Assembly: GCF_048403405.1 (NCBI RefSeq)
Contig: NZ_CP183129.1
Reading direction: 5' to 3' (one strand)
Source of the DNA: Escherichia coli
GTDB taxonomy: Bacteria; Pseudomonadota; Gammaproteobacteria; Enterobacterales; Enterobacteriaceae
Length of the DNA stretch: 64,000 nt
In this document: one piece after another, positions 1 to 64,000 of the stretch
Layout: the number at the start of each line of letters is the position of its first letter
Numbering within the stretch: the stretch's first letter is position 1
Notes under the pieces: generated by a model
What the model saw: the letters and a program-made list of their open reading frames with translations, nothing else
Told to the model about the DNA's origin: nothing
Database searches by the model: none
Program-made: the position numbers and the translations under genes

Positions 1-464
1 GCGTACATCAGACCACGCTTGCTATTGATTTGCAGATGATTCAAAGCATGGGTGGTACGCCAGTGTGGCCGCTGATTGCGCTGTCGAATATCGCTCAGGG
101 CTCCGCCGTGATAGGTATTATCATTTCCAGCCGCAAGCACAATGAACGCGAGATCTCCGTGCCTGCCGCTATCTCCGCCTGGCTTGGAGTCACTGAGCCT
201 GCTATGTACGGCATCAACCTGAAATATCGCTTCCCGATGCTGTGCGCGATGATTGGTTCTGGTCTGGCAGGATTGCTATGCGGCCTGAACGGCGTTATGG
301 CGAATGGCATCGGCGTAGGCGGCCTGCCGGGAATTCTCTCGATTCAACCGAGCTACTGGCAGGTGTTTGCGCTGGCAATGGCTATCGCCATCATCATCCC
401 GATTGTACTCACCTCGTTTATCTATCAGCGGAAATACCGCCTGGGCACGCTGGACATTGTTTAA
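1..464 (+). CDS. treB: PTS trehalose-specific EIIBC component, C-terminal part (partial, starts upstream of window)
   Basis: Hydrophobic PTS EIIC-like C-terminus ending at stop 462-464, immediately upstream of treC as in the treBC operon. Confidence 0.85.
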   Translation, partial: VHQTTLAIDLQMIQSMGGTPVWPLIALSNIAQGSAVIGIIISSRKHNEREISVPAAISAWLGVTEPAMYGINLKYRFPMLCAMIGSGLAGLLCGLNGVMANGIGVGGLPGILSIQPSYWQVFALAMAIAIIIPIVLTSFIYQRKYRLGTLDIV

Positions 465-513
465 TTTTCTTCGGGGCGCAATTGCGCCCCCTCGCATTTG
501 CAGGAATAACGTA

Positions 514-2169
514 ATGACTCATCTTCCCCACTGGTGGCAAAACGGCGTTATCTACCAGATTTATCCAAAGAGTTTTCAGGACACCACGGGTAGCGGCACC
601 GGCGATTTACGTGGCGTTATCCAACGCCTGGACTATCTGCATAAACTGGGCGTTGATGCCATCTGGCTAACCCCCTTTTATGTCTCTCCCCAGGTCGATA
701 ACGGTTACGACGTAGCGAATTATACGGCGATTGATCCCACCTATGGCACGCTGGACGATTTTGACGAACTGGTGACGCAGGCAAAATCTCGCGGGATTCG
801 TATCATTCTCGATATGGTGTTTAACCATACCTCTACCCAACATGCCTGGTTTCGCGAGGCGCTGAACAAAGCAAGCCCTTACCGCCAGTTTTATATCTGG
901 CGCGATGGAGAACCAGAAACGCCACCGAACAACTGGCGTTCAAAATTCGGTGGTAGTGCGTGGCACTGGCATGCAGAAAGCGAACAGTACTATTTGCATC
1001 TCTTTGCACCAGAACAGGCGGATCTCAACTGGGAGAATCCAGCGGTACGCGCAGAGCTGAAAAAAGTCTGTGAGTTCTGGGCCGATCGTGGGGTCGACGG
1101 GTTGCGCCTGGATGTGGTGAATCTGATCTCCAAAGATCCGCGTTACCCTGAAGACCAGGATGGCGACGGGCGTCGCTTCTACACCGACGGGCCACGAGCA
1201 CACGAGTTTTTGCACGAGATGAACCGCGATGTGTTTACGCCACGCGGGTTAATGACCGTAGGTGAAATGTCCTCCACCAGCCTTGAGCATTGCCAGCGAT
1301 ACGCGGCTCTGACAGGCAGTGAATTGTCGATGACCTTTAATTTTCATCACCTGAAAGTCGATTATCCCGGTGGTGAAAAATGGACGCTGGCTAAACCTGA
1401 CTTTGTGGCGTTGAAAACATTGTTCCGCCACTGGCAACAAGGAATGCACAACGTGGCATGGAATGCCTTGTTCTGGTGTAACCACGATCAGCCGCGCATT
1501 GTTTCTCGCTTTGGTGATGAAGGTGAATACCGCGTGCCTGCGGCAAAAATGCTGGCGATGGTGCTGCATGGCATGCAGGGAACGCCGTATATCTACCAGG
1601 GCGAAGAGATTGGCATGACCAACCCGCATTTCACGCGCATTACTGACTATCGCGACGTGGAGAGCCTCAATATGTTTGCCGAACAGCGCAACAATGGGCG
1701 TGATGCCGACGAGTTATTGGCAATCCTCGCCAGTAAATCCCGTGACAACAGTCGCACACCCATGCAATGGAGCAACGGCGATAATGCCGGGTTTACGGCT
1801 GGCGAACCGTGGATTGGTCTGGGCGATAACTATCAGGAAATCAACGTAGAAGCCGCGCTGACCGATGAGTCCTCGGTGTTTTACACCTACCAAAAGTTAA
1901 TCGCACTGCGTAAGCAAGAAGCCGTTCTGACATGGGGCGATTACCAGGATCTGCTGCCAAACAGCCCTGTATTGTGGTGCTATCGCCGTGAATGGAAGGG
2001 GCAAACCTTGTTGGTCATTGCCAACCTTAGCCGTGAGATCCAACCCTGGCAACCAGGGCAAATGCGCGGCAACTGGCAGCTTGTGATGCATAACTACGAA
2101 GAAGCCTCACCACAACCCTGCGCCATGACTTTACGGCCTTTTGAGGCTGTCTGGTGGTTACAAAAGTAA
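514..2169 (+). CDS. treC: trehalose-6-phosphate hydrolase
   Basis: 551 aa from ATG 514; GH13 alpha-amylase family sequence (MTHLPHWWQNGVIYQIYPKSF...); the longer ORF from 367 overlaps treB and is rejected. Confidence 0.95.
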   Translation: MTHLPHWWQNGVIYQIYPKSFQDTTGSGTGDLRGVIQRLDYLHKLGVDAIWLTPFYVSPQVDNGYDVANYTAIDPTYGTLDDFDELVTQAKSRGIRIILDMVFNHTSTQHAWFREALNKASPYRQFYIWRDGEPETPPNNWRSKFGGSAWHWHAESEQYYLHLFAPEQADLNWENPAVRAELKKVCEFWADRGVDGLRLDVVNLISKDPRYPEDQDGDGRRFYTDGPRAHEFLHEMNRDVFTPRGLMTVGEMSSTSLEHCQRYAALTGSELSMTFNFHHLKVDYPGGEKWTLAKPDFVALKTLFRHWQQGMHNVAWNALFWCNHDQPRIVSRFGDEGEYRVPAAKMLAMVLHGMQGTPYIYQGEEIGMTNPHFTRITDYRDVESLNMFAEQRNNGRDADELLAILASKSRDNSRTPMQWSNGDNAGFTAGEPWIGLGDNYQEINVEAALTDESSVFYTYQKLIALRKQEAVLTWGDYQDLLPNSPVLWCYRREWKGQTLLVIANLSREIQPWQPGQMRGNWQLVMHNYEEASPQPCAMTLRPFEAVWWLQK

Positions 2170-2181
2170 ATCTTCGCTAAG

Positions 2182-2212
2182 CCCCGGTAATGCCGGTCAT
2201 TCCGGGGTTTTG
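2182..2212 (+). terminator. rho-independent terminator candidate downstream of treC
   Basis: ccccgg (2182-2187) pairs with ccgggg (2202-2207), followed by tttt 2208-2211. Confidence 0.6.
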
Positions 2213-2233
2213 CCTGTCAGCATGTTGTTTTTG

Positions 2234-2249
2234 TTGATTTTATAATCAA
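2234..2249. promoter_or_regulatory. FNR-like inverted repeat in nrdD upstream region (TTGAT-N6-ATCAA)
   Basis: ttgat 2234-2238 and atcaa 2245-2249; spacing is 6 not the canonical 4, so assignment is tentative; nrdDG is known to be FNR-activated. Confidence 0.3.
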
Positions 2250-2354
2250 AAAATTCATTAAAAAATTTACATATCGCTGTAGCGCCCGTCATCCGTACGC
2301 TCTGCTTTTTACTTTGAGCTACATCAAAAAAAGTTCAAACATCCTTGATGCAAA

Positions 2355-2401
2355 GCACTATATATAGACTTTAAAATGCGTCCCAACCCAATATGTTGTA
2401 T
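2355..2401. promoter_or_regulatory. pair of NrdR-box-like sequences upstream of nrdD
   Basis: gcactatatatagact (2355-2370) and accaatatgttgtat (2386-2401), each about 13/16 match to my recollection of the NrdR box consensus, centres 31 bp apart; tataat-like -10 at 2410-2415. Confidence 0.45.
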
Positions 2402-2562
2402 TAATCGACTATAATTGCTACTACAGCTCCCCACGAAAAAGGTGCGGCGTTGTGGATAAGCGGATGGTGATTGCGGAAAGCACCGGAAAACGAAACAAAA
2501 AAACCGGAAAACGCCTTTCCCAATTTCTGTGGATAACCTGTTCTTAAAAATATGGAGCGATC

Positions 2563-4701
2563 ATGACACCGCATGTGATGAAACGAGACGGCTGCAAAGT
2601 GCCGTTTAAATCAGAGCGCATCAAAGAAGCGATTCTGCGTGCAGCTAAAGCAGCGGAAGTCGATGATGCCGATTATTGCGCCACTGTTGCCGCGGTTGTC
2701 AGCGAGCAGATGCAGGGCCGCAACCAGGTGGATATCAATGAGATCCAGACCGCAGTTGAAAACCAGCTGATGTCGGGTCCATACAAACAACTGGCTCGTG
2801 CTTACATCGAGTACCGTCACGATCGCGACATTGAACGTGAAAAACGCGGTCGCCTGAACCAGGAGATCCGTGGTCTGGTCGAGCAGACCAACTCCTCGTT
2901 ACTCAACGAAAACGCCAACAAAGACAGCAAGGTGATTCCAACCCAGCGCGATCTGCTGGCCGGGATCGTGGCTAAACACTATGCACGCCAGCACCTGCTG
3001 CCGCGTGACGTGGTGCAGGCACATGAACGTGGTGATATTCACTATCACGATCTCGATTACTCGCCGTTCTTCCCGATGTTCAACTGCATGTTGATCGACC
3101 TGAAAGGCATGCTGACCCAGGGCTTTAAAATGGGGAACGCCGAGATTGAACCGCCGAAGTCGATCTCTACGGCAACCGCGGTAACTGCGCAGATTATTGC
3201 CCAGGTCGCCAGCCATATTTATGGCGGCACCACCATTAACCGTATCGATGAAGTGCTGGCACCGTTTGTCACCGCCAGCTACAACAAACATCGCAAGACC
3301 GCAGAAGAGTGGAACATCCCGGACGCCGAAGGCTACGCTAACTCTCGTACCATCAAAGAGTGCTACGATGCCTTCCAGTCGCTGGAGTACGAAGTAAACA
3401 CCCTGCACACCGCCAACGGTCAAACGCCGTTTGTGACCTTTGGTTTTGGTCTGGGCACCAGCTGGGAATCGCGCCTGATTCAGGAATCTATCCTGCGTAA
3501 TCGTATCGCAGGCCTCGGTAAAAACCGTAAAACTGCGGTGTTCCCGAAACTGGTGTTTGCGATTCGCGATGGCCTGAACCATAAAAAAGGCGATCCGAAC
3601 TACGACATCAAACAGCTGGCGCTGGAGTGCGCAAGCAAGCGCATGTATCCGGATATCCTGAACTACGATCAGGTAGTGAAAGTCACCGGTTCGTTTAAAA
3701 CCCCGATGGGCTGCCGCAGCTTCCTCGGCGTGTGGGAAAATGAAAACGGCGAGCAGATCCACGATGGTCGTAACAACCTCGGCGTGATCAGCCTGAACCT
3801 GCCGCGTATTGCTCTGGAGGCAAAAGGCGATGAAGCCACCTTCTGGAAGCTGCTGGATGAACGTCTGGTGCTGGCACGTAAGGCGCTGATGACCCGTATC
3901 GCTCGTCTCGAAGGCGTGAAAGCGCGCGTAGCCCCGATCCTCTATATGGAAGGCGCTTGTGGCGTGCGTCTGAATGCTGACGACGACGTTTCTGAAATCT
4001 TCAAAAACGGTCGTGCGTCTATTTCGCTGGGTTACATCGGCATCCACGAAACCATTAACGCGCTGTTCGGCGGCGAGCATGTTTACGACAACGAGCAGCT
4101 GCGCGCGAAAGGTATTGCGATTGTTGAACGTCTGCGTCAGGCAGTGGATCAGTGGAAAGAAGAAACGGGTTATGGCTTCAGTCTCTACAGCACGCCGAGT
4201 GAAAACCTGTGCGACCGCTTCTGCCGTCTCGATACCGCTGAGTTTGGCGTGGTGCCGGGCGTGACCGATAAAGGTTACTACACCAACAGTTTCCACCTTG
4301 ATGTGGAGAAAAAGGTGAACCCGTATGACAAGATCGACTTTGAAGCGCCTTACCCGCCGCTGGCGAACGGTGGTTTCATTTGCTACGGCGAGTATCCAAA
4401 CATTCAGCACAACCTGAAGGCGCTGGAAGATGTCTGGGATTACAGCTATCAGCATGTACCGTATTACGGCACCAATACGCCGATCGATGAGTGCTACGAG
4501 TGTGGCTTTACTGGCGAGTTCGAGTGCACCAGCAAAGGCTTCACTTGCCCGAAATGTGGTAACCATGACGCCTCCCGTGTGTCGGTGACTCGCCGCGTGT
4601 GCGGATATTTAGGTAGCCCGGATGCACGTCCGTTTAACGCCGGTAAGCAGGAAGAAGTTAAGCGCCGCGTTAAACATTTGGGGAATGGGCAGATAGGTTA
4701 A
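2563..4701 (+). CDS. nrdD: anaerobic ribonucleoside-triphosphate reductase
   Basis: 712 aa; ATP-cone N-terminus, C-terminal glycyl-radical and Zn-ribbon Cys motifs (CYECGF...CPKCG). Confidence 0.97.
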   Translation: MTPHVMKRDGCKVPFKSERIKEAILRAAKAAEVDDADYCATVAAVVSEQMQGRNQVDINEIQTAVENQLMSGPYKQLARAYIEYRHDRDIEREKRGRLNQEIRGLVEQTNSSLLNENANKDSKVIPTQRDLLAGIVAKHYARQHLLPRDVVQAHERGDIHYHDLDYSPFFPMFNCMLIDLKGMLTQGFKMGNAEIEPPKSISTATAVTAQIIAQVASHIYGGTTINRIDEVLAPFVTASYNKHRKTAEEWNIPDAEGYANSRTIKECYDAFQSLEYEVNTLHTANGQTPFVTFGFGLGTSWESRLIQESILRNRIAGLGKNRKTAVFPKLVFAIRDGLNHKKGDPNYDIKQLALECASKRMYPDILNYDQVVKVTGSFKTPMGCRSFLGVWENENGEQIHDGRNNLGVISLNLPRIALEAKGDEATFWKLLDERLVLARKALMTRIARLEGVKARVAPILYMEGACGVRLNADDDVSEIFKNGRASISLGYIGIHETINALFGGEHVYDNEQLRAKGIAIVERLRQAVDQWKEETGYGFSLYSTPSENLCDRFCRLDTAEFGVVPGVTDKGYYTNSFHLDVEKKVNPYDKIDFEAPYPPLANGGFICYGEYPNIQHNLKALEDVWDYSYQHVPYYGTNTPIDECYECGFTGEFECTSKGFTCPKCGNHDASRVSVTRRVCGYLGSPDARPFNAGKQEEVKRRVKHLGNGQIG

Positions 4702-4720
4702 TCCTTCCCCCTCACCCTAA

Positions 4721-4742
4721 CCCTCTCCCTCAAGGGAGAGGG
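4721..4742. other. perfect 9-bp stem hairpin in the C-rich nrdD-nrdG spacer
   Basis: ccctctccc (4721-4729), loop tcaa, gggagaggg (4734-4742); no T-run follows. Confidence 0.5.
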
Positions 4743-4885
4743 TACCGTTCCGTGCCCCTTCCTGATTCCCGACATAATGAATTGCCTCTGGCCAGTTGGT
4801 GTCGTCGCAAGGTGGCAAATGCGTAGCATCGGGGGACTTCGCCCGTACGCACCAGAGCAGTCATGGCGTCAATTGAGAATCGAAA

Positions 4886-5350
4886 ATGAACTTTCATCAG
4901 TACTATCCTGTCGACATCGTCAACGGCCCCGGCACTCGCTGCACCCTGTTTGTCTCCGGGTGTGTTCATGAATGCCCCGGTTGCTATAACAAAAGCACAT
5001 GGCGGGTAAATTCCGGTCAGCCATTTACCAAAGCAATGGAAGACCAGATCATTAACGATCTAAATGACACTCGCATCAAACGCCAGGGGATTTCCCTCTC
5101 CGGCGGCGATCCGCTGCATCCGCAAAACGTGCCGGATATTCTGAAACTGGTACAACGAATCCGCGCCGAATGTCCGGGTAAAGACATTTGGGTGTGGACA
5201 GGCTATAAACTCGACGAACTCAACGCTGCGCAAATGCAGGTTGTTGATTTGATTAACGTACTGGTCGACGGCAAATTTGTGCAGGATTTAAAAGACCCTT
5301 CCCTGATCTGGCGCGGCAGCAGCAATCAGGTGGTGCATCATTTGCGATGA
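4886..5350 (+). CDS. nrdG: anaerobic ribonucleotide reductase activating protein (radical SAM)
   Basis: 154 aa; Cys cluster CVHECPGC typical of glycyl-radical activases. Confidence 0.95.
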   Translation: MNFHQYYPVDIVNGPGTRCTLFVSGCVHECPGCYNKSTWRVNSGQPFTKAMEDQIINDLNDTRIKRQGISLSGGDPLHPQNVPDILKLVQRIRAECPGKDIWVWTGYKLDELNAAQMQVVDLINVLVDGKFVQDLKDPSLIWRGSSNQVVHHLR

Positions 5351-5354
5351 TAAG

Positions 5355-5386
5355 TTCCCTGTTACCTGAGTGCAGGCAACAGGGAA
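5355..5386. terminator. hairpin between the convergent nrdG and cybC stop codons
   Basis: ttccctgtt (5355-5363) pairs with aacagggaa (5378-5386); lies exactly between stops at 5348-5350 and 5395-5397; no clear U-tract. Confidence 0.45.
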
Positions 5387-5394
5387 ATAAGGAA

Positions 5395-5784
<390 letters not shown>

Positions 5785-5963
5785 TCACTTCCTTTTTTAT
5801 TTACACTTCATCCTTCACACTGCCTCATCGACGGCTACGCTCATTCGCCCGAGTCACGTACTGCGAGTACGCTCCCCGGCCCTCATTCACTTTCCGTCTC
5901 GATGCAGTGCGAATGATTTTGTGTAATTTTTTAGTTTATAGCGCGGCAGGTCGCGCCAGTTTT

Positions 5964-7316
5964 TTACTGCCCGGCGATTTTCATCTCCGGCAACAGCACA
6001 GAACCACACTGTATATTACTGCGTGTTTCAATATCGTTACCGACGGTGACAATATTGCGCCACATATCTTTTAAATTACCTGCGATGGTGATTTCGCTCA
6101 CCGGATACTGAATTTCGCCATTCTCTACCCAGAAGCCCGCCGCACCACGGGAATAATCACCGGTAATGGCACTCACGCCCTGACCCATCAGCTCCGTCAC
6201 CACCAGCCCGGTGCCCATCTCTTTAAGCATTTGTTCGAAGCTTAGCCCTTGTCCGGCAATCCGCCAGTTGTGAATACCGCCCGCATGTCCGGTGCTTTTC
6301 AGCCCCAGTTTCCGCGCCGAGTAGCTGGTCAGCAGCCACTGAGTCAGGATGCCATCTTTGACGATATCGCGGCGCTCGGTGCGCACACCTTCGCTGTCGA
6401 ATGGCGTAGAGGCCAGCCCTTTCAGCAGATGCGGATGCTCTTCAATGGTCAGCCAGTCCGGCAGAATTTGTTTACCCAGCGAATCCAGCAGGAAGGTAGA
6501 TTTACGGTAAACCGATCCACCCGCTATCGCCCCCACCAGATGCCCAAAAAGCCCGGTTGCCACTTCATTGGCAAAAATCACCGGCGCTTTCATGGTAGAA
6601 AGTTTACGCGGTGACAGGCGCGATAAGGTACGGCGAGCACAGTCGGCCCCAACCCACTCTGGCGTTTGCAGATCGCTCATCGCACGACCAATGGTGTAGG
6701 CGTAATCACGCTCCATATCGCCATTTTCTTCGGCAATTACACAGCTGGAGAGCGAATGACGCGTTGAGCAGTAACCCTGCAACATGCCGTGGCTGTTGCC
6801 AAAAACTTTGACACCGTAGTGGCTGTTAAAGCTGCCACCTTCGGTATTGGTGATGCGTTTATCCGCCTGCAATGCCGCCTGTTCAGCGCGGGCCGCCAGT
6901 TCAATGGCTTCATCCGGGGAAACTTCCGCAGGGTGGAACAAGTCGAGATCCGGTGCGTCAAAAGCCAGCAGCTCTTTGTCTGCCACGCCTGCATACGGAT
7001 CTGGCGAGGTATAACGGGCAATATCTAGCGCCGCCTGTACGGTGCGAGCAATGGCCTGCGGGCTTAAATCGGTAGACGATGCGCTACCTTTGCGGTTCTG
7101 GTGATAAACAGTGATCCCCAGCGCGCCATCGCTATTGAATTCAACATTCTCCACTTCACCATAACGCGTGCTAACGCTAATGCCGGTGGTCTTGCTGACG
7201 GCAACTTCCGCACCGTCCGATTTGCCTGAGGCCAACTCCAGCGCAGTCGAAACTGCTTCTTCCAGAATCTTGCGCTGCGCTTCAACTTGAGAGATTACTT
7301 TCATTGCAAGTGCCAT
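5964..7316 (-). CDS. pmbA: metalloprotease PmbA (TldE)
   Basis: 450 aa; PmbA/TldD family sequence; ATG at 7314-7316. Confidence 0.95.
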
Positions 7317-7409
7317 AATGTAGAGAGTTTCTCTGAAGTCTAACAGAGAACCGTTTTTCAGTGCGCATCTTAACTGGTAACATTAGCCTCTTTTTTTAAG
7401 GAGCCTGAG

Positions 7410-7961
7410 ATGACTAAGCAGCCCGAAGACTGGCTCGACGACGTTCCCGGTGATGACATCGAAGACGAAGACGATGAAATTATCTGGGTCAGTAAAAGTG
7501 AAATTAAACGCGATGCCGAGGAGCTAAAACGCCTTGGCGCGGAAATTGTTGATCTGGGGAAAAACGCGCTGGATAAGATCCCGTTAGATGCGGATCTGCG
7601 CGCGGCTATTGAGCTCGCCCAGCGTATTAAGATGGAAGGTCGCCGCCGCCAGTTGCAGCTCATCGGTAAGATGCTGCGCCAGCGCGACGTAGAGCCTATT
7701 CGTCAGGCGCTGGATAAGCTGAAAAACCGCCACAACCAGCAGGTGGTGTTGTTCCATAAACTGGAAAACCTGCGCGATCGTCTGATCGACCAGGGTGATG
7801 ACGCCATCGCTGAAGTATTGAATCTGTGGCCCGATGCCGATCGTCAGCAACTGCGTACTCTGATCCGTAACGCGAAGAAAGAGAAAGAAGGGAATAAGCC
7901 GCCGAAATCCGCACGCCAGATTTTCCAGTATCTGCGCGAGTTAGCGGAGAATGAAGGGTAA
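7410..7961 (+). CDS. yjgA: ribosome-associated protein YjgA (DUF615)
   Basis: 183 aa; acidic N-terminus; taaggag RBS 7397-7403. Confidence 0.92.
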
Positions 7962-7988
7962 TTTTCGTTGTTGATGTGAGTATGGTTT

Positions 7989-8018
7989 GCCGGATGCGGC
8001 GTAAACGCCTTATCCGGC
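7989..8018. repeat. REP (repetitive extragenic palindromic) element
   Basis: gccggatgcggcgtaaacgccttatccggc between the convergent yjgA and mpl. Confidence 0.85.
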
Positions 8019-8043
8019 AATGCTATATCATGCTGAAGCCGAA

Positions 8044-9417
8044 TTACTGCGCAGCTTCCGCTTTCTTCGCCAGACCATCCAGCAGTTTCTGATGGATCCC
8101 ACCAAAACCGCCGTTGCTCATCACCAGAATATGGTCGCCAGGCTGAGCGGTTTTCACCACCATATCTGCCAGCGTATCCACATCGCCACTCCAGTGAGCA
8201 GGCTGAACGCAGGCTTCTGCCACTTCTGCCACCTGCCACGGAATATGCGCCGGTTGCAGCAGGAAGACTTCATCGGCACGACCTAATGAAGGTGCCAGAT
8301 CGTCTTTGCAGATCCCCATTTTCATGGTATTCGAACGCGGCTCCAGCACGGCAATAATGCGCGCCGTACCGCCAACTTTGCCACGCAGCGCCGCCAGCGT
8401 TGCCAGAATCGCAGTCGGGTGATGGGCGAAATCGTCATATACCGTCACGCCATTGGCTTCACCACGCAACTCCAGACGGCGACGAGCATTAATAAACGAA
8501 CCCAGCGCGTTAGCGGCATCTGCCGGCGCTACGCCAACATGGCGGGCCGCCGCAATCGCCATCAGGCCATTATGCATATTATGTTCGCCTACCAGCGACC
8601 ATTTCACTTCGCCCACTTTTTCGCCATCCAGCAAGACTTCCCATTCGGAAGCATCGGTGGTCAGCTTTTTCGCCTGCCAGTGACCCTGCTCGCCCACCAG
8701 CTCCTGCTCGCTCCAGCAGCCCATCGCCATGGTCTGTTTCAGGTTGATGTCGTTTTCCGGCCAGATAATACGGCCCTGCCCCGGAACGATACGCACCAGA
8801 TGGTGGAACTGTTTCTGGATCGCTTTCAGGTCGTCAAAGATATCGGCGTGATCGAACTCAAGGTTGTTGAGGATCAGCGTACGCGGGCAGTAATGGACAA
8901 ATTTAGAGCGTTTGTCGAAGAAGGCGCAGTCATACTCATCCGCTTCGATAACAAAGAAGTCGCTTTCGCCCAGACGCGCCGAAACCTCAAAGTTCCCCGG
9001 CACACCGCCGATCACAAATCCCGGTTTGTAACCGCACTGTTCCAGAATCCAGGTCGCCATTCCCGCGGTGGTAGTTTTGCCGTGTGTACCGGCAACGGCC
9101 AGCACCCAGCGGTCGCGCAGCACAAAATCGTGCAGCCACTGTGGACCTGACATATAAGGGATGTTTTTTTCCAGTACCGCTTCCACACACGGATTTCCAC
9201 GGGTCATGGCGTTGCCAATAATCACCAGATCCGGCTGCGGTTCGAGCTGGCTGGCATCGTAACCCTGAATCAGTTCAATGCCTTGCTTCTCAAGTAAGGT
9301 GCTCATCGGCGGATACACATTGGCGTCCGACCCCGTTACTTCATGGCCTAACTGGCGCGCCAGCATCGCCAGACCGCCCATAAACGTGCCACAAATTCCT
9401 AAAATATGAATGCGCAT
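8044..9417 (-). CDS. mpl: UDP-N-acetylmuramate:L-alanyl-gamma-D-glutamyl-meso-diaminopimelate ligase
   Basis: 457 aa; Mur ligase family (GTHGKTTT P-loop). Confidence 0.95.
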   Translation of the reverse strand: MRIHILGICGTFMGGLAMLARQLGHEVTGSDANVYPPMSTLLEKQGIELIQGYDASQLEPQPDLVIIGNAMTRGNPCVEAVLEKNIPYMSGPQWLHDFVLRDRWVLAVAGTHGKTTTAGMATWILEQCGYKPGFVIGGVPGNFEVSARLGESDFFVIEADEYDCAFFDKRSKFVHYCPRTLILNNLEFDHADIFDDLKAIQKQFHHLVRIVPGQGRIIWPENDINLKQTMAMGCWSEQELVGEQGHWQAKKLTTDASEWEVLLDGEKVGEVKWSLVGEHNMHNGLMAIAAARHVGVAPADAANALGSFINARRRLELRGEANGVTVYDDFAHHPTAILATLAALRGKVGGTARIIAVLEPRSNTMKMGICKDDLAPSLGRADEVFLLQPAHIPWQVAEVAEACVQPAHWSGDVDTLADMVVKTAQPGDHILVMSNGGFGGIHQKLLDGLAKKAEAAQ

Positions 9418-9592
9418 ACGTCACTATCCTTTTTTAATCTGCCGCTCATTTTACGCATATGTCGGGCAAGTGAGAAACGCATTTCAGGATAATCCGTAAT
9501 TTGCTGGCGCGATTCACCTGAGCGCAACATTGAGATTATTTGTTAAGATTGTTGCGGTCGCTTTACTCCATAAACATTGCAGGGAAAGTTTT

Positions 9593-10591
9593 ATGAAAAC
9601 GTTAGGTGAATTTATTGTCGAAAAGCAGCACGAGTTTTCTCATGCTACCGGTGAGCTCACTGCTTTGCTGTCGGCAATAAAACTGGGCGCCAAGATTATC
9701 CATCGCGATATCAACAAAGCAGGACTGGTTGATATCCTGGGTGCCAGCGGTGCTGAGAATGTGCAGGGCGAGGTTCAGCAGAAACTCGACTTGTTCGCTA
9801 ATGAAAAACTGAAAGCCGCACTGAAAGCACGCGATATCGTTGCAGGCATTGCCTCTGAAGAAGAAGATGAGATTGTCGTCTTTGAAGGCTGTGAACACGC
9901 AAAATACGTGGTGCTGATGGACCCCCTGGATGGCTCGTCCAACATCGATGTTAACGTCTCTGTCGGTACCATTTTCTCCATCTACCGCCGCGTTACGCCT
10001 GTTGGCACGCCGGTAACGGAAGAAGATTTCCTCCAGCCTGGTAACAAACAGGTTGCGGCAGGTTACGTGGTATACGGCTCCTCTACCATGCTGGTTTACA
10101 CCACCGGATGCGGTGTTCACGCCTTTACTTACGATCCTTCGCTCGGCGTTTTCTGCCTGTGCCAGGAACGGATGCGCTTCCCGGAGAAAGGCAAAACCTA
10201 CTCCATCAACGAAGGAAACTACATTAAGTTTCCGAACGGGGTGAAGAAGTACATTAAATTCTGCCAGGAAGAAGATAAGTCCACCAATCGCCCGTATACC
10301 TCACGTTATATCGGTTCACTGGTCGCGGATTTCCACCGTAACCTGCTGAAAGGTGGGATTTATCTCTACCCAAGCACCGCCAGCCACCCGGACGGTAAAC
10401 TGCGTTTGCTGTATGAGTGCAACCCGATGGCATTCCTGGCGGAACAAGCGGGCGGTAAAGCGAGCGATGGCAAAGAGCGTATTCTGGATATCATCCCGGA
10501 AACCCTGCACCAGCGCCGTTCGTTCTTTGTCGGCAACGACCATATGGTTGAAGATGTCGAACGCTTTATCCGTGAATTCCCGGACGCGTAA
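9593..10591 (+). CDS. fbp: fructose-1,6-bisphosphatase class 1
   Basis: 332 aa from ATG 9593 ([12 protein letters not shown]...); the ORF-track call from 9530 is an upstream extension. Confidence 0.95.
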
Positions 10592-10598
10592 TCTCCTG

Positions 10599-10625
10599 CG
10601 CCTCTCCACACGGAGAGGCGTTTTT
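10599..10625 (+). terminator. rho-independent terminator of fbp
   Basis: cgcctctcc / ggagaggcg stem with loop acac, followed by ttttt 10621-10625; overlaps the yjfF stop. Confidence 0.75.
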
Positions 10626-11619
10626 ATCGCTGCGCAATATTGACTCTTGTCACAGGCGAACTCTGACGATTCTCCCACAGCACCGTTAATCCACGCTGTA
10701 ATGCTATAAAAATAAACAACAAAATACCGATGGCGATTTTCGTCCACCATGAGCTCAGCGTGCCATCAAAGTTTATGTAAGTCTGAATCAGTCCCTGAAT
10801 CGCCACGCCAAAAAGCGTCCCTAATACCGTTCCAACGCCACCGCTCAAAAGCGTACCGCCAATCACCACTGAGGCGATAGCGTCCAGTTCCACACCTACG
10901 CCCGCCAGCGCATATCCGGCCTGGGTATAAATCGAGAAGACAATACCCGCCAGCGTTGCCAGTCCGGTGGAGAGCATATAAATGCGAATAGTGGTGCTGC
11001 GCGTGGAAATCCCCATCAGGTTCGCCGACGTTGTGTTGCCGCCAATGGCGTACACCTGATTACCAAAACGGGTACGATGCGCGAGGAATATGCCGATAAC
11101 CACCACCGCCAGCATCAGCAGCCCCATCGCACTTAAGCGACCGCCGCCAGGGATTTTCCATGCAAGGCTTGAGAGCGTGTCATAAACAGGATGATTTATC
11201 GGGATCGACTCTTCCGAAACGAGATAGCTGACGCCACGCAAAAAGAACATTCCTGCCAGAGTAATGATAAACGCCGGGATCTTCAGGGCGTCGATCAAAA
11301 GCCCCATAAATGCGCCAAAGGCACAGCCCATCACCAGCACCAGTGGAAACGCCAGCAGCGGCGAGAGGCCGAAATCGCCAATCACTTTTGCCAGAAACAC
11401 GCCGGTAAAGGCGATCACCGAACCGACGGAGAGATCGATCCCACCGGAGAGGATCACAAAGGTCATGCCAACAGCGATGATCCCCAGAAAAGCGTTATCG
11501 GTCAGGATATTGCAGATCACTCTTGTGGAAGCAAAACCGGGAAACTGGGTCAGGCAGTAGAAATAACCCAGCACAAAGACGCCGATGGTGATCATCAGTG
11601 GCAAATTACGTTTTATCAC
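10624..11619 (-). CDS. yjfF: ABC transporter permease (galactofuranose system)
   Basis: 331 aa polytopic membrane protein; GTG start; overlaps the ytfT 3' end by 14 nt. Confidence 0.9.
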   Translation of the reverse strand: MIKRNLPLMITIGVFVLGYFYCLTQFPGFASTRVICNILTDNAFLGIIAVGMTFVILSGGIDLSVGSVIAFTGVFLAKVIGDFGLSPLLAFPLVLVMGCAFGAFMGLLIDALKIPAFIITLAGMFFLRGVSYLVSEESIPINHPVYDTLSSLAWKIPGGGRLSAMGLLMLAVVVIGIFLAHRTRFGNQVYAIGGNTTSANLMGISTRSTTIRIYMLSTGLATLAGIVFSIYTQAGYALAGVGVELDAIASVVIGGTLLSGGVGTVLGTLFGVAIQGLIQTYINFDGTLSSWWTKIAIGILLFIFIALQRGLTVLWENRQSSPVTRVNIAQR

Positions 11620-12628
11620 GGCTACGCACTCCTTTAATCAGACTGATAAAGCGTTGCGACTGGACAATCAGCACGCAAAGCACCACCACCGCTTTCACCA
11701 CCTGGTTCATCTCCGGCGGAAAGCCCGAAAGCAAAATTCCGGTGTTCATCCCCTGAATAATCAGCGCCCCTACCACTGAGAGCAGCAGGTTAAAACGCCC
11801 GCCCATCAGCGATCCGCCGCCAATCACCACCGCGAGAATGGCGTCCAGCTCCAGCCATAATCCGGCGTTGTTGGCATCGGCACCGCGAATATCCGCCGCC
11901 ACGATAATGCCCGCAATCGCCGCACACAGCCCGCTCAACACGTAGGTGAGCATGACGATGAATCGCGTGTTGACTCCGGCATTTTTTGCCGCCCGAATGT
12001 TGATACCAACGGCTTCGATAAACATCCCCAGCGCCGTTTTGCGGGTCAACAGCCAGAACAGGAGAAGCGTCAGCAACGCGATAATGACCGGCGTTGGCAG
12101 GAACAATAGCGATCCGCTGCCAAACCATGAGAGATCCGGCGAGTTAAACGTGACGATCTGTCCGGAGGTGATCAGTTGCGCCACGCCGCGCCCGGCGACC
12201 ATCAGGATCAGGGTGGCAACAAACGGCTGAATTTTGAGGATCGCTACCAGTATGCCGTTCCACAATCCTGCCAGGATGCCAGTGCCCAGGGCGCTTAACA
12301 AAACAATCGGCAGGCTGAATCCCGCGACCGTCATCGCAGCCGTTGTGGCTCCGGCGATAGCCATCACCGCCCCTACGGAGAGATCAATCCCACCAGTGGC
12401 GATAACCAGCGTCATGCCAATCGCCAGTAGCGCAACGGGGGCCGCACGGTTAAGAATGTCGATAGGGCTACCGAACAAACGCCCATCCTGAAGCACCACC
12501 TGCCAGAAATGCGGGGCCACCAGGCTATCGACCAGCAGCACCAGCAACAGTGCCGCCAGCTGCGGCATTCCTGTTGGCCAGCGAAAACGCCTTTTCGGCG
12601 GCGTAGTGTCCGGGAGAGATTGAGGCAT
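11606..12628 (-). CDS. ytfT: ABC transporter permease (galactofuranose system)
   Basis: Membrane permease; ATG at 12626-12628 preceded by aaggag; alternative GTG (12631) or TTG (12652) starts possible. Confidence 0.88.
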   Translation of the reverse strand: MPQSLPDTTPPKRRFRWPTGMPQLAALLLVLLVDSLVAPHFWQVVLQDGRLFGSPIDILNRAAPVALLAIGMTLVIATGGIDLSVGAVMAIAGATTAAMTVAGFSLPIVLLSALGTGILAGLWNGILVAILKIQPFVATLILMVAGRGVAQLITSGQIVTFNSPDLSWFGSGSLLFLPTPVIIALLTLLLFWLLTRKTALGMFIEAVGINIRAAKNAGVNTRFIVMLTYVLSGLCAAIAGIIVAADIRGADANNAGLWLELDAILAVVIGGGSLMGGRFNLLLSVVGALIIQGMNTGILLSGFPPEMNQVVKAVVVLCVLIVQSQRFISLIKGVRSRDKT

Positions 12629-12641
12629 CACACTGTTCTCC

Positions 12642-14144
12642 TTACGCCGCAATGGCGTTCATGATCGCCGGAACGGAAAGCTCTGCCAGCGGGATCTCCG
12701 CCACCTGTTTGCGATCGCGCATGATAATCACCCGATCGGCATAGCCCACCAGCTCTTCCAGTTCGGAGGAGATCACCAGCAGCGCCAGACCATCAGCGCA
12801 CAGCGTTTCAATCAGGCGGATGATCTCGGCATGCGCACCAACATCAATGCCGCGGGTTGGCTCGTCGAGGATCAGAAATTGCGGTCGGGTCAGTAGCCAA
12901 CGTGAAAGCAACACTTTTTGCTGATTGCCGCCGGAGAGAAATTCAATCGGTTGTTCAGTTGAAGGTGTGCGAATGCCAAGCTGGCGGATAAAGCGTTGGG
13001 CAATCTCTTGCTGTTCTTTGCGGGAAATCGGTCGTAGCCAGCCGCGCTGGGCCTGGAGAGCGAGGATGATATTTTCCCGCACCGAGGCGGCGGCGATGAT
13101 GCCATCGGTTTTCCTGTCTTCCGGGCAGAAGCCGATACCCAGTACCGAAGCCTGATGTGGCGATCGCAGGGTTTGCTGTTTGCCTTTGATCAACGCCGTG
13201 CCGCTGTCAGCAGGTTTGATCCCGAAGATCACTTCGGCGGTTTCGGTACGTCCTGATCCCAGCAAGCCTGCCAGGCCAACGATCTCGCCGGGGCGTACTT
13301 CGAGATCAAACGGTGCGATCGTTCCTTTTTTGCCGTAATTTTTGAACGCGGCAACGGGTTTGTCGCTCAGCAATGTTCGTCCGGCACGCTGTAGCGCGTG
13401 GGTGTCCAGCTCACGCCCCAGCATCATTTTTACCAGTTCGATCTGCGGTAGCTCGCGGGTTTCCCGACAGCCTACGAAACTGCCGTTGCGTAAGACGGTG
13501 ATCCGATCGCTGACCTGATAGACCTGATCGAGAAAGTGAGTGACAAAGATCAGGCTGACGCCGCGATCGCGCAACTGACGCATCAGGCCAAACAGTAACT
13601 CTACTTCCTGAGTGTCGAGACTGGCAGTGGGTTCATCGAGGATCAGCACTTTGGCGGAGAGATCGATAGCCCGGCAAATGGCGACGATTTGCTGCATCGC
13701 GACTGAAAAGCGGTTGAGCGGTTCGCGCACGTCGAGGGAGAAACCGTAAGATGCCATCAGTTCGGTGGCGCGCTTTTCCATCTCTTTACGGCGTAGAAGG
13801 CCGAAACGTTTGGGTTCGCGACCTATGAATAGATTATCAGCGACCGACATATTGGGTAGCAGGTTGACTTCCTGATAGACGGTGCCGATGCCGAGTTGTT
13901 GTGCGTGGGCGGTATTTTTCGGTGAGATAGTCTGGCCTTCCAGCCAGATGGTGCCACGATCGGCGTGGTAGACACCGGTTAAGGCTTTGATTAGCGTTGA
14001 TTTTCCCGCCCCGTTTTCACCGAGCAGCGCCATGATTTCACCACGGCGCAGGCTGAAATTAACGTTATCTAACGCTTTGACGCCGGGGAAAAATTTACTT
14101 AATCCTTCGGTGCGGAGGATTTCCTGGTGTTGGTTAGTATTCAT
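12642..14144 (-). CDS. ytfR: ABC transporter ATP-binding protein with duplicated ATPase domains (galactofuranose system)
   Basis: 500 aa from MNTNQHQEIL; two Walker A motifs (GENGAGKST, GLLGSGRTE). Confidence 0.92.
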   Translation of the reverse strand: MNTNQHQEILRTEGLSKFFPGVKALDNVNFSLRRGEIMALLGENGAGKSTLIKALTGVYHADRGTIWLEGQTISPKNTAHAQQLGIGTVYQEVNLLPNMSVADNLFIGREPKRFGLLRRKEMEKRATELMASYGFSLDVREPLNRFSVAMQQIVAICRAIDLSAKVLILDEPTASLDTQEVELLFGLMRQLRDRGVSLIFVTHFLDQVYQVSDRITVLRNGSFVGCRETRELPQIELVKMMLGRELDTHALQRAGRTLLSDKPVAAFKNYGKKGTIAPFDLEVRPGEIVGLAGLLGSGRTETAEVIFGIKPADSGTALIKGKQQTLRSPHQASVLGIGFCPEDRKTDGIIAAASVRENIILALQAQRGWLRPISRKEQQEIAQRFIRQLGIRTPSTEQPIEFLSGGNQQKVLLSRWLLTRPQFLILDEPTRGIDVGAHAEIIRLIETLCADGLALLVISSELEELVGYADRVIIMRDRKQVAEIPLAELSVPAIMNAIAA

Positions 14145-14200
14145 AGTTTCCCCCGGTGAAAAGCGTGCGCCCGGTAAGCCAGATAAGACACAACAGCGTC

Positions 14201-14285
14201 GCATCAGGCATCTCGCACAATCGCCGGATGCGGCATAAACACCTTATCCGGCGGCGTACAAGTCGGCATCAGGCATTGATGCCCC
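14201..14285. repeat. REP-containing repeat cluster
   Basis: cgccggatgcggcataaacaccttatccggcg flanked by duplicated gcatcaggca motifs, between ytfR and ytfQ. Confidence 0.75.
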
Positions 14286-15242
14286 TCAATACCCCATATT
14301 TTTCTTTTTCTCTAACTCTTCTTTTGCGGTATCAGGCAGATAAAGGGTGGATTTGGTCAGTGTTAGCTTTTCAGGCATGGTGCCGTCTTTTTTGTATTTC
14401 TCCAGCGCGTCGAAAGCAGGACCTGCCATGTTCGGCGTCAGTTCAACACTGGCGTTCGCTTCGCCATCAATCATCGCTTTGTAGATATCCGGTACGCCAT
14501 CAATGGAACCCGTGAGGATATCTTTACCCGGCTTCAGGCCCGCTTCTTTAATTGCCTGAATTGCGCCAATCACCATGTCATCGTTATGGGCGTAAACCAT
14601 GCAGATGTTTTTGCCGTTGTTTTCTGCTTTGATAAAGCTCTCCATCACTTCTTTGCCTTTGCTGCGGGTGAAGTCACCTGACTGCGAGCGGATAATTTTG
14701 ATATTTGGCGCATTCTTAATGGCTTCGGCAAAGCCTTTCTTACGGTCAATGGCGACGCTGGCCCCAACGGTGCCCTGCAGCTCCACCACGTTGCATGGTT
14801 TGCCATTCACTTCTTTTACCAGCCAGTCACCAATCAACTTGCCTTCGAGGATGTTGTCGGCGGTGACAGTGGTCATATAGAGAGATTTGTCTTTCACATC
14901 GATGGAACGGTCAAGCAAGAAGACCGGGATTTCGGCATCTTTCGCCTCTTTTAATACCGGCTCCCAACCGGTCGCTACCACTGGAGCGATAAAGATCGCA
15001 TCCACCCCTTGCGCGACGAAGGAACGTACCGCTTTAATCTGGTTTTCCTGCTTTTGCTGACCATCGGCAATTTTCAACGTAATTCCGCGCTTTTCGGCTT
15101 CACTTTTCGCCACATTGGTTTCTGCGGCGCGCCAGCCGGATTCCGATCCGACCTGCGAAAATCCAACGGTTAATGGAGCGGCCAACGCCATAGACGACAT
15201 GGCTGCCGAGACTGCAGAGACTACAAGTAAGCGTTTCCACAT
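14286..15242 (-). CDS. ytfQ: periplasmic galactofuranose-binding protein
   Basis: 318 aa with signal peptide; periplasmic sugar-binding family. Confidence 0.93.
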   Translation of the reverse strand: MWKRLLVVSAVSAAMSSMALAAPLTVGFSQVGSESGWRAAETNVAKSEAEKRGITLKIADGQQKQENQIKAVRSFVAQGVDAIFIAPVVATGWEPVLKEAKDAEIPVFLLDRSIDVKDKSLYMTTVTADNILEGKLIGDWLVKEVNGKPCNVVELQGTVGASVAIDRKKGFAEAIKNAPNIKIIRSQSGDFTRSKGKEVMESFIKAENNGKNICMVYAHNDDMVIGAIQAIKEAGLKPGKDILTGSIDGVPDIYKAMIDGEANASVELTPNMAGPAFDALEKYKKDGTMPEKLTLTKSTLYLPDTAKEELEKKKNMGY

Positions 15243-15551
15243 AGGGTTGTCCTCGTCGGGGTAATTATTATTGGTGAAAAGATGTTCGCGAAAAAACTAT
15301 AGACAATTCGTTATGTAACGGATTGCGTTACATCACACTTCAAAAAAGTAAATAAAACGTTAATCACAAGTTTGTAATCGCTTTCATCTCACTATGAAAA
15401 ATGCGGCTACGGTTATGGATTTTCCTGCTCTTTAAACCATCTTAAAACTGGCTAAAAAGGAAAATGAAGAAGAAAACAAGCGAAGACATTCGGCGCGAGT
15501 TGGCTATAATACTCGGCACTTGTTTGCCACATATTTTTAAAGGAAACAGAC

Positions 15552-16082
15552 ATGAGCTTACTCAACGTCCCTGCGGGTAAAGATCTGCCGGAAGACATCT
15601 ACGTTGTTATTGAGATCCCGGCTAACGCAGATCCGATCAAATACGAAATCGACAAAGAGAGCGGCGCACTGTTCGTTGACCGCTTCATGTCCACCGCGAT
15701 GTTCTATCCGTGCAACTACGGTTACATCAACCACACCCTGTCTCTGGACGGTGACCCGGTTGACGTACTGGTCCCGACTCCGTACCCGCTGCAGCCGGGT
15801 TCTGTGATCCGTTGCCGTCCTGTTGGCGTTCTGAAAATGACCGACGAAGCCGGTGAAGATGCGAAACTGGTTGCGGTTCCGCACAGCAAGCTGAGCAAAG
15901 AATACGATCACATTAAAGACGTTAACGATCTGCCTGAACTGCTGAAAGCACAGATCGCTCACTTCTTCGAGCACTACAAAGACCTCGAAAAAGGCAAGTG
16001 GGTGAAAGTTGAAGGCTGGGAAAACGCAGAAGCCGCTAAAGCTGAAATCGTTGCCTCCTTCGAGCGCGCAAAGAATAAATAA
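15552..16082 (+). CDS. ppa: inorganic pyrophosphatase
   Basis: 176 aa; unmistakable Ppa sequence. Confidence 0.97.
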
Positions 16083-16160
16083 GTTCTTCTAGCGTAATAA
16101 CCCTGAACGCCGGGCTTCGGTTAGTAGGGGTTTTTTATGCCCGCGATAAATAAACACACC

Positions 16161-16511
16161 TTATTCCACCACCGCCTGCAAACGTAATAACGCCTCTTCC
16201 ACCACCTCACCCGCAGCCAGACCAATACGCTTTGCCAGCCGGGCGCGTAGATCCATCATCCGCACCTGATTCACCAGCACCACGCCGTGTACATCGCCTT
16301 CTTCGCAATGTAAAGGAACGCTAAATCCGGCATAACGGGCAAAATTTCCGCCCTGCGTAATGGGGGCCACCAGCGTCATTCCCAGTTGATTAAAGGCTTG
16401 AACGGAGAGCACAAGCGCAGGTCGACCAGCACCTTGCTGTTCATGGCCGCTTGCTGGATCAAAGCCAACCAGCACAATGTCTCCCCGTTCAAATTCACTT
16501 TTCTTTACCAT
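16161..16511 (-). CDS. chpB: toxin ChpB (MazF-family endoribonuclease)
   Basis: 116 aa PemK/MazF-like; overlaps the chpS stop by 7 nt. Confidence 0.93.
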   Translation of the reverse strand: MVKKSEFERGDIVLVGFDPASGHEQQGAGRPALVLSVQAFNQLGMTLVAPITQGGNFARYAGFSVPLHCEEGDVHGVVLVNQVRMMDLRARLAKRIGLAAGEVVEEALLRLQAVVE

Positions 16512-16756
16512 ATTTCGTCACCCGCAGGGGTGGATTTACCCCAGACATCCTGCTCGCTAAGTTCCGTGGCGTTCATGTCACACTGTGCCAGCAGTTCATC
16601 AAGCGAGTAGCGCCTGGAGATGGGTGTCAGAATCAGTTGATTGTTGCTCACTTGCGCCTCCACGCTCTGCCCCGGCCGTAAGTTAAGTTCTTTCATCACA
16701 ACATTAGGAATGACCATACCTGAACTGTTCCCCCATTTTTTTATGGTAATACGCAT
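16505..16756 (-). CDS. chpS: antitoxin ChpS (MazE/AbrB-fold)
   Basis: 83 aa from ATG 16754-16756 (MRITIKKWGNSSG...); SD-like cacctcctt 16763-16771. Confidence 0.92.
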   Translation of the reverse strand: MRITIKKWGNSSGMVIPNVVMKELNLRPGQSVEAQVSNNQLILTPISRRYSLDELLAQCDMNATELSEQDVWGKSTPAGDEIW

Positions 16757-16770
16757 CTGCACCTCCTTAA

Positions 16771-16787
16771 GTTATACAAAGTATAAC
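16771..16787. promoter_or_regulatory. perfect inverted repeat just upstream of chpS, candidate ChpS-ChpB operator
   Basis: gttatac-aaa-gtataac, 15-31 nt upstream of the chpS ATG. Confidence 0.55.
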
Positions 16788-16927
16788 TCACGGTGCTACA
16801 GGAAACGTTTTACCCCTGCGCATTTGTGAACGCCAGCAGAGTTTTTTATGCGTTAACAGATATGGAAAGCGGCTCGGAGAGAAAAGCAAAAGGTGAGGGA
16901 ATTACAAAACAGAATGCGAGTCGTCTC

Positions 16928-16957
16928 GCAAAAAACAACGCCACCCGAAGGTGGCGT
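16928..16957 (-). terminator. rho-independent terminator downstream of ytfP
   Basis: acgccacc-cgaa-ggtggcgt stem-loop (16938-16957) preceded on + by an A-run 16930-16935, which is a U-tract on the minus strand. Confidence 0.75.
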
Positions 16958-16967
16958 ATGCGTATGG

Positions 16968-17309
16968 TTACTTATCCCTGTCTAACCAGTCGCCGCTTTC
17001 AATTAGCTTTAATCCATCGACGGGTCGTTGATAAACGTACATCCATGCACTCCCGTACGGCGTCTGAATCAACTGGCGCGCGTATTCACCGCCCCTGGTG
17101 CGCAAGGCATCAAGTTCGGCCAGCGTGGCGTTGTCAATACGATAAACTTCACCGTGTACTGTTCCGTTCCCCGGAACTGCGCCTGGATAGTGGCCCAGGC
17201 TATACAACTGGTAGTTATCGATACTGAAATCGCCCAGTAACTGGGCATTGGTCATCCAGTGACTGTTGCCTTGTTTGTGGCGTAAACTGCCGTAGACAAA
17301 TATTCGCAT
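16968..17309 (-). CDS. ytfP: gamma-glutamylcyclotransferase-family protein
   Basis: 113 aa AIG2/GGCT-like; start 2 nt downstream of the tamB stop. Confidence 0.9.
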   Translation of the reverse strand: MRIFVYGSLRHKQGNSHWMTNAQLLGDFSIDNYQLYSLGHYPGAVPGNGTVHGEVYRIDNATLAELDALRTRGGEYARQLIQTPYGSAWMYVYQRPVDGLKLIESGDWLDRDK

Positions 17310-17311
17310 TG

Positions 17312-22863
<5,552 letters not shown>

Positions 22864-23026
22864 TTAAACGGCTTAACAAAAATCCAGTAATATGGATTAA
22901 AAAGCAGACTAAACCCCAAATATTTCTTATGTTTTACTTTAGACCTATTCACAGCGGTTATTGTGTGCAAATACGCCTCTTGTTACAACCTTAACCCCAA
23001 TGACCGATTTTCGGGAGAGCGACACC

Positions 23027-23665
23027 ATGAGTTTATTTGATAAAAAGCATCTGGTTTCCCCCGCCGATGCCCTGCCTGGACGTAACACCCCGATGCCCGT
23101 AGCCACACTGCATGCGGTCAACGGTCACTCAATGACCAATGTACCTGACGGAATGGAGATTGCCATTTTTGCGATGGGTTGTTTCTGGGGTGTGGAGCGA
23201 CTGTTCTGGCAGTTACCCGGCGTTTACAGCACCGCCGCAGGCTATACCGGCGGCTATACGCCAAATCCGACTTATCGGGAAGTGTGTTCCGGTGATACTG
23301 GTCATGCCGAAGCGGTACGCATTGTTTACGATCCTTCCGTCATCAGCTATGAGCAGTTGCTACAGGTATTTTGGGAGAATCACGATCCCGCCCAGGGAAT
23401 GCGTCAGGGCAATGACCACGGCACGCAGTATCGTTCAGCGATTTATCCGCTGACCCCAGAACAGGATGCCGCAGCTCGCGCCAGTCTGGAACGTTTTCAG
23501 GCGGCGATGCTTGCCACCGATGACGATCGTCGCATCACCACGGAAATCGCGAACGCCACACCGTTTTATTATGCCGAAGATGACCACCAGCAATATCTGC
23601 ATAAAAACCCGTATGGTTACTGTGGAATTGGCGGAATTGGCGTCTGTCTGCCGCCGGAAGCATAG
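23027..23665 (+). CDS. msrA: peptide methionine sulfoxide reductase A
   Basis: 212 aa from MSLFDKK; GCFWG active-site motif; the ORF call from 22961 is an extension. Confidence 0.95.
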
Positions 23666-23712
23666 CGTTACGGGTACAAATGTAGATTGTTGATAAAGTG
23701 CTATTTGTCTAT

Positions 23713-23810
23713 GCCGGATGCGGCGTAAACGCCTTGCCAGGCCTACAAAATCGTCCAAAATCAATATATTGTGGGGACTGCGTAGGCCTGATCGGCATAG
23801 CGCATCAGCC
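23713..23810. repeat. pair of inverted REP elements (BIME-like)
   Basis: gccggatgcggcgtaaacgccttgccaggcctac (23713-23746) and gtaggcctgatcggcatagcgcatcagcc (23782-23810). Confidence 0.8.
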
Positions 23811-23987
23811 AGTTTTTCATTTATCAGCAGTCTGAATTTTAACCCTCTGGCGGCTTTACAGTACCTTACGCTATACTAGCCACTGAAAATGCCGGTTCAC
23901 TTTCTTCGAATCGGCTTTCAATGTGTATTTCACACAAATTAATCAACTTCCCCTTCCGAGGATCTGGCCTGAAAGGTCGGATAAGAT

Positions 23988-25331
23988 ATGTTAAACAGTA
24001 TTTTAGTCATACTCTGCTTGATCGCTGTAAGTGCGTTCTTCTCGATGTCTGAGATCTCACTTGCCGCCTCACGCAAAATCAAACTTAAACTGCTGGCTGA
24101 TGAAGGCAATATAAATGCCCAACGCGTTCTGAATATGCAGGAAAATCCCGGCATGTTCTTTACCGTGGTCCAAATCGGTCTGAACGCAGTGGCGATTCTC
24201 GGCGGTATCGTCGGTGATGCGGCATTTTCTCCAGCTTTTCACAGCCTGTTCTCCCGCTATATGTCGGCAGAACTCTCTGAGCAACTGAGCTTTATTCTCT
24301 CTTTCTCGTTAGTGACTGGCATGTTTATCCTGTTTGCGGATTTAACCCCGAAACGCATCGGTATGATTGCGCCAGAAGCAGTGGCTTTGCGTATCATCAA
24401 CCCGATGCGCTTCTGCCTGTACGTTTGCACCCCGCTGGTGTGGTTCTTCAACGGCCTGGCGAACATGATCTTCCGTATTTTCAAACTGCCAATGGTACGT
24501 AAAGATGACATCACTTCTGATGACATCTACGCGGTAGTGGAAGCCGGTGCGCTGGCGGGCGTGTTACGTAAACAGGAACACGAGCTGATTGAAAACGTCT
24601 TTGAGCTGGAATCCCGTACCGTTCCGTCGTCAATGACACCGCGTGAAAACGTGATTTGGTTTGATCTCCACGAAGATGAGCAAAGTCTGAAGAATAAGGT
24701 GGCGGAACATCCGCACTCTAAGTTCCTCGTCTGTAATGAAGATATTGACCACATCATCGGCTATGTCGATTCTAAAGACCTGCTGAACCGCGTGCTGGCT
24801 AACCAAAGCCTGGCACTGAACAGCGGCGTACAAATTCGCAACACGCTGATTGTGCCGGATACGTTAACCCTTTCAGAGGCGTTGGAAAGTTTTAAAACCG
24901 CAGGTGAAGACTTCGCGGTGATCATGAACGAGTACGCGCTGGTGGTGGGGATCATCACCCTCAACGACGTGATGACCACGCTGATGGGCGATCTGGTCGG
25001 TCAGGGGCTGGAAGAGCAGATTGTCGCCCGTGATGAGAACTCATGGCTGATTGACGGCGGCACTCCGATTGACGACGTCATGCGCGTGCTGGATATTGAC
25101 GAGTTCCCGCAGTCGGGCAACTACGAAACCATCGGCGGCTTTATGATGTTTATGCTGCGTAAGATCCCGAAACGCACCGATTCGGTGAAATTCGCCGGCT
25201 ACAAATTTGAAGTGGTGGATATCGATAACTACCGCATCGACCAGCTGCTGGTGACCCGGATCGACAGCAAGGCCACCGCCCTTTCGCCAAAACTGCCTGA
25301 CGCTAAAGATAAAGAAGAAAGCGTCGCGTAA
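23988..25331 (+). CDS. ytfL: inner membrane protein YtfL (CNNM/UPF0053 family, DUF21-CBS-CorC domains)
   Basis: 447 aa; N-terminal TM domain followed by CBS pair and CorC-like C-terminus. Confidence 0.92.
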   Translation: MLNSILVILCLIAVSAFFSMSEISLAASRKIKLKLLADEGNINAQRVLNMQENPGMFFTVVQIGLNAVAILGGIVGDAAFSPAFHSLFSRYMSAELSEQLSFILSFSLVTGMFILFADLTPKRIGMIAPEAVALRIINPMRFCLYVCTPLVWFFNGLANMIFRIFKLPMVRKDDITSDDIYAVVEAGALAGVLRKQEHELIENVFELESRTVPSSMTPRENVIWFDLHEDEQSLKNKVAEHPHSKFLVCNEDIDHIIGYVDSKDLLNRVLANQSLALNSGVQIRNTLIVPDTLTLSEALESFKTAGEDFAVIMNEYALVVGIITLNDVMTTLMGDLVGQGLEEQIVARDENSWLIDGGTPIDDVMRVLDIDEFPQSGNYETIGGFMMFMLRKIPKRTDSVKFAGYKFEVVDIDNYRIDQLLVTRIDSKATALSPKLPDAKDKEESVA

Positions 25332-25346
25332 CCCCCAGAAACATCA

Positions 25347-25369
25347 ACGGCTCCTGAATCAGGAGCCGT
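25347..25369. terminator. hairpin between the convergent ytfL and ytfK
   Basis: acggctcctg-aat-caggagccgt perfect 10-bp stem, followed by cttatta. Confidence 0.6.
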
Positions 25370-25392
25370 CTTATTACTGCATAGCACTTTGG

Positions 25393-25599
25393 TTAAGCCA
25401 TCTCTGTTTGCAGACGCATAACCTGACGGTTAACTTCGGACATCACTGACAAATGCAGCTTATCCTTCACTTTTGGGATAAGAATCTTACCCTTATCAAA
25501 TTCAAAAGCGCCAACGTCCTTGATGTATAACCGTCCACGGAACAGGATCTTTACGTACTTCGCCACCTGAAGTGGGTTGTACCGTTGGAAAATTTTCAT
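25393..25599 (-). CDS. ytfK: small protein YtfK (DUF1107)
   Basis: 68 aa from ATG 25597-25599 with aggag SD at 25606-25610; the ORF-track call is an upstream extension. Confidence 0.88.
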
Positions 25600-25923
25600 T
25601 GTTATCTCCTGCTGAGTATTACGCCTGTGCGGTGCCACAATCGGCCCAACTATTATGAGGCGCAAATTTTAATGCTTAGTGACTATAGACTATCCGGGCA
25701 ATGTTTCCACCGCGTATAACTTTTTTTACCTAAAGGTTACAATTATTCAGAATTATCTTTTTACCGAAGCGCGGTCTTCAGTATAAGCATTCATTTTTCA
25801 TATGATTTGTGCGCTTGACCGCAAACTGGCATCACACTTGCGGGAAATTCGATAAATAGCACATATGATTAAAACTCAGACCCAAGTGGTCGGATCACCT
25901 GCATATCATAAGAAGGAAACACC

Positions 25924-26478
25924 ATGACCCTACGCAAGATTCTGGCACTCACCTGCCTGCTGTTGCCGATGATGGCTTCCGCACATCAGTTCGAAACCGG
26001 TCAGCGAGTGCCGCCGATTGGCATTACCGATCGTGGCGAGTTGGTGCTTGATAAAGATCAGTTTAGCTACAAAACCTGGAACAGCGCGCAGTTAGTGGGA
26101 AAAGTGCGAGTACTGCAACATATTGCTGGTCGCACCTCTGCAAAAGAGAAAAACGCGACGCTGATTGAAGCGATTAAATCAGCAAAGTTACCGCACGATC
26201 GTTACCAGACCACCACCATTGTTAACACCGACGACGCAATTCCGGGTTCCGGCATGTTTGTGCGCAGCAGTCTGGAAAGTAATAAAAAGCTTTATCCCTG
26301 GTCGCAGTTTATTGTCGATAGCAATGGCGTCGCGCGCGGTGCCTGGCAGCTGGATGAAGAAAGTTCCGCTGTAGTGGTGCTGGATAAAGACGGTCGCGTG
26401 CAATGGGCCAAAGACGGGGCGCTCACACAGGAAGAGGTGCAGCAAGTGATGGACCTGCTGCAAAAGTTGCTCAAATAA
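25924..26478 (+). CDS. ytfJ: periplasmic protein YtfJ
   Basis: 184 aa with signal peptide. Confidence 0.9.
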   Translation: MTLRKILALTCLLLPMMASAHQFETGQRVPPIGITDRGELVLDKDQFSYKTWNSAQLVGKVRVLQHIAGRTSAKEKNATLIEAIKSAKLPHDRYQTTTIVNTDDAIPGSGMFVRSSLESNKKLYPWSQFIVDSNGVARGAWQLDEESSAVVVLDKDGRVQWAKDGALTQEEVQQVMDLLQKLLK

Positions 26479-26510
26479 TGGCAATAACATAAATTCTGCA
26501 AAATAATTTT

Positions 26511-26537
26511 CCCCTATCGTTATCTATGGGATAGGGG
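26511..26537. terminator. hairpin between the convergent ytfJ and ytfI
   Basis: cccctatc (26511-26518) pairs with gatagggg (26530-26537), flanked by A/T-rich sequence. Confidence 0.55.
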
Positions 26538-26566
26538 AATTAAGCCTCTGAGTTCTTACGCCGAAC

Positions 26567-27478
26567 TCATACTGGTAACGCTAGTTGCTTTTTTTTAAAC
26601 GCCTCAATGGTCGATTTATATTTCTCGCAAATCTTTTCTTCGGTAATATCACTATCTGCGGCCAGATTCGCACTTACTATCGCATCCACTTGTTCGGCTA
26701 ATTCGACTTGTTGGCAACCTGCATTAACCAGAAAATTATAAATAAGAGAGTAATCTTCATCCTTCAAAAAAACAGAGGAACCATTACGAAAACGTTCATC
26801 CCCTCCATAGATTTTAAGCGCAAAGCCCAAAGATTCTATGACTATGGCAAAATTATCATCAATTATTTTTTCGTAAATATACCATCCATCGCATTCTTTA
26901 ATTCCACCTCCTGGAATTTGGAGGTCAAATTTACCCCGTTTTAATTTGCTTACTATATCCTCCAATAAGGCATAACCTAAAGACACGTCACCAATCGCCT
27001 GGCGAATATAACCTTTAATCCTTTCCGGTATGTCAGACTGTTTTTTCTGCAGAATATCCCGGGCATACAATCTTCTGTTTTGTTCTAACGGAAACTCGCG
27101 GTTTTTGAAATCCATGAATGAGTTATACTCATTTATTGTTATGGGAATTTCTTCGTATTCAAACCCACTGCCTCGCAATGTCATTATATATTTGGCACCG
27201 TTATCTTTAATGCTGAAACTGATAAGAAACTTATCCATGGCGTGAACATTTTCATTTTTTGATGAAAGCACCTGATAACTACTTTTATCAATCTGAGTTG
27301 CGCAACGAAAGAACTCCCGCAAAGTTAACAGGCTATCATAATTCGAAATCCAATCTTTTTTCTTAAATGCATGCTGGATATTGTTAAAAAAATTGTTTGA
27401 ATGTGTTTTTGTATGCGATGATTTTACGAATAACTCCACCGCACCAATAAAATTATTGTGTCTGATCCTGGGTAACAT
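26567..27478 (-). CDS. ytfI: uncharacterised protein YtfI (AT-rich orphan gene)
   Basis: 303 aa ORF with ATG at 27476-27478; markedly AT-rich; no domain recognisable by eye. Confidence 0.8.
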   Translation of the reverse strand: MLPRIRHNNFIGAVELFVKSSHTKTHSNNFFNNIQHAFKKKDWISNYDSLLTLREFFRCATQIDKSSYQVLSSKNENVHAMDKFLISFSIKDNGAKYIMTLRGSGFEYEEIPITINEYNSFMDFKNREFPLEQNRRLYARDILQKKQSDIPERIKGYIRQAIGDVSLGYALLEDIVSKLKRGKFDLQIPGGGIKECDGWYIYEKIIDDNFAIVIESLGFALKIYGGDERFRNGSSVFLKDEDYSLIYNFLVNAGCQQVELAEQVDAIVSANLAADSDITEEKICEKYKSTIEAFKKKQLALPV

Positions 27479-27690
27479 ATGGCTACCTTATTTTATTTGG
27501 TTATTTTATGTCGCCATTAAATATCTCATTATAGAAGTATAACTATCAAAAAACGCTCATTATTAAAATGTAACTTATTAGCAATTGAATTTTTGCACTT
27601 TAAATACAATCTCTTTTTATTTATAACTTTTTAGGTTGAGAGAAATCAGGATGGCAGAATCAGGAAATACACTGTTTCTGCCATCTGAAT

Positions 27691-28431
27691 TTAGTAAATA
27701 GACACTCTGAATCCCGGATTCAGGAACGACTCGCGCGGAGTGTAATCCAGCGGTTTACCCTGCCAGTCGTGAACGTGCGCTCCGGCAGCTGCGGCCACAG
27801 CATGTCCAGCGGCGGTGTCCCAAATATTCGTTGGTCCGAAGCGCGGGTACAGCTGCGCCTGCCCTTCCGCCACCAGGCAGAATTTCAGCGAAGAGCCGAT
27901 GGACGTGGTCTGATGTTCGCCAAGCTGTTGCAGATACTCTTTCAGCTCCGCATCTGCATGGGAACGGCTGATAACCACCAGCGGCGGGCGCGCATCACGG
28001 ACCTGAATCTGCTTGCGCACGCCGCACTCTTCTTTCCACGCTTTGCCTTCTGCCGCGCTGTACATTACGTTCATTACCGGCGCATACACCACACCTAAAA
28101 TCGGTTTGCCGTGGTCGATGAGCGCAATGTTAACGGTGAATTCGCCATTGCGTTTAATAAACTCTTTAGTACCATCCAGCGGGTCTACCAGCCAGTAACG
28201 CTGCCAGTGCTGACGGACTTCCCAACCGGGAGGATCTTCTTCAGAAAGCACCGGAATATCCGGTGTCAGCGTACGTAAACCGTCCATGATAACGGTGTGA
28301 GCGGCAATATCCGCTGCCGTTACCGGAGAATTGTCCGCTTTGCTGACGACGTCCATCGGTTTCGTCCCGTCGTAGACCTGCATAATGGCATCGCCTGCAT
28401 TCCGTGCAAGCTGGCATACTTGATCTAACAT
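27691..28431 (-). CDS. cysQ: 3'(2'),5'-bisphosphate nucleotidase
   Basis: 246 aa inositol monophosphatase family (DPLDGT motif). Confidence 0.95.
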
Positions 28432-28620
28432 TTCTCCACCTCGTCTCTGTGAGCGGTGTTAACTTATTGTTTTACTTATACCCTATCGTTAATGAATGCG
28501 CCAACTGTGATAGTGTCATCATTTTCAAAGCGTAAAATTGTGGCATTCTTCACTGTTCTATAAGTAAGACGTTTATTCTCCCTTTTCTTTCGTATTCCCG
28601 ATGATAAAAGGATGTCCCTG

Positions 28621-30564
28621 ATGATTAAGTTTAGCGCAACGCTCCTGGCCACGCTGATTGCCGCCAGTGTGAATGCAGCGACGGTCGATCTGCGTATCAT
28701 GGAAACCACTGATCTGCATAGCAACATGATGGATTTCGATTATTACAAAGACACCGCCACGGAAAAATTCGGACTGGTACGTACGGCAAGCCTGATTAAC
28801 GATGCCCGCAATGAAGTGAAAAACAGCGTACTGGTCGATAACGGCGATTTGATTCAGGGGAGTCCGCTTGCAGATTACATGTCGGCGAAAGGTTTAAAAG
28901 CAGGTGATATTCACCCAGTGTATAAGGCATTAAATACGCTGGACTATACCGTCGGCACGCTTGGCAACCACGAGTTTAACTACGGTCTGGATTACCTGAA
29001 AAATGCGCTGGCGGGAGCGAAATTCCCTTATGTAAATGCCAACGTCATTGACGCCAGAACCAAACAGCCAATGTTTACACCGTATTTAATTAAAGACACC
29101 GAAGTGGTCGATAAAGACGGAAAAAAACAGACGCTGAAGATTGGCTATATTGGCGTCGTGCCGCCGCAAATCATGGGCTGGGATAAAGCTAATTTATCCG
29201 GGAAAGTGACGGTGAATGATATTACCGAAACCGTGCGCAAATACGTGCCTGAAATGCGCGAGAAAGGTGCCGATGTCGTTGTCGTTCTGGCGCATTCCGG
29301 GCTGTCTGCCGATCCGTATAAAGTGATGGCGGAAAACTCAGTTTATTACCTCAGTGAAATTCCGGGCGTTAACGCCATTATGTTTGGCCATGCTCACGCC
29401 GTTTTCCCAGGTAAAGATTTTGCTGATATCGAAGGGGCTGATATCGCGAAAGGCACGCTGAATGGTGTTCCGGCGGTAATGCCAGGCATGTGGGGCGATC
29501 ATCTTGGTGTGGTCGACTTACAACTCAGTAATGACAGCGGTAAATGGCAGGTGACGCAGGCGAAAGCGGAAGCACGGCCGATTTACGACATCGCGAATAA
29601 AAAATCCCTCGCGGCGGAAGACAGCAAGCTGGTAGAAACACTCAAAGCCGATCACGATGCCACACGCCAGTTCGTCAGCAAGCCAATCGGTAAATCCGCC
29701 GACAATATGTATAGCTATCTGGCGCTAGTGCAAGACGATCCGACCGTGCAGGTAGTGAACAACGCGCAAAAAGCGTATGTCGAGCATTACATTCAGGGCG
29801 ATCCGGATCTGGCAAAACTGCCGGTGCTTTCAGCTGCCGCACCGTTTAAAGTTGGTGGTCGCAAAAATGACCCGGCAAGCTATGTGGAGGTGGAAAAAGG
29901 CCAGTTGACCTTCCGTAATGCCGCCGATCTTTATCTCTACCCCAATACGCTGATTGTGGTGAAAGCCAGCGGTAAAGAGGTGAAAGAGTGGCTGGAGTGC
30001 TCCGCCGGACAGTTTAACCAGATTGATCCTAACAGCACGAAACCACAGTCACTCATCAACTGGGATGGTTTCCGCACCTATAACTTTGATGTTATTGATG
30101 GTGTGAATTATCAGATTGATGTTACCCAACCCGCCCGTTATGACGGCGAGTGCCAGATGATTAATGCCAATGCGGAAAGGATTAAGAACCTGACCTTTAA
30201 TGGCAAACCGATTGATCCGAACGCCATGTTCCTCGTTGCCACCAATAACTATCGCGCTTACGGCGGCAAATTTGCCGGTACGGGCGACAGCCATATCGCT
30301 TTTGCTTCACCGGATGAGAACCGCTCGGTGCTGGCAGCGTGGATTGCTGATGAGTCGAAACGTGCGGGGGAAATTCACCCGGCGGCAGATAACAACTGGC
30401 GTTTAGCACCAATAGCTGGCGATAAGAAACTGGATATCCGTTTCGAAACCTCTCCATCAGATAAAGCCGCGGCGTTTATTAAAGAGAAAGGGCAATATCC
30501 GATGAATAAAGTCGCGACCGATGATATCGGGTTTGCGATTTATCAGGTGGATTTGAGTAAGTAA
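28621..30564 (+). CDS. cpdB: 2',3'-cyclic-nucleotide 2'-phosphodiesterase / 3'-nucleotidase
   Basis: 647 aa from ATG 28621 ([10 protein letters not shown]...); signal peptide; metallophosphatase plus 5'-nucleotidase C domain. Confidence 0.95.
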
Positions 30565-30578
30565 TACACTTCTTTTTC

Positions 30579-30677
30579 GGCCTACAAATCATCAACCGCA
30601 TCCGACACTTTTGTCGGATGCGATGCTGGCGCATCTTATCCGTCCTACAAGTCATACACCGTAGGCCGCGCATCCTG
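30579..30677. repeat. cluster of REP-type palindromic units
   Basis: cggcctac..., gcatccgacacttttgtcggatgc hairpin, ...gtaggccgcgcatcc; fills the whole cpdB-ytfH convergent spacer. Confidence 0.8.
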
Positions 30678-30680
30678 CAG

Positions 30681-31061
30681 TTACGCCGCACGTTCATCCC
30701 GCACCGCCAACACCTCGGGCAAATTCAACTCAATCCAGTCCGCCAGTGCAGCAACCTTTTCGCTCACCTGCTCGCCCAGCGGCGTGAGGCTATATTCCAC
30801 ATGCGGCGGCACCACCGGATACGCGATACGGTTAAGAAAACCATCCTGCTCTAGCGCCTGTAACGACTGCGCAAGCATCTTTTCACTCACCCCGCCCATT
30901 TTGCGCCGCAGGTCGCTAAAGCGATGAGTACCTTCGCGTAGCGCCACCAGAATCAACACCCCCCAACGGCTGGTGACGTGTTTCAAAACCTCGCGCGACG
31001 GACACTGTTCAGCGAAGAGATTTCCCTCTTTCAGTTGTTGCGACAGGCTAACCTGACTCAT
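30681..31061 (-). CDS. ytfH: HxlR-family transcriptional regulator
   Basis: 126 aa from MSQVSLSQQ (ATG 31059-31061); the ORF-track call is extended. Confidence 0.9.
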   Translation of the reverse strand: MSQVSLSQQLKEGNLFAEQCPSREVLKHVTSRWGVLILVALREGTHRFSDLRRKMGGVSEKMLAQSLQALEQDGFLNRIAYPVVPPHVEYSLTPLGEQVSEKVAALADWIELNLPEVLAVRDERAA

Positions 31062-31149
31062 CTCATACTTACCTTTTTGTACGTACTTACTAAAAGTAAG
31101 TTTAGGTGTTAGCGTATTTAAACACAAGACAAAACGATGGAGACTTCCT

Positions 31150-32010
31150 ATGATCGCAATTACTGGTGCCACTGGCCAACTTGGTCACTATGTTATTGAA
31201 TCCTTGATGAAAACGGTTCCTGCCAGCCAAATAGTGGCTATCGTTCGTAATCCGGCAAAAGCCCAGGCACTGACAGCACAAGGCATTACCGTGCGTCAGG
31301 CTGACTACGGCGATGAAGCCGCACTGACATCTGCACTTCAGGGAGTGGAAAAACTACTGCTGATCTCTTCCAGCGAAGTGGGTCAACGTGCCCCGCAGCA
31401 TCGTAATGTTATTAATGCCGCAAAGGCGGCTGGTGTGAAATTTATCGCTTATACCAGTCTGCTTCACGCGGATAAATCTCCGCTCGGCCTCGCCGATGAG
31501 CACATTGAGACGGAGAAAATGTTGGCTGATTCTGGCATCGTTTACACCCTGCTGCGCAACGGCTGGTACAGCGAAAACTACCTCGCCAGCGCCCCGGCAG
31601 CACTGGAACACGGCGTATTTATCGGTGCGGCGGGCGATGGCAAAATCGCCTCAGCAACGCGGGCAGATTATGCGGCAGCTGCGGCACGCGTGATTAGCGA
31701 AGCCGGTCACGAAGGCAAGGTTTACGAACTGGCGGGCGATAGTGCCTGGACGTTGACACAGTTAGCGGCAGAGCTGACCAAACAGAGCGGAAAATCCGTT
31801 ACCTATCAAAATCTGAGCGAAGCCGATTTCGCCGCGGCACTGAAAAGCGTCGGACTGCCCGACGGACTGGCGGATATGCTGGCGGATTCTGACGTTGGCG
31901 CATCGAAAGGTGGTCTGTTTGATAACAGCAAAACGCTTAGCAAATTGATTGGCCGCCCAACGACAACGTTAGCCGAAAGCGTAAGCCATCTTTTTAATGT
32001 TAATAACTAG
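31150..32010 (+). CDS. ytfG: NAD(P)H:quinone oxidoreductase (NmrA-like)
   Basis: 286 aa; Rossmann motif ITGATGQLG. Confidence 0.93.
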   Translation: MIAITGATGQLGHYVIESLMKTVPASQIVAIVRNPAKAQALTAQGITVRQADYGDEAALTSALQGVEKLLLISSSEVGQRAPQHRNVINAAKAAGVKFIAYTSLLHADKSPLGLADEHIETEKMLADSGIVYTLLRNGWYSENYLASAPAALEHGVFIGAAGDGKIASATRADYAAAAARVISEAGHEGKVYELAGDSAWTLTQLAAELTKQSGKSVTYQNLSEADFAAALKSVGLPDGLADMLADSDVGASKGGLFDNSKTLSKLIGRPTTTLAESVSHLFNVNN

Positions 32011-32108
32011 TTAATTAAAGTGGCATCCTCCCGCATCCTCTCTGATAATGACGGGATGCCGGGAGCAATCATGTCTGCTTCCTGAACTTTCTTCTGACAG
32101 ATCAATGG

Positions 32109-33083
32109 ATGCCAGTAATGATTAGCGGCGTGCTGTACGCCCTGTTAGCAGGGTTGATGTGGGGGCTTATTTTTGTCGGGCCGTTGATCGTGCCGGAATA
32201 CCCGGCGATGTTGCAGTCTATGGGGCGTTATCTGGCGTTAGGGTTAATTGCGCTGCCCATTGCCTGGCTGGGGCGCGTGCGTCTGCGTCAGTTGGCGCGT
32301 CGCGACTGGCTTACCGCCTTGATGCTCACTATGATGGGCAACCTCATTTATTACTTCTGCCTTGCCAGTGCCATTCAACGTACTGGCGCGCCTGTTTCCA
32401 CGATGATTATCGGCACCCTGCCGGTGGTCATTCCTGTCTTTGCCAATCTGCTTTATAGCCAGCGCGACGGCAAACTCGCGTGGGGAAAACTCGCCCCGGC
32501 ACTGATTTGTATTGGCATCGGCCTGGCGAGTGTGAATATTGCTGAGTTAAACCACGGACTCCCCGATTTTGACTGGGCACGTTATACCTCTGGCATCGTG
32601 CTGGCGTTAGTTTCCGTGGTCTGCTGGGCATGGTATGCCCTGCGCAACGCCCGCTGGCTGCGGGAAAATCCCGACAAACATCCGATGATGTGGGCGACGG
32701 CGCAGGCGCTGGTCACGCTGCCGGTTTCGCTTATCGGCTATCTCGTCGCTTGTTACTGGCTGAATACGCAAACGCCGGACTTCTCCCTACCTTTTGGCCC
32801 CCGTCCGCTGGTGTTTATTAGTCTGATGATTGCAATAGCCGTGCTTTGCTCATGGGTTGGCGCACTCTGCTGGAACGTCGCCAGCCAGCGATTACCGACA
32901 GTGATTCTCGGGCCGCTGATTGTTTTCGAAACGCTGGCAGGTTTGCTGTACACCTTTTTGTTACGCCAGCAAATGCCGCCACTAATGACGCTGAGCGGTA
33001 TCGCACTGTTAGTGGTTGGCGTGGTCATTGCGGTCAGAGCAAAACCAGAAAAACCTTTAACTGAATCTGTCTCAGAAAGTTGA
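32109..33083 (+). CDS. ytfF: EamA/DMT-family inner membrane transporter
   Basis: Polytopic membrane protein; first ATG at 32109, alternative ATG at 32118 (MISGVLYALL). Confidence 0.88.
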   Translation: MPVMISGVLYALLAGLMWGLIFVGPLIVPEYPAMLQSMGRYLALGLIALPIAWLGRVRLRQLARRDWLTALMLTMMGNLIYYFCLASAIQRTGAPVSTMIIGTLPVVIPVFANLLYSQRDGKLAWGKLAPALICIGIGLASVNIAELNHGLPDFDWARYTSGIVLALVSVVCWAWYALRNARWLRENPDKHPMMWATAQALVTLPVSLIGYLVACYWLNTQTPDFSLPFGPRPLVFISLMIAIAVLCSWVGALCWNVASQRLPTVILGPLIVFETLAGLLYTFLLRQQMPPLMTLSGIALLVVGVVIAVRAKPEKPLTESVSES

Positions 33084-33141
33084 CACGCTGGCAGTGAGTT
33101 AAATAAGCCTCTGCTACGTAAGGGTTATAGCTTTTGCCTTA

Positions 33142-33164
33142 AAGATGCATTTAAAATGCATCTT
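33142..33164. promoter_or_regulatory. NsrR operator upstream of ytfE
   Basis: Perfect 23-bp palindrome aagatgcattt-a-aaatgcatctt, 27 nt upstream of the ytfE ATG; matches the NsrR site known for ytfE. Confidence 0.85.
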
Positions 33165-33190
33165 ATCTTATTAAGAATGAGGTATCAGCT

Positions 33191-33853
33191 ATGGCTTATC
33201 GCGACCAACCTTTAGGTGAACTGGCGCTCTCTATTCCTCGCGCTTCGGCTCTGTTTCGTAAATATGATATGGATTACTGCTGCGGCGGTAAGCAAACGCT
33301 GGCGCGTGCGGCGGCACGTAAAGAACTGGATGTTGAGGTCATTGAAGCTGAGCTGGCAAAGCTTGCTGAACAACCGATTGAGAAAGACTGGCGTAGCGCC
33401 CCGCTGGCAGAAATCATCGACCATATCATCGTGCGCTACCACGATCGTCACCGCGAGCAACTGCCGGAGCTGATCCTGCAAGCGACTAAAGTCGAACGCG
33501 TTCACGCCGACAAACCGAGCGTGCCAAAAGGGCTGACAAAATACCTGACTATGCTGCATGAAGAGCTTTCCAGCCACATGATGAAAGAAGAGCAGATCCT
33601 CTTCCCGATGATCAAACAAGGCATGGGCAGCCAGGCAATGGGGCCAATCAGCGTAATGGAAAGCGAGCACGATGAAGCGGGTGAACTGCTGGAAGTAATC
33701 AAACACACTACCAATAACGTCACACCGCCGCCGGAAGCCTGCACCACCTGGAAAGCGATGTATAACGGCATTAATGAACTGATTGATGACCTGATGGAGC
33801 ACATCAGCCTGGAAAATAATGTGCTGTTCCCGCGCGCACTGGCGGGTGAGTGA
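33191..33853 (+). CDS. ytfE: iron-sulfur cluster repair di-iron protein (RIC)
   Basis: 220 aa; ScdA N-domain plus hemerythrin-like His/Glu motifs. Confidence 0.95.
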
Positions 33854-33860
33854 TCTAAAA

Positions 33861-33885
33861 GCTGGATGGCATTGCGCCATCCAGC
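33861..33885. terminator. hairpin between the convergent ytfE and cycA
   Basis: gctggatggc-attgc-gccatccagc perfect 10-bp stem, preceded by taaaa. Confidence 0.6.
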
Positions 33886-33897
33886 ATGATAATGCGG

Positions 33898-35310
33898 TTA
33901 TTTCCGCAGTTCAGCAGCCCGCTTCTTACCAATAAACAACCAGCCCAGCCCCAGAGCGATAAACCACAGCGGGGTAACCAGCAGCGCCTGGCGGGTATCA
34001 TCTTCCAGTGTCAGCAGCACGACCACGAACACAAAGAATGCCATACATACCCAGCACATCAGCTTGCCGAGCGGCATCTTGTAGATTGATTTCTCATGCA
34101 AGTGCGGACGCTGTTTGCGATACACCAGGTACGAGCAAAGGATAATCGTCCAGACGAACATAAACAGAATCGCGGAAACGGTCGTGATCATCGTGAACGC
34201 ACCAATCACGCTGGGATTCACATACAGCATCACCACGCCGCCGAGCAGGCAGATGCAGGAGAAGGTCAGCCCTTTCGCGGGTACTGCGCGCTTAGAGAGT
34301 TTAGCGAACGCTTTCGGTGCCACACCTTCCTGCGCCAGACCAAACAGCATACGACTGGTAGAGAAGACGCCGCTGTTAGCGGAAGACGCCGCAGAGGTCA
34401 GCACCACAAAGTTGATCACGCTGGCAGCCGCAGGCAAACCTACCAACACAAACAGCTCAACGAACGGGCTTTTCTCCGGGACTACCGAACTCCACGGCGT
34501 CACGGACATAATCACAATCAGCGCGAAGACGTAGAACATAATGATACGGATCGGAATGGAGTTAATCGCGCGTGGCAGTGATTTCTCTGGATCTTTGGTT
34601 TCCGCAGCTGTTGTACCTACCAGCTCAATCCCTACGAAAGCGAAAACCGCTATCTGGAATCCGGCAAAGAAGCCACTTAAACCTTTCGGGAACCAGCCGC
34701 CATCATTCCACAAATGCGCGAATGACGCTTCCACACCGGTCGGTGACTGAAAGTGCATCGCCACCATGACCAGGCCGACGACAATCAGCGACACAATGGC
34801 GACGATTTTGATCATCGCAAACCAGAACTCCATCTCACCGAACATTTTCACGGTGGCGAGGTTGAGCGTCAGCAGCAGCACTATCACCGCCAGCGAGGCG
34901 ACCCAGTCGGAGAGCTCGGGGAACCAGAACTGAGCATAAGCCGTGATCGCCACCACGTCTGCCATACCGGTTACAACCCAGCAGAACCAGTAAGTCCAGC
35001 CGGTGAAATATCCTGCCCACGGCCCGAGTAAATCGGAAGCGAAGTCACTAAAAGATTTGTATTCCAGATTCGAAAGCAGCAATTCCCCCATTGCCCGCAT
35101 CACGAAAAAGAGCATAAAACCGATGATCATATAAACGAAAATGATCGACGGCCCGGCAAGGCTAATCGTTTTGCCGGACCCCATAAACAACCCCGTACCA
35201 ATGGCACCGCCAATGGCAATAAGCTGAATATGTCGGTTTGTGAGATTGCGCCGTAGCGACTGTTCAGCCGGAGCCTGATCATCGGCAACGACTTTTACCT
35301 GATCTACCAT
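33898..35310 (-). CDS. cycA: D-serine/D-alanine/glycine transporter (APC family)
   Basis: 470 aa amino-acid permease. Confidence 0.95.
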   Translation of the reverse strand: MVDQVKVVADDQAPAEQSLRRNLTNRHIQLIAIGGAIGTGLFMGSGKTISLAGPSIIFVYMIIGFMLFFVMRAMGELLLSNLEYKSFSDFASDLLGPWAGYFTGWTYWFCWVVTGMADVVAITAYAQFWFPELSDWVASLAVIVLLLTLNLATVKMFGEMEFWFAMIKIVAIVSLIVVGLVMVAMHFQSPTGVEASFAHLWNDGGWFPKGLSGFFAGFQIAVFAFVGIELVGTTAAETKDPEKSLPRAINSIPIRIIMFYVFALIVIMSVTPWSSVVPEKSPFVELFVLVGLPAAASVINFVVLTSAASSANSGVFSTSRMLFGLAQEGVAPKAFAKLSKRAVPAKGLTFSCICLLGGVVMLYVNPSVIGAFTMITTVSAILFMFVWTIILCSYLVYRKQRPHLHEKSIYKMPLGKLMCWVCMAFFVFVVVLLTLEDDTRQALLVTPLWFIALGLGWLFIGKKRAAELRK

Positions 35311-35618
35311 GTTTTTTTCTTCCTGTACCTGTCTGTGTTGTTCAGGCTCTACGGCCTTTAGTCAGTCTATGATACGACGAATCTGTATCGGGACTCATCG
35401 ATATTAGGTAACAATACGCGGGATGAATACTAAGATTTAGATCTAATGTTAATTTTATGTTTAAAGTGAGTGTCATATCACGGTGATAACGCGAAACAGC
35501 TCACAAAAATACACGCTTACGCGGTCTTTGCAACACAAAATAGCGCCGTTTGGCAAACTGAAGGGTTTATTGCTGAATGCCTGCTCCCCTCTGGCTCGAG
35601 GGGAACAGAATGCGCTGC

Positions 35619-36239
35619 TTAGAGGATTTCCAGCAGTTCGACTTCAAACACCAGGGTGCTGAACGGAGGGATGGATGCGCCTGCGCCGCGCTCGCCATAT
35701 GCCAGTTCCTGCGGGATAGTCAGTTCCCATTTAGAACCTACCGGCATCAGAGTCAGTGCTTCAATCCAGCCAGGGATCACGCCATTAACCGGGAATTCAG
35801 CGGGTTCACCACGAGCAACGGAGCTGTCAAACACGGTGCCGTCGATCAGTTTACCGGTGTAATGAACACGAACGCGGTCGGTACGTGCCGGAATTGCGCC
35901 TTCACCCTGGTTGATCACGCGGAATTGCAGGCCAGATTCGGTGCTATTCACACCTTCTTTTTTGGCGTTTTCTTCCAGGTATTTCACACCTTCAGCAGCC
36001 ATCGCCTGGAAACGCTGACGACGAACGGCATCGGCGCGTTCGTGGATTTCACGCAGCGCGCGGTGCACCACATCAACCGGAACAGCCGGATGTTTGCCTT
36101 CCAGCGCATCGGCAATGCCTGCAACCAGTGCTTCTGGCAGCAGCCCTTCCAGGCCAGATTCACTCAGTTGTTGCCCTACCTGCAAACCAATGCCGTAGCT
36201 TGCTTGCGCTTCGATGGTGTCAAAAGTTGGGGTGGTCAT
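35619..36239 (-). CDS. fklB: FKBP-type peptidyl-prolyl cis-trans isomerase
   Basis: 206 aa from MTTPTFDT (ATG 36237-36239); the ORF-track call is extended. Confidence 0.95.
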
Positions 36240-36456
36240 CGTATTTCCTTTCTTAGGGTATAAAGTAGCGGGCAGCATATCAGCCACACTTCTTTGGGTA
36301 AAACTTTGTCGCGGGAATGATGACAAATCCCGGGGAAAAAGAAACAATAGCAATATCCCGTATGAATATAATAAAGGCGGGTTTACCACGGACATCATAG
36401 CGTTAGCTTATTCATAGGCTATGATTGAGGAACAAGACGCGGAGCAGGAGGAAACC

Positions 36457-37095
36457 ATGCCCGGGCGCTTTGAACTAAAACCAACCCTGGAGAAAGTCTG
36501 GCACGCGCCAGACAATTTTCGCTTCATGGACCCGCTGCCGCCGATGCATCGTCGGGGGATCATTATTGCCGCCATTGTATTGGTGGTCGGATTTCTGCTT
36601 CCATCTGATGATACGCCCAACGCGCCGGTGGTGACGCGTGAAGCGCAGTTAGATATTCAGTCGCAATCACAACCACCGACAGAAGAACAGCTGCGGGCGC
36701 AATTAGTCACGCCACAAAATGATCCTGATCAGGTGGCTCCGGTCGCTCCAGAACCAATACAGGAAGGCCAGCCAGAAGAGCAGCCGCAACCCCCCCAAAC
36801 GCAACCATTCCAGCCAGATAGCGGAATTGATAATCAATGGCGCTCTTACCGTGTCGAACCCGGTAAAACGATGGCACAGCTGTTCCGCGACCACGGGCTG
36901 CCCGCTACCGATGTCTATGCAATGGCGCAGGTAGAAGGCGCGGGTAAGCCGCTGAGTAATTTGCAAAACGGGCAGATGGTGAAAATCCGCCAGAACGCCA
37001 GCGGCGTGGTGACGGGCTTAACCATTGATACGGGGAATAATCAACAGGTCTTGTTTACCCGCCAGCCGGATGGCAGTTTTATTCGTGCGCGGTAG
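36457..37095 (+). CDS. ytfB: cell division protein YtfB (OapA-like)
   Basis: 212 aa from MPGRFELK (ATG 36457 with aggagg SD); TM segment and Pro/Gln-rich linker. Confidence 0.9.
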
Positions 37096-37404
37096 ATGAA
37101 GGGTCAACCAAAAGCCAGCTAAGGATTGTCTCTTTGATGACCTTACGTCTGGCTTCCAGTGCCTGGGGGAAACCATACTGATATGATAAACCAGGCCAAG
37201 CGTATGCTGGTTGATCAAATAATATCCCCCAAGCGCAGCAATATTAATATACACCTGCAATGGGTCGATATCTGGCTTAAAAATATTGTGTTTCTTCCCT
37301 TCATCCAATAAGGATTCCATTAACTGCAAGTGCGCATGATTAATTTCTAAGAGACGCTGTGATTTTGCATAATGCACACCTTTACTTTGGTTTTCACTAT
37401 GCAC
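37018..37404 (-). pseudogene. ytfA: remnant of a TetR-family regulator (C-terminal ligand-binding part only)
   Basis: ORF with GTG start; sequence (…[22 protein letters not shown]…) resembles a TetR C-terminal domain; no HTH domain; overlaps the ytfB 3' end antisense by 78 nt. Confidence 0.45.
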
Positions 37405-37751
37405 AATTTTTAAAAACCTGGGATTAGCAATATAATAATTCCATGTAAAATCAATAATTTCTCAATGGCACTTGTGTCTGGTTAACCTGCTGATTAACGA
37501 ACTTACCGATACCGACAGCGTAGAATAATTACATACCGCACAACAAGAATGTATGGTGTAAGGCGTTGTCAGTCATCTCCCTCCCTGGGTGCATCGTTAT
37601 ATCCGTGATGAGCGATTTTTGATATTAATATCTTTTACTATCCGCTATTTTCACCACTTCAGAAAACAAACTTATTTTTATTAATATCAACTCTTTTTCT
37701 TTGAACATTCAACTGCGATATTTGTAAAAATATTAAACAGGCAACAATAAA

Positions 37752-38546
37752 ATGACATTACCAACCACTATTTATTCATTTCCTGCATATTCACCCCGTT
37801 TTTCGTCCACCGACAAACCAGTAAAATTAAAATTTCATCAATACGCACGCGCTACATTACTTTCAAATCGTGGAAGAGACCATAATTGCGATGGCAGACA
37901 TACTGTTGAGATCCACAAACTAGATCTCTCAGACTGGCAAGCATTCAATAAGTTAGCGACGAGGTGTAATACTTACGATGGAATAACAATGAATGGTGAT
38001 AATTCTTTTGGATGGAACCATGAAGCTACATTAGATAATATTCACGCCCAGAAATACAATAAAGCTTACGCGGGTGCGAGGTTAACCGCAGAACTGAAAT
38101 ATTTATTGCAAGATGTTGAATCCTTCGAACCCAACAGTAAATACACAATACACGAGGTTGTTTTGGGACCTGGTTATAGTACTCCAGACTATACCGGCCA
38201 AACGATAGGATACGTTGTAACCCTTCCTGCCCAAATGCCTAATTGCTGGTCATCTGAACTACCAACAATCGATCTTTATATCGACCAACTTCGCACTGTT
38301 ACAGGCGTTTCTAATGCCCTCGGATTCATCATTGCTGCATTGCTAAACGCGTATTCTGATTTACCCCATGATTTGAAAATTGGTCTGCGTTCCTTATCAA
38401 GTTCAGCAGCAATCTACTCGGGTTTGGGTTTCGAGCGAGTGCCGCAGGAGCGAGACATAAGGAGTGATCGTATGCATCTAACGCCAGCAAACCATCCTGA
38501 ATTATGGACACAAGAGAATGGTGAATGGATCTACTTGCGAAACTAA
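37752..38546 (+). CDS. yjfZ: uncharacterised protein YjfZ (AT-rich orphan gene)
   Basis: 264 aa; AT-rich; preceded by a 347-bp AT-rich non-coding region. Confidence 0.8.
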   Translation: MTLPTTIYSFPAYSPRFSSTDKPVKLKFHQYARATLLSNRGRDHNCDGRHTVEIHKLDLSDWQAFNKLATRCNTYDGITMNGDNSFGWNHEATLDNIHAQKYNKAYAGARLTAELKYLLQDVESFEPNSKYTIHEVVLGPGYSTPDYTGQTIGYVVTLPAQMPNCWSSELPTIDLYIDQLRTVTGVSNALGFIIAALLNAYSDLPHDLKIGLRSLSSSAAIYSGLGFERVPQERDIRSDRMHLTPANHPELWTQENGEWIYLRN

Positions 38547-38566
38547 TACCTAACGAAAAATAGAAA

Positions 38567-38597
38567 GCAAAACGCCGACCAGTGGTCGGCGTTTTTA
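38567..38597. terminator. bidirectional rho-independent terminator between yjfZ and rplI
   Basis: aacgccgacc-agt-ggtcggcgtt perfect 10-bp stem with A-run upstream and ttttt downstream. Confidence 0.8.
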
Positions 38598-38616
38598 CGT
38601 CTCGTTGAATAACGAA

Positions 38617-39078
<462 letters not shown>

Positions 39079-39107
39079 TCAAAGTCGTATTAATGGACCG
39101 TGACCGA

Positions 39108-39654
<547 letters not shown>

Positions 39655-39660
39655 CAGAAA

Positions 39661-40074
<414 letters not shown>

Positions 40075-40382
40075 TTATTCAGCCTCCTGTCTGGGTCAGC
40101 CGAATCCCGGGGAGGCAAGGAACGTGTTAAAGGTCGGCTGAAAAATGACGCGTTATAGTACTGACATACCCCGCTAAACTCAAGGCCAGCCGACAAATAA
40201 ATCTCATCTTTCACCAAATCGTACTAACACGCTGATTTGAAGTTCATCACACTTCATCATGGTGTTTTTTTGAACAACTGCATCAGAAATGGTCACCATC
40301 AACTTCTTTATCATTGATTAAAATTAAATCAGAAGATCATCACAGAGGAGAGCACACAAAGTCAGCCGTTGAGGAGGTATCT

Positions 40383-40658
40383 ATGTTCAGTCGTGTTTTA
40401 GCCCTTCTGGCTGTGCTTTTGCTAAGTGCAAATACATGGGCAGCCATTGAAATTAATAACCACCAGGCCAGAAATATGGACGATGTGCAAAGCTTAGGCG
40501 TGATTTATATCAACCATAACTTCGCCACTGAAAGTGAAGCACGTCAGGCATTAAATGAAGAGACAGATGCGCAGGGCGCAACGTACTACCATCCGATCCT
40601 GATACGGGAACCGGGAAGTAACGGCAATATGCACGCCAGCGCGGATATTTATCGCTAG
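40383..40658 (+). CDS. yjfY: DUF1471 (YdgH/BhsA/McbA-family) small secreted protein
   Basis: 91 aa from ATG 40383 with gaggagg SD; signal peptide; C-terminal ATYYHPI...ADIYR motif. Confidence 0.88.
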   Translation: MFSRVLALLAVLLLSANTWAAIEINNHQARNMDDVQSLGVIYINHNFATESEARQALNEETDAQGATYYHPILIREPGSNGNMHASADIYR

Positions 40659-40697
40659 CACCAGGTATAACCAACGAAACATTGCCATAGTTTGCTT

Positions 40698-40722
40698 TGC
40701 CCCCTTCGCAGGGGGCTTTTTT
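40698..40722 (+). terminator. rho-independent terminator of yjfY
   Basis: gccccc-ttcgca-gggggc followed by ttttttt. Confidence 0.8.
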
Positions 40723-40786
40723 TGAAAAACGGCTGCGGAATTAGACCAGTTATCTCCCGAAGAAGGAAATTTCCGCAGCGCGTGTT

Positions 40787-41473
40787 TTACTTCTGCCCGT
40801 AATAAGCGTTGGGACCGTGCTTACGCATGAAGTGTTTATTCATGAGGTAGCTGTCGATGTGATTCAATTGTGGGTTAATGCCGCGGGCAATCCACGCCAT
40901 TTTTGCCACTTCTTCCATCACCACCGCGTTATGCACCGCATCGTGAGCATCTTTCCCCCAGGCGAACGGCCCGTGCTGGTACACCACAATCCCCGGTGTA
41001 TGCAGAGGCTCGGCGTTGCCCAGCGTTTCGATAATCACTTTGCCGGTGTTCAGTTCGTACTCACCCTGCACCTCTTCTTCGCTTAATCCGCGCGTACACG
41101 GGATATCACCAAAGAAGTAGTCGGCGTGCGTAGTGCCTAACGCCGGGATCGCCAGCCCCGCCTGCGCCCATGCGGTAGCATGAGTGGAGTGGGTATGGAC
41201 AATGCCGCCAAGCGACGGATAACGACGGTAGAGTTCGAGATGCGTCGCGGTGTCGGAAGACGGGCGATATTCCCCTTCCACCACCTTGCCGCTCATATCA
41301 ACCACCACCATATCGGCCGCTTTCATGGTTTCGTAGGCAACGCCGCTGGGCTTGATCACCACCAGCCCGCGTTCGCGGTCAATGGCGCTGACGTTGCCCC
41401 AGGTAAAGGTCACCAGCCCGTAGCGCGGCAGATCCATGTTGGCTTCAAATACCTGCTGTTTTAGCTTTTGCAT
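40787..41473 (-). CDS. ulaF: L-ribulose-5-phosphate 4-epimerase
   Basis: 228 aa from [10 protein letters not shown]; class II aldolase/adducin family; start codon shares 1 nt with the ulaE stop. Confidence 0.95.
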
Positions 41474-42327
41474 TATGCCGCCTCCACCATGCCCGCTTTC
41501 GCCATGCGCGCTTTCACCCAATCACGCGCTTTCGCCACTTCTGCCGCCGGGTCTTCCGCCGTTTCGCTCCACATCTCAATCAGGTACGGCCCGCAATAGC
41601 CACTCTGTTTGAGCGTTTCGAAGCAACGTTCGAAATCCACCACACCTTCGCCAAACGGCACGTTTTTGAAGACGCCTGGTTTGGTGTCTTTCACATGCAC
41701 CGCGACGATATGCCCAATTCCGGCCTGCAATTCCATCTGCACGTCGTTGTCCCACGCCGACAGGTTGCCGATATCCGGGTAGAGCTGGAACCACGGGTTG
41801 TTGAGATAGTGCGCGTAACCCAACGCCTTACTGATGGAGTTCATCAACGGGTAATCCATGATCTCCATCGCCAGCGTCACCTGCGCGCGGCTTGCCATCT
41901 CAACGCTCTCTTTCAGGCCGTCACGGAAACGACGACGCGTTTCGTTATTGGCTTCCTGATAGTAAACGTCATAGCCCGCCAGTTGGATTACGCGAATGCC
42001 AACGTCCTGGGCGAACTGGATAGCTTTACGCATAATCTCCAGCCCCTGCGCCCGTACCGCGTCATCTTCGCTGCCCAGCGGGAAACGACGATGAGCAGAA
42101 AGGCACATGGACGGTACGCGCACGCCGGTTTCAACAATCGCATTCACCAGCGCCAGACGCTGCTCGCGGCTCCAGTCGAGGCGCGACAGGCGATCGTCTG
42201 TTTCATCTACCGACATCTCGACAAAATCGAAGCCTAACGTTTTTGCCAGTTGCAGCCGTTCCAGCCAGCACTCCCCGGCGGGAAGCGCTTTTTCATAGAT
42301 GCCAAGCGGGATTTGTTTGGACAACAT
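41473..42327 (-). CDS. ulaE: L-ribulose-5-phosphate 3-epimerase
   Basis: 284 aa; xylose isomerase-like TIM barrel. Confidence 0.95.
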
Positions 42328-42336
42328 ATCCGCTCC

Positions 42337-42987
42337 TTAGCCCCACAGTTCGGCAATGGAACGTTTGAACTGACGCGCAGCTTCAACCGGAGAAGCGGCA
42401 TCACGGATACTGCGACCAGCGATAAACACATGAATCGGAATGCCTTTGAACAGCGGCAGATCTTCCAGCGCCAGGCCACCGGTGACGGTCACTTTAAAGC
42501 CCATATCGGACAGACGTTTGATCGCGGTAATGTCAGCTTCGCCCCACGCCACGCCTGCGGCCTGCGCGTCACGGCTGCGGTGATAAACCACCTGCTGAAT
42601 ACCTGCGTCGCGCCACTGTTGCGCCTGTTCCCAGGTCCAGTAACCGGTCAGTTCGATCTGCACGTCGCCGTTAAACTCTTTTGCCACGTCCAGCGCACCT
42701 TTGGCGGTGTTGATATCCGCACAGCAAATCACGGTCACCCAGTCAGCGTTGGCTTCAAAGCACATACGAGAAAGGATTTTGCCCGCATCGGCAATTTTGG
42801 CGTCTGCCAGCACGATTTTGTGCGGGTAAAGCGCTTTCAGATCGCGAACCGCACGCACGCCTTCGCCCACGCACAGAATGGTACCCACTTCGATAATGTC
42901 GACTTCTTCGGCAATCAGGCGAGTGGTTTCATAGGCGCTATCCATAGTCTGGTTGTCCAGCGCGACCTGCAACATCGGTAATGACAT
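42337..42987 (-). CDS. ulaD: 3-keto-L-gulonate-6-phosphate decarboxylase
   Basis: 216 aa from [11 protein letters not shown]; OMP decarboxylase-like. Confidence 0.95.
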
Positions 42988-43000
42988 GTTCAATTCCTTC

Positions 43001-43465
43001 TTAAGCTGCCGCGTTGGTGCGGTCAATTAAATCCAGTACTTCCTGCTCGGTACGGCAGGCACGTAAACGGTCGAAATTCTCTTCATCTTCAAACAGATTG
43101 ACGATCTGCATGATGCCCACTTCCTGGTGAGTGTTGGCATCGACCGCCGCCATGGTGATGAGGATATCCACCGGATCGTTATCTTCGTGGTTGAACTCCA
43201 GCGGCTTTTTCAGCGTCACTAGCGCAAAACCGGTTTTCTTAACGCCCTCTTCCGGGCGACCGTGCGGCATTGCCAGGCCTGGTGCGAGCACAAAGTACGG
43301 ACCGTGCTGTTCAACCGCATCCAGAATCGCCTGGTAGTAACGCGGCTCGACAACATCCGCCGCTACCAGCAGGTCAACGCCGATTTTTACTGCGTCCTGC
43401 CATGTCTCAGCTTCAGCCTGCAGGCGGATGGATTTATTTTCCGCCAGCGAATCACGTAATTTCAT
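43001..43465 (-). CDS. ulaC: ascorbate-specific PTS EIIA component
   Basis: 154 aa. Confidence 0.95.
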
Positions 43466-43474
43466 GGCGCGTCC

Positions 43475-43780
43475 TTACTTCACATCCTGCGGGAAATGCG
43501 CTTTGATCACTTCCAGCAGTTTCGGGCCAAAGTCAGCAGGAGAGAGCATGTTGCGCACGCCAACCACGTATTTGTTGCCGGTCACGGTGATTTCGCCCGC
43601 AATGTGCGTAGAAGCGATGATGATATCCGCGCCGCTCAACTCGCTTTTGTATTCGCCAACCGCGCAGCTGTTTACCGTGTGGTCAATGTTTGATTGGGTT
43701 AAAAACTGGTCCACTTTCATCTTCATGATCATGGAACTGCCTTGTCCGTTGCCACACACAGCCAGAATACGTACGGTCAT
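43475..43780 (-). CDS. ulaB: ascorbate-specific PTS EIIB component
   Basis: 101 aa from [12 protein letters not shown]. Confidence 0.95.
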
Positions 43781-43795
43781 AATCAAAACTCCTTA

Positions 43796-45547
<1,752 letters not shown>

Positions 45548-46612
45548 ATGAGTAAAGTGAAAAGTATCACCCGTGAATCCTGGATCCTGAGCACTTTCCC
45601 GGAGTGGGGTAGCTGGCTGAATGAAGAAATTGAACAAGAGCAGGTCGCCCCTGGCACATTTGCGATGTGGTGGCTAGGCTGCACCGGGATCTGGCTGAAA
45701 TCAGAAGGTGGCACCAACGTTTGCGTTGATTTCTGGTGCGGCACTGGCAAACAAAGTCACGGTAACCCGTTAATGAAACAGGGTCACCAGATGCAGCGCA
45801 TGGCTGGCGTGAAAAAACTGCAGCCAAACCTGCGCACCACCCCGTTTGTTCTTGATCCGTTTGCGATTCGCCAGATCGACGCGGTACTGGCGACTCACGA
45901 TCACAACGATCATATCGACGTTAACGTCGCTGCTGCCGTGATGCAGAACTGTGCTGATGACGTACCGTTCATTGGACCGAAAACCTGCGTTGATTTGTGG
46001 ATTGGCTGGGGCGTACCGAAAGAGCGTTGCATCGTGGTCAAACCGGGCGATGTTGTAAAAGTGAAAGACATTGAAATTCATGCGCTTGACGCTTTCGACC
46101 GTACTGCACTGATCACCCTGCCTGCCGATCAAAAAGCGGCTGGCGTACTGCCAGATGGCATGGACGATCGCGCAGTAAACTACCTGTTCAAAACCCCTGG
46201 CGGTTCCCTGTATCACAGTGGCGATTCCCACTACTCTAACTATTATGCGAAGCACGGTAACGAACATCAGATCGATGTGGCGTTAGGATCGTACGGTGAG
46301 AACCCGCGCGGTATTACCGACAAAATGACCAGCGCCGATATGCTGCGTATGGGTGAAGCCCTGAATGCGAAAGTGGTTATCCCGTTCCACCACGACATCT
46401 GGTCAAACTTTCAGGCCGATCCGCAAGAAATCCGCGTGCTGTGGGAGATGAAAAAAGATCGTCTGAAGTATGGCTTCAAGCCGTTTATCTGGCAGGTGGG
46501 CGGCAAATTTACCTGGCCGTTGGATAAAGACAACTTCGAGTACCACTATCCGCGTGGTTTCGATGATTGCTTCACTATTGAACCGGATCTGCCGTTCAAG
46601 TCATTCCTGTAA
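45548..46612 (+). CDS. ulaG: L-ascorbate-6-phosphate lactonase (metallo-beta-lactamase fold)
   Basis: 354 aa from MSKVKSIT (ATG 45548). Confidence 0.95.
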
Positions 46613-46625
46613 TCTGTCGTTTATA

Positions 46626-46657
46626 CCGGATAGCGTGGAGTAGTTCGCGCTATCCGG
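46626..46657 (+). terminator. hairpin downstream of ulaG
   Basis: ccggatagcg (46626-46635) pairs with cgctatccgg (46648-46657), 12-nt loop, followed by cgtagtatttcc. Confidence 0.5.
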
Positions 46658-46719
46658 CGTAGTATTTCCTGGCTATTTCAAATATCATCTAAAAAAATCA
46701 AATTTTATCGGAATAGCTC

Positions 46720-47475
46720 ATGACTGAAGCACAAAGACATCAAATCCTCCTGGAAATGCTCGCACAATTGGGCTTTGTGACCGTTGAGAAAGTCGTTGAG
46801 CGTCTGGGAATTTCGCCTGCCACTGCGCGACGCGATATCAATAAACTTGACGAAAGCGGCAAACTGAAAAAAGTGCGCAATGGCGCAGAAGCTATTACCC
46901 AGCAGCGCCCACGCTGGACGCCGATGAATCTGCATCAGGCGCAGAATCACGATGAAAAAGTACGTATTGCTAAAGCGGCCTCGCAGCTGGTTAATCCGGG
47001 CGAAAGCGTAGTCATCAACTGCGGCTCCACCGCGTTTCTGCTTGGGCGGGAAATGTGTGGCAAGCCTGTGCAAATCATCACTAATTATCTACCGCTGGCA
47101 AATTACCTGATCGATCAGGAGCATGACAGCGTGATCATTATGGGCGGACAATACAACAAAAGTCAGTCCATCACTTTAAGCCCGCAAGGCAGCGAAAACA
47201 GTCTCTATGCCGGGCACTGGATGTTTACCAGCGGCAAAGGGCTGACAGCAGAAGGGTTGTATAAAACCGATATGCTGACGGCAATGGCAGAGCAGAAGAT
47301 GCTAAGCGTGGTAGGGAAACTGGTGGTACTGGTTGATAGCAGTAAGATTGGCGAACGCGCGGGAATGCTTTTTAGCCGTGCCGATCAAATCGATATGCTG
47401 ATCACCGGCAAAAATGCTAACCCGGAAATCCTGCAACAACTGGAAGCGCAAGGGGTCAGCATTCTGCGTGTTTAA
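46720..47475 (+). CDS. ulaR: DeoR-family repressor of the ula regulon
   Basis: 251 aa; N-terminal HTH, DeoR C-terminal sugar-phosphate domain. Confidence 0.95.
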
Positions 47476-48221
47476 AGATGCTGCCGGAAAAATGTCACGG
47501 CAGCATCTAACGCCTCAGGCGTAATGCGGTGACGCACGCCTGGCTGCCATGAACAGGTTAGCAGTTTATCCCGTCCCGTCTCGCTTAAGGCCTGCTGCAA
47601 ACGTAGTGATTCGTCGGCAGGCACGACGTCATCGTCAAGGCCATGCCACAGCAGTAGAGGTCTGTCACCAAGTTGTTCCAGGTGGTTTGTCGCTTCCCAC
47701 TCTGCCAGCGGCGCGACAATGTTATTGAATTCATTCTGCTGTGCTGCCGTTTCAGGTATCAGCGGTGGAAACAGTGAACGGGCGAGCGATGTAAAATAGC
47801 CCGATCCCATCATGCTGGCGGTACATTTCACCGTGGGGTGGCGAGCGGTAATTCCCAGTGCCGTCATCGCGCCCATCGACGCGCCACCGACTGCCAGACG
47901 GTCAGCAAGCAGCCAGTTTTCTTCGGCTATTGCCGCACGTAACGTAGTGAATTCCTGCATGCTTTGTAGCAAAATTTGCCAAAATTGATTTAACCGCCGC
48001 GCTGCGTCGCCCCTAAAACGGCTACCGTGATCGGGCGCATCCGGCATGATCACTCGCAAACCAGCCTGCGCCAGCGCAACGGCAAAATAGCTATACACCA
48101 GACTGGACGAAGTAAAGCCGTGATAAAAAATCGCGCACGGTAACGGGGTATCTTTTTGCCCGGCAGGATAAGCATGAAGAACGGGAATATCTGCCAGCTC
48201 GCGTGATTCTATTTCAATCAT
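47472..48221 (-). CDS. yjfP: esterase YjfP (alpha/beta hydrolase)
   Basis: 249 aa; GxSxG motif GGASMGA; stop codon overlaps the ulaR stop. Confidence 0.93.
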
Positions 48222-48402
48222 CTGTCTCTCCTTTTTGTCTGGTATGACATGAAGAAATCCTTAGCACAAGTTTCTGCTGGCGGTATTAGTTCATAATGTT
48301 GAGATGTGGGTTACGCTTTCGTCACGTTTTCATTCGAAAATCGCGTACCAGGTAACAATTCGGGAACATTCCCCCAAAGTTAAATTAATAAGGCACTACA
48401 CT

Positions 48403-48732
48403 ATGGTTAGCAGGAAACGTAATAGCGTTATTTACCGGTTTGCCAGTTTATTATTGGTGTTGATGTTAAGTGCCTGTAGCGCACTGCAAGGTACGCCACA
48501 GCCAGCACCGCCAGTAACGGACCATCCGCAAGAGATTCGCCGCGACCAGACGCAAGGGTTACAGCGAATAGGTAGCGTAAGCACGATGGTTCGGGGTTCT
48601 CCGGATGACGCATTAGCAGAAATCAGAGCGAAAGCTGTCGCTGCAAAAGTTGATTATTACGTTGTCGTCATGGTGGACGAAACCATCGTGACAGGACAGT
48701 GGTATTCACAAGCCATTTTGTACCGTAAATAA
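48403..48732 (+). CDS. bsmA: biofilm/stress lipoprotein BsmA (YjfO), DUF1471-like
   Basis: 109 aa from ATG 48403; lipobox LSAC; the ORF-track call is extended. Confidence 0.9.
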   Translation: MVSRKRNSVIYRFASLLLVLMLSACSALQGTPQPAPPVTDHPQEIRRDQTQGLQRIGSVSTMVRGSPDDALAEIRAKAVAAKVDYYVVVMVDETIVTGQWYSQAILYRK

Positions 48733-48880
48733 ATCAGACAACTTACATAGTCAGCTTTACATTGCTTTGCGTCCCTATGCGTTTACCTGTGCACAATAAA
48801 TTACCGGCTGGAAGCTCGGGCGTTTATTACCGCGATGGAATGCCCTGCAACATGTGGGGAAACGAAAAATGGAGCTGACG

Positions 48881-49156
48881 ATGAAACAATTACTTGCCTC
48901 ACCCTCGCTGCAATTAGTGACTTATCCTGCGAGCGCCACGGCACAGTCTGCAGAATTCGCCAGTGCTGACTGCGTGACAGGCCTGAATGAAATAGGTCAG
49001 ATCTCAGTTAGCAATATTTCAGGGGATCCGCAGGACGTGGAACGTATCGTGGCGTTAAAGGCCGATGAACAAGGTGCGTCATGGTACCGCATTATTACCA
49101 TGTACGAAGACCAGCAGCCTGATAACTGGCGCGTACAGGCGATACTGTATGCATGA
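48881..49156 (+). CDS. yjfN: DUF1471 small secreted protein YjfN
   Basis: 91 aa from ATG 48881 with ggag SD; signal peptide. Confidence 0.88.
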   Translation: MKQLLASPSLQLVTYPASATAQSAEFASADCVTGLNEIGQISVSNISGDPQDVERIVALKADEQGASWYRIITMYEDQQPDNWRVQAILYA

Positions 49157-49181
49157 GTATCATCTACAGCAAATGAACAAT

Positions 49182-49215
49182 GCCGGATGCGGCGCGAGCG
49201 CCTTGTCCGGCCTAT
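49182..49215. repeat. REP element
   Basis: gccggatgcggcgcgagcgccttgtccggcctat between the convergent yjfN and aidB. Confidence 0.85.
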
Positions 49216-49272
49216 AATTTTCACATATTTCATTGAGTTAATTGAAACCAGCGTTGCATCAGTCGTATACGC

Positions 49273-50898
49273 TTACACACACACTCCCCCCGTCGCCCGC
49301 AGCAATAAATCATTCTGGATCTGCTCTGACAACCGTACGCCGCCGCGCGTATCTAACATCACCTGACACCACGCCTGCGCCATTGGCGGAGAGGCATATT
49401 TCAACATTTGCGCACCGCAGCCCAGCAGGAATAGCTGATGAGTAATCTCTCGCCCCAGTTCTTCAGCAGGCTTACGCAGCTGCTGCTGTAAACGACGTAC
49501 CGCGCGATCAAAATAGCGATCCTGCCCTTTCACTTCCACAAATGCTTCCGACAATAAGTCGTATACACCCGCTTGCTTATTGAGCACGCGCAGTACATCC
49601 AGGCACATAATATTACCGGAACCTTCCCAAATACTGTTTACCGGTATCTCCCGGTAAAGCCGCGGCAGCTCGCTCTCCTCGCAATAACCAATGCCGCCCA
49701 GCACCTCCATCGCTTCGGCCACAAACGGCATACCTCGTTTGCAGATCACAAATTTCGCCGCAGGCGTAAATAAACGCGCCCACAGAGCTTCTTTGGCATC
49801 GGCACGCCGGTCCCACGCTCGCGCAAGACGAAACAGCAACGCCGTTTGCCCTTCAAGCTGAAGTGCCATGCGACTTAAGACATGACGCATAAGGGGCTGT
49901 TGGATCAATGGATTACCAAAAACATGGCGTTGATGTGCATGATAAATCGCTAGCGAAAATGCACGGCGCATCATGGCATGGCTACCCAGGGCGCAATCAA
50001 AACGCGTCATCCCACCCATTTTCAGGATCAGACGAATTCCTTCCCCTTCCTGCCCCAACAACCAGCCAATGGCATCCTGAAACTCCACTTCGCAGCTGGC
50101 GTTAGAGCGATTACCCAGCTTATCTTTCAGCCGCTCGAGGCGAATCGCGTTGCGTTGCCCGTCAGGCAAAAAGCGCGGCACAAAAAAGCAGGACAAACCG
50201 CCCGTAGTCTGCGCCAGCACCAGATGCGCATCGCTTTGCGGCACCGAGAAAAACCATTTATGCCCCACCAGCCGATAAGAGCCATCTTCCAGGCGCTCTG
50301 CGCGGGTGGTGTTGCTCATGACATCGGAACCGCCCTGCTTTTCCGTCATTCCCATGCCAATCAACAAACCGCGTTTTTGCCCACCTGGCAATAAGTGAGA
50401 ATCGTAGCGATCGCTCAACAGCGGCGTGGTCCAGTCCTGAAACGGCGCGGGTAACATCTGTAACAGCAATGGCATGGCGGCAAAGGTCATCGTTATCGGA
50501 CATAACGACCCTGCCTCAACCTGTGCGTGCAACATAAAACGCGCCGCGCGCGCCACAAATGCGCCGGAGCGAGCGTCTTCTTCCCAGGCAAGATTGTGCA
50601 CCCGATTGGTACATAGCGCCTGCATCAGCAGGTGCCAGGCGGGGTGAAAACGCACATCGTCCAGACGCCGCCCCTGGGCATCGTAGCGCAATAATTCAGG
50701 CGGATTCACATTCGCCAGCCGCCCCAGTTCAAGGGATTCAGCCGTCCCTAACTGCTGACCAATACTGGCTAGAAAATCGCTATCCCAGCCAGCACCTTCA
50801 CGCGTTACCGCTTCGCAGAGCGCGCCATCAGACAGGTATAAGTTGCTGTTATTTAATGGCATAGGTTGATTAAAAACGGTGTGAGTTTGCCAGTGCAC
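49273..50898 (-). CDS. aidB: adaptive-response protein AidB (acyl-CoA dehydrogenase family)
   Basis: 541 aa if the GTG at 50896-50898 is used (MVHWQT...); an in-frame ATG at 50913 would give 546 aa. Confidence 0.92.
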   Translation of the reverse strand: MHWQTHTVFNQPMPLNNSNLYLSDGALCEAVTREGAGWDSDFLASIGQQLGTAESLELGRLANVNPPELLRYDAQGRRLDDVRFHPAWHLLMQALCTNRVHNLAWEEDARSGAFVARAARFMLHAQVEAGSLCPITMTFAAMPLLLQMLPAPFQDWTTPLLSDRYDSHLLPGGQKRGLLIGMGMTEKQGGSDVMSNTTRAERLEDGSYRLVGHKWFFSVPQSDAHLVLAQTTGGLSCFFVPRFLPDGQRNAIRLERLKDKLGNRSNASCEVEFQDAIGWLLGQEGEGIRLILKMGGMTRFDCALGSHAMMRRAFSLAIYHAHQRHVFGNPLIQQPLMRHVLSRMALQLEGQTALLFRLARAWDRRADAKEALWARLFTPAAKFVICKRGMPFVAEAMEVLGGIGYCEESELPRLYREIPVNSIWEGSGNIMCLDVLRVLNKQAGVYDLLSEAFVEVKGQDRYFDRAVRRLQQQLRKPAEELGREITHQLFLLGCGAQMLKYASPPMAQAWCQVMLDTRGGVRLSEQIQNDLLLRATGGVCV

Positions 50899-50981
50899 TG
50901 TGTCTCCCTCCATCAATGGCAGTCACCATTAGTATGGTCACTGCCATGGATTCATGACAGAAAGAGATTGCTAAAACATTC

Positions 50982-52145
50982 TTATCCAGCAATGTAATGC
51001 GGAACGAAACGTGAGGTGTCTTTGGTGATCAGCGTGTTATCTTCACGGATCCCCATTCCGCACGCTTCATCATCGACAATCCAGCTACCGATGAGTGTGT
51101 AGCTATCGCCAAATCGCGGCAGAGGTTGAAACGCCTGGTAGATCATCGGTTCATCGGCGTAATCACCATCAGCGTGGTCAACGACGTTATTCTGACCGTC
51201 GAAAATGGTGACGTTTCCGCCTTCGCGTGAGTAGATCGGTTTACGCACATAGCTTTCGCCAGCGGCAATCTGCGGTTTTTCGCCCTCAAACCAGGATGCA
51301 AGAAGGTTAGGATGACCAGGAAAGAAGCGCCAAAGCAGCGGCATTAACCCTTTGTTGCTCAAGATACTTTTCCATAACGGCTCCACCCATTGCTCGCGGC
51401 GCTTGCGCAGCAGCGGACCGTTATCGTCACGCATCATCCACTCCAGCGGATACAGCTTAAATGCACGCTGGATGACATTATCATCAAGATCGGTCAGTAC
51501 GCCGCCGACGCCCAAACCGAGATCTTCAATGTAGATAAACCGCGACTCCTGCCCTGCCTGCTGGGCGCAGTCCTGCAAGTACAGCACGGTACTCCTGTCT
51601 TCATCGGTGTCCTGACAGCAGCAAAAATAAAACGGTTCCCGACTGTAAAGCTCGCTAAAGCGCGAAATCAGGCGTTCCTGAATGGCATTGTACTGATCGG
51701 CATCACGCGGAATAATGCCGCTGCGCCGGGCATCCTCCAGCCACAGCCACTGGAAATAAGCCGATTCATACAACGAGGTTGGCGTATCGGCGTTGTACTC
51801 CAGCAGCTTCACCGGCGCATTGCCACACCAGGCAAAATCCATCCGGCCATAGAGCGAAGGATCGCGTGCGCGCCAGCTTTCGGCGATCACATCCCAGTAC
51901 AACGGCGGGATCGCCAGTTGCGTCAGGATCTCTTCGTCTTTAACCGCGCAATCCACCACCTCAAGGCACATCTGATGCAGTTCCGCAGTTGGTTTTTCGA
52001 TCTGCTCTTCAATCTGACGCAGGGTAAAGCGGTAAGCCCGACTCTCATCCCAATAGATTTCATTGTCGATGATATGAAAGTCGAAACCGTTGTCAGCGGC
52101 GATCTGGTCCAGATCCCGCCGCACAGGAACGTTGTGTCTCAGCAT
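50982..52145 (-). CDS. yjfC: ATP-grasp protein, glutathionylspermidine-synthetase-like (YjfC)
   Basis: 387 aa from MLRHNVPV (ATG 52143-52145); last gene of the yjfIJKLMC cluster. Confidence 0.88.
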   Translation of the reverse strand: MLRHNVPVRRDLDQIAADNGFDFHIIDNEIYWDESRAYRFTLRQIEEQIEKPTAELHQMCLEVVDCAVKDEEILTQLAIPPLYWDVIAESWRARDPSLYGRMDFAWCGNAPVKLLEYNADTPTSLYESAYFQWLWLEDARRSGIIPRDADQYNAIQERLISRFSELYSREPFYFCCCQDTDEDRSTVLYLQDCAQQAGQESRFIYIEDLGLGVGGVLTDLDDNVIQRAFKLYPLEWMMRDDNGPLLRKRREQWVEPLWKSILSNKGLMPLLWRFFPGHPNLLASWFEGEKPQIAAGESYVRKPIYSREGGNVTIFDGQNNVVDHADGDYADEPMIYQAFQPLPRFGDSYTLIGSWIVDDEACGMGIREDNTLITKDTSRFVPHYIAG

Positions 52146-52147
52146 GA

Positions 52148-52786
52148 TTAGCCTCCCCAATGCCCACGGGCGCTGGAAGAACGACCATAGCCGCCGCGAG
52201 AAACGGTTGACGCTTTTTTGGTGGTAAAGCCGCCCGAAGAGTAAGACTCTTTTTTGCCAGAACCGGAGCGCCAGGAGTAATCACCAGAAGTGTTGCGCCA
52301 GACGGGGCGCGAAGCAAAAGAGGAACCGCCGCTGTTATACACAAACTGCTCGTCGCGATCTTTACGAATAACCCGGCTTAACAAAAATCCAGAAACAACC
52401 GGGATCCAACTCTGTTCAACGTTGTCGTAGTAACAATTTTCATACTTAGACTGACAATTCTGCTGAGTCATATTCTTCGGAACATCGGCATAAAACGCCG
52501 CTTTGGCGTTGTTCCAGCCATGAGCACAGATATCTGAATTATTACCGTCATCAATACAATCCTGCACAGTCGAGTAAAACGTTCCGTCGCCGTCGTTATC
52601 GACATCGCCATTATCGCCACAACCTTTCAATACGAAAAAAGCGGCACCGCCCATTAGCACCAACGTTAAGTATTTTTGTGCGTAGCGATTGCGGCGCGGC
52701 TCAAAAGGATTATGCGGTCTTCCAATGCGACTGATCGCTCCGTGACCAATTTTACTGTTATTTCTTGATTTGCGTTTTCTGGCCAT
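52148..52786 (-). CDS. yjfM: DUF1190 protein YjfM
   Basis: 212 aa; basic N-terminus, one hydrophobic segment, Gly/Ser-rich C-terminus. Confidence 0.85.
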   Translation of the reverse strand: MARKRKSRNNSKIGHGAISRIGRPHNPFEPRRNRYAQKYLTLVLMGGAAFFVLKGCGDNGDVDNDGDGTFYSTVQDCIDDGNNSDICAHGWNNAKAAFYADVPKNMTQQNCQSKYENCYYDNVEQSWIPVVSGFLLSRVIRKDRDEQFVYNSGGSSFASRPVWRNTSGDYSWRSGSGKKESYSSGGFTTKKASTVSRGGYGRSSSARGHWGG

Positions 52787-52795
52787 GATCGTCCA

Positions 52796-53194
52796 TTACC
52801 ATGTCATACAAGCTGCGTTAAAAATACCGCCAGCCAGTGCGGCGGTTCCCATAAACATTCCTGCTGCGGTATTGTGATTAATAATTTTTTCGCTTAATGC
52901 GGGCATATAAAGTCTGACGCCAGCAAAAACGAGTAACTGAATCACCAGTGCGATCCCGCCCCAGGCGAAATAGTCTGGAATACTCACCGCATTGATTGCC
53001 GCACTGGATAACGGGATCACGTAACCCAACAATGTACCGCTGAACGCCAGTGACGCCGCGGTATTATTGTTTTTGATTAACTGCCATTCGTTGTGCGGTG
53101 TAATTTTAGAATAGATAAACAGAAAAATAATCACCATAGCCACGCCAATAAAAAAATAGGCACTAAAGGCAAGAAGTGAATCCAGTATATGCAT
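52796..53194 (-). CDS. yjfL: DUF350 small inner membrane protein YjfL
   Basis: 132 aa from MHILDSLLAF (ATG 53192-53194); about four hydrophobic segments. Confidence 0.85.
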   Translation of the reverse strand: MHILDSLLAFSAYFFIGVAMVIIFLFIYSKITPHNEWQLIKNNNTAASLAFSGTLLGYVIPLSSAAINAVSIPDYFAWGGIALVIQLLVFAGVRLYMPALSEKIINHNTAAGMFMGTAALAGGIFNAACMTW

Positions 53195-53211
53195 TGTAAA
53201 CGTCCTTGTAA

Positions 53212-53871
53212 TTAACCAATAATATGAAGTGATGTCAGCGGGATATCGACACCCAACGCGCGCGAAAATAACCACTCTGGCTCGCCGAGATCGTTAAAAG
53301 ATTCCTCACCATTTAGCAGCAAATATTCGTAAGTATCTTCGGTTACTTGCCGTTGGTAGCCCATGGTAAAATTATGGACCTCCCATTTGGCATGGTTTTG
53401 ATTTTCTACTTTTTCCAGCATGTAGACGGGTTCGATATTTCCCGGTTCTTCGCTGTTAAAAAATCGCTGCCAGCGTTTTTCCTGCCAGTTTAAGGTCATT
53501 GCCCCTATCGCTTTGGCATTGATCGTCTCGCGCCAGTGACTCTCTTTACTAATACCGTAGCTCTCTTCATAGACAAAGAGCTTGATATCATCAATGTCAT
53601 CAATATTTTCGCCGCCGGTGGTATTGATTTGCAGAAATTCATCGCCCGAAGTGTAGTAGCGGAAAATCTGGCTACCGCCGCCCAGATCGATGCGGCTGAC
53701 GGCGGCTACCGTAAATTCCTCACCCGGCAGCGCAATCAGCAATTCATCTTCCAGCAAACGAAACGCTAACGTGTCGAGCGTAAAACCACTATTGAGATGC
53801 AGACCCAGCGGACCGCGAGCGATAGCAGGCTTATTATCCTTGCCAAACAGACGCTGGAAAAAACCAGACAT
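53212..53871 (-). CDS. yjfK: DUF2491 protein YjfK
   Basis: 219 aa. Confidence 0.85.
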   Translation of the reverse strand: MSGFFQRLFGKDNKPAIARGPLGLHLNSGFTLDTLAFRLLEDELLIALPGEEFTVAAVSRIDLGGGSQIFRYYTSGDEFLQINTTGGENIDDIDDIKLFVYEESYGISKESHWRETINAKAIGAMTLNWQEKRWQRFFNSEEPGNIEPVYMLEKVENQNHAKWEVHNFTMGYQRQVTEDTYEYLLLNGEESFNDLGEPEWLFSRALGVDIPLTSLHIIG

Positions 53872-53921
53872 ATTTTATCCTTAAAATAGTTGCCAGCCTT
53901 GCAGTGAGGCTGGCAAAAAAA

Positions 53922-54620
53922 TTACTCGCCCTGTTGGCGTTGCAGTCTTGCTAATACATCCTGGGCGCTACTTTTATTGCTACCGCCTATTCCGGCTTCC
54001 GCCAGCTTTTCATCAAGATCGCGACCGTCTGCGACTTTTTCCAACTGTGCAGCAGCATCCAGACGAGCCTGACGTTCGGCCTGACGCGTTTGCAGGCGTT
54101 TTAAGGATTCTGCCGCTGTCGAAACGCTGGAAGATGCGCCAACGGTAGAGGTCGTTACAGCCTGTTGTGCACGCTGCATGGCTTCAGTGGCTTTAACGAC
54201 TTCCATTTGCTGCTCAAACTGAGCGATACGCTGCGCTGTCGCTGTAACTGCTTTTTCCACGCCATCACGAGAGACTTCCAGATTCGACAACACTTGCTCT
54301 TCAGCGGTAATGAGATTCTCAAGGCGCGCGATTTCTTCAGCAACTTCGTTAATCAACGACGGATTAACGTTCTTGCTTAACGCTTCCAGCGCACGGGCTT
54401 CCAGACTGGCTTTGCGCTCACGTAAATCTTTCAGCTTATCGTGACTTAATTTCACCCGCGCCAGCAGATCAACGCGAGATTTTCCGGCTTTATCGAGTTC
54501 AGCTTTAGCGTCACGGATATGCTGTTCCAGCATGCGCACGCCCTGGGTTTCTTCAATGGATTCTTCCGCCTGGGAGATAAACGATTTCCCCAGCGTAAAT
54601 AAACTTTTTAAAATTCCCAT
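53922..54620 (-). CDS. yjfJ: PspA/IM30-family protein YjfJ
   Basis: 232 aa; long coiled-coil sequence typical of PspA/Vipp1-like proteins. Confidence 0.88.
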   Translation of the reverse strand: MGILKSLFTLGKSFISQAEESIEETQGVRMLEQHIRDAKAELDKAGKSRVDLLARVKLSHDKLKDLRERKASLEARALEALSKNVNPSLINEVAEEIARLENLITAEEQVLSNLEVSRDGVEKAVTATAQRIAQFEQQMEVVKATEAMQRAQQAVTTSTVGASSSVSTAAESLKRLQTRQAERQARLDAAAQLEKVADGRDLDEKLAEAGIGGSNKSSAQDVLARLQRQQGE

Positions 54621-54638
54621 AAATACCCGTCCTTGTAA

Positions 54639-55040
54639 TTAGAGTGAATATTCTTCTGTAATTTCAGCCAGATCCAATGCGTTATCTACCAGCGAGGTTA
54701 TCTCAAGCAGGATATCTTCAAGAGAAGATTTAAGCGATAACGCCCCGAAAACAATGTAATACTCTTCATGTTGCACGCTGGAGATCCCTACCGATGACAA
54801 CGGCATCATCTTCTGATTTCTTAATAAGAAGGTATTAAATTCATCTGGATTGCTGATACTACTTACCGGACAAATAAAGGTTTCGATAATCATTTGGCGG
54901 GAAGTAAATAGAATATTGATTTGCAAATCGCCATAATCATTCATTTTAATAATTAATGCGTTCTCGCCATTTGTTACATCAATATTTTGTTCAGGTACAG
55001 TTTGCAGCGCCGTCGCCAGCGCCAACGGATTCCATGTCAT
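54639..55040 (-). CDS. yjfI: DUF2170 protein YjfI
   Basis: 133 aa; first gene of the cluster. Confidence 0.85.
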   Translation of the reverse strand: MTWNPLALATALQTVPEQNIDVTNGENALIIKMNDYGDLQINILFTSRQMIIETFICPVSSISNPDEFNTFLLRNQKMMPLSSVGISSVQHEEYYIVFGALSLKSSLEDILLEITSLVDNALDLAEITEEYSL

Positions 55041-55119
55041 ATATTATTCCATATAAATTAAGTTTAAATATTAATAAAATGAATATTTGCAGTACGTAAT
55101 TATCTTACCAGCTATAGAC

Positions 55120-55151
55120 AAAAAAAAACCATCCAAATCTGGATGGTTTTT
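55120..55151. terminator. bidirectional rho-independent terminator downstream of rlmB
   Basis: A-run 55120-55128, ccatcca-aatc-tggatgg stem-loop, ttttt 55147-55151. Confidence 0.8.
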
Positions 55152-55166
55152 CATAATTCAGAGGAA

Positions 55167-55898
55167 CTAGCTGCGCTGTCGCACCGCTTCAAATAAGCAA
55201 ATCCCTGTCGCCACAGAAACGTTCAGCGAAGAAACACTTCCTGCCATTGGGATGCTGATCAACTCGTCGCAATGTTCACGGGTCAGGCGACGCATACCTT
55301 CACCTTCCGCGCCCATCACCAGCGCCAGGCGTCCGGTCATTTTGCTCTGATAGAGTGTATGATCTGCCTCGCCTGCCGTACCGACGATCCAGATATTCTC
55401 TTCCTGCAACATACGCATGGTGCGCGCCAGATTAGTCACCCGAATCAGCGGAACGCTTTCTGCCGCACCACAGGCCACTTTTTTCGCCGTGGCGTTGAGC
55501 TGTGCGGAGCGATCTTTCGGCACAATCACCGCATGAACACCAGCGGCGTCCGCGCTACGCAGGCACGCGCCGAGGTTGTGCGGATCGGTTACGCCGTCGA
55601 GGATCAGCAGGAACGGTTGATCGAGCGAAGCGATCAGATCCGGCAGATCGTTTTCCTGATACTGCCGTCCTGGCTTCACACGGGCGATAATGCCCTGATG
55701 CACGGCACCGTCGCTTTTCTCGTCGAGATACTGACGGTTCGCCAACTGGATAACCACGCCCTGGGACTCAAGGGCGTGAATCAGCGGTAACAGACGTTTA
55801 TCTTCACGGCCTTTTAAAATAAAGACTTCCTGAAAACGTTCAGGGGCGCGCTCCAGCAGGGCCTGCACTGCGTGGATGCCGTAAATCATTTCGCTCAT
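55167..55898 (-). CDS. rlmB: 23S rRNA (guanosine2251-2'-O)-methyltransferase
   Basis: 243 aa SpoU/TrmH family. Confidence 0.95.
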
Positions 55899-55922
55899 TA
55901 ATGTACTCGTTGTTTACGTTTT

Positions 55923-55951
55923 GCCGGGAGCGCCACGCTTGCCCGGCCTAC
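55923..55951. repeat. REP-like palindromic element
   Basis: gccgggagcgccacgcttgcccggcctac between rlmB and rnr; followed by the ccctcttc-tgtt-gaagaggg hairpin at 55963-55982. Confidence 0.7.
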
Positions 55952-55988
55952 GGATAATTCACCCTCTTCTGTTTGAAGAGGGTTATGA

Positions 55989-58430
55989 TCACTCTGCCAC
56001 TTTTTTCTTCGCCGCACGCTTCGCTTTGGTCGCTGCAGCTATTTTCTGCGTTTTCGCCGATGGCTTTTTCGCTTTTCTCGCGTCTTTCTTCGCCGCTTTC
56101 GGCTTCGTTTTTTTCTCGCCGCGGAAGGCGCTGTCTGGCTCAAAGTTTACCTTTTTACCGACCTGACGACGCTTGCCGCCTTTTTTACCTGCATCGCCTT
56201 TTTTCGCTTTCTCGCGCGCCGTTTTACCGACGTTGCGCGGTGCGCGTTCGCTGGAGATCAGGCTAAAGTCGATTTTGCGCTCGTCCATATTAACCGCTTC
56301 GACGCGAACTTCTACGCGATCGCCCAGGCGATAAGTCTGGCCACTGGATTCACCCATCAGGCGTTGCCCTACCTGGTCAAAGCGATAGTAGTCATTGTCC
56401 AGCGAAGAGACATGGACCAGACCATCAATGAACAAGTCGTCCAGACGGACAAAGAATCCAAAGCCAGCGACGCTGGAAATTACGCCTTTAAAGACGTTAC
56501 CTACCTGGTCGAGCATGAAGTCACACTTCAGCCAGTCAGCTACATCGCGTGTTGCTTCGTCGGCACGACGTTCCGCCATCGAACAGTGCTGACCCAGTTG
56601 CAGCATCTCTTCCATCGAATAATGGTAACCACCGGTTTCAGTGGTGTTGCCCTGATGCCCCTGCTCTTTCGCCAGCAGATACTTAATGGCGCGGTGCAGC
56701 GTCAGGTCAGGATAACGACGAATCGGCGAAGTAAAGTGCGCATAGGACTGCAATGCCAGGCCGAAGTGACCACGGTTTTCCGGATCGTAAATCGCCTGTT
56801 TCATCGAGCGCAGCAGCATGGTTTGCAGCATTTCTGCATCAGGACGATCGGCAACCGACTCCAGCAGCTCCGCGTAGTCACGCGGTTCCGGCTTGTTACC
56901 GCCCGGCAGTTCCAGCCCCAGCTCCGCCAGCACTGAACGGAAAGAGGTAATCGCTTCGGTGCTCGGCTTATCGTGAATACGGAACAGTGCCGGTTCTTTG
57001 GCTTTCTCAACGAAACGCGCCGCCGAGATATTCGCCAGAATCATGCACTCTTCAATTAATTTGTGTGCGTCGTTACGCTGGGTCTGTTCGATACGTTCAA
57101 TACGGCGTTCAGCGTTGAAAATGAACTTCGCTTCTTCGCTCTCAAATGAGATCCCACCGCGTTCTTCACGGGCTTTATCCAGCACTTTATAGAGGTTATG
57201 TAACTCTTCGAGATGCTTAACCAGCGGGGCGTACTGCTCGCGCAGATCCTGATCGCCCTGCAGAATATGCCAGACTTTGGTGTAGGTCAGACGTGCGTGA
57301 GAGCTCATTACCGCTTCATAGAATTTGTAGCCAGTCAGGCGGCCTTTCGACGAAACCGTCATCTCGCACACCATACACAGGCGGTCTACCTGCGGGTTGA
57401 GCGAACACAGACCGTTAGAGAGTACTTCCGGCAGCATCGGGATAACCTGCGAAGGGAAGTACACCGACGTACCACGGTTACGCGCTTCTCTGTCCAGCGG
57501 TGTTGGCGGACGCACATAGTAGCTGACGTCGGCAATCGCGACCCATAAACGCCAGCCGCCGCCGCGTTTTTTCTCGCAGTAAACTGCATCGTCAAAGTCA
57601 CGGGCGTCTTCGCCATCAATGGTGACCAGCGGTAAATCGCGCAGATCGACACGGCCCGCTTTTGCTTCTTCCGGCACTTCTTCTTTCAGCCCGGCAACCT
57701 GTTGCTCAACGGCCTGCGGCCAGATATACGGAATTTCATGGGTACGCAGAGCGATATCAACTGCCATGCCGGTGCCCATATTGTCGCCAAGTACTTCGAC
57801 GATTTTACCCACCGCTTTGGTACGGCGAGTCGGGCGTTGGGTCAGTTCAACCACCACCACAAAGCCCATCCGCGCGCCCATGATCTGATCGGGCGGGATT
57901 AAGATATCGAAGCTCAAACGACTGTCGTCAGGAACCACAAAGCCGACGCCCGCTTCGGTAAAGTAGCGACCAACAATCTGGCTGGTTTTTGGCACCAGTA
58001 CGCGGACAATACGCGCTTCACGACGACCTTTACGGTCAGCGCCCAGCGGCTGCGCCAGCACCTGATCGCCATGAATGCAGGTTTTCATCTGCTCGCTGGA
58101 GAGATACAAATCATCTTTACGCCCTTCAACCCGCAGAAAGCCGTAGCCATCACGGTGGCCAATAACGGTACCTTTCACCAGGTCGAGGCGTTCCGGCAGC
58201 GCATAGCACTGACGACGAGTGAAGACCAGTTGACCATCGCGCTCCATCGCGCGCAGGCGGCGACGCAGGCCTTCAAGCTGCTCTTCGCCTTCAATGTGCA
58301 GTTCTACCGCCAGCTCATCACGGCTGGCCGGTTTTTCACGTTTGGTTAAATGTTCGAGGATAAATTCCCGACTAGGGATGGGATTCGCGTATTTTTCAGC
58401 TTCGCGTTCCTGGAAAGGATCTTGTGACAT
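55989..58430 (-). CDS. rnr: ribonuclease R
   Basis: 813 aa from [10 protein letters not shown] (ATG 58428-58430); RNB and S1 domains, Lys-rich C-terminal tail. Confidence 0.95.
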
Positions 58431-58468
58431 CTCGGTTCCTCCGTTGTCATCTCTGATGAAGATTTTCG

Positions 58469-58894
58469 TCACTCCACCAGCAATAATTTATAAAGCGGTT
58501 GATTCTCTTCAACCAAATCGGCAAGCGTGTAGTTATCCAGTTCCGTAAGAAAACTTTGCACGGCCTTAGAAAGCGCCTGTTTCAACCGACAGGCAGGTGT
58601 AATGTGGCAAAACTCACTGCTGCAATTCACCAGCGATAAGGGCTCCAGCTCGCGCACCACATCACCAATACGTATCGCACTCGCCGGTTTACCCAGACGA
58701 ATGCCGCCATTTTTTCCACGAACAGCAGTCACGTAGCCGGCACGACTAAGTTGATTGATTATTTTGACCATATGATTACGGGAGACGCCGTAGACGTCAG
58801 TCACTTCAGAAATACTGGTCATCCGCCCTTCTGGCAATGACGCCATGTAGATCAGCGCACGTAATCCGTAATCAGTGAAACTCGTTAACTGCAC
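58469..58894 (-). CDS. nsrR: NO-sensing transcriptional repressor NsrR (Rrf2 family)
   Basis: 141 aa with GTG start; three-Cys cluster [12 protein letters not shown]. Confidence 0.93.
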
Positions 58895-59098
58895 ATCAAC
58901 CTCAAAAGGGAAATCGGGAAAAAATACATTTATATTGATGATAAACCAGCCACAAGCTGTGTCGCTAATTTATTTCAGTTCGGGGAAGGAAAAAAGCGAG
59001 GATTTAACACTGTGTCGGATAGCGTAATGGCTTACCCGACACAGCAATGTATCACACTGTTAGCCCGGCAGGCAAAATATCTGCCAGGCGTACCAGAA

Positions 59099-60400
<1,302 letters not shown>

Positions 60401-60500
60401 TCAAAATCACCGTTTGCTTAAAAATGGATTCTACCATCGCTTTTTCAGAGTTACAGCACTTTTTGCACTCAAAAATGACCTCGATCAGTCTGTTTTTTGT

Positions 60501-60698
60501 TCAGCCAATCGTTTTCCTCAACATGTAGTAGACCACAACGCCCGCAACCACAAGTCCACCGCCAAAACGACGTAAAATATTATCGGGCAAATTGGTCATC
60601 GCAGAGATCATCTTCTTCCATGCCTTCGGGTAAAGCATCGGCCCTAAACCTTCCAGCACCAAAACCAGGGCAAGCGCCAGCCAGATTGTCGAATTCAT
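60501..60698 (-). CDS. yjeT: small membrane protein YjeT (DUF2065)
   Basis: 65 aa with two hydrophobic segments. Confidence 0.85.
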   Translation of the reverse strand: MNSTIWLALALVLVLEGLGPMLYPKAWKKMISAMTNLPDNILRRFGGGLVVAGVVVYYMLRKTIG

Positions 60699-60721
60699 TC
60701 ATTATCCTTATAGAAAAAGAA

Positions 60722-60760
60722 AACCACCGACATCCCTGAGGATGCGGTGGCTTTATTGAC
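60722..60760 (-). terminator. terminator downstream of hflC
   Basis: ccaccgacatcc / ggatgcggtgg imperfect stem (60734-60760); the A-rich 60722-60733 gives a U-tract on the minus strand. Confidence 0.6.
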
Positions 60761-60779
60761 CTGTACCGCGGTCGTTATA

Positions 60780-61784
60780 TTAACGCGTTGCGGAAGTCGG
60801 CGTCTTCATGTAGCGGAAGAAATCGCTATCCGGGCTCATGACCATCACGTCCTGATTGCCAGAGAAGCTGTTCTCATAAGCACGCAGGCTACGGATGAAT
60901 GCGTAGAAGTCCGGATCTTTACTGAATGCATCAGCAAACAGTTTGGCTGCTTCTGCATCGCCTTCACCACGCATGATGCGGCCCTGACGCTCAGCTTCAG
61001 CCAACGTTCTGGTCACTTCATAGTCGGCAGTCGCGCGCAGTTTTTCCGCTTCTTCCTGACCTTGTGAACGGTGACGACGCGCTACCGCTTCACGCTCGGC
61101 GCGCATACGGTTGTAGATCGCTTCAGACACTTCGGTCGGCAGGTTGATCTGCTTAATTCGCACATCGACAACTTCAATACCCAGCGCCGCCATACTGTTC
61201 GGGTTGATGACCGGAACTTTGCCCTTCGTCTCAGCCGTTACGCGCTCTGCCGCTTCGGCAATGGCGTTATCTGCCGCCGGGGTAGTAACTTCATCTTCTG
61301 TACCCGCAGAACCGGAGTTCAGCGCGTCACGTACCTCGAGGGTCAAACGACCACGGGAATCGGTGACGATGTCTTTCACGTCCAGACGACCAATTTCAGA
61401 ACGCAGACGGTCAGAGAACTTACGTTTCAACAGCACTTCCGCTTGCGAAATGTCGCCACCGCCCGTTGCCAGATAGTAACGGCTGAAATCGCTGATGCGC
61501 CATTTGATGTAAGAGTCGACGATCAGGTCTTTCTTCTCTTTGGTCACAAAGCGGTCGGCCTGGTTGTCCATGGTCTGAATACGTGCGTCGAGCATTTTCA
61601 CCGTTTCAATGAACGGTATCTTGAAATGCAGACCCGGCTCATAAACCAGAGGTTTGTTGTCATCGTCACGCAGTACCTTACCAAAACGCAGCGTAATACC
61701 GCGCTCACCTTCTTTGACGACAAAGACAGACATGTAAAGCACTACCAGCACGATGATGATAATCGCGATAACTGACTTACGCAT
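60780..61784 (-). CDS. hflC: FtsH modulator HflC (SPFH/band-7 family)
   Basis: 334 aa. Confidence 0.96.
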   Translation of the reverse strand: MRKSVIAIIIIVLVVLYMSVFVVKEGERGITLRFGKVLRDDDNKPLVYEPGLHFKIPFIETVKMLDARIQTMDNQADRFVTKEKKDLIVDSYIKWRISDFSRYYLATGGGDISQAEVLLKRKFSDRLRSEIGRLDVKDIVTDSRGRLTLEVRDALNSGSAGTEDEVTTPAADNAIAEAAERVTAETKGKVPVINPNSMAALGIEVVDVRIKQINLPTEVSEAIYNRMRAEREAVARRHRSQGQEEAEKLRATADYEVTRTLAEAERQGRIMRGEGDAEAAKLFADAFSKDPDFYAFIRSLRAYENSFSGNQDVMVMSPDSDFFRYMKTPTSATR

Positions 61785-61786
61785 CG

Positions 61787-63046
61787 TTATTCCCCCTGAC
61801 GCTGGTAGTCGTTACGCTGCGCGTTGGCGCGGCGTTGGTCCATAATATCGCCCTGACTGGTGGACGACGTGTTGCTTGCTCCACTGGTTGTGGAGGAAGA
61901 GGCTGGCGGCAGACGCAGCAGATTGCTGGCACCGTTATCGCTCTTCGCCGCAGGGGCGTTACCACCTTTCAGCATCTGGTCTAACGGCAGAACCATCAGG
62001 TTGCCACCTTTATCGTTAACCAGCACTTTGCGGGTGTTGCCCAACACTTTTTCCATCGTCTCGATATACAGACGCTCGCGAGTAATTTCCGGCGCGGCTT
62101 TATATTCCGGCAGAAGTTTAGCAAAGCGCGCCACTTCACCCTGAGCTTCCAGGATGGTCTGGGCCTTGTACGCACGCGCCTCTTCGAGGATACGTTGCGC
62201 CTGACCGTTCGCACGCGGCTGAACTTCGTTGGTATACGCTTCTGCTTCACGAATATATTGCTGTTCGTTTTCACGCGCGGCAATCGCATCGTCAAACGCC
62301 GCTTTTACTTCTTCCGGCGGACGAGCTGCCTGGAAGTTGACGTCCAGCAGAGTGATACCCATATCATACGGACGAATCGTCTCTTCCAGTTCGCGCTGAG
62401 TATCGCTACGAATCACGGTACGACCTTCCGTCAGAATGCGGTCCATGGTGTATTTACCGATAACCCCACGCAGGGCGCTGTCGGTAGCCTGACGCAGACT
62501 GTCATCCGGGCTGGTTACGCTATACAGATATTTTTCCGGATTGGTGACGCGGTACTGCACGTTCATCTCAACGCGCACTACGTTCTCGTCCGACGTCAGC
62601 ATCACACCAGAAGCGGCCAGTTCACGCACGGCTTCCACGTTCACCGGTTTGACTTCGTCGATAAACGTCGGTTTCCAGTTCAGACCCGGCTCAACCAGAT
62701 GGCTGAATTTACCAAAGCGTGTTACCACGCCACGTTCGGCTTCTTTAATGGTATAGAAACCACTGGCCGCCCAGATAATGACAATCGCTGCCGCTGCGAT
62801 GGTAACGACACGACCGCCAAGCTGCGGGCGCGGGCCTTGCGATGAACTGCCACCGCCAGATCCGGTGCCTTTACCGCCGCCCAGACCACCGAGCTTTTTG
62901 CTCAGTTTGCGGAAGATATCATCTAAATCAGGTGGCCCTTGATCGCGACCGCCTTTGTTTCCATTTCCCTCAGAGTTGCCGCCAGGTTTGCTGCTTCCCC
63001 ACGGGTCGCGGTCTTGTCCGTTATTACCGGGCTGATTCCACGCCAT
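61787..63046 (-). CDS. hflK: FtsH modulator HflK (SPFH/band-7 family)
   Basis: 419 aa; Gly-rich N-terminal region. Confidence 0.96.
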   Translation of the reverse strand: MAWNQPGNNGQDRDPWGSSKPGGNSEGNGNKGGRDQGPPDLDDIFRKLSKKLGGLGGGKGTGSGGGSSSQGPRPQLGGRVVTIAAAAIVIIWAASGFYTIKEAERGVVTRFGKFSHLVEPGLNWKPTFIDEVKPVNVEAVRELAASGVMLTSDENVVRVEMNVQYRVTNPEKYLYSVTSPDDSLRQATDSALRGVIGKYTMDRILTEGRTVIRSDTQRELEETIRPYDMGITLLDVNFQAARPPEEVKAAFDDAIAARENEQQYIREAEAYTNEVQPRANGQAQRILEEARAYKAQTILEAQGEVARFAKLLPEYKAAPEITRERLYIETMEKVLGNTRKVLVNDKGGNLMVLPLDQMLKGGNAPAAKSDNGASNLLRLPPASSSTTSGASNTSSTSQGDIMDQRRANAQRNDYQRQGE

Positions 63047-63131
63047 GTTTGTGCTCCATATTTGTTATGCGGTGATCCCTGTTGTCTTTCGACGCCAGAG
63101 GATATGACTCCACGCTTCAGACGCTACGCCG

Positions 63132-64000
63132 TTAGATCAGGTAATCGATCAACGCCGGTTCTTGTTTACAGAGGCGACGCCAGTCAACGATCGGCATACG
63201 AACTTGCAGACTTACGCTGCCGTCCTCCTCCATCCACTCTTTTTCTATTGCCTGAAGCTGATAAAAACGACTTCTCAGACGCCCTTCCTGCGGTGGCAGA
63301 CGCAATGTATGCTGCGCCACCTCGCCGGAAAGCCGCTCCGTCAAAGCCTGAAAAAGCTGTGGTATCCCCGCTCCGGTCTGTGCGGAAAGCCAGACACGGA
63401 TCGGTTTGTTCTCTTCGTCCCGATCAATACGCGGTTCGAAATCTTCCAGCATATCGATCTTGTTCATCACCAGCAGGGTTGGGATCTCGTGAGCGTCGAT
63501 CTCTTCAAGAACCGTATTCACCGCTTCGATGTTTTCTTGTACACGCACATCCGCCGCATCAATGACGTGCAGCAGCAATGTGGCTTGCCGCGTCTCTTGT
63601 AACGTGGCTTTAAATGCCGCCACCAGATCGTGCGGCAGGTGGCGAATAAACCCTACGGTATCAGCCAACACGGTTTCACCGACATCTGCGACGTCAATAC
63701 GCCGCAACGTCGGGTCGAGGGTGGCAAACAACTGGTCTGCCGCGTAGACCCGCGCTTCGGTGATGCGATTGAAAAGGGTAGATTTACCGGCGTTGGTATA
63801 TCCCACCAGCGAAACAGTAGGAACGTCGGCTTTGATACGCGATTGCCGCCCCTGCTCACGCTGCTTTTCAACTCTTTCCAGGCGCGACTGTATCTGCACG
63901 ATGCGATTACGCAACAAACGACGGTCGGTTTCGAGCTGGGTTTCACCCGGACCACGCAAACCTATCCCGCCTTTCTGTCTTTCAAGGTGGGTCCAGCCAC
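63132..64000 (-). CDS. hflX: GTPase HflX, C-terminal part (partial, start lies beyond the window end)
   Basis: G-domain motifs GYTNAGKST and DTVGF; reading frame runs to the window edge. Confidence 0.93.
   Translation of the reverse strand, partial: GWTHLERQKGGIGLRGPGETQLETDRRLLRNRIVQIQSRLERVEKQREQGRQSRIKADVPTVSLVGYTNAGKSTLFNRITEARVYAADQLFATLDPTLRRIDVADVGETVLADTVGFIRHLPHDLVAAFKATLQETRQATLLLHVIDAADVRVQENIEAVNTVLEEIDAHEIPTLLVMNKIDMLEDFEPRIDRDEENKPIRVWLSAQTGAGIPQLFQALTERLSGEVAQHTLRLPPQEGRLRSRFYQLQAIEKEWMEEDGSVSLQVRMPIVDWRRLCKQEPALIDYLI

Follow-up and report, generated by a model that had tools for sequence, protein, structure and literature searches.

Regulatory sites in the treC-nrdD spacer of Escherichia coli: published FNR, NrdR and DnaA inputs to nrdDG and a conserved AT-rich element upstream of them

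The spacer between treC and nrdD of the Escherichia coli chromosome occupies positions 2170-2562 (393 bp) of the stretch of 64,000 nucleotides analysed here, which we refer to as the window. Upstream of it lies treC (515-2169, plus strand; ORF list and RefSeq annotation under the BLAST match), the gene for trehalose-6-phosphate hydrolase, and downstream of it lie nrdD (2563-4701, plus strand; ORF list and RefSeq annotation), which encodes the anaerobic ribonucleoside-triphosphate reductase, and nrdG (4886-5350, plus strand; ORF list and K-12 annotation), the second gene of the operon, which encodes the activating enzyme. By BLAST, 551 bp spanning the spacer are 100% identical to E. coli JE86-ST05; of 5426 complete E. 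coli genomes 5425 carry the region as a single copy, each time flanked by annotated treC and nrdD, and K-12 MG1655 has the same gene order, with flanking genes and distances as in the window. Compared with the nrdDG promoter of K-12 (Roca 2008; Torrents et al. 2007; Rozman Grinberg et al. 2025), the window represents the same locus with strain-level SNPs only, and what sets it apart is a minority haplotype at 2242-2250 that gives rise to a perfect TTGAT-N6-ATCAA dyad. We therefore have little doubt that the spacer holds the regulatory region already characterised for the nrdDG operon of E. coli, which codes for the class III, anaerobic ribonucleotide reductase. Conservation was assessed throughout in a sample of 80 enterobacterial species, whose sequences were fetched via the N-terminus of NrdD.

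Both ends of the spacer are readily assigned to the flanking genes. At its treC end lies an intrinsic terminator (2179-2212, plus strand), in which a short T-tract comes after a G+C-rich hairpin (AAGCCCCGG..CCGGGGUUU). RNA folding of 2165-2262 yields a minimum free energy (MFE) of -26.3 kcal/mol (z = -3.4), with the terminator hairpin contained in both the MFE and the centroid structure, and transcription of treC would be expected to end at this hairpin. At the opposite end the Shine-Dalgarno sequence GGAG of nrdD, as read from the sequence, is located at 2554-2557 (plus strand) and is at least 90% conserved over the 80 species.

The most clear-cut elements of the spacer are two NrdR boxes, box 1 (GCACTATATATAGACT) at 2355-2370 and box 2 (ACCCAATATGTTGTAT) at 2386-2401, which are spaced by 31 bp from start to start and separated by a 15-bp linker (2371-2385). 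Relative to the transcription start that can be deduced from published distances (see below) they cover -30 to -15 and +2 to +17, respectively. A first reading of this DNA, made from its sequence only, had given exactly these coordinates and this spacing, and they are borne out by a scan with a matrix that was trained on the boxes of nrdAB and nrdHIEF only and is hence independent of the nrdDG locus: over the approximately 64,000 positions of the window, 2355 and 2386 rank first and second, and no other pair in the 64-kb window with a spacing of 30-33 bp reaches that score. Six positions of the NrdR box, C4, A6, A8, T9, T11 and G13, are reported to be highly conserved (10.64898/2026.05.11.724285), and both nrdDG boxes carry all six of them. 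Likewise, a pair with no more than one miss over the twelve key positions is found in every one of the 80 species, with a spacing of 31 bp in 73 and of 32 bp in 7 of them. In the window the pair precedes the start codon of nrdD by 162 bp. Finally, window positions 2350-2406, which include both boxes, are letter for letter the published 57-bp nrdDG probe that binds E. coli NrdR with a KD of 160 nM in the presence of ATP plus dATP (PMC12176259). Thus, what is expected of an NrdR operator, namely 16-bp boxes, a linker of 15-16 bp, location in a promoter of ribonucleotide reductase genes and binding documented in the literature, is all found here. The sequence-only reading had also taken the pair as a sign of repression of nrdDG by NrdR and this is correct, because the boxes match the experimentally bound nrdDG operator exactly. 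The NrdR pair is genuine and it is already known.

The same spacer contains two FNR sites of the canonical type, which are published and had been overlooked in the first reading. FNR site 2 (TTGAGCTACATCAA, 2314-2327) deviates by one mismatch from TTGAT-N4-ATCAA and FNR site 1 (TTGATGCAAAGCAC, 2345-2358) by two, and both are part of the published FNR 54-mer TACTTTGAGCTACATCAAAAAAAGCTCAAACATCCTTGATGCAAAGCACTATAT, which equals 2310-2363 of the window save for one SNP at 2334 in the spacer between the sites (PMC10425943). That paper, which cites Roca 2008, places the centres of the nrdDG FNR sites at -33.5 (site 1) and -64.5 (site 2). In the literature site 2 is regarded as the essential activating site. 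The position of -33.5 is unusual for activation, and the mechanism of activation is called a mystery in PMC10425943. An 87-bp minimal nrdDG promoter, which extends to the start site, still responds to FNR, though weakly (PMC10208419). In our sample the two FNR sites are spaced by 31 bp in 62 of the 80 species, their offset to NrdR box 1 is invariant (41 bp), and in most genera the ortholog of site 1 reads TTGATGCAAATCAC. Site 1 and NrdR box 1 have 4 bp in common, and an overlap of FNR and NrdR sites has been noted in Salmonella too (PMC2892513). Taken together, 2314-2327 and 2345-2358 combine few mismatches to TTGAT-N4-ATCAA with positions suited to FNR action. In vivo binding data point to the same place. 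The older version of the K-12 genome is 1977 bp shorter than the one of 4,641,652 bp. When shifted by these 1977 bp, the FNR ChIP-seq summit at nrdD at 4,460,925 converts to 4,462,902 and so coincides with the middle of FNR site 2. The summit coordinate itself is that of PMC3688515.

The centres of the two FNR sites in the window, together with their published distances, allow the start of nrdDG transcription to be deduced: 2351.5 + 33.5 and 2320.5 + 64.5 both lead to 2385 (plus strand), which corresponds to 4,462,838 in MG1655 (NC_000913.3). From the same distances the hexamer TAAAAT at 2372-2377 (plus strand), which is part of a block that is at least 90% conserved over the 80 species, would be the putative -10 element. 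With a start at 2385 the transcribed leader comprises 2385-2562 and therefore 178 nt, not 393. The description of the whole spacer as a long nrdD leader, with which the first reading had begun, must accordingly be given up; the 393 bp are composed of the treC terminator, approximately 170 bp of upstream promoter DNA and a 5'UTR of 178 nt, as far as the published distances define it. A second conserved -10-like hexamer, TATAAT, is located at 2410-2415 and leaves room for another start site, which would lie near 2422. A generic promoter and terminator scan returned one minus-strand sigma-70-like match, which is at chance level, and missed the activator-dependent nrdDG promoter. Binding of H-NS to nrdDG is briefly mentioned in the literature.

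Within the leader proper the most conserved features are two consensus DnaA boxes, which had escaped notice in the sequence-only reading. The first, TTATCCACA, is located at 2451-2459 (minus strand), that is, at +67 to +75 by the start site deduced from the FNR distances. The second is part of a double box (2528-2547, minus strand), in which TTATCCACA at 2528-2536 is followed 2 bp apart by TTAAGAACA at 2539-2547, just upstream of the ribosome-binding site. The 64-kb window has no further TTATCCACA box, and the entire E. coli genome is reported to contain only 32 consensus DnaA boxes (PMC11317965). A pair of coding-strand DnaA boxes spaced by 76-79 bp occurs in 66 of the 80 species. Conservation is poor over 2420-2450 and 2460-2525; what is kept are the DnaA boxes and the ribosome-binding site only. 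A DnaA ChIP-seq peak with 62-fold enrichment has been recorded at nrdD, and the double box at 2528-2547 is identical to one listed for this peak (PMC11317965). The leader therefore offers what strong binding of DnaA in vivo calls for, a TTATCCACA 9-mer with a second box 2-3 bp away. The level of NrdD protein is raised in a DARS2 deletion strain and in mutants described as lowering the DnaA-ATP fraction (PMC12371093), which points to repression by DnaA. We infer from this direction of change that DnaA most likely dampens nrdD expression.

In its overall architecture the region resembles that of nrdAB of E. coli. Both are ribonucleotide reductase operons, and both have an NrdR pair with a 15-bp linker and a double DnaA box that is bound in ChIP-seq. 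They differ, however, in that nrdDG carries its DnaA boxes within the transcribed leader, at a distance of 76-79 bp from each other, and not ahead of the promoter, and in that oxygen control by FNR is a property of nrdDG only. The layout indicates how the three regulators act. Under anoxic conditions FNR dimers at 2314-2327 (-64.5) and 2345-2358 (-33.5), 31 bp apart, activate nrdDG, the distances again being the published ones. NrdR binds to box 1, which overlaps FNR site 1 and the core-promoter spacer, and to box 2 at +2 to +17, and by virtue of these overlaps it competes both with FNR and with RNA polymerase, in keeping with repression through occlusion. DnaA, when bound in the leader, would most likely dampen expression of the operon.

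Upstream of these sites, at 2234-2249, lies the TTGAT-N6-ATCAA inverted repeat (TTGATTTTATAATCAA; centre at -143.5 by the same numbering) that had been pointed out in the first reading, and its sequence is indeed as described. It can also be read as a 6-4-6 arrangement, TTGATT-TTAT-AATCAA. Motifs of the form TTGAT-N6-ATCAA occur twice in the 64-kb window as compared to 0.10 expected, and in 0.05% of 2000 dinucleotide shuffles of the 393-bp spacer; when any spacing of 0-10 bp is admitted, the proportion of shuffles rises to 0.75%. The repeat is a feature of a minority haplotype of E. coli. The K-12 counterpart, TTGATTTTTCAACCAG, shows five clustered differences which abolish the right arm. The exact 61-bp haplotype of the window is found in 346 of 5425 E. 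coli genomes and a further 747 genomes come within 1-3 mismatches of it, whereas about 3835 are K-12-like. Within Escherichia the right arm varies between ATCAA, ACCAG, AACAG and ATCAG, and among the 80 related species only about 2-3 have the N6 repeat at one mismatch or less. The haplotype of the window also creates a perfect TATAAT at 2241-2246. We considered a lineage-specific promoter at this hexamer and rejected it, as there is neither a usable -35 element nor a TG extension. The 'constitutive promoter' TTTTCA-16-AAAAAT assigned by SELEX to the K-12 version of the palindrome region (Shimada 2014) was likewise set aside, being a prediction from a low-resolution peak.

What is conserved at this place is not the repeat but the sequence that contains it. 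The 80-species alignment reveals an AT-rich element at 2226-2250 with the cross-genus consensus TGTTTTTG-TTGAATwwTTAATCAG, located near -145 by the start site deduced above and retained upstream of nrdD in most Enterobacteriaceae, and the perfect dyad is an accidentally symmetric version of this element in a minority haplotype. The block TGTTTTTGTTGAATAATTAATCAG is near-identical in Citrobacter, Salmonella, Enterobacter, Lelliottia and Phytobacter, even though the sequence just upstream cannot be aligned, and the element accompanies nrdD even where the adjacent upstream sequence differs between genera. Conservation is highest at G2233, A2237, T2243 and C2247, which surround an A/T core. This G-N13-C pattern agrees better with the sites of the DNA-bending protein Fis than with an FNR-like dyad of any kind. 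Fis sites have a 15-bp core with an A/T centre that begins with G at -7 and ends with C at +7, has R at -3 as well as Y at +3, and avoids A at -4 and T at +4. The rule describes both the 15-mer of the window at 2233-2247 (GTTGATTTTATAATC; centre at about -145) and the K-12 variant GTTGATTTTTCAACC, and as a sequence match it holds at the corresponding place in about 50 of 70 species, the background rate of the strict 15-mer rule being 0.0025 per position. All compared Escherichia haplotypes save that of E. albertii keep G(-7), R(-3), W5, Y(+3) and C(+7) in spite of the broken dyad. At position -4 the 15-mer has a G, where a pyrimidine is preferred. Between the 15-mer and the centre of FNR site 2 there are four classes of distance, 68.5-69.5, 78.5-81.5, 91.5 and 102.5-103.5 bp, in steps of about 11 bp, roughly one helical turn. 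Judging from these spacings, the helical phase of the element relative to the FNR sites seems to be preserved.

These observations lead us to propose, tentatively and as one possibility among several, that 2226-2250 may be an undescribed site for a DNA-bending protein that would tune nrdDG, most likely of the Fis type, with a dimeric regulator as the alternative. The element is comparable to the upstream Fis sites of promoters regulated by growth rate, such as sites I-III of rrnB P1, in that it is an AT-rich 15-mer with G at -7 and C at +7, lies well upstream of the promoter and appears to be helically phased; it differs from them in its G at -4 and in being a putative site. Fis is a reported activator of nrdAB (PMC4009431), and by analogy a Fis-type site upstream of nrdDG is plausible. 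Then again, nrdAB has Fis sites, whereas the site upstream of nrdDG is a putative Fis match. The single Fis ChIP-seq entry that we found at nrdD comes from Salmonella LT2 and maps within the ORF of nrdD, not to the spacer. Fis motifs are degenerate and are readily matched by AT-rich DNA. A comparison by eye with the consensus sequences of IHF, Lrp, ArcA, PhoP, Fur, Cra, LexA, TyrR, NarL and LacI-family proteins brought up none that fits the upstream element.

But does the element have to be regulatory at all? It may possibly be what is left of an AT-rich spacer and a terminator T-tract, with five clustered SNPs in a single lineage having produced the dyad by chance, and we consider this a reasonable reading, albeit not a probable one. 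The free variation of the right arm within Escherichia would agree with it, as would the lack of the dyad in K-12, in which the promoter was characterised, and the fact that the spacer shows no excess of perfect inverted repeats with 5-bp arms (7 observed, 6.05 expected, P = 0.39). The element has a T-run at its 5' end which in several genera forms the tail of the upstream gene's terminator and in Enterobacter, Kosakonia and Klebsiella directly follows the terminator hairpin, and this could explain part of the conservation of the element. Moreover, the 87-bp minimal promoter responds to FNR, weak as it is (PMC10208419). Against a mere remnant, however, speak the near-identity of TGTTTTTGTTGAATAATTAATCAG across five genera in which the adjoining upstream sequence is unalignable, the persistence of the element next to nrdD despite differing sequence upstream of it, the change of its distance to FNR site 2 in steps of about 11 bp, and the occurrence of the 15-mer at the same place in about 50 species, as compared to a background of 0.0025 per position.

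A further reading, which we consider unlikely, is that the repeat is the operator of a dimeric regulator which recognises TTGA-N8-TCAA near -143, either an ARG-box-like site of ArgR or a site of an undescribed factor. It draws on the symmetry of the element. Of the registers tested, none is more symmetric than the dyad with its centre at 2241.5, with 71.5% of cells paired as compared to at most 51% when the register is slid, so that it exceeds the shuffled as well as the slid controls, and some genomes show double changes from T-A to C-G that preserve pairing, such as TCGA..TCGA in Cedecea-like genomes. These controls ignore relatedness, however, and the compensatory cases may go back to a single event in one clade; in addition, the right arm is broken in most E. 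coli including K-12. As to ArgR, the ARG box has 18 bp with the core TGAAT-N4-ATTCA, and operators of ArgR normally consist of two such boxes 3 bp apart. When compared with this consensus, the core match at the same centre of 2241.5 amounts to 12 of 14 positions in the window (TGATTTTATAATCA), to 13 of 14 in the cross-genus consensus (TGAATwTTTAATCA) and to about 9 of 14 in K-12. Yet the second ARG box at a distance of 3 bp is missing, as neither the window nor the Citrobacter-type sequence has a recognisable box 21 bp away on either side, and we know of no link between ArgR and nrdDG. On balance, the pattern of conserved positions leads us to prefer a Fis-type site for a bending protein to a TTGA-N8-TCAA operator.

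That the repeat serves as a third, non-canonical FNR site which aids anaerobic activation is very improbable. Each of its arms matches an FNR half-site perfectly, and half-sites paired in this way at a spacing of 0-10 bp are rare in shuffled spacers, as mentioned above. Dimers of the CRP/FNR family, however, need a spacing of 4 bp between the half-sites, and at 6 bp the spacer of the repeat is 2 bp too long. This objection had been raised in the sequence-only reading as well, and it holds. Nor is the repeat conserved in orthologous promoters: in about 77 of the 80 related species it is not found at one mismatch or less. The dyad is missing from K-12, where FNR regulation was worked out with two sites only, and the FNR ChIP-seq summit, by the coordinate conversion given above, lies at FNR site 2 and thus about 79 bp off. 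Since the FNR family requires N4 and since K-12, in which FNR control was worked out, is without the dyad, the repeat at 2234-2249 is not an FNR site. The sequence-only reading had left a choice between FNR sites elsewhere in the leader and a repeat that binds another factor. Its first half was sound, in that a scan for FNR sites and the mapped elements of the promoter place canonical sites at 2314-2327 and 2345-2358 and none at 2234-2249. Its second half survives in a weaker form only, as the dyad as such is lineage-specific and what may be bound is the conserved AT-rich element, a putative site, which the dyad overlies.

Finally, the idea that the leader owes its length to a cis-regulatory RNA such as a riboswitch, an attenuator or a regulatory upstream ORF can be dismissed with still more confidence, for although the 5'UTR is long (178 nt by the published FNR distances) and contains an ORF of 27 codons at 2464-2547, this ORF lies in poorly conserved sequence, an Rfam search of 2100-2700 at E values up to 10 returned only noise (snoRNA, His leader and STnc410, with 13-20 bits as compared to gathering thresholds of 35-55), the RNAalifold consensus of the leader over 18 genera reaches -3.4 kcal/mol with no conserved fold, and the single-sequence fold has a z of -1.2, so that the leader shows neither a known RNA family nor a conserved covarying structure.

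The inputs of NrdR, FNR and DnaA and the sites through which they act are all published already, and in this respect the finding is an ordinary one. The positions of the sites, their conservation and the binding of NrdR, FNR and DnaA are shown by the present analysis or by the papers cited; the exact start site and -10 hexamer, the direction in which DnaA acts and whatever function or binding protein is assigned to the upstream element are inferred. The work is of corrective value in that the FNR sites of this region are those at 2314-2327 and 2345-2358, not the N6 repeat, and in that the leader, by the published distances, has 178 nt and carries the DnaA boxes. The conserved AT-rich element near -145 is the sole piece that lies outside the published description of the region. 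If it is a real site, of the Fis type or another, a well-studied promoter would gain an input from growth phase, which would be a modest advance, and E. coli with the dyad and those with K-12-like haplotypes might differ in that regulation. As it stands, the nrdDG region couples the anaerobic supply of dNTPs to oxygen through FNR, to the balance of dATP and ATP through NrdR, and to the replication initiator DnaA.

Between the window and K-12, the region of the palindrome at 2234-2249 (TTGAT-N6-ATCAA), which overlies the AT-rich upstream element at 2226-2250 in the treC-nrdD spacer, differs by five single-nucleotide polymorphisms within 9 bp (2242-2250, ATAATCAAA versus TCAACCAGC). These define two E. 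coli haplotypes between which the flanking sequence is invariant, and the cluster looks like a small patch of recombination or selection. It is in the K-12 version of this region, at the equivalent of window 2238-2265, that a 'constitutive promoter' with the elements TTTTCA-16-AAAAAT maps, which was predicted in the treC-nrdD spacer by genomic SELEX with RNA polymerase holoenzyme (PMC3946193). A further E. coli strain, FCI1, carries a 9-bp deletion at the equivalent of window 2223-2231 that removes one copy of the near-repeat TGTTGTTTT / TGTTGATTT directly upstream of the palindrome. The only other TTGAT-N6-ATCAA sequence of the window, TTGATGGTGGCATCAA, is located at 19458-19473.

The DNA that separates the upstream element from FNR site 2 (2314-2327) contains three conserved blocks, namely AAATTTACA at 2263-2271, GCGCCCGT at 2283-2290 and TGTAC at about 2294-2298. 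The TTTACA block of this 2263-2298 region also conforms, in a few genera, to the Fis-type 15-mer rule (G-N13-C).

Inside the nrdDG leader, which extends from the deduced start at 2385 to 2562, a perfect -10-like hexamer, TATAAT, is present at 2410-2415 (+26 to +31) and is kept across genera as CTAynAT, with the T, the A and the last T retained. This hexamer could be a second promoter or else a sigma-70 pause element. If it is a second promoter, the FNR sites at 2345-2358 and 2314-2327 would then be placed at about -70.5 and -101.5, respectively. Further downstream, between the two DnaA boxes of the leader (2451-2459 and 2528-2536), the 11-nt sequence ACCGGAAAACG is directly repeated, with copies at 2482-2492 and 2503-2513; among the genomes aligned, this repeat is common to the window, K-12 and E. 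albertii and is lacking from the other lineages. In the rest of the window four Rfam matches score above the gathering score (14177-14253, 23869-23926, 28498-28620 and 40054-40138). They correspond to naRNA4, STnc450, the ES239 sRNA and the RpsF leader and bear no relation to the nrdD spacer finding.

Escherichia sp. ESNIH1, an Enterobacteriaceae MAG and Pseudescherichia vulneris (upstream regions L065, L066 and L068) have a leader that is shorter by about 105 bp. Their FNR pair lies at -144 and -113 relative to the ATG, and neither of the two DnaA boxes is present upstream of nrdD. Two perfect DnaA boxes are found upstream of nrdD in four regions from the more distant genera Edwardsiella, Limnobaculum and Serratia (L075, L077, L079 and L080), where they form a convergent pair separated by about 50-57 bp. 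The occurrence of two convergent boxes in these genera suggests that DnaA input to nrdD may be older than the exact layout of the boxes.

Follow-up and report, generated by a model that had tools for sequence, protein, structure and literature searches.

A dispersed BoxC/PIT/TMECO repeat occupies the nrdD-nrdG spacer in a minority of Escherichia coli genomes

The repeat family known as BoxC, PIT or TMECO has been on record since the 1990s, reportedly through Bergler in 1992 and the Bachellier reviews; further studies followed in 2000 and 2002, reportedly by Hoyne and Maher, and in 2015. The hairpin in the nrdD-nrdG spacer of Escherichia coli considered here is of this already known kind. Among palindromic repeats, the REP sequences are the classic intra-operon stabilisers, and their mRNA-stabilising effect has been shown experimentally. 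In general, stem-loops that lack a U-tract shield 3' ends from PNPase and RNase II and define steady-state 3' ends (Dar and Sorek, 2018). The family, for which the name BoxC is used here after Holder et al. (2015, PMC4666352), has the published consensus 5'-CCCTCNCCC N3-6 GGGNGAGGG N3 GGGNGAGGG-3' (Holder et al., 2015, PMC4666352). The number of BoxC copies is given in the literature as 22-32, and 23 TMECO copies have been counted in K-12 (Holder et al., 2015). The G-rich strand of type A and type B oligonucleotides was found by CD and NMR to form a purine-motif intrastrand triplex (Holder et al., 2015). As summarised by Holder et al. (2015), Hoyne and Maher (2002) saw neither promoter nor terminator activity in PIT elements, which left RNA polymerase unaffected and blocked DNA polymerase in vitro only.

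The DNA analysed in this study (the window) is a 64-kb stretch of E. coli, in which the anaerobic ribonucleotide reductase genes are separated by a 184-bp spacer. The gene names nrdD and nrdG were adopted from the RefSeq annotation of E. coli strain 7/2, with which a 291-base stretch across the spacer shares 100% identity. A preliminary description of this DNA had reported the spacer at 4702-4885 and, within it, a perfect 9-bp hairpin without a U-tract. The coordinates, a pattern search and RNA folding all bore out the spacer and its hairpin: CCCTCTCCC-TCAA-GGGAGAGGG was found at 4721-4742 with 0 mismatches, and when up to three mismatches were allowed, the pattern still had a single match in the 64-kb window, where shuffled sequences predict 0.01. 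The stem, extended by an extra A-T pair (Table 1), starts 18 nt past the nrdD stop codon. As RNA, the hairpin folds with -20.3 kcal/mol (z = -3.7), and none of 200 shuffles folded equally well. The lack of a U-tract was likewise upheld, as the stem is followed by ACCGTTCCGTG and a terminator scan returned no site within the spacer. Promoter scanning of positions 4300-4700 and of the spacer returned no site either. Folded as a whole, the spacer had a z of -1.4, indicating no significant structure beyond the hairpin. It had been overlooked in the preliminary description that the block CCCTCACCC, the TAA loop and the hairpin constitute one three-block repeat unit.

Table 1. Features of the nrdD-nrdG region, in coordinates of the window
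Feature	Position	Strand	Basis or detail
nrdD CDS (anaerobic ribonucleoside-triphosphate reductase)	2563..4701	+	ORF list; RefSeq annotation, identical stretch in strain 7/2
nrdD stop codon TAA	4699-4701	+	sequence
nrdD-nrdG spacer, 184 bp, minority allele (BoxC plus ERIC remnant)	4702..4885	+	
BoxC/PIT/TMECO core, type A, no mismatch	4709..4742	-	CCCTCTCCC-TTGA-GGGAGAGGG-TTA-GGGTGAGGG
Third, C-rich block CCCTCACCC	4709..4717	+	unpaired in predicted RNA fold; sequence, family block layout
TAA loop, directly after block CCCTCACCC	4718-4720	+	
Hairpin, 10-bp stem ACCCTCTCCC / GGGAGAGGGT including extra A-T pair	4720..4743	+	search, fold
Hairpin loop TCAA	4730-4733	+	
Right flank of longer BoxC unit	4743..4760	+	TACCGTTCCGTGCCCC vs family consensus GACCGATCGnGCGC, partial match only
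ERIC left-arm remnant	4792..4824	+	20-23/33 (61-70%) identical to intact orthologous ERICs
ERIC remnant centre, degenerate, shortened; core palindrome lost	4825..4851	+	~50% identity
ERIC right-arm remnant, nrdG leader	4852..4885	+	comparison with intact ERIC right ends
nrdG CDS (anaerobic reductase activating enzyme)	4886..5350	+	ORF list; RefSeq annotation

When the published consensus was searched for, it was matched exactly at a single site, minus-strand positions 4709-4742; shuffled sequences lead to an expectation of 0. Over its 34 nt, the core does not differ from a type A copy of K-12, TMECO no. 2, which lies between hrpB and mrcB. The Watson-Crick-paired portion of one such BoxC/PIT/TMECO copy makes up the hairpin of the spacer. 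With a 66-nt query spanning the element, E. coli genomes were found to carry a median of 18 BoxC places and a maximum of 33, in keeping with the published copy numbers of 22-32 for BoxC and 23 for the TMECOs of K-12. Copies of the family fetched from the pstA-pstB, nrdA-nrdB, hrpB-mrcB, glnH-glnP, pepA-holC and tusA/zntA spacers were all six intergenic, and together with one further copy fetched from a plasmid they aligned over ~55 nt. In a nine-copy alignment the left flank and the core of the window copy agreed with the family, and the right flank TACCGTTCCGTGCCCC did so only partly. The element shares with BoxC the exact consensus, the three-block layout, the type A loop (TTA), the intergenic position and the multi-copy dispersal. 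It is present in the window as a single unit, whereas inverted A+B pairs occur in the nrdD-nrdG spacers of other species, and its stem is perfect as against one mismatch in 17 of the 23 K-12 copies. The locus is also absent from the 23 copies listed for K-12, since K-12 carries REP there; in the available portions of the supplements of Holder et al. (2015), there is no mention of nrdD or nrdG.

An Rfam scan of positions 2000-7500 with 4227 families and E values up to 10 gave no hit at the gathering threshold on the element. The match of Rfam CRISPR-DR57 to the hairpin (18.5 bits, E = 2.4; threshold, 39 bits) was rejected as chance. For annotation pipelines and readers alike, the motif should be classed as a repeat, as otherwise each copy will be rediscovered as a candidate regulator. 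BoxC places were also detected on plasmids, 65 in all; an earlier report had found no association between BoxC and plasmids (Holder et al., 2015). Plasmid pMTY18781-3 of E. coli, which is 70 kb in size and carries flagellar genes, contains a number of BoxC units, among them an inverted A/B pair, at 1500-1690 in the flgH-flgG spacer.

The part of the spacer that precedes nrdG, 4792-4885, is a decayed ERIC (IRU) element. It was compared with the orthologous spacers of E. whittamii, Citrobacter sedlakii, Salmonella, Phytobacter and Klebsiella spallanzanii, in all five of which an intact ERIC extends to the nrdG start. The segment aligns with both arms of the intact copies and stops, as they do, at the identical base ahead of the nrdG ATG. 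The right arm is identical at 26-31 of 34 positions to those of E. whittamii, Citrobacter, Phytobacter and Klebsiella and at 23 of 34 to that of Salmonella, and in 25 of 80 species loci nrdG is adjoined by the same ERIC right end. Within this arm, a Shine-Dalgarno-like GAGAA (4875-4879) would serve in ribosome binding. The segment differs from an intact ERIC in that the defining central palindrome is gone and the remnant is ~37 nt shorter. Sites for the primers ERIC1R and ERIC2 are poor in the window, the best having 11 and 10 mismatches out of 22 compared with 3-6 in the intact orthologous copies; the two primers, the standard ERIC pair, co-occur in 246 papers. Places matching the ERIC copy of E. 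whittamii are dispersed in E. coli (median, 7 per genome). By blastn, no other copies of the 3' part of the window spacer exist in E. coli, where it is single-copy; its ERIC ancestry is visible solely via the orthologous spacers. BoxC and the ERIC remnant together make up ~146 of the 184 spacer bases, and the stretch 4761-4791 (~30 bases) is unassigned.

Another ERIC-like sequence was noticed in the cybC-pmbA spacer, at 5804-5928 on the minus strand. It gave a weak full-length match to the Rfam family Vibrio RNA AS5 (24.6 bits, E = 0.069; threshold, 96 bits). An ERIC-like palindrome within it, GGGGAGCGTAC...GTACGTGACTCGGG, is mismatched to the ERIC primer sites at 6-9 positions. This element is probably a diverged ERIC copy.

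The distribution of the BoxC allele was analysed in 5426 complete E. coli genomes, of which 408 (~7.5%) carry it; matches in the other sampled genomes were limited to the flanking coding ends. Within E. coli, the hairpin is accordingly not a conserved feature, BoxC being missing from the nrdD-nrdG spacer in 92.5% of the complete genomes. In the three genomes examined at this position, those of K-12, 13P460A and an O157 strain, a REP/BIME was present instead. The REP consensus, e.g., CGnCTTATCnGGCCTAC, had matches in the spacers of all three and no match in the window spacer, and the K-12 spacer contained no TMECO. When the window was aligned from treC to mpl with a genome bearing the common allele, identity was 93-100% per 100-bp bin except in bins 4701-4900, where the alignment collapses. 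The allele replacement is thus confined to the spacer and ends at both coding sequences; a wider recombination tract was rejected owing to the 95-100% identity of the flanking coding sequence between the alleles. The BoxC allele is 90-100% identical among the 408 carriers and so did not arrive very recently.

REP/BIME, as found for example in malE-malF, resembles the window element in being a palindromic extragenic intra-operon repeat that yields a stable U-less RNA hairpin, and it holds the exact nrdD-nrdG position in the majority allele, although it has no sequence relationship to BoxC. As the flanking genes are the same, the BoxC and REP forms provide matched natural alleles for probing the role of BoxC in RNA. 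Such clean turnover of repeats in the spacer makes a convenient natural experiment and is in itself unsurprising.

Two further differences near the spacer were recorded. Residue 3 of NrdG (window 4892-4894), which is Phe in the window but Tyr in K-12, is found in either state across the Enterobacteriaceae, with no link to spacer type. In strain 7/2, cybC and nrdG are separated by a RelB/DinJ-RelE type II toxin-antitoxin pair (3843-4365 of that locus), whose toxin gene ends at the base adjoining the nrdG stop codon. A link between this module and the BoxC allele was rejected, as the module is missing from the window and also from the common allele.

To place the junction in a wider context, nrdD-nrdG spacers were recovered from 72 species representatives of the Enterobacteriaceae. 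The strict TMECO motif was present in 25 of them, the three-block BoxC pattern in 27 and a BoxC-type hairpin in 31. In all 27 species with the three-block pattern, the copy nearest nrdD starts 1-31 nt past the stop codon and has its C-rich strand as the coding strand; a second, inverted copy was present in 14 of the 27. The remaining spacers, as far as classified or inspected, contained REP or ERIC, including the REP type of Citrobacter/Lelliottia. Salmonella spacers contained ERIC alone; TMECO is absent from Salmonella (Holder et al., 2015). No palindromic repeat was found in the Hafnia spacer; a different strong hairpin is present there. Within the 110 nt next to the nrdD stop codon, the best 50-nt hairpin reached -19 kcal/mol or stronger in 62 of the 72 spacers; the 10 weaker ones were all of the ERIC type, and the two that were folded whole formed a long hairpin. 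Even the shortest spacer, of 56 nt, consists essentially of one REP hairpin. Some palindromic repeat nearly always occupies the nrdD-nrdG junction across the family, and shared ancestry could explain much of this.

In Pseudenterobacter timonensis and Silvania confinis, tandem arrays of partial BoxC units were observed inside an outer inverted BoxC pair, in spacers of 328 and 323 bp, respectively. The array of S. confinis comprises about five copies of a ~61-nt unit, GGGAGAGGGAACCGAACGAGCACATTGTT..., and the unit in P. timonensis is ~35-40 nt long.

It is likely that the element of the window represents the insertion of a BoxC repeat into a dimorphic, permissive spacer, with a passive, generic effect at most. 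Beginning 7 nt after the nrdD stop codon and followed by a decayed ERIC that runs to the nrdG start codon, the BoxC copy would be a retained insertion, at a site where palindromic repeats are tolerated or to which they are attracted, and not a dedicated regulator of nrdDG. The 10-bp hairpin of the transcript has no U-tract, so that RNA polymerase would read through it and transcription would continue into nrdG. In the manner of REP, the hairpin would halt 3'-to-5' exonucleases and give rise to nrdD-only decay intermediates that are longer-lived relative to nrdG. By this analogy BoxC probably shares the passive behaviour of REP towards exonucleases and may thereby favour nrdD over nrdG. The preliminary description had regarded the hairpin as a possible stability or processing element that sets the NrdD:NrdG ratio. 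A stable, U-less hairpin inside the nrdDG operon stands, but it is a dispersed BoxC copy and not specific to the locus. Since the copy is dispersed and is absent from this spacer in most E. coli genomes, and since the published tests, the K-12 Term-seq tables and the predicted accessibility of the nrdG start lend no support, a role in the NrdD:NrdG ratio is possible only as a generic, passive effect.

The hairpin shares with intrinsic terminators a GC-rich stem-loop 3' of a stop codon. It differs from them in the lack of a U-tract, and nrdG has no promoter-like site in the spacer; PIT elements were also inactive as terminators in the published tests, as relayed by Holder et al. (2015). In the K-12 Term-seq tables of Adams et al. 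(2021), no 3' end is listed under nrdA or pstA, both of which have BoxC-bearing spacers; this speaks against a strong barrier effect of BoxC. The nrdG start region has a predicted unpaired probability of 0.49 in the BoxC allele versus 0.56 and 0.49 in two REP alleles, and in view of this similar accessibility the idea that the alleles act differently on the ribosome-binding site of nrdG was rejected.

The occurrence of BoxC in one orientation in 27 of the 72 species, together with repeats in all classified spacers except that of Hafnia, could signify selection and not mere tolerance. A U-less stem-loop past nrdD would then be kept as a decay barrier that holds NrdD, the stoichiometric enzyme, far above NrdG, the catalytic activase, with BoxC, REP and ERIC as interchangeable suppliers. 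We regard this as possible but less likely than not. It would account for the finding of a palindromic repeat in every classified or inspected spacer of the 72 species save Hafnia, with its other strong hairpin, and for the manner in which three unrelated repeat families swap and the spacer is never simply lost. It would also suit the catalytic nature of NrdG, which according to a review dissociates after NrdD activation, and the general role known for U-less hairpins (Dar and Sorek, 2018). However, common ancestry could retain repeats at the site without selection, earlier work found no functional bias of BoxC/PIT (Holder et al., 2015), and the predicted accessibility of the nrdG start is alike in the BoxC and REP alleles. 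The fuller claim, that the junction is selected for a U-less barrier drawn from any of BoxC, REP or ERIC and that the BoxC/REP dimorphism is a natural allele swap, seems unlikely to us. If true, BoxC, without an assigned function since the 1990s, could gain a testable role at the RNA level in differential decay that places NrdD above NrdG; in a bolder version, the C-rich block may add a triple-helical cap to the mRNA hairpin. The dimorphism could also originate in the DNA, the three-block motif forming a single-stranded hairpin or intrastrand triplex that causes local rearrangement, with RNA being irrelevant. The window copy has the same three blocks as the triplex-forming oligonucleotides of type A/B, and this explanation, which we find rather doubtful, draws on the triplex formed by the G-rich strand in vitro and on a comparison of 56 E. 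coli strains in which TMECO loci were far more variable locally than intergenic control sites (Holder et al., 2015). The clean spacer replacement between conserved genes in E. coli and the tandem partial-BoxC expansions in P. timonensis and S. confinis point the same way. Nevertheless, a stable triplex was unsupported by in vivo DMS footprinting (Holder et al., 2015), causality may be reversed, with repeats inserting where variation is tolerated, and instability of this sort is compatible with repeat insertion.

Other readings invoke Rho, the ribosome or a higher-order structure, and all of them are weaker than that of a passive barrier. Untranslated C-rich RNA might load Rho and bring about partial termination before or within nrdG, the hairpin then marking the trimmed 3' end. 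By their excess of C over G, positions 4702-4800 rank within the highest 1.2% of the window, and a U-less hairpin followed by C-over-G enrichment fits the picture drawn by Dar and Sorek (2018). However, the C excess is mostly the BoxC arm, half of which is paired; 3' of the hairpin the C/G ratio is just 1.58, within the top 12% of windows, and this small skew makes the idea weak. The single nrdD entry in the K-12 Rho-region table is moreover intragenic, near the 5' end and not in the spacer (REP allele, aerobic growth), and we consider Rho-dependent attenuation very unlikely. A hairpin close to the stop codon might instead down-regulate nrdD through translation, by stalling the terminating ribosome and so causing mRNA cleavage and tmRNA tagging. 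REP sequences within ~15 nt of a stop codon are said to have this effect, in work attributed to Liang, Rudd and Deutscher in 2015. The BoxC element does begin 7 nt past the stop codon, but the stem begins at 18 nt, beyond the reported range, and the distance is not conserved, the stems of other species starting ~13-43 nt past the stop; such stalling is highly improbable here. Very little credence can be given, finally, to an RNA triple helix in which the C-rich block binds the hairpin in the pyrimidine motif, or to a protein-binding site. The mRNA carries the C-rich strand, its geometry permits C+.G-C triples (class III), and the pyrimidine motif does occur in RNA (Holder et al., 2015); the copies nearest nrdD also have the same orientation in 27 of 27 species. 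Protonated cytosines, however, need an acidic pH, which is unusual inside a bacterial cell (Holder et al., 2015), and one A.A mismatch interrupts the nine triples. In nrdA-nrdB and glnH-glnP, the G-rich strand is transcribed, so that no strand rule holds for the family as a whole, and no binding protein is known.

Within the coding sequence of nrdD itself, ~260 nt from the start, a Rho-dependent region of high significance is recorded for aerobic K-12 in the Rho table of Adams et al. (2021). It lies at K-12 coordinate 4462398, which corresponds to ~2825 of the window, and may reflect control of the operon by premature termination.

Follow-up and report, generated by a model that had tools for sequence, protein, structure and literature searches.

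The closely packed and slightly ambiguous translation starts of ytfR, ytfT and yjfF in Escherichia coli are real, ordinary and already catalogued. The genes probably form a standard polycistronic ABC-transporter operon, in which internal genes with ordinary Shine-Dalgarno (SD)-led starts are packed against the preceding stops. Main initiation of ytfT would occur at GUG 12631, positioned by a UAAGGAG motif that includes the ytfR stop codon, and yjfF would be initiated at GUG 11619, 14 nt ahead of the ytfT stop, via an AAAGGAG motif within ytfT. The evidence favours GTG 12631 as the best-supported start of ytfT. ATG 12628 may be a minor start besides it, with a product one residue shorter.

The ytfQ-ytfR-ytfT-yjfF operon occupies positions 10624-15242 on the minus strand of the window, the whole 64,000-nucleotide stretch of DNA that was analysed. 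Its sequence identifies it as the galactofuranose ABC transporter operon of E. coli; galactofuranose, taken from the family name, is its putative substrate. The following features define it:

14286-15242, minus strand: ytfQ, periplasmic galactofuranose-binding protein (NF041827, 633 bits, cutoff 510; RefSeq CDS)
14196-14236, no strand assigned: pair of REP-like elements in opposite orientations in the ytfQ-ytfR spacer (pattern GCCKGATGCGRCGY)
12642-14144, minus strand: ytfR, ATPase with two ABC domains, 500 aa (NF041861, 863 bits, cutoff 850; RefSeq CDS)
11606-12631, minus strand: ytfT, permease subunit (NF041862, 633 bits, cutoff 535)
10624-11619, minus strand: yjfF, second permease subunit (NF008630, 568 bits, cutoff 363)

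All four proteins (YtfQ, YtfR, YtfT and YjfF) score over the curated NCBIfam equivalog cutoff, and the names ytfR, ytfT and yjfF in the original prediction are thereby right. The gene order, with ytfQ first and the operon lying between ppa and fbp, is that of the RefSeq annotation of an identical genome and of K-12. Pfam finds ABC_tran in two stretches of YtfR, and BPD_transp_2 in one stretch of YtfT, where ABC_tran is absent. The permease YtfT is misnamed 'ATP-binding protein' in both PGAP-annotated RefSeq genomes examined.

In the ytfQ-ytfR spacer, GCCKGATGCGRCGY matches at 14196-14209 (minus strand) and 14223-14236 (plus strand); the window holds five matches against 0.29 expected. An inverted-repeat search of this spacer at seed 7 found none, while the REP consensus pattern finds the two elements. 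Tight junctions are usual in the window: chpS/chpB is at -7, tamA/tamB at -4 and ulaE/ulaF at -1, and the gaps within ulaA-D are 9-15 nt.

The ytfR stop is TAA 12644-12642 and the ytfT stop is TAA 11608-11606, both on the minus strand. The region around the ytfT start contains five features:

12650-12652, minus strand: TTG, rejected ytfT start candidate, within ytfR and spanning codons ATT and GCG
12638-12644, minus strand: UAAGGAG, ytfT SD fused with the ytfR stop codon (sequence; duplex of -9.2 kcal/mol)
12628-12633, minus strand: out-of-frame GUG-UGA start-stop overlapping the ytfT start (sequence; GUGUGA context)
12629-12631, minus strand: GTG, best-supported ytfT start, 341 aa (NC_000913.3 annotation; tetracycline ribosome profiling, TetRP; conservation)
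12626-12628, minus strand: ATG, ytfT codon 2 and PGAP start, 340 aa (PGAP CDS 11606-12628)

Three in-frame candidates had been proposed for ytfT, and all three are found where they were placed (TTG 12652-12650, GTG 12631-12629 and ATG 12628-12626), giving proteins of 348, 341 and 340 aa. Annotated length does vary with the start chosen, as had been claimed: NC_000913.3 has 1026 nt and 341 aa from GTG, and PGAP has 1023 nt and 340 aa from ATG. The proposed SD, aaggag, is present, but its position of 12639-12644 was off by one; those letters read TAAGGA, and AAGGAG lies at 12643-12638. It is indeed placed for GTG or ATG and not for TTG, with a best anti-SD duplex of -9.2 kcal/mol for GTG and ATG versus -2.1 kcal/mol for TTG. 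One SD serves two in-frame starts, GTG 12631 and ATG 12628. The corresponding duplex for the yjfF GTG is -8.2 kcal/mol. As background, 243 NTG sites of the operon were scored; 2% have a duplex of -8 kcal/mol or lower, and both SD-led starts are clearly beyond chance. Both ytfT and yjfF combine strong anti-SD complementarity with a near-optimal aligned spacing from the NUG. GGAG at +1 to +4 is invariant in 32 distinct orthologous junctions. The start of ytfT is ambiguous, but less so than implied: TTG is excluded comparatively, and the choice between GTG and ATG was already dealt with in the K-12 re-annotation (2006 to 2014) and in the TetRP study (PMC4909307).

Annotation, spacing and conservation all bear on GTG 12631. 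The curated K-12 record NC_000913.3 starts ytfT at GTG, and Table S3 of Nakahigashi et al. (2016) lists its 2014 start as lying 3 nt upstream of the 2006 one, with manual TetRP inspection scored '3. 2014' (PMC4909307). This call is weak for GTG over ATG because TetRP resolves one-codon differences poorly; on this ground the authors dropped 20 one-codon cases (PMC4909307). For ytfT, an SD of UAAGGAG, a DtoStart of 13 and no predicted ambiguity are tabulated (PMC9841429, Table 3). The aligned spacing optimum is near 14 and the genomic mode about 13-14 (PMC9841429); by the same measure ATG 12628 is at 16.

The codon test was conditioned only on ATG at +14, which gave 39 loci and 32 distinct sequences. 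Among the latter, 29 have GTG at +11 and three have ATG, with no other codon there, while the spacer from +5 to +10 has an entropy of 1.3-1.96 bits and the codon at +8 takes 15 forms. The orthologs are related, and these sequence counts overstate the number of independent events. Of the 49 junctions having a start at +11, 39 also carry ATG at +14. The ten loci that lack it belong to Cedecea and Cedecea-like genomes, Rahnella, Vibrio, Hafnia, Brenneria and Rouxiella. In the Cedecea-type loci L022 and L030, GTG is at +11 and ATG at +14 is absent. The sole start is ATG at +11 in Rahnella, Hafnia, Brenneria, Rouxiella and two Vibrio loci, and ATG at +12 in two Yersinia loci; in twelve loci of more distant genera the sole start near the SD is at the place of the GTG. 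ATG 12628 itself is kept in every ortholog of at least 84% identity, and given this presence it may have been selected as a start. The supplements of TRAINSPOTTER and of a Salmonella riboproteogenomics paper contain no entries for ytfT, yjfF or ytfR, and among the publications found to name both ytfT and yjfF, none deals with translation starts as judged by title and abstract.

A reading with some chance of being right, though the less probable one, is that GTG 12631 and ATG 12628 are both appreciably used, as a tandem start that makes two proteoforms one Met apart and gives robust initiation. The 39 loci conserve both codons jointly as RTGATG; the form is ATGATG in Klebsiella and Shimwellia, and ATGGTGATG is found in four loci. 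Codon 3 of ytfT is variable (nine forms) and codon 2 is constant, and signal at two sites was seen in many genes by Nakahigashi et al. (PMC4909307). However, conservation of the Met2 codon could serve the protein or the early coding sequence, and the functional effect of a tandem start would be negligible.

It is unlikely that ytfT starts solely or mainly at ATG 12628, with the preceding GTG in the 5' leader. PGAP chooses this ATG in strain 4621 and in one K-12-type strain, as the 2006 K-12 record did, and ATG is retained in 39/39 close orthologs. AUG is also the stronger start codon, about 3.5-fold over GUG in one construct pair (PMC9841429), and the poor one-codon resolution of TetRP leaves room for it. 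A GTG in the leader should nevertheless vary like the adjoining spacer, yet the codon is GTG or ATG in 32/32 distinct sequences. The Cedecea-type loci that keep GTG without ATG, the distant genera with a start only at the position of the GTG, the less favourable spacing (16 versus 13) and the curators' shift to GTG, with which TetRP was scored in agreement, also speak against it.

The original prediction overlooked a fourth, out-of-frame GTG at 12633, which gives the site GUGUGAUG. The annotated start of ytfT thus lies in a GTGTG context, caGTGTGATG, and ytfT is one of 12 E. coli genes starting with gtGTG; for ytfT, initiation at both GUGs is predicted as 'no' (PMC9841429, Table 3). Its start as annotated is the second, 3' GUG in GUGUG, with the SD UAAGGAG and a DtoStart of 13; GUGUG is followed by A in ytfT, so that the 5' GUG becomes GUG-UGA. 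It seems improbable that this conserved type of arrangement, an out-of-frame NUG-UGA start-stop overlapping the true GUG with an AUG behind it as back-up, is a selected device and not an accident. In such a device, a ribosome bound one step too early would terminate immediately and then restart in frame, the behaviour shown for narQ, and the tandem RUG-AUG would ensure a low but dependable output of the permease subunit. Of 27 distinct orthologous junctions that were eligible, 11 carry NTG-TGA (P=0.0065, with no correction for ancestry). In contrast to narQ, for which tests showed that both GUGs are used and that expression depends on the start-stop (PMC9841429), ytfT is only predicted, as unambiguous.

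A start of ytfT at TTG 12652 (348 aa, overlapping ytfR by 11 nt) can be dismissed almost entirely: it is refuted comparatively, the codon being a by-product of the last Ile-Ala codons of ytfR. No other in-frame NTG precedes this TTG in the open frame, and the overlap would be like the Pantoea/Erwinia arrangement ATGCTTGA. With a chance rate of about 3/64 per codon, however, one extra TTG is the chance expectation, and this one is without an SD. Among 54 comparable junctions the TTG is open through to the real start in 25 and unusable in 29. The TTG itself is missing in 18 of these, for example where Ile is ATC in ytfR, and 11 keep it with an in-frame TAA or TAG before the GTG (for example in Klebsiella, Kosakonia, Trabulsiella, Pseudocitrobacter and Cedecea). 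The NCBIfam YtfT model alignment begins at residue 9 of the 348-aa form, and no annotation uses this start.

The preferred reading, ordinary SD-led starts packed against the preceding stops, also covers the second junction, where two features are found:

11629-11635, minus strand: AAAGGAG, yjfF SD, inside ytfT codons Lys-Gly-Val (-8.2 kcal/mol, spacing 8-9 nt)
11606-11619, minus strand: 14-nt overlap of the ytfT 3' end and the yjfF 5' end, GTGATAAAACGTAA (sequence)

The yjfF start had been predicted at a GTG inside the final 14 nt of ytfT. This is exact: GTG 11619-11617 opens an overlap, 11619-11606, of precisely 14 nt. Sequence homology confirms GTG 11619 as the start. The alignment of YjfF to NF008630 runs from residue 1, its N-terminus M-[ILV]-K-R-[NH]-L-P is conserved, and the homologous start lies -14 to +4 nt from the ytfT stop in 81/81 junctions, mostly as ATG. 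The 14-nt overlap is shared with 43 orthologous loci, 37 of which start yjfF with ATG and six with GTG; in nearly all other genera the start is ATG. An AGGAG/GGGG-type motif is retained at the SD site in orthologs. In three Erwinia loci ytfT appeared to read 97-124 nt into yjfF, an artefact of a tblastn HSP extended beyond the stop; the true Erwinia junction is GTGATTAA or ATGATTAA, with an 8-nt overlap.

The conclusion that the ATPase and the two permeases are 'therefore translationally coupled' does not stand as worded, being drawn from proximity and not a result. Coupling of ytfT and yjfF is plausible. Like the short-overlap coupled pairs (ATGA, TGATG, -8 nt), the two genes are on the same strand and overlap, with the SD in the upstream gene. 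Their products are two subunits of a single heteromeric permease. The overlap would help to match the outputs of these subunits, through reinitiation by terminating ribosomes or start unmasking. Between ytfR and ytfT the same coupling may operate but is not required, independent initiation being equally possible. Reinitiation efficiency dropped with distance in the work of Huber et al. (2023, PMC10666635), and both junctions are just outside their coupling range of -8 to +6, with ytfR-ytfT at +10 nt and ytfT-yjfF at -14 nt. The 14-nt overlap of the Enterobacteriaceae exceeds this efficient range, whereas ytfT-yjfF orthologs in other genera fall within it, with the classic spacings of -8, -4 and -1 nt. 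In E. coli, 203 pairs are spaced at +9 to +12 nt, a class for which Huber et al. consider independent SD-driven initiation likely (PMC10666635). As in these pairs, the ytfR-ytfT gap holds an SD and is too short for a terminator and a promoter. Unlike them, its SD is fused with the stop codon (UAAGGAG), which would keep the terminating ribosome over the next binding site.

No conserved mRNA structure hiding the ribosome-binding site was found: folding 28 junctions to a consensus gave -5.05 kcal/mol, and none of the 11 pairs is compensatory. The mean unpaired probability is 0.45-0.48 at the binding sites versus 0.37 in the flanks. A hairpin that would sequester the SD in the minimum free energy fold of the window sequence (GGAGA with UCUCC in ytfT codons 5-6) is not conserved and was rejected as a coupling mechanism.

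The K-12 operon ytfQRT-yjfF (b4227, b4485, b4230 and b4231) has the same genes, order and flanks, with ppa upstream and fbp downstream. The first junction is identical between the window and K-12 from TTG through ATG. At the second, the K-12 start, stop and 14-nt overlap are kept, and the sole difference is silent (GGAGTG in the window versus GGAGTA in K-12). The operon DNA is 95.5-96.6% identical to that of a K-12-type strain, and the flanking genes 98-100%; no difference between the window and the K-12-type sequence falls in any start, stop or SD.

For annotation, the point is that curated K-12 starts ytfT at GTG, versus ATG in the two PGAP-annotated RefSeq genomes examined. The comparison also provides a cheap and reusable test, asking whether a candidate start codon remains a start codon when the adjoining spacer is free to vary. 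The biological weight of the choice is very small: the candidate ytfT proteins are alike except for one N-terminal methionine, which lies in a variable cytoplasmic tail, and the permease is present at about 0.09 ppm (YtfT abundance 0.086 ppm; PMC9841429).

All four proteins of the galactofuranose ABC transporter operon ytfQ-ytfR-ytfT-yjfF score above curated NCBIfam equivalog cutoffs. YtfR carries two ABC_tran stretches, and YtfT and YjfF are BPD_transp_2 permeases (Pfam). The operon stretch is held by 5,425 of 5,426 complete E. coli genomes, and that of strain 4621 is 100% identical to the window. Start, stop and Shine-Dalgarno (SD) positions were read base by base from the window sequence.

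10624-15242, minus strand: ytfQ, ytfR, ytfT and yjfF
12652, minus strand: TTG, candidate ytfT start, in frame, 348 aa
12644-12642, minus strand: ytfR stop TAA
12644-12638, minus strand: UAAGGAG, full SD motif of ytfT, containing the ytfR stop
12628-12633, minus strand: out-of-frame GUG-UGA start-stop, overlapping the ytfT start
12631, minus strand: GTG, candidate ytfT start, in frame, 341 aa
12628, minus strand: ATG, candidate ytfT start, in frame, 340 aa
11619, minus strand: GTG, yjfF start
11608-11606, minus strand: ytfT stop TAA

These positions bear out the original prediction in its three in-frame ytfT candidates and in a yjfF GTG within the last 14 nt of ytfT, the two genes overlapping by 14 nt. 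Its only positional slip is the SD, placed at 12639-12644; AAGGAG occupies 12643-12638. The claim that this SD is best placed for the ATG or GTG also holds, the best anti-SD duplex being -9.2 kcal/mol for both and -2.1 kcal/mol for the TTG. The yjfF GTG reaches -8.2 kcal/mol, and no anti-SD duplex was found for the downstream yjfF alternatives TTG 11604 and ATG 11595. Among 243 NTG sites within the operon, 2% reach -8 kcal/mol.

The ytfR-ytfT junction was compared in 80 orthologous loci, one genome per species, ranging from Escherichia to Vibrio, Aeromonas and Microvirga, each anchored on the ytfR stop (+n counts nucleotides downstream of it). The stop is fused to a GGAG-type SD in 54 junctions, and 49 of these have a start codon at precisely +11 (38 GTG, 11 ATG); in the remaining five the spacer length differs and the start falls between +8 and +15. 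A non-circular test was conditioned on ATG at +14 alone (39 loci, 32 distinct sequences). The codon at +11 is then GTG in 29 sequences, ATG in 3 and never another, while spacer columns +5 to +10 have an entropy of 1.3–1.96 bits and 15 different codons occur at the adjoining +8. The GTG is present without the ATG in two Cedecea-type loci. The only start close to the SD is an ATG at +11 in Rahnella, Hafnia, Brenneria, Rouxiella and two Vibrio loci, and an ATG at +12 in two Yersinia loci. From these comparisons, the GTG position in the window behaves like a selected start codon.

In MG1655, the curated record (NC_000913.3) starts ytfT at this GTG, 11 nt past the ytfR stop (4452571-4453596, 1026 nt). 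PGAP, the automated RefSeq annotation, uses the ATG in strain 4621 and a K-12-type strain. In Table S3 of Nakahigashi et al. 2016 (PMC4909307), the 2006 record begins ytfT at the ATG (1023 nt), and by 2014 the start had been shifted 3 nt upstream; manual inspection of tetracycline ribosome profiling is scored '3. 2014', a signal at the 2014 site, which weakly favors GTG over ATG. ytfT is also one of 12 gtGTG-starting genes of the reference genome, with SD UAAGGAG and an aligned spacing (DtoStart) of 13, the optimum being ~14 and the genomic mode ~13–14 (PMC9841429). The corresponding values are 16 for the ATG and 11 for the out-of-frame GTG. Every ortholog of at least 84% identity retains the ATG at +14, while nine different codons occur at position 3; the ATG may serve as a secondary start.

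The out-of-frame GTG at 12633 (GUGUGAUG) was overlooked in the original prediction. NTG-TGA, with GTG, TTG or ATG, recurs out of frame at the equivalent place across several genera: of 27 distinct junctions that were eligible, 11 have it, where spacer composition predicts 19% (binomial P = 0.0065, uncorrected for shared ancestry). Such a start-stop matters for narQ, whereas no ambiguity is predicted for ytfT (PMC9841429); we consider it improbable that the ytfT start-stop is a meaningful feature. The TTG, which spans ytfR codons ATT|GCG and is lost wherever Ile is ATC, is rejected because it lacks an SD and is unusable in many junctions (across 54, open to the real start in only 25, absent in 18 and blocked by in-frame TAA or TAG in 11).

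Other junction architectures were observed. Seven Rahnella, Hafnia, Rouxiella and Yersinia orthologs (L060, L061, L067, L070, L073, L074, L081) have a second in-frame ytfT ATG ~21 nt downstream of the first with its own upstream AGGAG (ATGagcaacAGGAGtctgccaATG), and thus a separate start ambiguity. In Pantoea, Erwinia and Mixta (L038-L057), GGAGG is followed 8 nt on by ATGCTTGA or ATGCCTGA, giving an 8-nt ytfR-ytfT overlap, often with a further in-frame ATG at +8.

The yjfF start is fixed by homology, since the YjfF N-terminus is conserved (M-[ILV]-K-R-[NH]-L-P). Of the 43 loci that share the 14-nt overlap, 37 start yjfF with ATG and six with GTG (the Escherichia loci and one from Citrobacter). 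In other genera the overlap is 8 nt, 4 nt (ATGA) or 1 nt (TAATG), and one has a 3-nt gap. Despite this shifting geometry, the ytfT stop and yjfF start stay within -14 to +4 nt in all orthologs, a closeness that fits selection to keep the two permease subunits tightly linked. Subunits of heteromeric complexes show an enrichment of short overlaps, and reinitiation in E. coli falls steeply with distance (Huber et al. 2023, PMC10666635). Coupling of the ATPase and both permeases, as originally proposed, is plausible for ytfT-yjfF, and possible but unnecessary for ytfR-ytfT. The latter spacing, +10 nt, belongs to the +9 to +12 nt class, whose 203 pairs are 'likely to be initiated independently', or else coupled otherwise (Huber et al. 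2023, PMC10666635). Folding revealed no conserved structure that would mask the ribosome-binding site (consensus -5.05 kcal/mol, 0/11 compensatory pairs); a hairpin in the window's own fold is lineage-specific.

Several side observations concern the operon and its surroundings. The four ytf genes are only 95.5–96.6% identical to a K-12-type strain, and flanking ppa, fbp, mpl and the fbp-mpl spacer 98–100%; the window allele occurs at ≥99% identity in 7 of 5,425 genomes, and the genes look like a divergent allele block, probably a recombined one. RefSeq/PGAP and NCBIfam NF041862 name YtfT (11606-12628) 'galactofuranose ABC transporter, ATP-binding protein'; it has no ABC_tran domain, its next-best matches are RbsC, AraH and similar permeases, and the curated K-12 record calls it the membrane subunit. 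The longest ytfR ORF, from ATG 14204 (520 aa, extended by 14145-14204), has no SD (-3.0 kcal/mol). The annotated ATG 14144 (500 aa) is preceded, at a distance of 4 nt, by GGGGGA (-8.6 kcal/mol), and the NCBIfam alignment begins at residue 9 of this form. The ytfQ-ytfR spacer (14145-14285), only 76% identical to K-12, holds two REP-like elements, and a pseudogene lies elsewhere in the window.

14196-14209, minus strand: REP-like element
14223-14236, plus strand: REP-like element, opposite orientation
37079-37462: TetR/AcrR family regulator fragment without N-terminus (pseudogene, RefSeq), overlapping the ytfB 3' end

REP elements are known to stabilize the upstream, binding-protein segment of a transcript. 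By analogy, the REP-like pair and the abundance gap between YtfQ and YtfT (329 vs 0.086 ppm; PMC9841429) would fit this pattern.

Nothing about the tight junctions of ytfR-ytfT-yjfF is out of the ordinary. Within the same 50 kb, chpS/chpB, tamA/tamB and ulaE/ulaF have overlaps of 7, 4 and 1 nt, respectively, and gaps of 9–15 nt separate the ulaA-D genes. The observation is confirmed, its original interpretation is partly supported, and the start-codon arrangement is an ordinary one, already present in the literature and in curated annotation.

Follow-up and report, generated by a model that had tools for sequence, protein, structure and literature searches.

The chpSB operon of Escherichia coli is already known as one of the classic type II toxin-antitoxin loci of this species, and papers citing Zhang et al. 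(2005) describe its toxin, ChpBK, as a ribosome-independent mRNA interferase. Its regulation can be compared with that of parD/pemIK (plasmids R1/R100), mazEF and hicAB. In parD of plasmid R1, region I is an 18-bp symmetric element which includes the -10 sequence and is protected by Kis and by Kid-Kis in hydroxyl-radical footprints; region II, a second and weaker pseudo-symmetric site, lies approximately 33 bp upstream. The pem/parD promoter reads GTTATATTTAAATATAAC immediately before the Shine-Dalgarno sequence, at the place corresponding to the chpS element described below. The mazEF operator, known as "cab", is an alternating palindrome bound by MazE, the toxin enhancing the binding of the antitoxin. 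The hicAB operon has a distal promoter (P1), which depends upon Sxy and a CRP-S site, and a proximal, antitoxin-repressed promoter (P2). The CRP-S (Sxy-dependent CRP) motif has core half-sites TGCGA and TCGCA, 6 bp apart, and according to a review citing Sinha et al. (2009) overexpression of sxy up-regulates chpSB.

We have analysed the chpSB locus within a 64-kb window, this being the whole stretch of E. coli DNA that was studied. The genes and their neighbours are:

15552 to 16082, plus strand: ppa, flanking the chpB side of the module
16101 to 16136, plus strand: hairpin and T run in the chpB-ppa spacer, the probable ppa terminator
16161 to 16511, minus strand: chpB, MazF/PemK-family endoribonuclease toxin of 116 amino acids (open reading frame, profile matches and RefSeq annotation)
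16505 to 16756, minus strand: chpS, AbrB/MazE-type antitoxin of 83 amino acids, with its ATG at 16756
16762 to 16768, minus strand: Shine-Dalgarno sequence AAGGAGG, 5 nt before the chpS ATG, as read from the sequence
16938 to 16957, minus strand: intrinsic terminator of ytfP, ACGCCACC-TTCG-GGTGGCGT followed by a T run
16968 to 17309, minus strand: ytfP, flanking the chpS side of the module

By its profile matches the locus is E. coli chpS-chpB, a type II toxin-antitoxin module of the MazEF/ChpSB/PemIK (Kis-Kid) family, in agreement with the preliminary description, which had recognized it as a known system. ChpS scores 192 bits against its NCBIfam equivalog (cut-off 101) and ChpB 226.8 bits (cut-off 129), while Ppa scores 321 bits. 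In Pfam, residues 5-49 of ChpS match MazE_antitoxin (PF04014; E 7.5e-12) and residues 8-114 of ChpB match PemK_toxin (PF02452; E 4e-25). In keeping with an antitoxin of this family, built from an N-terminal AbrB/SpoVT/MazE swapped-hairpin domain for DNA binding and a C-terminal tail for toxin binding, ChpS can be aligned from end to end with MazE and PemI, and RefSeq annotates chpB in identical or near-identical loci. The 7-nt overlap of the two genes that had been described corresponds to a shared ATGGTAA at 16505 to 16511, and the module does lie in the spacer between ppa and ytfP. The chpS-then-chpB arrangement recurs in every homologous locus examined. The mechanical list of open reading frames begins chpS at a GTG (16762) which falls within the Shine-Dalgarno sequence; RefSeq places the start at the ATG. 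The GGAGG of this Shine-Dalgarno sequence is kept in E. whittamii, Enterobacter asburiae and a metagenomic homologue, L015.

The ytfP terminator detected by the terminator scan has eight pairs, six of them G-C, and a T tail; it is conserved across all the aligned alleles and would insulate chpSB against read-through from tamAB-ytfP. The hairpin on the ppa side has the stem CCCUGAAC...GUAGGGG followed by UUUUUU, with a folding energy no better than that of shuffled sequences (z -0.5), and it persists in alleles which lack chpSB.

Immediately upstream of chpS are two features which bear on its transcription:

16771 to 16787, not stranded: perfect palindrome GTTATAC-TTT-GTATAAC (as read on the chpS strand), the proposed operator for ChpS or ChpS-ChpB
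16780 to 16785, minus strand: -10-like hexamer TATACT in the left arm of the palindrome, matching TATAAT at five of six positions

The palindrome, which had been reported as gttatac-aaa-gtataac, occupies the stretch 15-31 nt 5' of the A of the chpS ATG without a mismatch, and lies 3 nt 5' of the Shine-Dalgarno sequence. It can be extended to arms of 8 nt (AGTTATAC-AAA-GTATAACT, 16770 to 16788). GTTATAC-N3-GTATAAC has a single match in the 64-kb window even when up to two mismatches are allowed (0.12 expected), and the expected number of perfect inverted repeats in a given 60-nt window is 0.025 for arms of at least 7 nt and spacers of up to 6 nt, and 0.006 for arms of at least 8 nt.

The symmetry could nevertheless be incidental, the left arm being simply the -10 sequence and the right arm having arisen by chance or by quasi-palindrome mutation with no function in binding. 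In its favour are the small size and AT-richness of the element, the occurrence in the window of 38 perfect repeats with arms of at least 7 nt as against about 27 in shuffled sequences, and the template-switch "correction" of quasi-palindromes which is evident at a chpSB locus (L011). We regard this explanation as scarcely credible, since both arms are invariant across lineages which are only about 50% identical at neutral sites, and since the symmetric motif recurs before independent homologues, sometimes twice per promoter.

The palindrome is the best-conserved stretch of the chpSB module, under a constraint far above that of its surroundings. Among 3,097 module-bearing E. coli genomes a 35-nt core containing it is identical in 3,084, and a 71-nt stretch varies in 279. 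When compared with E. asburiae and L015 it is identical at 16 and 17 of its 17 positions, respectively, as against 41-52% for the upstream flank, 67-71% for the chpS coding sequence and 46-54% for third-codon positions. Only the central triplet varies among the homologues (TTT, TAT or AAT), as would be expected of an operator made up of two half-sites. Two natural variants were found: a G to A change in the right arm (strain 272), and one E. coli genome in which the imperfect dyad surrounding the palindrome has been "perfected" into a hairpin with arms of 21 nt and a 3-nt centre.

The word-indexed protein search returned near-identical E. coli ChpS only and the contig scan gave four loci; the diversity of homologues discussed here was drawn from a representative search with contig look-ups, and from plasmids. 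Of 15 independent upstream regions of the ChpS family, 7 contain an exact TATAC-N3-GTATA at 15-25 nt ahead of the start codon, compared with 0.006 in shuffles, and the motif is seen in Enterobacter, on a Yersinia plasmid and at metagenomic loci whose neighbours are unrelated. Throughout the ChpS subclade the element is 17 bp long with a 3-nt centre, and a second copy lies 40-45 bp upstream in the Yersinia homologues and in L019.

One further reading of the element was discarded. Because the homology that BLAST detects between E. coli and L015 begins at the palindrome, the element was considered as a site of recombination or as the edge of the module; this was rejected, since farther upstream there are still conserved, if weaker, blocks (GTAGAAC, CTGGTATT and the CRP-S site described below).

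A second rival holds that a host regulator other than ChpS binds the palindrome, and that any autoregulation of chpSB takes place elsewhere. AT-rich palindromes lying over a -10 sequence are common targets of repressors, and the accessible literature yielded no direct ChpS-DNA data, nor any description of a promoter or operator of chpS or chpSB. Against this, the motif follows genes of the ChpS family across unrelated hosts and replicons; its presence beside them in Enterobacter, on the Yersinia plasmid and in metagenomic loci fits a binder encoded by the module itself. More distant antitoxins, moreover, have correspondingly different palindromes, as is seen with mazE, with L010 and L023 (GTAATAAC-ATN-GTTAGTAC) and with the 18-bp element of pem, and in parD the homologous site is a target of Kis, the homologous antitoxin. 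A host regulator acting in place of ChpS is consequently very unlikely in our estimation.

If TATACT serves as the -10 sequence, transcription would start near 16773. The -35 position of E. coli chpS reads CGTTTC, a poor match, and a sigma-70 consensus scan of 16050-17050 revealed no promoter on the chpS strand; the L015 homologue has ATGACA 16 nt upstream of an identical TATACT. Since the scan finds no promoter on this strand, the -10 assignment is made by analogy and from the homologue L015. Neither chpS nor its coordinates appear among the listed transcription start sites in the Cappable-seq, SMRT-Cappable-seq and Kim 2012 supplements.

The 17-bp palindrome is very probably the operator of the chpSB operon, to which ChpS or the ChpS-ChpB complex would bind. 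This is the role which the preliminary description had proposed for it, and the proposal gains from the homology to parD region I, from conservation and from linkage to ChpS homologues. In the model that we favour, which draws upon parD and mazEF, dimers of the N-terminal domain of ChpS would bind the half-sites GTTATAC and GTATAAC, and bound ChpS would block RNA polymerase at the proximal promoter, repressing chpS and chpB. ChpB would make no contact with DNA; it would bridge ChpS dimers and tighten their binding while antitoxin is in excess. Were ChpS to be degraded, or ChpB to exceed ChpS, the complex would lose its affinity, transcription would resume and the antitoxin would be replenished (conditional cooperativity). 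The importance of this result is modest, chpSB being a known system in which autorepression at a palindromic operator is expected; an operator of this sort is an ordinary, textbook feature of such modules. What is gained is a specific prediction for chpSB, with half-sites GTTATAC/GTATAAC and a free central triplet, and the natural variants, together with homologues bearing one or two sites, provide a clean basis for the design of EMSA and reporter experiments.

A more tentative part of the model concerns a site farther upstream:

16915 to 16930, not stranded: TGCGA-N6-TCGCA, an exact CRP-S-type core and candidate distal activator site, 159-174 nt upstream of the chpS ATG

This is the sole exact match in the 64-kb window. 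The same element is found 160-175 nt upstream in another homologue, L016, which lacks the ytfP context, and near-matches to the core are present in E. asburiae, in E. whittamii and in the allele carrying a chpB remnant. The scanner had called 16915 to 16930 a weak terminator-like hairpin. The CRP-S-type site is a likely basis for the induction of chpSB by Sxy that has been reported, and it suggests a second, distal promoter or input dependent upon Sxy and CRP, which would probably be added to the operator control outlined above. Since this upstream site is conserved and Sxy induction is reported, the promoter at the palindrome may not be the only one. Starts farther upstream may be used as well, or may even predominate, and the palindrome would then lie within a transcribed leader.

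Such a leader has folding properties of its own, by virtue of a larger dyad:

16745 to 16814, minus strand: extended imperfect dyad centred on the palindrome, which as RNA would pair across the Shine-Dalgarno sequence and the AUG

This dyad folds at -28.2 kcal/mol (z -4.9) and the leader from 16860 to 16745 at -37.6 kcal/mol (z -3.75), none of 200 shuffled sequences being as stable in either case. For the 74-nt core the z value is -4.9 (E. coli), -3.9 (L015) or -2.2 (E. asburiae), and each of the three pairs its Shine-Dalgarno sequence with a run of pyrimidines lying upstream, the sequences used being different. The hairpin over the chpS ribosome-binding site is stable, its significance is uncertain and its relevance depends upon a start upstream of 16814.

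It might therefore be argued that the dyad is an RNA element, instead of or besides being an operator: in a long mRNA, arising from the distal Sxy/CRP-S-dependent promoter or from read-through of ytfP, a hairpin would bury the Shine-Dalgarno sequence and AUG of chpS and gate translation or stability. The stability of the leader and of the core in E. coli, the pairing of the Shine-Dalgarno sequence by different means in three lineages, the fixed upstream distance of the CRP-S-type site together with the Sxy induction related in the review, and the perfected hairpin of the single E. coli genome all point in this direction. On the other hand, covariation contributes almost nothing (a term of -0.12 kcal/mol) to a consensus fold of the different lineages, in which the outer pairs are frequently disrupted among the aligned sequences, and the Yersinia and more distant homologues fold no better than shuffled sequences. 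Arms which are conserved in sequence rather than covarying fit recognition by a protein better. The strong ytfP terminator also speaks against this reading, as does parD, where the mapped -10 sequence lies in the left arm so that the parD mRNA lacks that arm. The invariant core of 7 + 7 nt is itself neutral with respect to RNA pairing. On balance a role as an RNA element is unlikely.

Of similarly low probability, in our judgement, is a dual-input module in which the palindrome acts at two levels, in a long-leader RNA and as a DNA operator. Here the conserved Sxy/CRP-S distal promoter (at about 160-175 nt) would yield a long-leader mRNA in which the dyad hides the Shine-Dalgarno sequence and AUG of chpS, while the proximal promoter, with its -10 sequence in the palindrome, would yield a short and freely translated mRNA and be shut off by ChpS/ChpB. 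If true, this would integrate competence-type signalling and the level of antitoxin on one 70-bp element.

The distribution of the module was also surveyed. The chpSB genes are present in 3,097 of 5,426 complete E. coli genomes (57%). Many of the genomes lacking the module retain a decayed chpB remnant at the same site, without chpS or the palindrome, about 1,800 genomes bear such a remnant, and around one complete E. coli genome in three has this dead copy in place of an empty site. The promoter, palindrome and chpS have been deleted together in this natural loss allele, leaving dead chpB behind, which favours the operator reading that we prefer. The preliminary description had called the module accessory-type. 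The term is apt only in part: some E. coli genomes lack the module, but many of these hold a chpB pseudogene in place of a virgin site, and in E. asburiae the module is likewise found between ytfP and ppa. Copies of ChpS on E. coli "plasmids" were considered as a sign of mobility and rejected, because the records in question contain tamB-ytfP-chpSB-ppa-ytfQ and are thus chromosomal segments. The frequency of dead remnants bears upon the debate over selection versus decay of chromosomal toxin-antitoxin modules.

With respect to parD/pemIK, the PemI proteins of which are 34-38% identical to ChpS, the resemblance is close. Both parD region I and the chpS palindrome are perfectly two-fold symmetric and immediately upstream of the Shine-Dalgarno sequence, their outer half-sites GTTATA...TATAAC are identical, and a hexamer resembling a -10 sequence lies in the left arm of each (TATATT in parD, TATACT in chpS). 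They differ in that the chpS element is 17 bp long with 5 bp between the hexamers, whereas that of parD is 18 bp with 6 bp, and in that chpS has a G at -14 without the full TGn extended -10. Unlike parD, with its region II, chpSB of E. coli lacks a further copy, the element being matched nowhere else in the 64-kb window at up to two mismatches. A 17-bp sequence lying 53 bp upstream (GTTAACGCATAAAAAAC) was considered as a region II-like site and rejected, as neither K-12 nor E. asburiae nor L015 has kept it. The binding of Kis/Kid at region I was demonstrated by footprinting, whereas the chpS operator is predicted from sequence. Because chpSB and pem/parD share GTTATA/TATAAC half-sites, plasmid and chromosomal modules might cross-regulate each other at their operators, the 1-bp difference in spacing acting as partial insulation; this is a lesser variant of the improbable dual-input reading.

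The mazEF module is a paralog, and MazE entries are the closest solved structures to ChpS. The DNA-contact loop of MazE (K7-R8-W9-G10-N11-S12) aligns with K6-K7-W8-G9-N10-S11 of ChpS, a retained loop that favours the operator reading, but the base-contacting Arg16 of MazE is replaced by Val15 in the alignment, so that base recognition cannot simply be transferred from one protein to the other. The mazEF "c" site, ATCTAC-AAT-GTAGAT, has a TAC-N3-GTA core and a 3-nt spacer, as in chpS, and the "a" site contains TATACT, as does the chpS left arm; the outer bases are ATC/GAT in mazEF as against TTA/TAA in chpS. There are three adjacent sites in mazEF, covering 47 bp at 20-65 nt from the ATG, compared with one in chpSB.

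Finally, chpSB resembles hicAB in having an exact CRP-S core, situated about 135 bp upstream of the predicted operator, and induction by Sxy is reported, in the review literature, to be common to chpSB, hicAB and higBA. The two differ in gene order (toxin-antitoxin in hicAB, antitoxin-toxin in chpSB) and their protein families are unrelated; a two-promoter architecture of the hicAB kind is tentatively predicted for chpSB.

The chpS-chpB pair is already a known system, and its identity and its place between ppa and ytfP were borne out by NCBIfam, Pfam and the gene neighbours. The NCBIfam equivalog models gave 192 bits for ChpS (cut-off 101) and 227 bits for ChpB (cut-off 129), well in excess of the curated cut-offs, and the products fall into the Pfam families MazE_antitoxin and PemK_toxin. 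The ppa-ytfP spacer (885 bp) is 100% identical to that of strain TUM14771 and 98% identical to that of K-12 MG1655. The two genes overlap by 7 nt, as had been described, the sequence ATGGTAA being common to both. A mechanical ORF list started chpS at GTG 16762; this was rejected as lying inside the Shine-Dalgarno sequence, and RefSeq takes the ATG. The features are:

15552-16082, plus strand: ppa, neighbour of the module
16511 to 16161, minus strand: chpB, 116 aa
16756 (ATG) to 16505, minus strand: chpS, 83 aa
16762-16768, minus strand: chpS Shine-Dalgarno sequence AAGGAGG
16771-16787: palindrome GTTATAC-AAA-GTATAAC
16780-16785, minus strand: -10-like TATACT, in the left arm of the palindrome
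16915-16930 (22-bp site about 16912-16933): CRP-S core TGCGA-GACGAC-TCGCA, an exact match to the definition of Cameron and Redfield
16968-17309, minus strand: ytfP, neighbour of the module, with tamB next

The palindrome is, as first reported, without mismatch and lies 15-31 nt upstream of the first base of the chpS start codon. One further complementary pair per side extends it to 8-3-8 (16770-16788), and the order 5' to 3' on the chpS strand is palindrome, 2-3 nt, Shine-Dalgarno, 5 nt, ATG. The 64-kb window holds no other match at ≤2 mismatches (0.12 expected). Perfect repeats with a spacer of ≤6 are expected 0.025 times per given 60-nt stretch with arms ≥7, and 0.006 times with arms ≥8; taken alone these expectations are suggestive only, and the weight rests on comparison.

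Of 3097 module-bearing complete E. coli genomes, 2818 match the whole 71-nt promoter stretch and 3084 match its central 35 nt, which include the palindrome, so that nearly all variation falls in the outer 36 nt. Since such genome counts are phylogenetically non-independent, more can be learnt from other lineages, namely Enterobacter asburiae, whose ChpS is 76% identical to that of E. coli, and the metagenomic homologous loci L015 and L016 (64%). The palindrome is identical at 16/17 positions in E. asburiae and 17/17 in L015/L016, the sole change being TTT to TAT at the centre, while identity is 41-52% in the 29 nt upstream, 67-71% in the chpS coding region and 46-54% at its third-codon positions. 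Both arms are under strong selective constraint; the centre is not. L015 is flanked by genes for a small secreted protein and a chemoreceptor rather than by ytfP and ppa, which indicates that the palindrome moves with the module. One natural operator variant, GTTATAC-TTT-ATATAAC in strain 272 (L012), has A instead of G at the right-arm base next to the central triplet. Only 13 of the 3097 genomes, this one included, differ anywhere in the 35-nt core, and the variant offers a ready-made mutant for binding tests.

The ChpS clade is narrow, a representative search giving one cluster at 64% identity and all others at ≤45%. A Yersinia plasmid homologue (55%) carries TTATAC-TTT-GTATAA with a second motif, TATAC-AAT-GTATA, 45 bp upstream; among further homologous loci L019 (~41%) has two copies of TTATAC-AAT-GTATAA 40 bp apart, L021 has TTTATAC-AAT-GTATAAA and L018 ATATAC-TAT-GTATAT. 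Of 15 independent upstream regions of ChpS-family genes, 7 contain an exact TATAC-N3-GTATA, versus 0.006 in dinucleotide shuffles. At the same place, more distant antitoxins have a mazE-like ATCTAC-AAT-G... (Massilia and Burkholderia) or GTAATAAC-ATN-GTTAGTAC (Rheinheimera and locus L023). A palindrome that changes as the antitoxin diverges is the pattern expected of a cis site that evolves together with the protein bound to it.

Other inverted repeats were seen in the window. The ytfQ-ppa divergent intergenic region holds a perfect palindrome, ATGTAACG-GATTG-CGTTACAT (15313-15333), 71-91 nt before the start codon of ytfQ (ATG at 15242, minus strand); it resembles LacI/GalR-family operators, and the ytfQ product is a galactofuranose-binding protein. 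Further long perfect repeats (arms 11-13) lie at 25347-25369, 30597-30622, 33142-33164, 38569-38595 and 55124-55151. Several resemble intrinsic terminators with A/T-run flanks; that at 33142-33164, AAGATGCATTT-A-AAATGCATCTT, is AT-rich and no obvious terminator.

An imperfect dyad spans 16814 to 16745 and as RNA would enclose the Shine-Dalgarno sequence and AUG, which raises an additional role in long chpS transcripts, if such exist, without replacing the operator model. The 74-nt segment folds at -28.2 kcal/mol (z -4.9, 0/200 shuffles as stable) and the 116-nt leader at -37.6 kcal/mol (z -3.75), and an upstream pyrimidine stretch pairs with the Shine-Dalgarno sequence also in L015 (z -3.9) and E. 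asburiae (z -2.2). However, covariation adds about nothing to the consensus fold (-0.12 kcal/mol), and folds of the Yersinia and more distant homologues are no more stable than those of shuffled sequence; we regard this role as unlikely. In E. coli O111:H2 strain 08-3342 (L011, locus ~415-460) an exact reverse complement of the Shine-Dalgarno side has taken the place of the 21 nt that otherwise precede the palindrome centre, giving a perfect 21-3-21 palindrome, CTGCACCTCCTTAAGTTATAC-TTT-GTATAACTTAAGGAGGTGCAG. This has the look of a template-switch event that "corrected" the natural quasi-palindrome, though it may be an assembly artefact. The change would alter the -35/spacer region and, in any long transcript, mask the Shine-Dalgarno sequence completely.

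The module had also been called accessory-type. It is present in 3097 of 5426 complete E. coli genomes and absent from 43%, which agrees with that label, but the common "empty" allele is a decayed remnant and not a virgin site. About 1600-1800 complete genomes have a decayed chpB pseudogene instead (alleles L001, L003 and L004), and about 1600 match at 80-90% identity in the flanks only. The remnant keeps chpB nt 19-145 (72% identity, E 1e-14), joined at a TGGTGG repeat to the final codons of the gene, with stops and frameshifts and without promoter, palindrome or chpS; its left junction falls between 16806 and 16805, within the -35-equivalent. Its intergenic flanks are unusually diverged (about 88-92% identity). 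Since the ytfP-ppa locus of E. asburiae also holds the complete module, the remnant argues that the module is old there and that part of E. coli has lost it through decay. Plasmid-borne E. coli chpS in PLSDB was rejected: several records (H131-H137, e.g. L026, NZ_AP023207.1; 94 kb to 4.9 Mb) carry chromosomal tamB-ytfP-chpSB-ppa-ytfQ. They are pieces of chromosome, or chromosomes wrongly filed as plasmids, and would inflate "plasmid-borne" counts.

Some points weaken the operator model. The E. coli -35 position is poor (CGTTTC, 16-nt spacer to TATACT), although the L015 equivalent is ATGACA-16 nt-TATACT; a promoter scanner reported no sigma-70 promoter for chpS, and the published data searched gave no chpS transcription start. 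Two upstream blocks, 16827-16840 (CTGCTGGCGTTCAC) and 16806-16812 (GTAAAAC), keep their position in E. coli, E. asburiae and L015/L016, as CTGGTATT/CTGGCGTT at about -80 and GTAGAAC/GTAAAAC at about -57, in otherwise unalignable DNA; TGG-TATT resembles an extended -10.

According to a review, chpSB is up-regulated by sxy overexpression. The CRP-S core lies 159-174 nt upstream of the chpS ATG and has no second copy in the window; a scanner had flagged this element as a second terminator-like hairpin. L016 has TGCGA-AGTTTA-TCGCA 160-175 nt from its ATG, without ytfP or terminator context, and the aligned position in E. asburiae, E. whittamii, L015 and the remnant allele holds CRP-S with 1 or 2 mismatches; the site thus appears to be part of the module. 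It probably accounts for the reported effect of Sxy. No convincing -10 for it was located. The sequence suggests a distal Sxy/CRP-dependent promoter beside the operator-bearing proximal one, an arrangement also described for hicAB. That chpSB combines two promoters with a dyad used at two levels is improbable.

The reading of the palindrome as an autoregulatory operator is supported by its conservation, its linkage to the ChpS family and its likeness to parD and mazEF; the autorepression model, taken whole, is by this homology quite likely. ChpS dimers would bind the two half-sites and so occlude the promoter, ChpB would act as co-repressor when the toxin:antitoxin ratio is low, and degradation of ChpS or an excess of ChpB would relieve repression. 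A literature search, not reaching several relevant older papers, found no description of a chpSB operator, which is apparently an expected, unmapped case of the parD/mazEF type. In parD of plasmid R1, region I is an 18-bp perfect symmetric element containing the promoter -10, protected by Kis and by Kid-Kis; Kid alone does not bind DNA, yet strengthens Kis binding, and the pseudo-symmetric, weaker region II lies 33 bp upstream (Monti et al. 2007). PemI/Kis is 34-38% identical to ChpS, and upstream of pemI in an IncF plasmid region I reads GGATGTTATATTTAAATATAACTTTTATGGAGGTGAAGAATG. Region I and the 17-bp chpS element share the outer hexamers GTTATA...TATAAC and the place just 5' of the Shine-Dalgarno sequence, and the -10-like TATACT of chpS occupies the corresponding left arm. 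In the paralogous mazEF promoter the 47-bp "cab" operator, bound by MazE and more tightly with MazF, includes ATCTAC-AAT-GTAGAT, whose TAC-N3-GTA core and 3-nt centre are those of the chpS element. ChpS retains, as K6 K7 W8 G9 N10 S11, the loop that in MazE (K7 R8 W9 G10 N11 S12) changes position when DNA is bound, whereas MazE Arg16, which contacts bases, is Val15 in ChpS.

Follow-up and report, generated by a model that had tools for sequence, protein, structure and literature searches.

A single-copy y–L–z2 BIME in the msrA–ytfL spacer of Escherichia coli, probably a decaying relic

What kind of element is the inverted REP pair that lies between msrA and ytfL in Escherichia coli, and does it serve either of the two genes? 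In the window, by which we mean the whole 64-kb stretch of E. coli chromosome analysed here, msrA occupies 23027-23665 on the plus strand, with its stop codon ending at 23665, and paeA (ytfL) occupies 23988-25331 on the same strand, with its ATG at 23988. The 322-bp spacer between them is identical to that of strain 2012C-4221 (100%) and 95.7% identical to that of K-12. The original prediction described two oppositely oriented REP units in this spacer, called the pair BIME-like and proposed that it may act as the msrA terminator and as an upstream structural element for ytfL. We confirmed the observation: the pair exists, its position was given correctly and BIME-like was the right description. 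The element is of a kind that is already known, and the cataloguing of REP/BIME elements in E. coli goes back to the 1980s and 1990s. The RefSeq K-12 record NC_000913.3 has no repeat features at the msrA-ytfL locus, and equally none at the yaaX-yaaA locus; GenBank U00096 presumably lists REP/RIP repeat_regions.

Two REP units joined by an L linker

The left unit, GCCGGATGCGGCGTAAACGCCTTGCCAGGCCTAC, lies at 23713-23746 and the right unit, GTAGGCCTGATCGGCATAGCGCATCAGCC, at 23782-23810, to the base where they had been predicted. The gap between them, given beforehand as about 35 bp, is exactly 35 nt (23747-23781), and AGTTTTTC follows the right unit at 23811-23818, again as described. A repeat search recovered the pair as perfect inverted 9-mers, CAGGCCTAC and GTAGGCCTG, arranged tail-to-tail and 35 nt apart, together with two additional inverted pairs between the two units. 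As REP queries, we used the three sequences given for BLAST in the Methods of PMC11208160. The left unit is y-type (23712-23746, plus strand), with its CTAC tail pointing inward; it differs from the published y sequence, TGCCGGATGCGGCGTAAACGCCTTATCCGGCCTAC, at 3 of 35 positions and resembles y more closely than anything else in the window. The right unit is a short, z2-type REP (23781-23810, minus strand), whose GTAG head points inward on the plus strand and which has 4 mismatches in 30 positions to the published short REP, GCCTGATGCGCTACGCTTATCAGGCCTACG; a search with the 37-nt z1 query that allowed up to 9 mismatches did not return it. The y unit ends in CCTAC and the z2 unit begins with GTAGG. 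A diverged lineage, L007, has kept the 322-bp spacer. Its left REP and linker have undergone heavy mutation, but its z2 unit retains the canonical sequence GCCTGATAAGCGTAGCGCATCAGGC, which confirms both that the unit is z2 and that the insertion is old.

Both units are worn. In the y unit, the 3' arm is degraded to GCCAGGC from the consensus ATCCGGC, the hairpin reaches -12.1 kcal/mol as against -21.3 kcal/mol for the y consensus, and the match to the REP-derived Rfam family naRNA4 is weak (25.8 bits, minus strand). The z2 hairpin reaches -13.6 kcal/mol in most alleles but, with GGC changed to GCC, only -9.9 kcal/mol in the window. Taken singly, the hairpins do not clearly stand out from shuffled sequence (z = -1.7 for the left and -0.5 for the right), as would be expected if the two units were a chance inverted repeat outside the REP family. 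We regard that reading as practically untenable: both units match published REPs, whereas 20 random first-order Markov windows yielded no matches at much looser thresholds, the linker matches a curated family and orthologs are found throughout E. coli. The matches to Rfam ES036 and to the published REPs rule it out.

The pair is extragenic, within the 322-bp spacer, and further REPs elsewhere in the window mark it as a member of a multi-copy family; across the whole window, REP core 13-mers occurred 8 times (1.37 expected) and 14-mers 7 times (0.48 expected). The other REPs are at 7988-8022, 30572-30650 (30613), 49181-49215 and 55923-55952, and a head-to-head pair of a z1-like and a y REP at 14173-14256 matches Rfam naRNA4 (REP325-type) with 68.6 bits, above the cut-off. 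Two other Rfam matches in the window, both above the gathering score, are the ES239 sRNA at 28498-28620 (minus strand, 157 bits) and an RpsF leader at 40054-40138 (minus strand, 110 bits).

The 35 nt between the units (23747-23781, plus strand; AAAATCGTCCAAAATCAATATATTGTGGGGACTGC) form an L linker of the BIME-1 / RIP / RIB type. Rfam family ES036 (CssrF), the consensus of which, AAAuUUGUGCAAAUUCAAUAAAUUGCAGGAaAUACGUAGGCCU, is in effect an L linker plus a REP head, matches 23747-23789 with 33.3 bits (E 8.4e-5). This is under the gathering cut-off of 37.6 bits, whereas the orthologous K-12 copy (39.3 bits) and the K-12 yaaX-yaaA element (38.7 bits) both pass; the latter consists of z1, a 35-nt linker with TGCAATATATTGAATCTGCA, and then y. 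Together with the alignment of both units to published REPs, this ES036-type linker bears out the description of the pair as inverted REPs in a BIME-like arrangement.

Inside the linker, at 23759-23771 on the plus strand, AATCAATATATTG perfectly matches the IHF core consensus pattern WATCAANNNNTTR. Such a core alone occurs about as often as chance predicts (3 matches in the window, 2.5 expected), and the predicted site owes its weight to its placement within the L motif. Both K-12 and the canonical L linker carry TTCAA, one mismatch from the core. The K-12 element occupies 4441393-4441491, with the motif at 4441432-4441444, and reads ATTCAA where the window allele reads AATCAA. The main texts of two genome-wide IHF studies (Prieto 2012 and Kasho 2021) do not mention the locus. 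By analogy, the L linker may offer a candidate IHF binding site on DNA.

In the published scheme, a BIME-1 consists of z1 and y in single copy around a long, well-conserved L linker, often with an IHF site; a BIME-2 consists of z2 and y in tandem copies, with a short S linker and s/l/r flanks; and atypical BIMEs are chimeras that mix y, z1, z2, L, S, s, l and r and are described as tandemly repeated (PMC3333891). The element shares with BIME-1 the L linker, the single unit and the IHF consensus, but not the y + z1 composition; with BIME-2, it shares the y + z2 composition, but not the S linker, the s/l/r flanks or the tandem copies. Because a y REP is followed by an L linker and then by a z2 REP, the architecture is that of BIME-1 (RIP/RIB) and not of BIME-2, which settles the comparison that the original prediction had proposed. 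From its sequence, then, the element is a y REP, an L linker with an IHF motif and a z2 REP, that is, a BIME-1 architecture in which z2 replaces z1. Formally it is 'atypical', as it carries z2 and not z1, though atypical BIMEs are tandem and this one is single: each of the 11 aligned alleles (11/11) has one unit, with no tandem amplification.

Distribution, divergence and interruption

The full 322-bp spacer was present in 5287 of 5426 complete E. coli genomes (97%). For the comparison between species, we fetched PaeA-linked loci from other species and compared their spacers. In E. albertii and E. whittamii, the spacer is 187-188 bp long and has no REP, and an unrelated, A-rich stretch of 38 nt takes the place of the 172-bp BIME segment. 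Two complete genomes labelled 'E. coli', the only two such found, have an albertii-like spacer that also contains no REP. In Citrobacter, Enterobacter, Klebsiella and others, msrA or another gene runs almost directly into the conserved ytfL block. Because E. albertii, E. whittamii and the other genera do not have the element, we place its gain inside the E. coli lineage. A non-autonomous REP doublet would have entered the msrA-ytfL spacer once this lineage had separated from E. albertii and E. whittamii. Its retention in 97% of E. coli genomes could reflect some benefit instead of inertia.

The 11 alleles align without gaps, and nearly all of their variation falls within the first 172 columns of the alignment. 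Between the window and K-12, the 172-bp BIME segment has 14 differences (8.1%), as compared with 2.3% at the third codon positions of msrA and paeA (Fisher p = 7e-4) and 0 differences in 150 bp of the ytfL leader (p = 1e-4). Thus, the BIME segment diverges faster than synonymous sites. Among the 11 alleles, pair counts in the REP stems and outer arms (described below) were no higher than in shuffles, and compensatory changes were not found: there was one double change, and several changes break pairs. These data suggest that the element, which now belongs to the msrA 3' region and starts 47 nt past the stop codon, is decaying without detectable constraint.

Two kinds of interruption were found in sequenced strains. 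The 8-bp sequence GCATAGCG occurs as a direct repeat on the plus strand, with one copy at 23660-23667, overlapping the msrA stop codon, and the other at 23795-23802, inside the z2 unit. In Escherichia sp. MOD1-EC7003 (locus L005, 2300-2360), a deletion of exactly 135 bp runs from one copy to the other, the second marking its far endpoint; the y unit and the linker are gone along with half of z2, and the msrA stop codon is intact. In addition, the z2 unit contains on its minus strand (23782-23792) an exact natural target of IS621, ATCAGGCCTAC, with the CT core; the natural target is ATCAGGC-CT-AC (PMC11208160). In strain Ecol_224 (locus L093, 2224-3502), IS621 has inserted into the z2 unit at GTAG^GCCTGAT, which corresponds to 23785/23786 in the window. 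The 135-bp deletion and the IS621 insertion together indicate that the element is dispensable.

About 136 genomes appear to have the spacer split into two places, given 5561 places in 5425 genomes, and 8 further genomes match the right-hand IS621 junction of the msrA-ytfL locus perfectly. Junction queries reached at least 80% coverage in 1251 and 1083 genomes, but they are ambiguous, as L-linker/IS621 junctions elsewhere in the genome match them too. These matches at other loci, in more than 1000 genomes, suggest that IS621 often adjoins L-type linkers.

We conclude that the element is very probably a single-copy y–L–z2 BIME with a predicted IHF site that was gained in the E. coli lineage and is now a decaying, weakly constrained relic. 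The locus offers a compact worked example of the life history of a BIME, comprising gain after the divergence of E. albertii, fast decay, deletion by microhomology and insertion of IS621.

The element in relation to ytfL and msrA

The suggestion that the pair is an upstream structural element for ytfL found no support. The ytfL promoter and leader block, at approximately 23838-23987, is near-invariant in E. coli and conserved across genera, including Enterobacteriaceae that have no such element, whereas the BIME segment is absent from sister species and hypervariable. Across genera, the conserved block reads CTCTGGCGnCTTTACAG..CTTACGCTATACTAGC and is also seen as CTCTGGCG...TATACT; in the window it begins at about 23838. 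With only 11 nt between the conserved hexamers TTTACA and TATACT, the ytfL promoter departs from the standard sigma-70 layout. The block also contains STnc450 (RF02051), which we located at 23869-23926 on the plus strand (77.2 bits) in the paeA/ytfL 5' UTR. The STnc450 hairpin, GCCGGTTC...GAATCGGC followed by TTTC, is conserved in Enterobacteriaceae, with one-sided changes in the stem in E. albertii.

Around this hairpin, within the ytfL leader or beside it, other genera carry sequence that Escherichia does not have. Two Citrobacter loci (L011 and L024) have G+C-rich inserts (~120-150 bp) downstream of the STnc450 hairpin and upstream of paeA, and in Intestinirhabdus (L016) a G+C-rich insert (~120-150 bp) lies upstream of the hairpin, again upstream of paeA.

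A more specific form of the same idea gives the element, through the IHF site in its linker, an architectural role at the ytfL/paeA promoter, with a bend in the DNA some 120 bp upstream of the start site. It would draw on the perfect IHF core at 23759-23771 and on the 5' end of the ytfL 5' UTR construct of Adams et al. (PMC7815308), which corresponds to position 23885 in the window. We consider this highly improbable. Species that lack the element still have the conserved promoter and leader block, the IHF core occurs at chance frequency on its own and is off by one mismatch (TTCAA) in both K-12 and the canonical L linker, and ytfL is known to be regulated by premature, Rho-dependent termination inside the leader or the ORF (Adams et al. 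2021). The same study reported a strong 3' end at K-12 position 4441214 (minus strand), which is window position 23989, 2 nt into the ORF. The features that control ytfL are independent of the BIME, which sister species lack, and the conserved control region, STnc450 included, starts only at about 23838.

The role of the element in the msrA transcript is harder to dismiss. As originally proposed, the z2 hairpin and the U-run could be a functional Rho-independent terminator of msrA that insulates ytfL from read-through. Positions 23785-23810 can form a bulged hairpin on the msrA sense strand (-9.9 kcal/mol, and -13.6 kcal/mol in most alleles), after which come AG and four to five U residues, encoded in the AGTTTTTC run at 23811-23818 (plus strand) just 3' of the z2 hairpin. 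The whole BIME can also adopt a single long, branched hairpin with its end at 23809 (-42.1 kcal/mol, z = -3.0), nothing else between the msrA stop codon and the ytfL leader resembles a terminator, and transcription attenuation by BIMEs has been reported in the literature. However, a simple terminator scan does not call the site: between 22700 and 24300 it returned no terminators in the spacer and one promoter-like site, inside the BIME, with 2.1 expected. The T-run is short and strain dependent (TTTTT, TTTTG or TATTG); the alleles of W619, 13P484A, ET210 and TB4019 have GTATTG, and in the window strain the closing G-C pair of the stem is lost.

Comparative and transcript-end data also bear on termination. 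Species without the element have no replacement terminator, the ytfL promoter block starting no more than about 10 nt past the msrA stop codon in C. braakii and C. portucalensis. The first hairpin and U-run past msrA in these BIME-less species is STnc450, a stem in the ytfL leader, so read-through from msrA looks ancestral and tolerated. An msrA 3' end is absent from the Term-seq, SMRT-Cappable-seq, TERMITe and TRS tables: the tables of Adams 2021 list only ytfL-region 3' ends and none for msrA, and the supplements of TERMITe, SMRT-Cappable-seq and TRS have no msrA entry. A role as msrA terminator is plausible, although on balance we think it doubtful that the site is a functional Rho-independent one.

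Alternatively, the stem-loops at the 3' end of msrA might act as an mRNA stabiliser of the REP type, blocking PNPase and RNase II and raising MsrA output. The position in the msrA 3' region, 47 nt past the stop codon, and the presence of two hairpins within a long composite fold are consistent with such a role, as 3' UTR REPs have been reported to lengthen mRNA half-life (reviewed in PMC12306157). Against it, the stems are eroding with no compensatory change, sister species have the same msrA and no element, and most of the element is deleted in one E. coli-like lineage. We rate stabilisation about as we rate termination, as possible but somewhat unlikely, and the two roles are not mutually exclusive. 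From what is known of REPs and BIMEs in general, hairpins in the msrA transcript would probably slow 3' exonucleases, and hairpins with a short U-run would probably stop or pause a fraction of polymerases.

REP-mediated stalling of ribosomes at the stop codon was set aside, as the REP is 46-47 nt from the msrA stop codon. For the stalling effect described by Liang et al. in 2015, the REP reportedly has to lie no more than about 15 nt from the stop codon.

An outer inverted repeat and comparison with known systems

The BIME is flanked by a second, outer inverted repeat, the left arm of which (23672-23697) pairs with the right arm (23820-23845) at 77% over 26 nt. The complementarity score of the arms was 14, compared with 6.1 +/- 1.1 in shuffles, and was reached by 0 of 2000 shuffles. 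The right arm overlaps ancestral sequence beside the ytfL promoter block and is homologous to Citrobacter ...CTGCTGAAAATTAA(C/G)CC. The left arm is present only together with the BIME, and pairing between the arms was found only in E. coli and in L007, where the arms pair better. We rejected the possibility that the arms are a dispersed repeat, as they are specific to this locus and occur as a single copy in E. coli genomes.

This outer 26-nt inverted repeat is not accounted for if a REP doublet simply inserted. The left outer arm resembles the right flank in inverted orientation. One conceivable explanation, to which we give only a slim chance, is that the BIME is the centre of an imperfect palindrome of about 174 bp (23672-23845) in which the left arm, an inverted copy of the right flank, is a footprint of the insertion. 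If this were true, insertion of an L-type BIME would have been coupled to an inverted duplication of flanking DNA and would not have been a clean cut-and-paste event; strand switching at a REP hairpin is an example of a route by which the flank might be duplicated. The outer inverted repeat is the only feature of the locus that could teach something new. For the rest, the element should be labelled a y–L–z2 BIME of the IHF type that belongs to the msrA 3' region, and not a regulatory element of ytfL; this matters little beyond annotation, as the linker of the K-12 ortholog already passes a curated Rfam model.

Of the known systems, the closest is the BIME-1 between yaaX and yaaA (NC_000913.3, 5565-5669). 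Like the msrA-ytfL element, it has tail-to-tail REPs around a 35-nt L linker with the core ...AAAT(T/A)CAATATATTG..., matches ES036 and is a single unit placed just 3' of a gene. Unlike it, the msrA-ytfL copy has a short z2 and not a z1 on the GTAG side, has two degraded stems, falls under the ES036 cut-off and is bracketed by the locus-specific 26-nt outer inverted repeat. BIME-2 and atypical BIMEs, the y + z2 arrays that bind gyrase, have the same pair of REP types, but the msrA-ytfL element is an L-linked unit without the S linker, the s/l/r motifs or tandem amplification. REP sites are also known as targets of IS621, a member of the IS110 family guided by a bridge RNA; here too the z2 unit holds the target and is occupied in one strain, although this is use by another mobile element and not a function of the BIME itself. 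Finally, the element resembles REPINs, which are mobilised by RAYT / TnpA-REP, in being an inverted REP doublet that can form one long hairpin (-42 kcal/mol, z = -3) and in being lineage-specific, present or absent between sister species; it differs from them in that its doublet is made of two REP types and is an old, decayed copy.

Follow-up and report, generated by a model that had tools for sequence, protein, structure and literature searches.

ytfI, an orphan gene on an old AT-rich islet between the convergent core genes ytfJ and cysQ of Escherichia coli

The gene ytfI lies between the core genes ytfJ and cysQ in the window, which is the whole 64-kb stretch of Escherichia coli DNA analyzed here. 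Its open reading frame (ORF) occupies positions 26567 to 27478 on the minus strand, starts with ATG, and encodes 303 amino acids. ytfJ (25924 to 26478, plus strand) is convergent with it, and ytfI is located downstream of cysQ (27691 to 28431, minus strand). The DNA from 26479 to 27690 forms an islet of about 1.21 kb with a GC content of about 0.34; its left edge is placed to within about 10 bp. From 26400 to 27800, the sequence matches E. coli strain 4621 at 100% identity and K-12 at 96.9%; in K-12, the counterpart is annotated as "ytfI: protein YtfI." The window allele is 9 codons shorter than the 312-amino-acid K-12 allele, with TGA here in place of TTA. ytfI is annotated in K-12 as a y-gene but is uncharacterized; earlier publications already report its foreign origin and its binding by H-NS. 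What the present analysis adds is how old the islet is, that its GC content has not risen, that selection acts on both the ORF and the DNA upstream of it, how deep its orphan status goes, and that the junction is reused.

The preliminary description had estimated by eye that the gene and its upstream region have 35 to 40% GC against about 50% for cysQ and ytfJ. The computed values bear out the contrast: the ORF has 36.3% GC, the 212-bp spacer upstream of it (27479 to 27690) has 27.4%, ytfJ has 51.9%, and cysQ has 55.5%. The other neighbors, cpdB and ytfL, have GC contents of 0.496 and 0.507. The three codon positions of ytfI have GC contents of 0.434, 0.306, and 0.349, the last of these set against 0.55 to 0.60 at the third position in the neighbor comparison. 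Positions 26567 to 27690 have an overall GC content of 0.346, compared with a mean of 0.515 for the window. They form the lowest-GC 1,124-bp stretch in it (z = -4.46), and 0.05% of sliding windows are equally low. Seven rare codons make up 7.3% of the codons of ytfI and 0.7 to 2.7% of those of its neighbors, so they are three to ten times commoner in ytfI. An index like the codon adaptation index, with the neighbors as reference, is 0.57 for ytfI and 0.68 to 0.71 for the neighbors. By windowed GC as well as by codon usage, the gene is distinct from its surroundings.

The DNA upstream of ytfI contains candidate expression signals. A Shine-Dalgarno-like AAGGT is present on the minus strand at 27485 to 27489, 6 nucleotides before the ATG, and its AGGT core is invariant among alleles. 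A candidate sigma-70 promoter, identified by consensus match only, is present on the same strand at 27520 to 27549. It consists of TTGATA, an 18-nucleotide spacer, and TG-n-GATATT. Its -35 block is invariant among alleles, and the spacer is 17 nucleotides in other alleles versus 18 here. Promoter-like sites are not enriched in the islet (6 versus 4.8 expected). Over five alleles, among them the ones at a coding dS of 0.67, the 212-bp region as a whole averages 92% column identity, and its conservation equals that of the flanking core genes. An Rfam search of 26400 to 27800 returned no match. A 53-amino-acid hydrophobic ORF antisense to the start of the gene (27381 to 27542) was rejected as spurious; it is interrupted in K-12 and in the L005 copy and has no start in the L005, L009, and L092 copies. 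No partner or antitoxin gene was found in the islet, in which the ORFs of the spacers are either at most 26 amino acids long or not conserved.

Two hairpins are part of the insert. The hairpin between ytfJ and ytfI (26509 to 26539) has a perfect 10-bp stem, with arms at 26509 to 26518 and 26530 to 26539, and an 11-nucleotide loop. The convergence of the two genes across a hairpin, which had been noticed in the preliminary description, is thereby located. Its folding energy is -16 to -16.7 kcal/mol on either strand, and it is also kept in divergent alleles. On the minus strand, AAUUAUUUUG comes after the hairpin, which makes the hairpin the likely ytfI terminator. The cysQ-proximal hairpin (27646 to 27688, minus strand) is 43 nucleotides long, begins 3 nucleotides past the cysQ stop codon, and has a folding energy of -21.4 kcal/mol (z = -5.1). 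It is nearly invariant among alleles, loop included, and shows one compensatory change from G-C to U-A. It is present in one copy per genome and is restricted to ytfI-bearing genomes, which rules out a dispersed repeat. cysQ probably acquired it along with the islet, as a 3'-end element or terminator. Judging from their positions, the islet would be the source of the hairpins now present downstream of each of the two convergent core genes. The final five or so codons of ytfJ also differ between the two states of the locus: they read QKLLK before the stop here versus HKLINK in the insert-free E. coli HS.

In E. coli HS, ytfJ and cysQ lie tail to tail with an 11-bp overlap of their 3' ends. We scanned this junction across the Enterobacteriaceae with YtfJ as the query and one genome per species. 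The scan returned 80 species-representative loci, and in 74 of them the gap between the gene ends is 30 bp or less. The tail-to-tail arrangement, with stop codons overlapping or nearly abutting, is found in more than 70 species of the family. The genera include Citrobacter, Salmonella, Klebsiella, Raoultella, Enterobacter, and Kosakonia. Within Escherichia, the tight junction is present in E. whittamii, Escherichia sp. E1V33, the strain E69 lineage, and Escherichia sp. MOD1-EC7003. Because this geometry is so widespread, it is ancestral, and the 1.21 kb at about 26479 to 27690 is inserted DNA. ytfI is present in 1,621 to 1,622 (29.9%) of 5,426 complete E. coli genomes and is always chromosomal and single-copy. 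The remaining genomes (about 70%) lack it, and in them the stop codons of ytfJ and cysQ overlap or nearly abut. That an orphan gene had been inserted between cysQ and ytfJ was an earlier proposal, and the accessory distribution of ytfI and the ancestral junction elsewhere agree with it.

No transposase, integrase, or tRNA marks a mobile element in the islet. Its ends have no terminal inverted or direct repeats beyond chance and no clear target-site duplication. Both islet junctions show at most an imperfect, AT-rich likeness to the ancestral AATAAATAG overlap. Unrelated cargo occupies the same junction in E. albertii, Citrobacter youngae, and Kluyvera. C. youngae ATCC 29220 has a TIGR04222 membrane protein and a radical SAM/SPASM enzyme there, and two Kluyvera species have a DD-carboxypeptidase-like gene. 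The E. albertii islet (4056 to 5559 of locus L013) has the same insertion point as the ytfI islet and resembles it in being a single-gene insert of 1.5 kb, with a GC content of 0.33 and a terminator hairpin beside cysQ. Its gene is in the opposite orientation, however, and encodes a 385-amino-acid pentapeptide-repeat protein, with a recognizable repeat domain, that is unrelated to YtfI (BLASTP E = 0.61). The ytfJ/cysQ junction has been entered repeatedly by foreign DNA in the Enterobacteriaceae.

The islet is old. Alleles whose proteins are 94%, 78%, and 69% identical to that of the window are all at the same site. Between K-12 and the window, dS is 0.087 for ytfI and 0.086 for cysQ. For the L005 lineage, the values are 0.36 for ytfI and 0.21 for cysQ. 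For the lineage of L003 and L009, they are 0.67 and 0.64. The flanks of L009 are as distant from E. coli (dS of about 0.6) as those of E. whittamii and E69, so L009 represents a separate species-level lineage of Escherichia. The islet has diverged together with its flanks since about the split of the L009 lineage and is not a recent arrival. All ytfI alleles have a GC content of 0.34 to 0.36 and a GC3 of 0.30 to 0.35; this constancy means that there has been no drift toward host composition. E. coli and several sister lineages still have empty junctions of the ancestral type. A simple single-gain model does not account for both the old islet and the empty junctions beside it in several lineages. 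Either a presence/absence polymorphism outlived speciation, or alleles were swapped repeatedly by recombination in the flanks. The empty junction of E. coli was also considered as a deletion scar, and this was rejected; the four differences that separate it from the E. whittamii junction are consistent with ordinary divergence at a flank dS of about 0.45 to 0.5. Allele replacement at the E. coli empty junction is possible.

ytfI is a genuine protein-coding gene under purifying selection. Its ORF is open across lineages at a dS of about 0.6 to 0.7. Pairwise dN/dS is 0.22 to 0.37 for ytfI, compared with 0.01 to 0.02 for cysQ and 0.03 to 0.04 for cpdB. For each ytfI comparison that was tested, it is significantly lower than 1 (Fisher P = 2e-4 to 5e-20). 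The constraint is uneven along the protein. Omega is 0.08 to 0.25 for residues 1 to 128; for residues 129 to 300 it ranges from 0.14 to 1.2 and is mostly 0.4 to 0.8. No region of YtfI has a robust omega above 1. The P0003 allele looks mosaic, with raised dN limited to the middle region and dS similar along the gene. Damaged copies also occur, with a frameshift in strain 6EVA, a removal by IS1 in XJ5.2, and an N-terminally truncated 251-amino-acid cluster (P0007). ytfI is missing from 70% of E. coli and is sometimes broken, so any benefit must be weak or niche specific.

YtfI is an orphan restricted to Escherichia and Shigella. A word-indexed search of 5.8e9 proteins returned 18 matches, all from E. 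coli or Shigella. An exhaustive profile search of 1.84e9 representative proteins returned only fragments and frameshift products of ytfI. Pfam gave no match even at E ≤ 10. The only NCBIfam match was Csx26 (NF049948), at residues 47 to 141 with 13 bits against a cutoff of 50. The only match in PADLOC-DB 2.0 was Cas6b (PDLC02103), at a short helical segment (residues 112 to 152) with 14 to 19 bits, in all five alleles tested. Both identities were rejected as compositional noise; the Cas6b match covers 41 of 240 profile positions, and the scores are far under the thresholds. Neither a CRISPR array nor a cas gene is located near ytfI. In PHROGs, YtfI matched phrog_3250, a family of unknown function, at E = 1e-4, and this relation was not relied on, as the match fades to nothing in divergent alleles. 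A tblastn search of 50,697 phage records found no copy of ytfI, and a scan of IMG/VR found no relative. In a tblastn search of plasmids, only mistyped chromosomes matched.

The protein looks soluble, as its sequence has no apparent transmembrane or signal segment. The pI is 6.55, the GRAVY score is -0.36, and the maximum Kyte-Doolittle score over 19 residues is 1.28. A sequence profile search of the PDB returned nothing under E = 0.9. AlphaFold2 models of the full-length protein and of residues 44 to 258 have pLDDT values of 58.2 and 58.6, which are low enough that statements about the fold and about the lack of a catalytic motif are weak. The models contain N-terminal helices and two beta-meander-plus-helix units (residues of about 60 to 126 and 180 to 253) that are joined by helices. 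These low-confidence models gave no fold match. An internal duplication of the two beta units was considered and rejected (hhalign E = 0.28). The earlier statement that the protein has no recognizable motif agrees with the Pfam, NCBIfam, profile, and fold searches, which gave no credible match. If YtfI has a function, it would represent a new family, because it has no relative in sequence or fold.

Daubin and Ochman (2004, Genome Research) reportedly described E. coli ORFans as short, AT-rich, fast evolving, and free of homologues, and a phage source is said to have been proposed for them. ytfI resembles these genes in its AT richness, its lack of homologues beyond the genus, its raised yet constrained dN/dS, and its long retention. 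It differs from the proposed phage origin in having no phage link in the phage records or in IMG/VR; the marginal phrog_3250 match is the sole trace of one.

H-NS binding at ytfI has been published for K-12. Higashi et al. (2016, PLoS Genet) showed ytfI as an example of a K-12-specific H-NS-bound insert (their S10 Fig; PMC4720273). In their ChAP-seq data the H-NS signal extends into cpdB, cysQ, ytfJ, and ytfK, and strains SE11 and SE15, which lack ytfI, show no such binding at the site (PMC4720273). The locus is the same as the one analyzed here, and it shares the features of E. coli inserts under xenogeneic silencing by H-NS, namely low GC, strain specificity, H-NS occupancy that reaches adjacent core genes, and protein evolution faster than that of core genes. 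The high-affinity H-NS motif TCGATAAATT occurs 72 times in the window versus 62 ± 8 expected, with no notable occurrence in the islet, and this count is uninformative either way. The preliminary description had called the gene horizontally acquired and probably H-NS silenced. The insertion agrees with the first part, although the acquisition is not recent, and the published data (PMC4720273) agree with the second part to the extent of H-NS occupancy. ytfI also headed the "disputed" sigma-32 ChIP targets, and a case was later made that it is a false positive (PMC3870955). In another study, growth at three times the MIC of HOCl was seen for an ASKA clone that expresses ytfI, and the gene was listed there as uncharacterized (PMC8228696). 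The searchable literature assigns no function to ytfI.

We consider it reasonably probable that ytfI is an Escherichia-restricted orphan on an old, once-inserted, AT-rich islet and that it encodes an H-NS-silenced, conditionally useful, soluble binding-type protein. The evolutionary and anatomical steps of this account come from the comparisons made here. The 1.2-kb AT-rich islet would have entered the 3'-3' overlap of ytfJ and cysQ in a single ancient event. A promoter region of its own would have come with it, as would a hairpin at either end, and these hairpins would now separate the convergent core genes. The islet has since been inherited with its flanks, is still AT-rich, and segregates as a presence/absence polymorphism, being found in about 30% of E. 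coli. H-NS, for which the occupancy is taken from the K-12 literature, would coat the islet of 27 to 36% GC. We infer that this coat keeps the sigma-70-type promoter largely off, so that YtfI may be made only when silencing is relieved. YtfI itself is predicted to be a soluble cytoplasmic alpha/beta protein, with no recognizable catalytic or membrane motif in the sequence and the low-confidence models. The lack of such a motif, the constrained N-terminal half, and the variable C-terminal half together make the binding of a partner likelier than an enzymatic activity. The gene may be conditionally useful, and it appears dispensable and not overtly toxic.

Several other readings were weighed. 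The preliminary description had suggested that islets of this kind often encode toxins, defense factors, or phage-exclusion proteins. YtfI would then be a single-gene antiphage defense, abortive-infection, or phage-exclusion factor, or a toxin, that H-NS keeps quiet. Its presence/absence polymorphism in 30% of E. coli, its AT richness, and its binding by H-NS would suit such a role. The faster C-terminal half, with omega mostly 0.4 to 0.8, could be a specificity surface in an arms race, and an old polymorphism that spans lineages would suit balancing selection. However, no region has a robust omega above 1. The PADLOC check yielded only the 41-residue Cas6b match (14 to 19 bits), and there is no Pfam or NCBIfam domain. 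Nuclease, NTPase, TIR, SIR2, and membrane signatures were absent from these searches. The candidate antitoxin or partner ORFs in the islet are not conserved, the site is not a defense island, and no phage, plasmid, or viral contig carries a relative. K-12 bears ytfI and is the standard phage-sensitive host. As for toxicity on overexpression, the published ASKA clone of ytfI grows and was recovered as HOCl tolerant (PMC8228696). With no homologue, family, partner, mobile copy, or fold match, and with overexpression tolerated, a toxin or defense role is unsupported, and we regard it as unlikely. A broader version appears very unlikely: YtfI would be the founder of a new family or fold in biological conflict with a phage, competitor, or host, gated by H-NS and kept as a balanced polymorphism that predates the split of the Escherichia species. 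A functionless remnant of foreign DNA, decaying slowly and tolerated since H-NS silences it, seems quite unlikely. The absence from 70% of E. coli, the frameshifted, IS-deleted, and truncated copies, and the variable length of the C-terminal tail (303 versus 312 amino acids) fit decay, as do a dN/dS that is 10 to 30 times above that of the neighbors and the lack of any ytfI phenotype in the literature searched. Against decay, the ORF has been kept open over a dS of about 0.6 to 0.7, and dN/dS is significantly below 1 in all comparisons (0.22 to 0.37) and falls to 0.08 to 0.25 in the N-terminal half. The promoter, the Shine-Dalgarno site, and the upstream spacer are conserved like core genes.

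Many AT-rich, H-NS-silenced islets are connected with type III secretion, and by this analogy YtfI could be a substrate or effector of such a system (ETT2, LEE, or Mxi-Spa) or a relic of one. We consider this highly improbable. The AT-rich pentapeptide-repeat gene at the E. albertii junction weakly matches the N terminus of the effector SopA, and ytfI is found in O157:H7 and Shigella. The first 40 residues of YtfI are rich in Ser, Asn, and Thr, and Glu15 is the sole acidic residue among them. But YtfI is unrelated to the E. albertii protein and matches no effector family in NCBIfam or Pfam. K-12 has no working type III system, and ytfI is intact and under purifying selection in it. The case consists mainly of the analogy with the E. 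albertii islet and fold matches at noise level. The predicted pair of beta-meander-plus-helix units (residues 60 to 126 and 180 to 253) suggests a nucleic-acid-binding protein with two beta-beta-beta-beta-alpha units, like PUR or Whirly proteins, and entries for Pur-alpha and Whirly recur among the weak structural matches. These matches offer a lead rather than a result. No score rises above noise level, both searches derive from one low-confidence model, and a second model, compared with an AlphaFold sample, gave no such matches. Profile comparison does not support the internal repeat, with the E value of 0.28 given above. This reading is extremely improbable.

ytfI is a clean natural case of a foreign gene that has been AT-rich and H-NS-bound over species-level time and has been neither lost nor enriched in GC. 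If the reading as the founder of a new conflict family were true, the overlap of the ytfJ and cysQ stop codons would be a dedicated landing site for single-gene cargo. The locus bears on how a presence/absence polymorphism outlives speciation. It also bears on repeated insertion into the 3'-3' overlap of convergent core genes.

The ytfI gene of the window (26567-27478, minus strand) ends early. A single TTA-to-TGA change at 26567-26569 leaves YtfI with 303 aa, 9 codons shorter than the 312-aa protein of K-12 (L002) and O157. The C-terminal tails of divergent alleles are wholly different in both length and sequence. In the 69%-identity lineage (L003/L004, position 6967 onward), an IS5-family transposase lies immediately past ytfI. 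Damaged copies were also recovered. Strain XJ5.2 (L090) has lost ytfI to IS1, with 64 bp left, and in strain 6EVA (L089) the annotation marks ytfI as frameshifted. N-terminally truncated YtfI of 251 aa makes up a large protein cluster (P0007).

The ytfJ/cysQ junction, where ytfI resides, holds other cargo in related genomes. In Escherichia albertii NBRC 107761 (L013, 4056-5559), it contains a different AT-rich islet of 1.5 kb with a GC content of 0.33. This islet encodes a 385-aa pentapeptide-repeat protein (4292-5449, plus strand), which is not related to YtfI and weakly matches the N terminus of the T3SS effector SopA (NF011904, E = 4e-5). Citrobacter youngae ATCC 29220 carries a two-gene insert (L041, 4176-6131). 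The first gene encodes a TIGR04222 membrane protein whose C-terminal tail is rich in Cys, Gly and Ser, and the second a radical SAM/SPASM enzyme. The two look like a peptide-maturation pair. The junction is empty in a second C. youngae genome (L044). Kluyvera genomosp. 1 (L065, 4056-5108) and K. cryocrescens (L068) contain an insert of about 0.9 kb with normal GC content. Its 350-aa product is weakly similar to serine DD-carboxypeptidases.

The second most GC-poor region in the 64-kb window is at 36921-38600, with a minimum of 0.376. It contains a 264-aa ORF (37752-38546, plus strand) that adjoins rplI. From its position, this ORF is probably yjfZ, likewise an AT-rich uncharacterized gene.

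The cysQ-proximal hairpin of the islet (27646-27688, minus strand) is nearly invariant. It contains a mini-ORF of 12 codons, MAETVYFLILPS (27684-27646), which begins 6 nt past the cysQ stop codon. The mini-ORF is still open in the most divergent allele (L009), with one residue different. The conserved loop sequence suggests that the hairpin is more than a plain terminator.

Synonymous divergence of cysQ from the window copy was far higher in the islet-proximal 3' half than in the 5' half in three insert carriers. The dS values were 0.37 versus 0.08 in L005 and 0.87 versus 0.46 in L009, both carriers of divergent ytfI, and 1.34 versus 0.48 in E. albertii (L013). In most empty-junction lineages, the gap between the halves was smaller or nil. 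Within this small sample, the raised 3' dS of insert carriers would fit either older linked haplotypes or faster change beside H-NS-bound DNA.

Follow-up and report, generated by a model that had tools for sequence, protein, structure and literature searches.

A partly decayed, BIME-2-like REP cluster between the convergent genes cpdB and ytfH of Escherichia coli

Since the 1980s, REP and BIME clusters have been known from the 3' ends of convergent Escherichia coli genes. The spacer between the convergent genes cpdB and ytfH raises the question of whether its palindromic sequences form such a cluster, and of what this cluster would do to the two transcripts that meet there. We analyzed the spacer within a 64,000-nucleotide stretch of E. 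coli DNA (the window). The sequence of E. coli 7/2 is 100% identical over a 451-bp stretch around the spacer, and RefSeq names the flanking genes cpdB and ytfH. The convergent stop codons are 116 bp apart (spacer 30565-30680). The preliminary description of this locus, which had given a spacer of roughly 115 bp with a cluster abutting both stops, thus proved right on this point, with 5 nt between the cluster and the cpdB stop and none between it and the ytfH stop. Two open reading frames cross the spacer, at 30479-30697 on the minus strand and 30618-30854 on the plus strand, and we assume that they are not genes because they are antisense to cpdB and ytfH. Neither a promoter-like site was found in the spacer, nor is an IS element present in it in the window. 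In the RefSeq annotation of K-12 (NC_000913.3) there is no repeat_region in the cpdB-ytfH gap, and the feature table over 50 kb (4,405,001-4,455,000) holds CDS rows and one pseudogene, and nothing else. This missing REP annotation is uninformative, because the equivalent region of the window carries several REP loci.

The spacer is almost certainly a partly decayed BIME-2-like REP cluster, in which a y tail fragment, a linker copy S', a z head fragment, a linker s, an intact y REP, a linker S and a z REP with an 11-bp deletion follow one another (Table 1). The spread and amplification of this family are attributed to the REP-associated tyrosine transposase. The spacer had been described beforehand as consisting entirely of stacked REP-type palindromes. 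Its derivation from REP and BIME sequences held, with the restriction that one REP only is complete and that the rest are fragments and linkers; about 9 nt (TACAC at 30565-69 and the CTTT loop) are neither REP fragment nor BIME linker. A 28-nt direct repeat (D1; 30571-98 versus 30634-61, 79% identical) has the tail and linker of the intact unit as its second copy, and it thereby identifies 30570-30596 as a duplicate of a y tail with its linker. Within this segment, 30570-30585 is the remnant of an upstream y-type unit without its 5' half. The next segment, 30597-30607, presumably represents the head of a z-type unit from which about 20 nt are gone; in the multi-unit arrays of other strains, the complete z unit ends in GCGCATCCGGC, the same sequence as this segment, with the s linker and a further y unit behind it. 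The hairpin that had been quoted beforehand as a REP unit turned out to be something else, namely the head-to-head junction at which this 11-nt REP-head remnant meets the intact REP with its own head. The junction hairpin is built on a perfect 11-bp inverted repeat (I1; CGCATCCGACA / TGTCGGATGCG, 30597-30607 / 30612-30622) with a 4-nt loop. An outer inverted repeat of 8 bp (CGGCCTAC / GTAGGCCG) joins 30578-85 and 30661-68.

Table 1. Features of the cpdB-ytfH spacer and its flanks (coordinates are those of the window).
Feature	Position	Strand	Basis
cpdB stop codon TAA	30562-30564	+	ORF 28612..30564; annotated cpdB under the 100% match
ytfH stop codon TAA	30681-30683	-	ORF ending at 30681; ytfH annotation
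y-type REP-tail fragment TTCTTTTTCGGCCTAC, CTAC foot	30570-30585	+	tail motif with 2 mismatches; direct repeat D1
Short tail-side linker AAATCATCAAC, S-like linker copy	30586-30596	.	part of D1; aligns to the second linker
REP-head fragment CGCATCCGACA, left arm of the junction hairpin	30597-30607	+	inverted repeat I1
CTTT loop	30608-30611		between the junction-hairpin arms
Perfect 11-bp junction hairpin with CTTT loop (hairpin quoted in the preliminary description)	30597-30622	.	inverted repeat and folding
Intact 37-nt y-type REP TGTCGGATGCGATGCTGGCGCATCTTATCCGTCCTAC	30612-30648	+	naRNA4 y-hairpin alignment; alignments to REPs; stem pairing
12-nt tail-to-tail S-like linker AAGTCATACACC	30649-30660	.	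between CTAC and GTAG feet; conserved across Escherichia alleles
Truncated inverted REP, GTAGGCC followed by GCGCATCCTGCAG	30661-30680	+	adjoins the ytfH stop; alignment A1 versus longer alleles
Candidate rut region, C-rich and G-poor, C/G 2.46	30681-30760	+ (cpdB-strand RNA past the cluster)	above the 99th percentile of 80-nt windows
Candidate rut region, C-rich and G-poor, C/G 2.30	30485-30564	- (ytfH-strand RNA past the cluster)	above the 99th percentile of 80-nt windows

The formal alignment to REP, on whose failure the identification would have been given up in the preliminary description, succeeded both with the naRNA4 model and with independent REPs. The Rfam model naRNA4 (RF02564), which derives from the REP325 BIME-2 array, aligned at full length to 30579-30645 on both strands, with 29.0 and 24.6 bits (E ~1e-3 to 1e-2); these scores of the spacer do not reach the gathering threshold of the model (59.5 bits). 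Its y-REP hairpin was matched near base for base by 30612-30645, with the stem kept. With the naRNA4 consensus of Rfam and other REPs of the window as references, the central unit gave local alignments with z = 9.6 versus the naRNA4 y consensus, z = 6.5 versus the y REP of the window at 14174 and z = 6.6 versus the z2 REP at 49180, none of 300 shuffles being as good. The flanking fragments, when taken singly, showed weak REP similarity (z = 1.3 to 3.7) and were rejected as independent REPs; their REP origin rests on the comparison with longer alleles. When up to 2 mismatches are allowed, the REP tail motif CTTATCMGGCCTAC has 7 hits in the window versus 0.6 expected, two of them within the spacer. 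Besides, the spacer sequence matches a median of 13 places per genome among 5,425 complete E. coli genomes (E <= 1e-3), as is expected of a repeat with dispersed copies. A strict full-length REP pattern (at most 3 mismatches) gave zero matches in the window, even at true REPs, its loop length being too rigid.

REPs of E. coli are imperfect palindromes with a GTAG/CTAC foot and a two-base stem mismatch that is needed for TnpA-REP binding (Ton-Hoang et al. 2012, PMC3333891). An imperfect palindrome of 30-40 nt is formed by the central unit (37 nt, 7+5-bp stem) and by none of the three other units alone. Feet are present as CTAC at 30645-48, in the intact y REP, and at 30582-85, and as GTAG at 30661-64. 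The stem mismatch of the intact y REP consists of GC at 30620-21 opposite TT at 30636-37, and these columns are invariant in an alignment of 11 sequences (A3; 9 orthologous Escherichia copies and 2 paralogous references). In the same alignment, the canonical REP stem pairs in 93.9% of the cells, versus at most 47% with slid partners, and three of its pairs change on both sides.

Further REPs were observed elsewhere in the window. A head-to-head pair at 14174-14258 consists of an inverted y unit (GTAAGCCAGATAAG...CATCAGGCA), a 12-nt linker and a z-like unit without a clean CTAC foot. Single REPs are located at 49180-49215 and 55921-55990, the latter being followed by a separate terminator-like hairpin (ACCCTCTTC-tgtt-tGAAGAGGGT).

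The spacer differs in length between strains. In K-12 (at 4,434,494-4,434,621), TUM13066 and OZ039653 it measures 128 bp and holds a complete 31-nt inverted REP beside the ytfH stop (CTGCCGGATGCGCTGCGCTTATCCGGACTAC on the ytfH strand), and the complete form of 128-129 bp was also found in the GTDB representatives E. albertii, E. whittamii and strain E69. In alignment A1, the window and O157 are without 11 bp (GGATAAGCGCA) of this stop-proximal REP, and W60, whose spacer measures 122 bp, is without 5 bp. The 11-bp deletion took one arm of the inverted REP at 30661-30680; its junction is contiguous in 1,016 of the 5,426 complete E. coli genomes (~19%), O157:H7 among them, and the exact haplotype of the window (at least 99% identity over the spacer) was found in about 250 records. 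In the genome search with the locus, 69 genomes had no match over 80% or more of the query, and the survey covers the others. Expanded spacers carry tandem units, three y-S-z units in E. coli SCPM-O-B-8794 (295 bp) and two in Escherichia sp. E1V33 (212 bp). Each unit in these two strains comprises a y REP, a 12-nt linker, a z REP and a 7-nt linker, and the units are perfect copies with an exact 84-nt period. Such arrays with at least two units are present in 4 of the 5,426 complete genomes.

These properties can be compared with those of known systems. A y/z pair, short linkers and a copy number that varies between strains are the hallmark of BIME-2 (Ton-Hoang et al. 2012, PMC3333891), and variation in tandem copies is indeed found among strains, the window holding one unit and the remnant of a second. 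Like the y-type REP in BIME-2, the intact unit is a 37-nt imperfect palindrome with the CTAC/GTAG foot and the GC/TT mismatch, is intergenic at gene 3' ends, and has an inverted partner across a short linker, the pair being amplified in tandem (84-nt period) in related strains; it differs in the T.T mismatch at stem pair 3-32. The y unit and the 12-nt linker of BIME-2 are present in the window, but the partner z unit is 11 bp short there and the upstream pair survives only as the tail and head fragments, while the partner in the long alleles is a 31-nt z-like unit with a loop about 7 nt shorter than that of the naRNA4 z2 consensus. With REP325/naRNA4 (RF02564), a transcribed HU-binding BIME-2 array, the spacer shares the z-linker-y layout, which aligns over all 77 model positions on both strands. 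However, the spacer scores 29 bits versus 59.5, its z half is replaced by the 11-nt remnant, and the likeness is one of sequence. Bertels and Rainey are said to have described, in 2011, the REPIN as a REP doublet that forms one long hairpin. The y-S-z pair of the long alleles can fold in this manner, with S as the loop, as in the fold of W60, whereas the deletion in the window prevents the long hairpin and leaves only the 8-bp outer pairing between CGGCCTAC and GTAGGCCG.

In other genera, different repeats occupy the same spacer. Citrobacter, several Enterobacter species and Salmonella arizonae have genus-specific REP variants, and in Enterobacter cloacae, Silvania and Kluyvera we found other palindromic repeats as well as terminators made of a hairpin and a T run. 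Enterobacter cloacae, Silvania confinis and Pseudocitrobacter vendiensis share a palindromic repeat of another kind (CCCTCTCCC-n-GGGAGAGGG, then GGGTGAGGG), and the first two species also have a bidirectional-looking terminator (AAAACGGCAAC...GTTGCCGTTTTT). It seems that the cpdB-ytfH spacer draws in the repeats of whatever family is resident in a genus.

The RNA of the spacer folds with z = -4.85 on the plus strand and z = -4.63 on the minus strand, with 0 of 200 shuffles as good. The junction hairpin (-18.4 kcal/mol) and the intact REP's own fold (-15.4 kcal/mol) are mutually exclusive, since 30612-30622 is common to both. The junction pair 30605/30614 (columns 61 and 70 of alignment A1) is a G.G mismatch in K-12, G.T in W60 and a perfect A-T pair in the window. 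The T at 30614 also gives the T.T mismatch in the REP's own stem, and E. whittamii restores a T-A pair there. The changes at 30605/30614 may be a quasi-palindrome templated correction, or may reflect selection for either of the competing structures. The stop-proximal fold beside ytfH amounts to -6.1 kcal/mol in the window versus -12.8 to -16.2 kcal/mol in the long alleles.

The second part of the question is what such a cluster does to the transcripts of cpdB and ytfH. On neither strand did we find an intrinsic terminator (a GC-rich hairpin with a U run directly behind it) within the spacer. In K-12, a Rho termination region that peaks at 4434325 of the minus strand has been reported in antisense orientation to ytfH (Rho score 3.24, p = 3e-6; Adams et al. 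2021, supplementary file 2). Without bicyclomycin, read coverage fell from 64 upstream of this position to 25 downstream of it, whereas with the drug it went from 161 to 204 (Adams et al. 2021). The peak corresponds approximately to position 30849 on the plus strand of the window and thus lies on the strand of cpdB, some 170 nt beyond the cluster. Its location inside antisense ytfH indicates that cpdB transcription normally invades ytfH in antisense, and the position of termination is coarse because the Rho score uses 800-nt windows. In supplementary files 1 and 3 of the same study, which cover three growth conditions, there is no curated Term-seq 3' end at K-12 4,434,300-4,434,799, a lack that could be due to low expression. 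These transcript data were all obtained with K-12; 12 bp and several substitutions separate its allele from that of the window. The proposal that the cluster defines both mRNA 3' ends is left unproven by the lack of a hairpin with a U run, by the Rho region at K-12 4434325 downstream of the cluster and by the lack of a Term-seq end in the spacer.

Considering all the evidence, the best overall explanation is probably that of a decayed BIME-2-like cluster acting as a barrier to 3' exonucleases, with no terminator. In the proposed mechanism, RNA polymerase coming from cpdB would read through the cluster, Rho would halt it further on in the C-rich antisense-ytfH region, and 3'-to-5' exonucleases would shorten the RNA until they meet a stable hairpin, either the 11-bp junction hairpin or the REP stem. 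Because the palindromic hairpins form on both strands, the same kind of cap is expected on the ytfH transcript. That the cluster works in this way, as a hairpin barrier after Rho termination downstream and not as a terminator, we consider slightly better than an even prospect. The Rho region, the C-rich flanks and the stable hairpins without a U run fit termination downstream by Rho with trimming back, and not termination inside the cluster. Rho-dependent transcripts have been reported with steady-state 3' ends at protective stem-loops, 24% of which are annotated REPs (Dar and Sorek 2018, PMC6061677). The cluster resembles these stem-loops and the mRNA-stabilizing REPs (Newbury et al. 1987) in having stable 3' UTR hairpins and no U tract. 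It also resembles them in the C-rich sequence downstream and, in K-12, in the Rho region downstream, but differs in that no trimmed 3' ends are among the curated K-12 ends at the locus. Such trimmed ends are predicted by the barrier explanation, and none is among the curated K-12 Term-seq ends at this locus.

Among the alternatives, the one that survives best is that of a neutral or selfish relic, in which the REPs were deposited and amplified by the REP-associated transposase and are now decaying with no host function at this locus; we regard it as possible, although rather unlikely. Three of the four units are fragments, the number of units ranges from 1 to 3 among Escherichia, and unrelated repeats or plain terminators fill the same spacer in other genera. 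Deletions of 11 bp (1,016/5,426 genomes), 5 bp (W60) and putatively 20 bp (first copy) are tolerated, as are stem mismatches. This erosion, which varies by lineage (11-bp and 5-bp deletions, stem mismatches), argues against strong selection on the exact form of the cluster. On the other hand, the intact y REP is kept in 11 of the 11 Escherichia alleles examined, its stem is kept through two-sided changes (G-C in K-12 versus T-A in E. whittamii), and every allele has at least one strong hairpin. Besides, a relic is compatible with incidental RNA protection, so that it is not exclusive of the barrier explanation.

A role at the DNA level, either as a site of gyrase binding and cleavage or as a topological insulator that absorbs positive supercoils between the convergent units, is improbable. 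By Topo-seq, a subset of BIME-2 elements, most of them multi-copy, is enriched in gyrase cleavage sites, with y-type REPs preferred. Since the spacer has an intact y REP between convergent genes, this preference speaks for such a role, and gyrase binding at the y-type REP of the spacer is plausible by analogy. However, the cleaved BIME-2 subset is mostly multi-copy and the spacer has a single intact y unit with a truncated z partner; moreover, the names cpdB and ytfH are absent from two supplementary files of the Topo-seq paper.

The reading put forward in the preliminary description, a bidirectional transcription terminator that releases RNA polymerase and sets both mRNA 3' ends, we consider very improbable. 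It has in its favor the stable palindromic hairpins between convergent genes and, on the minus strand, a weakly U-containing stretch (GUUGAUGAUUUGU) after the junction hairpin. The hairpins with T-run terminators in the same spacer of other genera, e.g., AAAACGGCAACGCACGTTGCCGTTTTT in Enterobacter cloacae, suggest in turn that termination is needed at this position. These points are outweighed by the K-12 data, in which the cpdB strand shows bicyclomycin-sensitive read-through beyond the spacer; besides, neither a hairpin with a U run on either strand nor a listed Term-seq 3' end was found in the spacer.

BIME-1 elements consist of z1 and y units across a long L linker that bears an IHF site (Ton-Hoang et al. 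2012, PMC3333891). A textbook BIME-1 was observed in the window at 23711-23812, with a z1-type REP at 23711-46, a 35-nt L linker holding the exact IHF core AATCAATATATTG at 23759-71 and an inverted y REP at 23782-23812. The cpdB-ytfH spacer shares the inverted REPs of BIME-1 (RIP/RIB) and has general association of some BIMEs with IHF as the only point in favor of an IHF-binding element of this kind, a reading with next to no probability given its linkers of 11-12 nt instead of a long L linker and the absence of the IHF core WATCAANNNNTTR from 30565-30680, when the same scan finds this core at 23759-23771 in the BIME-1 of the window as a positive control. The IHF binding suggested beforehand is thus not borne out at this locus.

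Returning to the barrier explanation, the alleles also differ in what terminating ribosomes would meet. In K-12-type alleles, the REP hairpin starts 2-3 nt after the ytfH stop, and it is removed by the deletion in the allele of the window. In 2015, Liang, Rudd and Deutscher reportedly observed that a REP within 15 nt of a stop codon stalls terminating ribosomes. Stalling of ribosomes by REPs at stop codons is also summarized in the introduction of the RepRanger paper, and the supplements of that paper do not mention the cpdB-ytfH locus. With the hairpin near the ytfH stop deleted, any stop-proximal REP stalling of ribosomes on YtfH should therefore be lost in the window strain. More speculatively, and with a low probability in our view, the 11-bp deletion (~19% of the complete E. 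coli genomes) may relieve REP-induced ribosome stalling and raise YtfH. A further G-to-A change in the lineage of the window (~5% of the genomes), maybe quasi-palindrome templated, would then make the perfect 11-bp palindrome and shift the dominant RNA/DNA structure from the REP stem to the new hairpin, giving a natural allelic series with regulatory consequences.

Overall, the cpdB-ytfH cluster is an ordinary eroding BIME-2-like element of an already known kind. It matches expectation in its variable copy number, its erosion and the absence of an IHF site, and it matters little beyond correct annotation. The gain is a precise parts list for the cpdB-ytfH locus, together with two cautions: the most eye-catching hairpin is a junction artefact and not a REP, and a "REP cluster" should be taken neither for a "terminator" nor for an "IHF site". 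With its intact, 5-bp-deleted and 11-bp-deleted alleles, the stop-proximal REP could be used as a natural experiment, if a small one, on how REPs affect translation termination.
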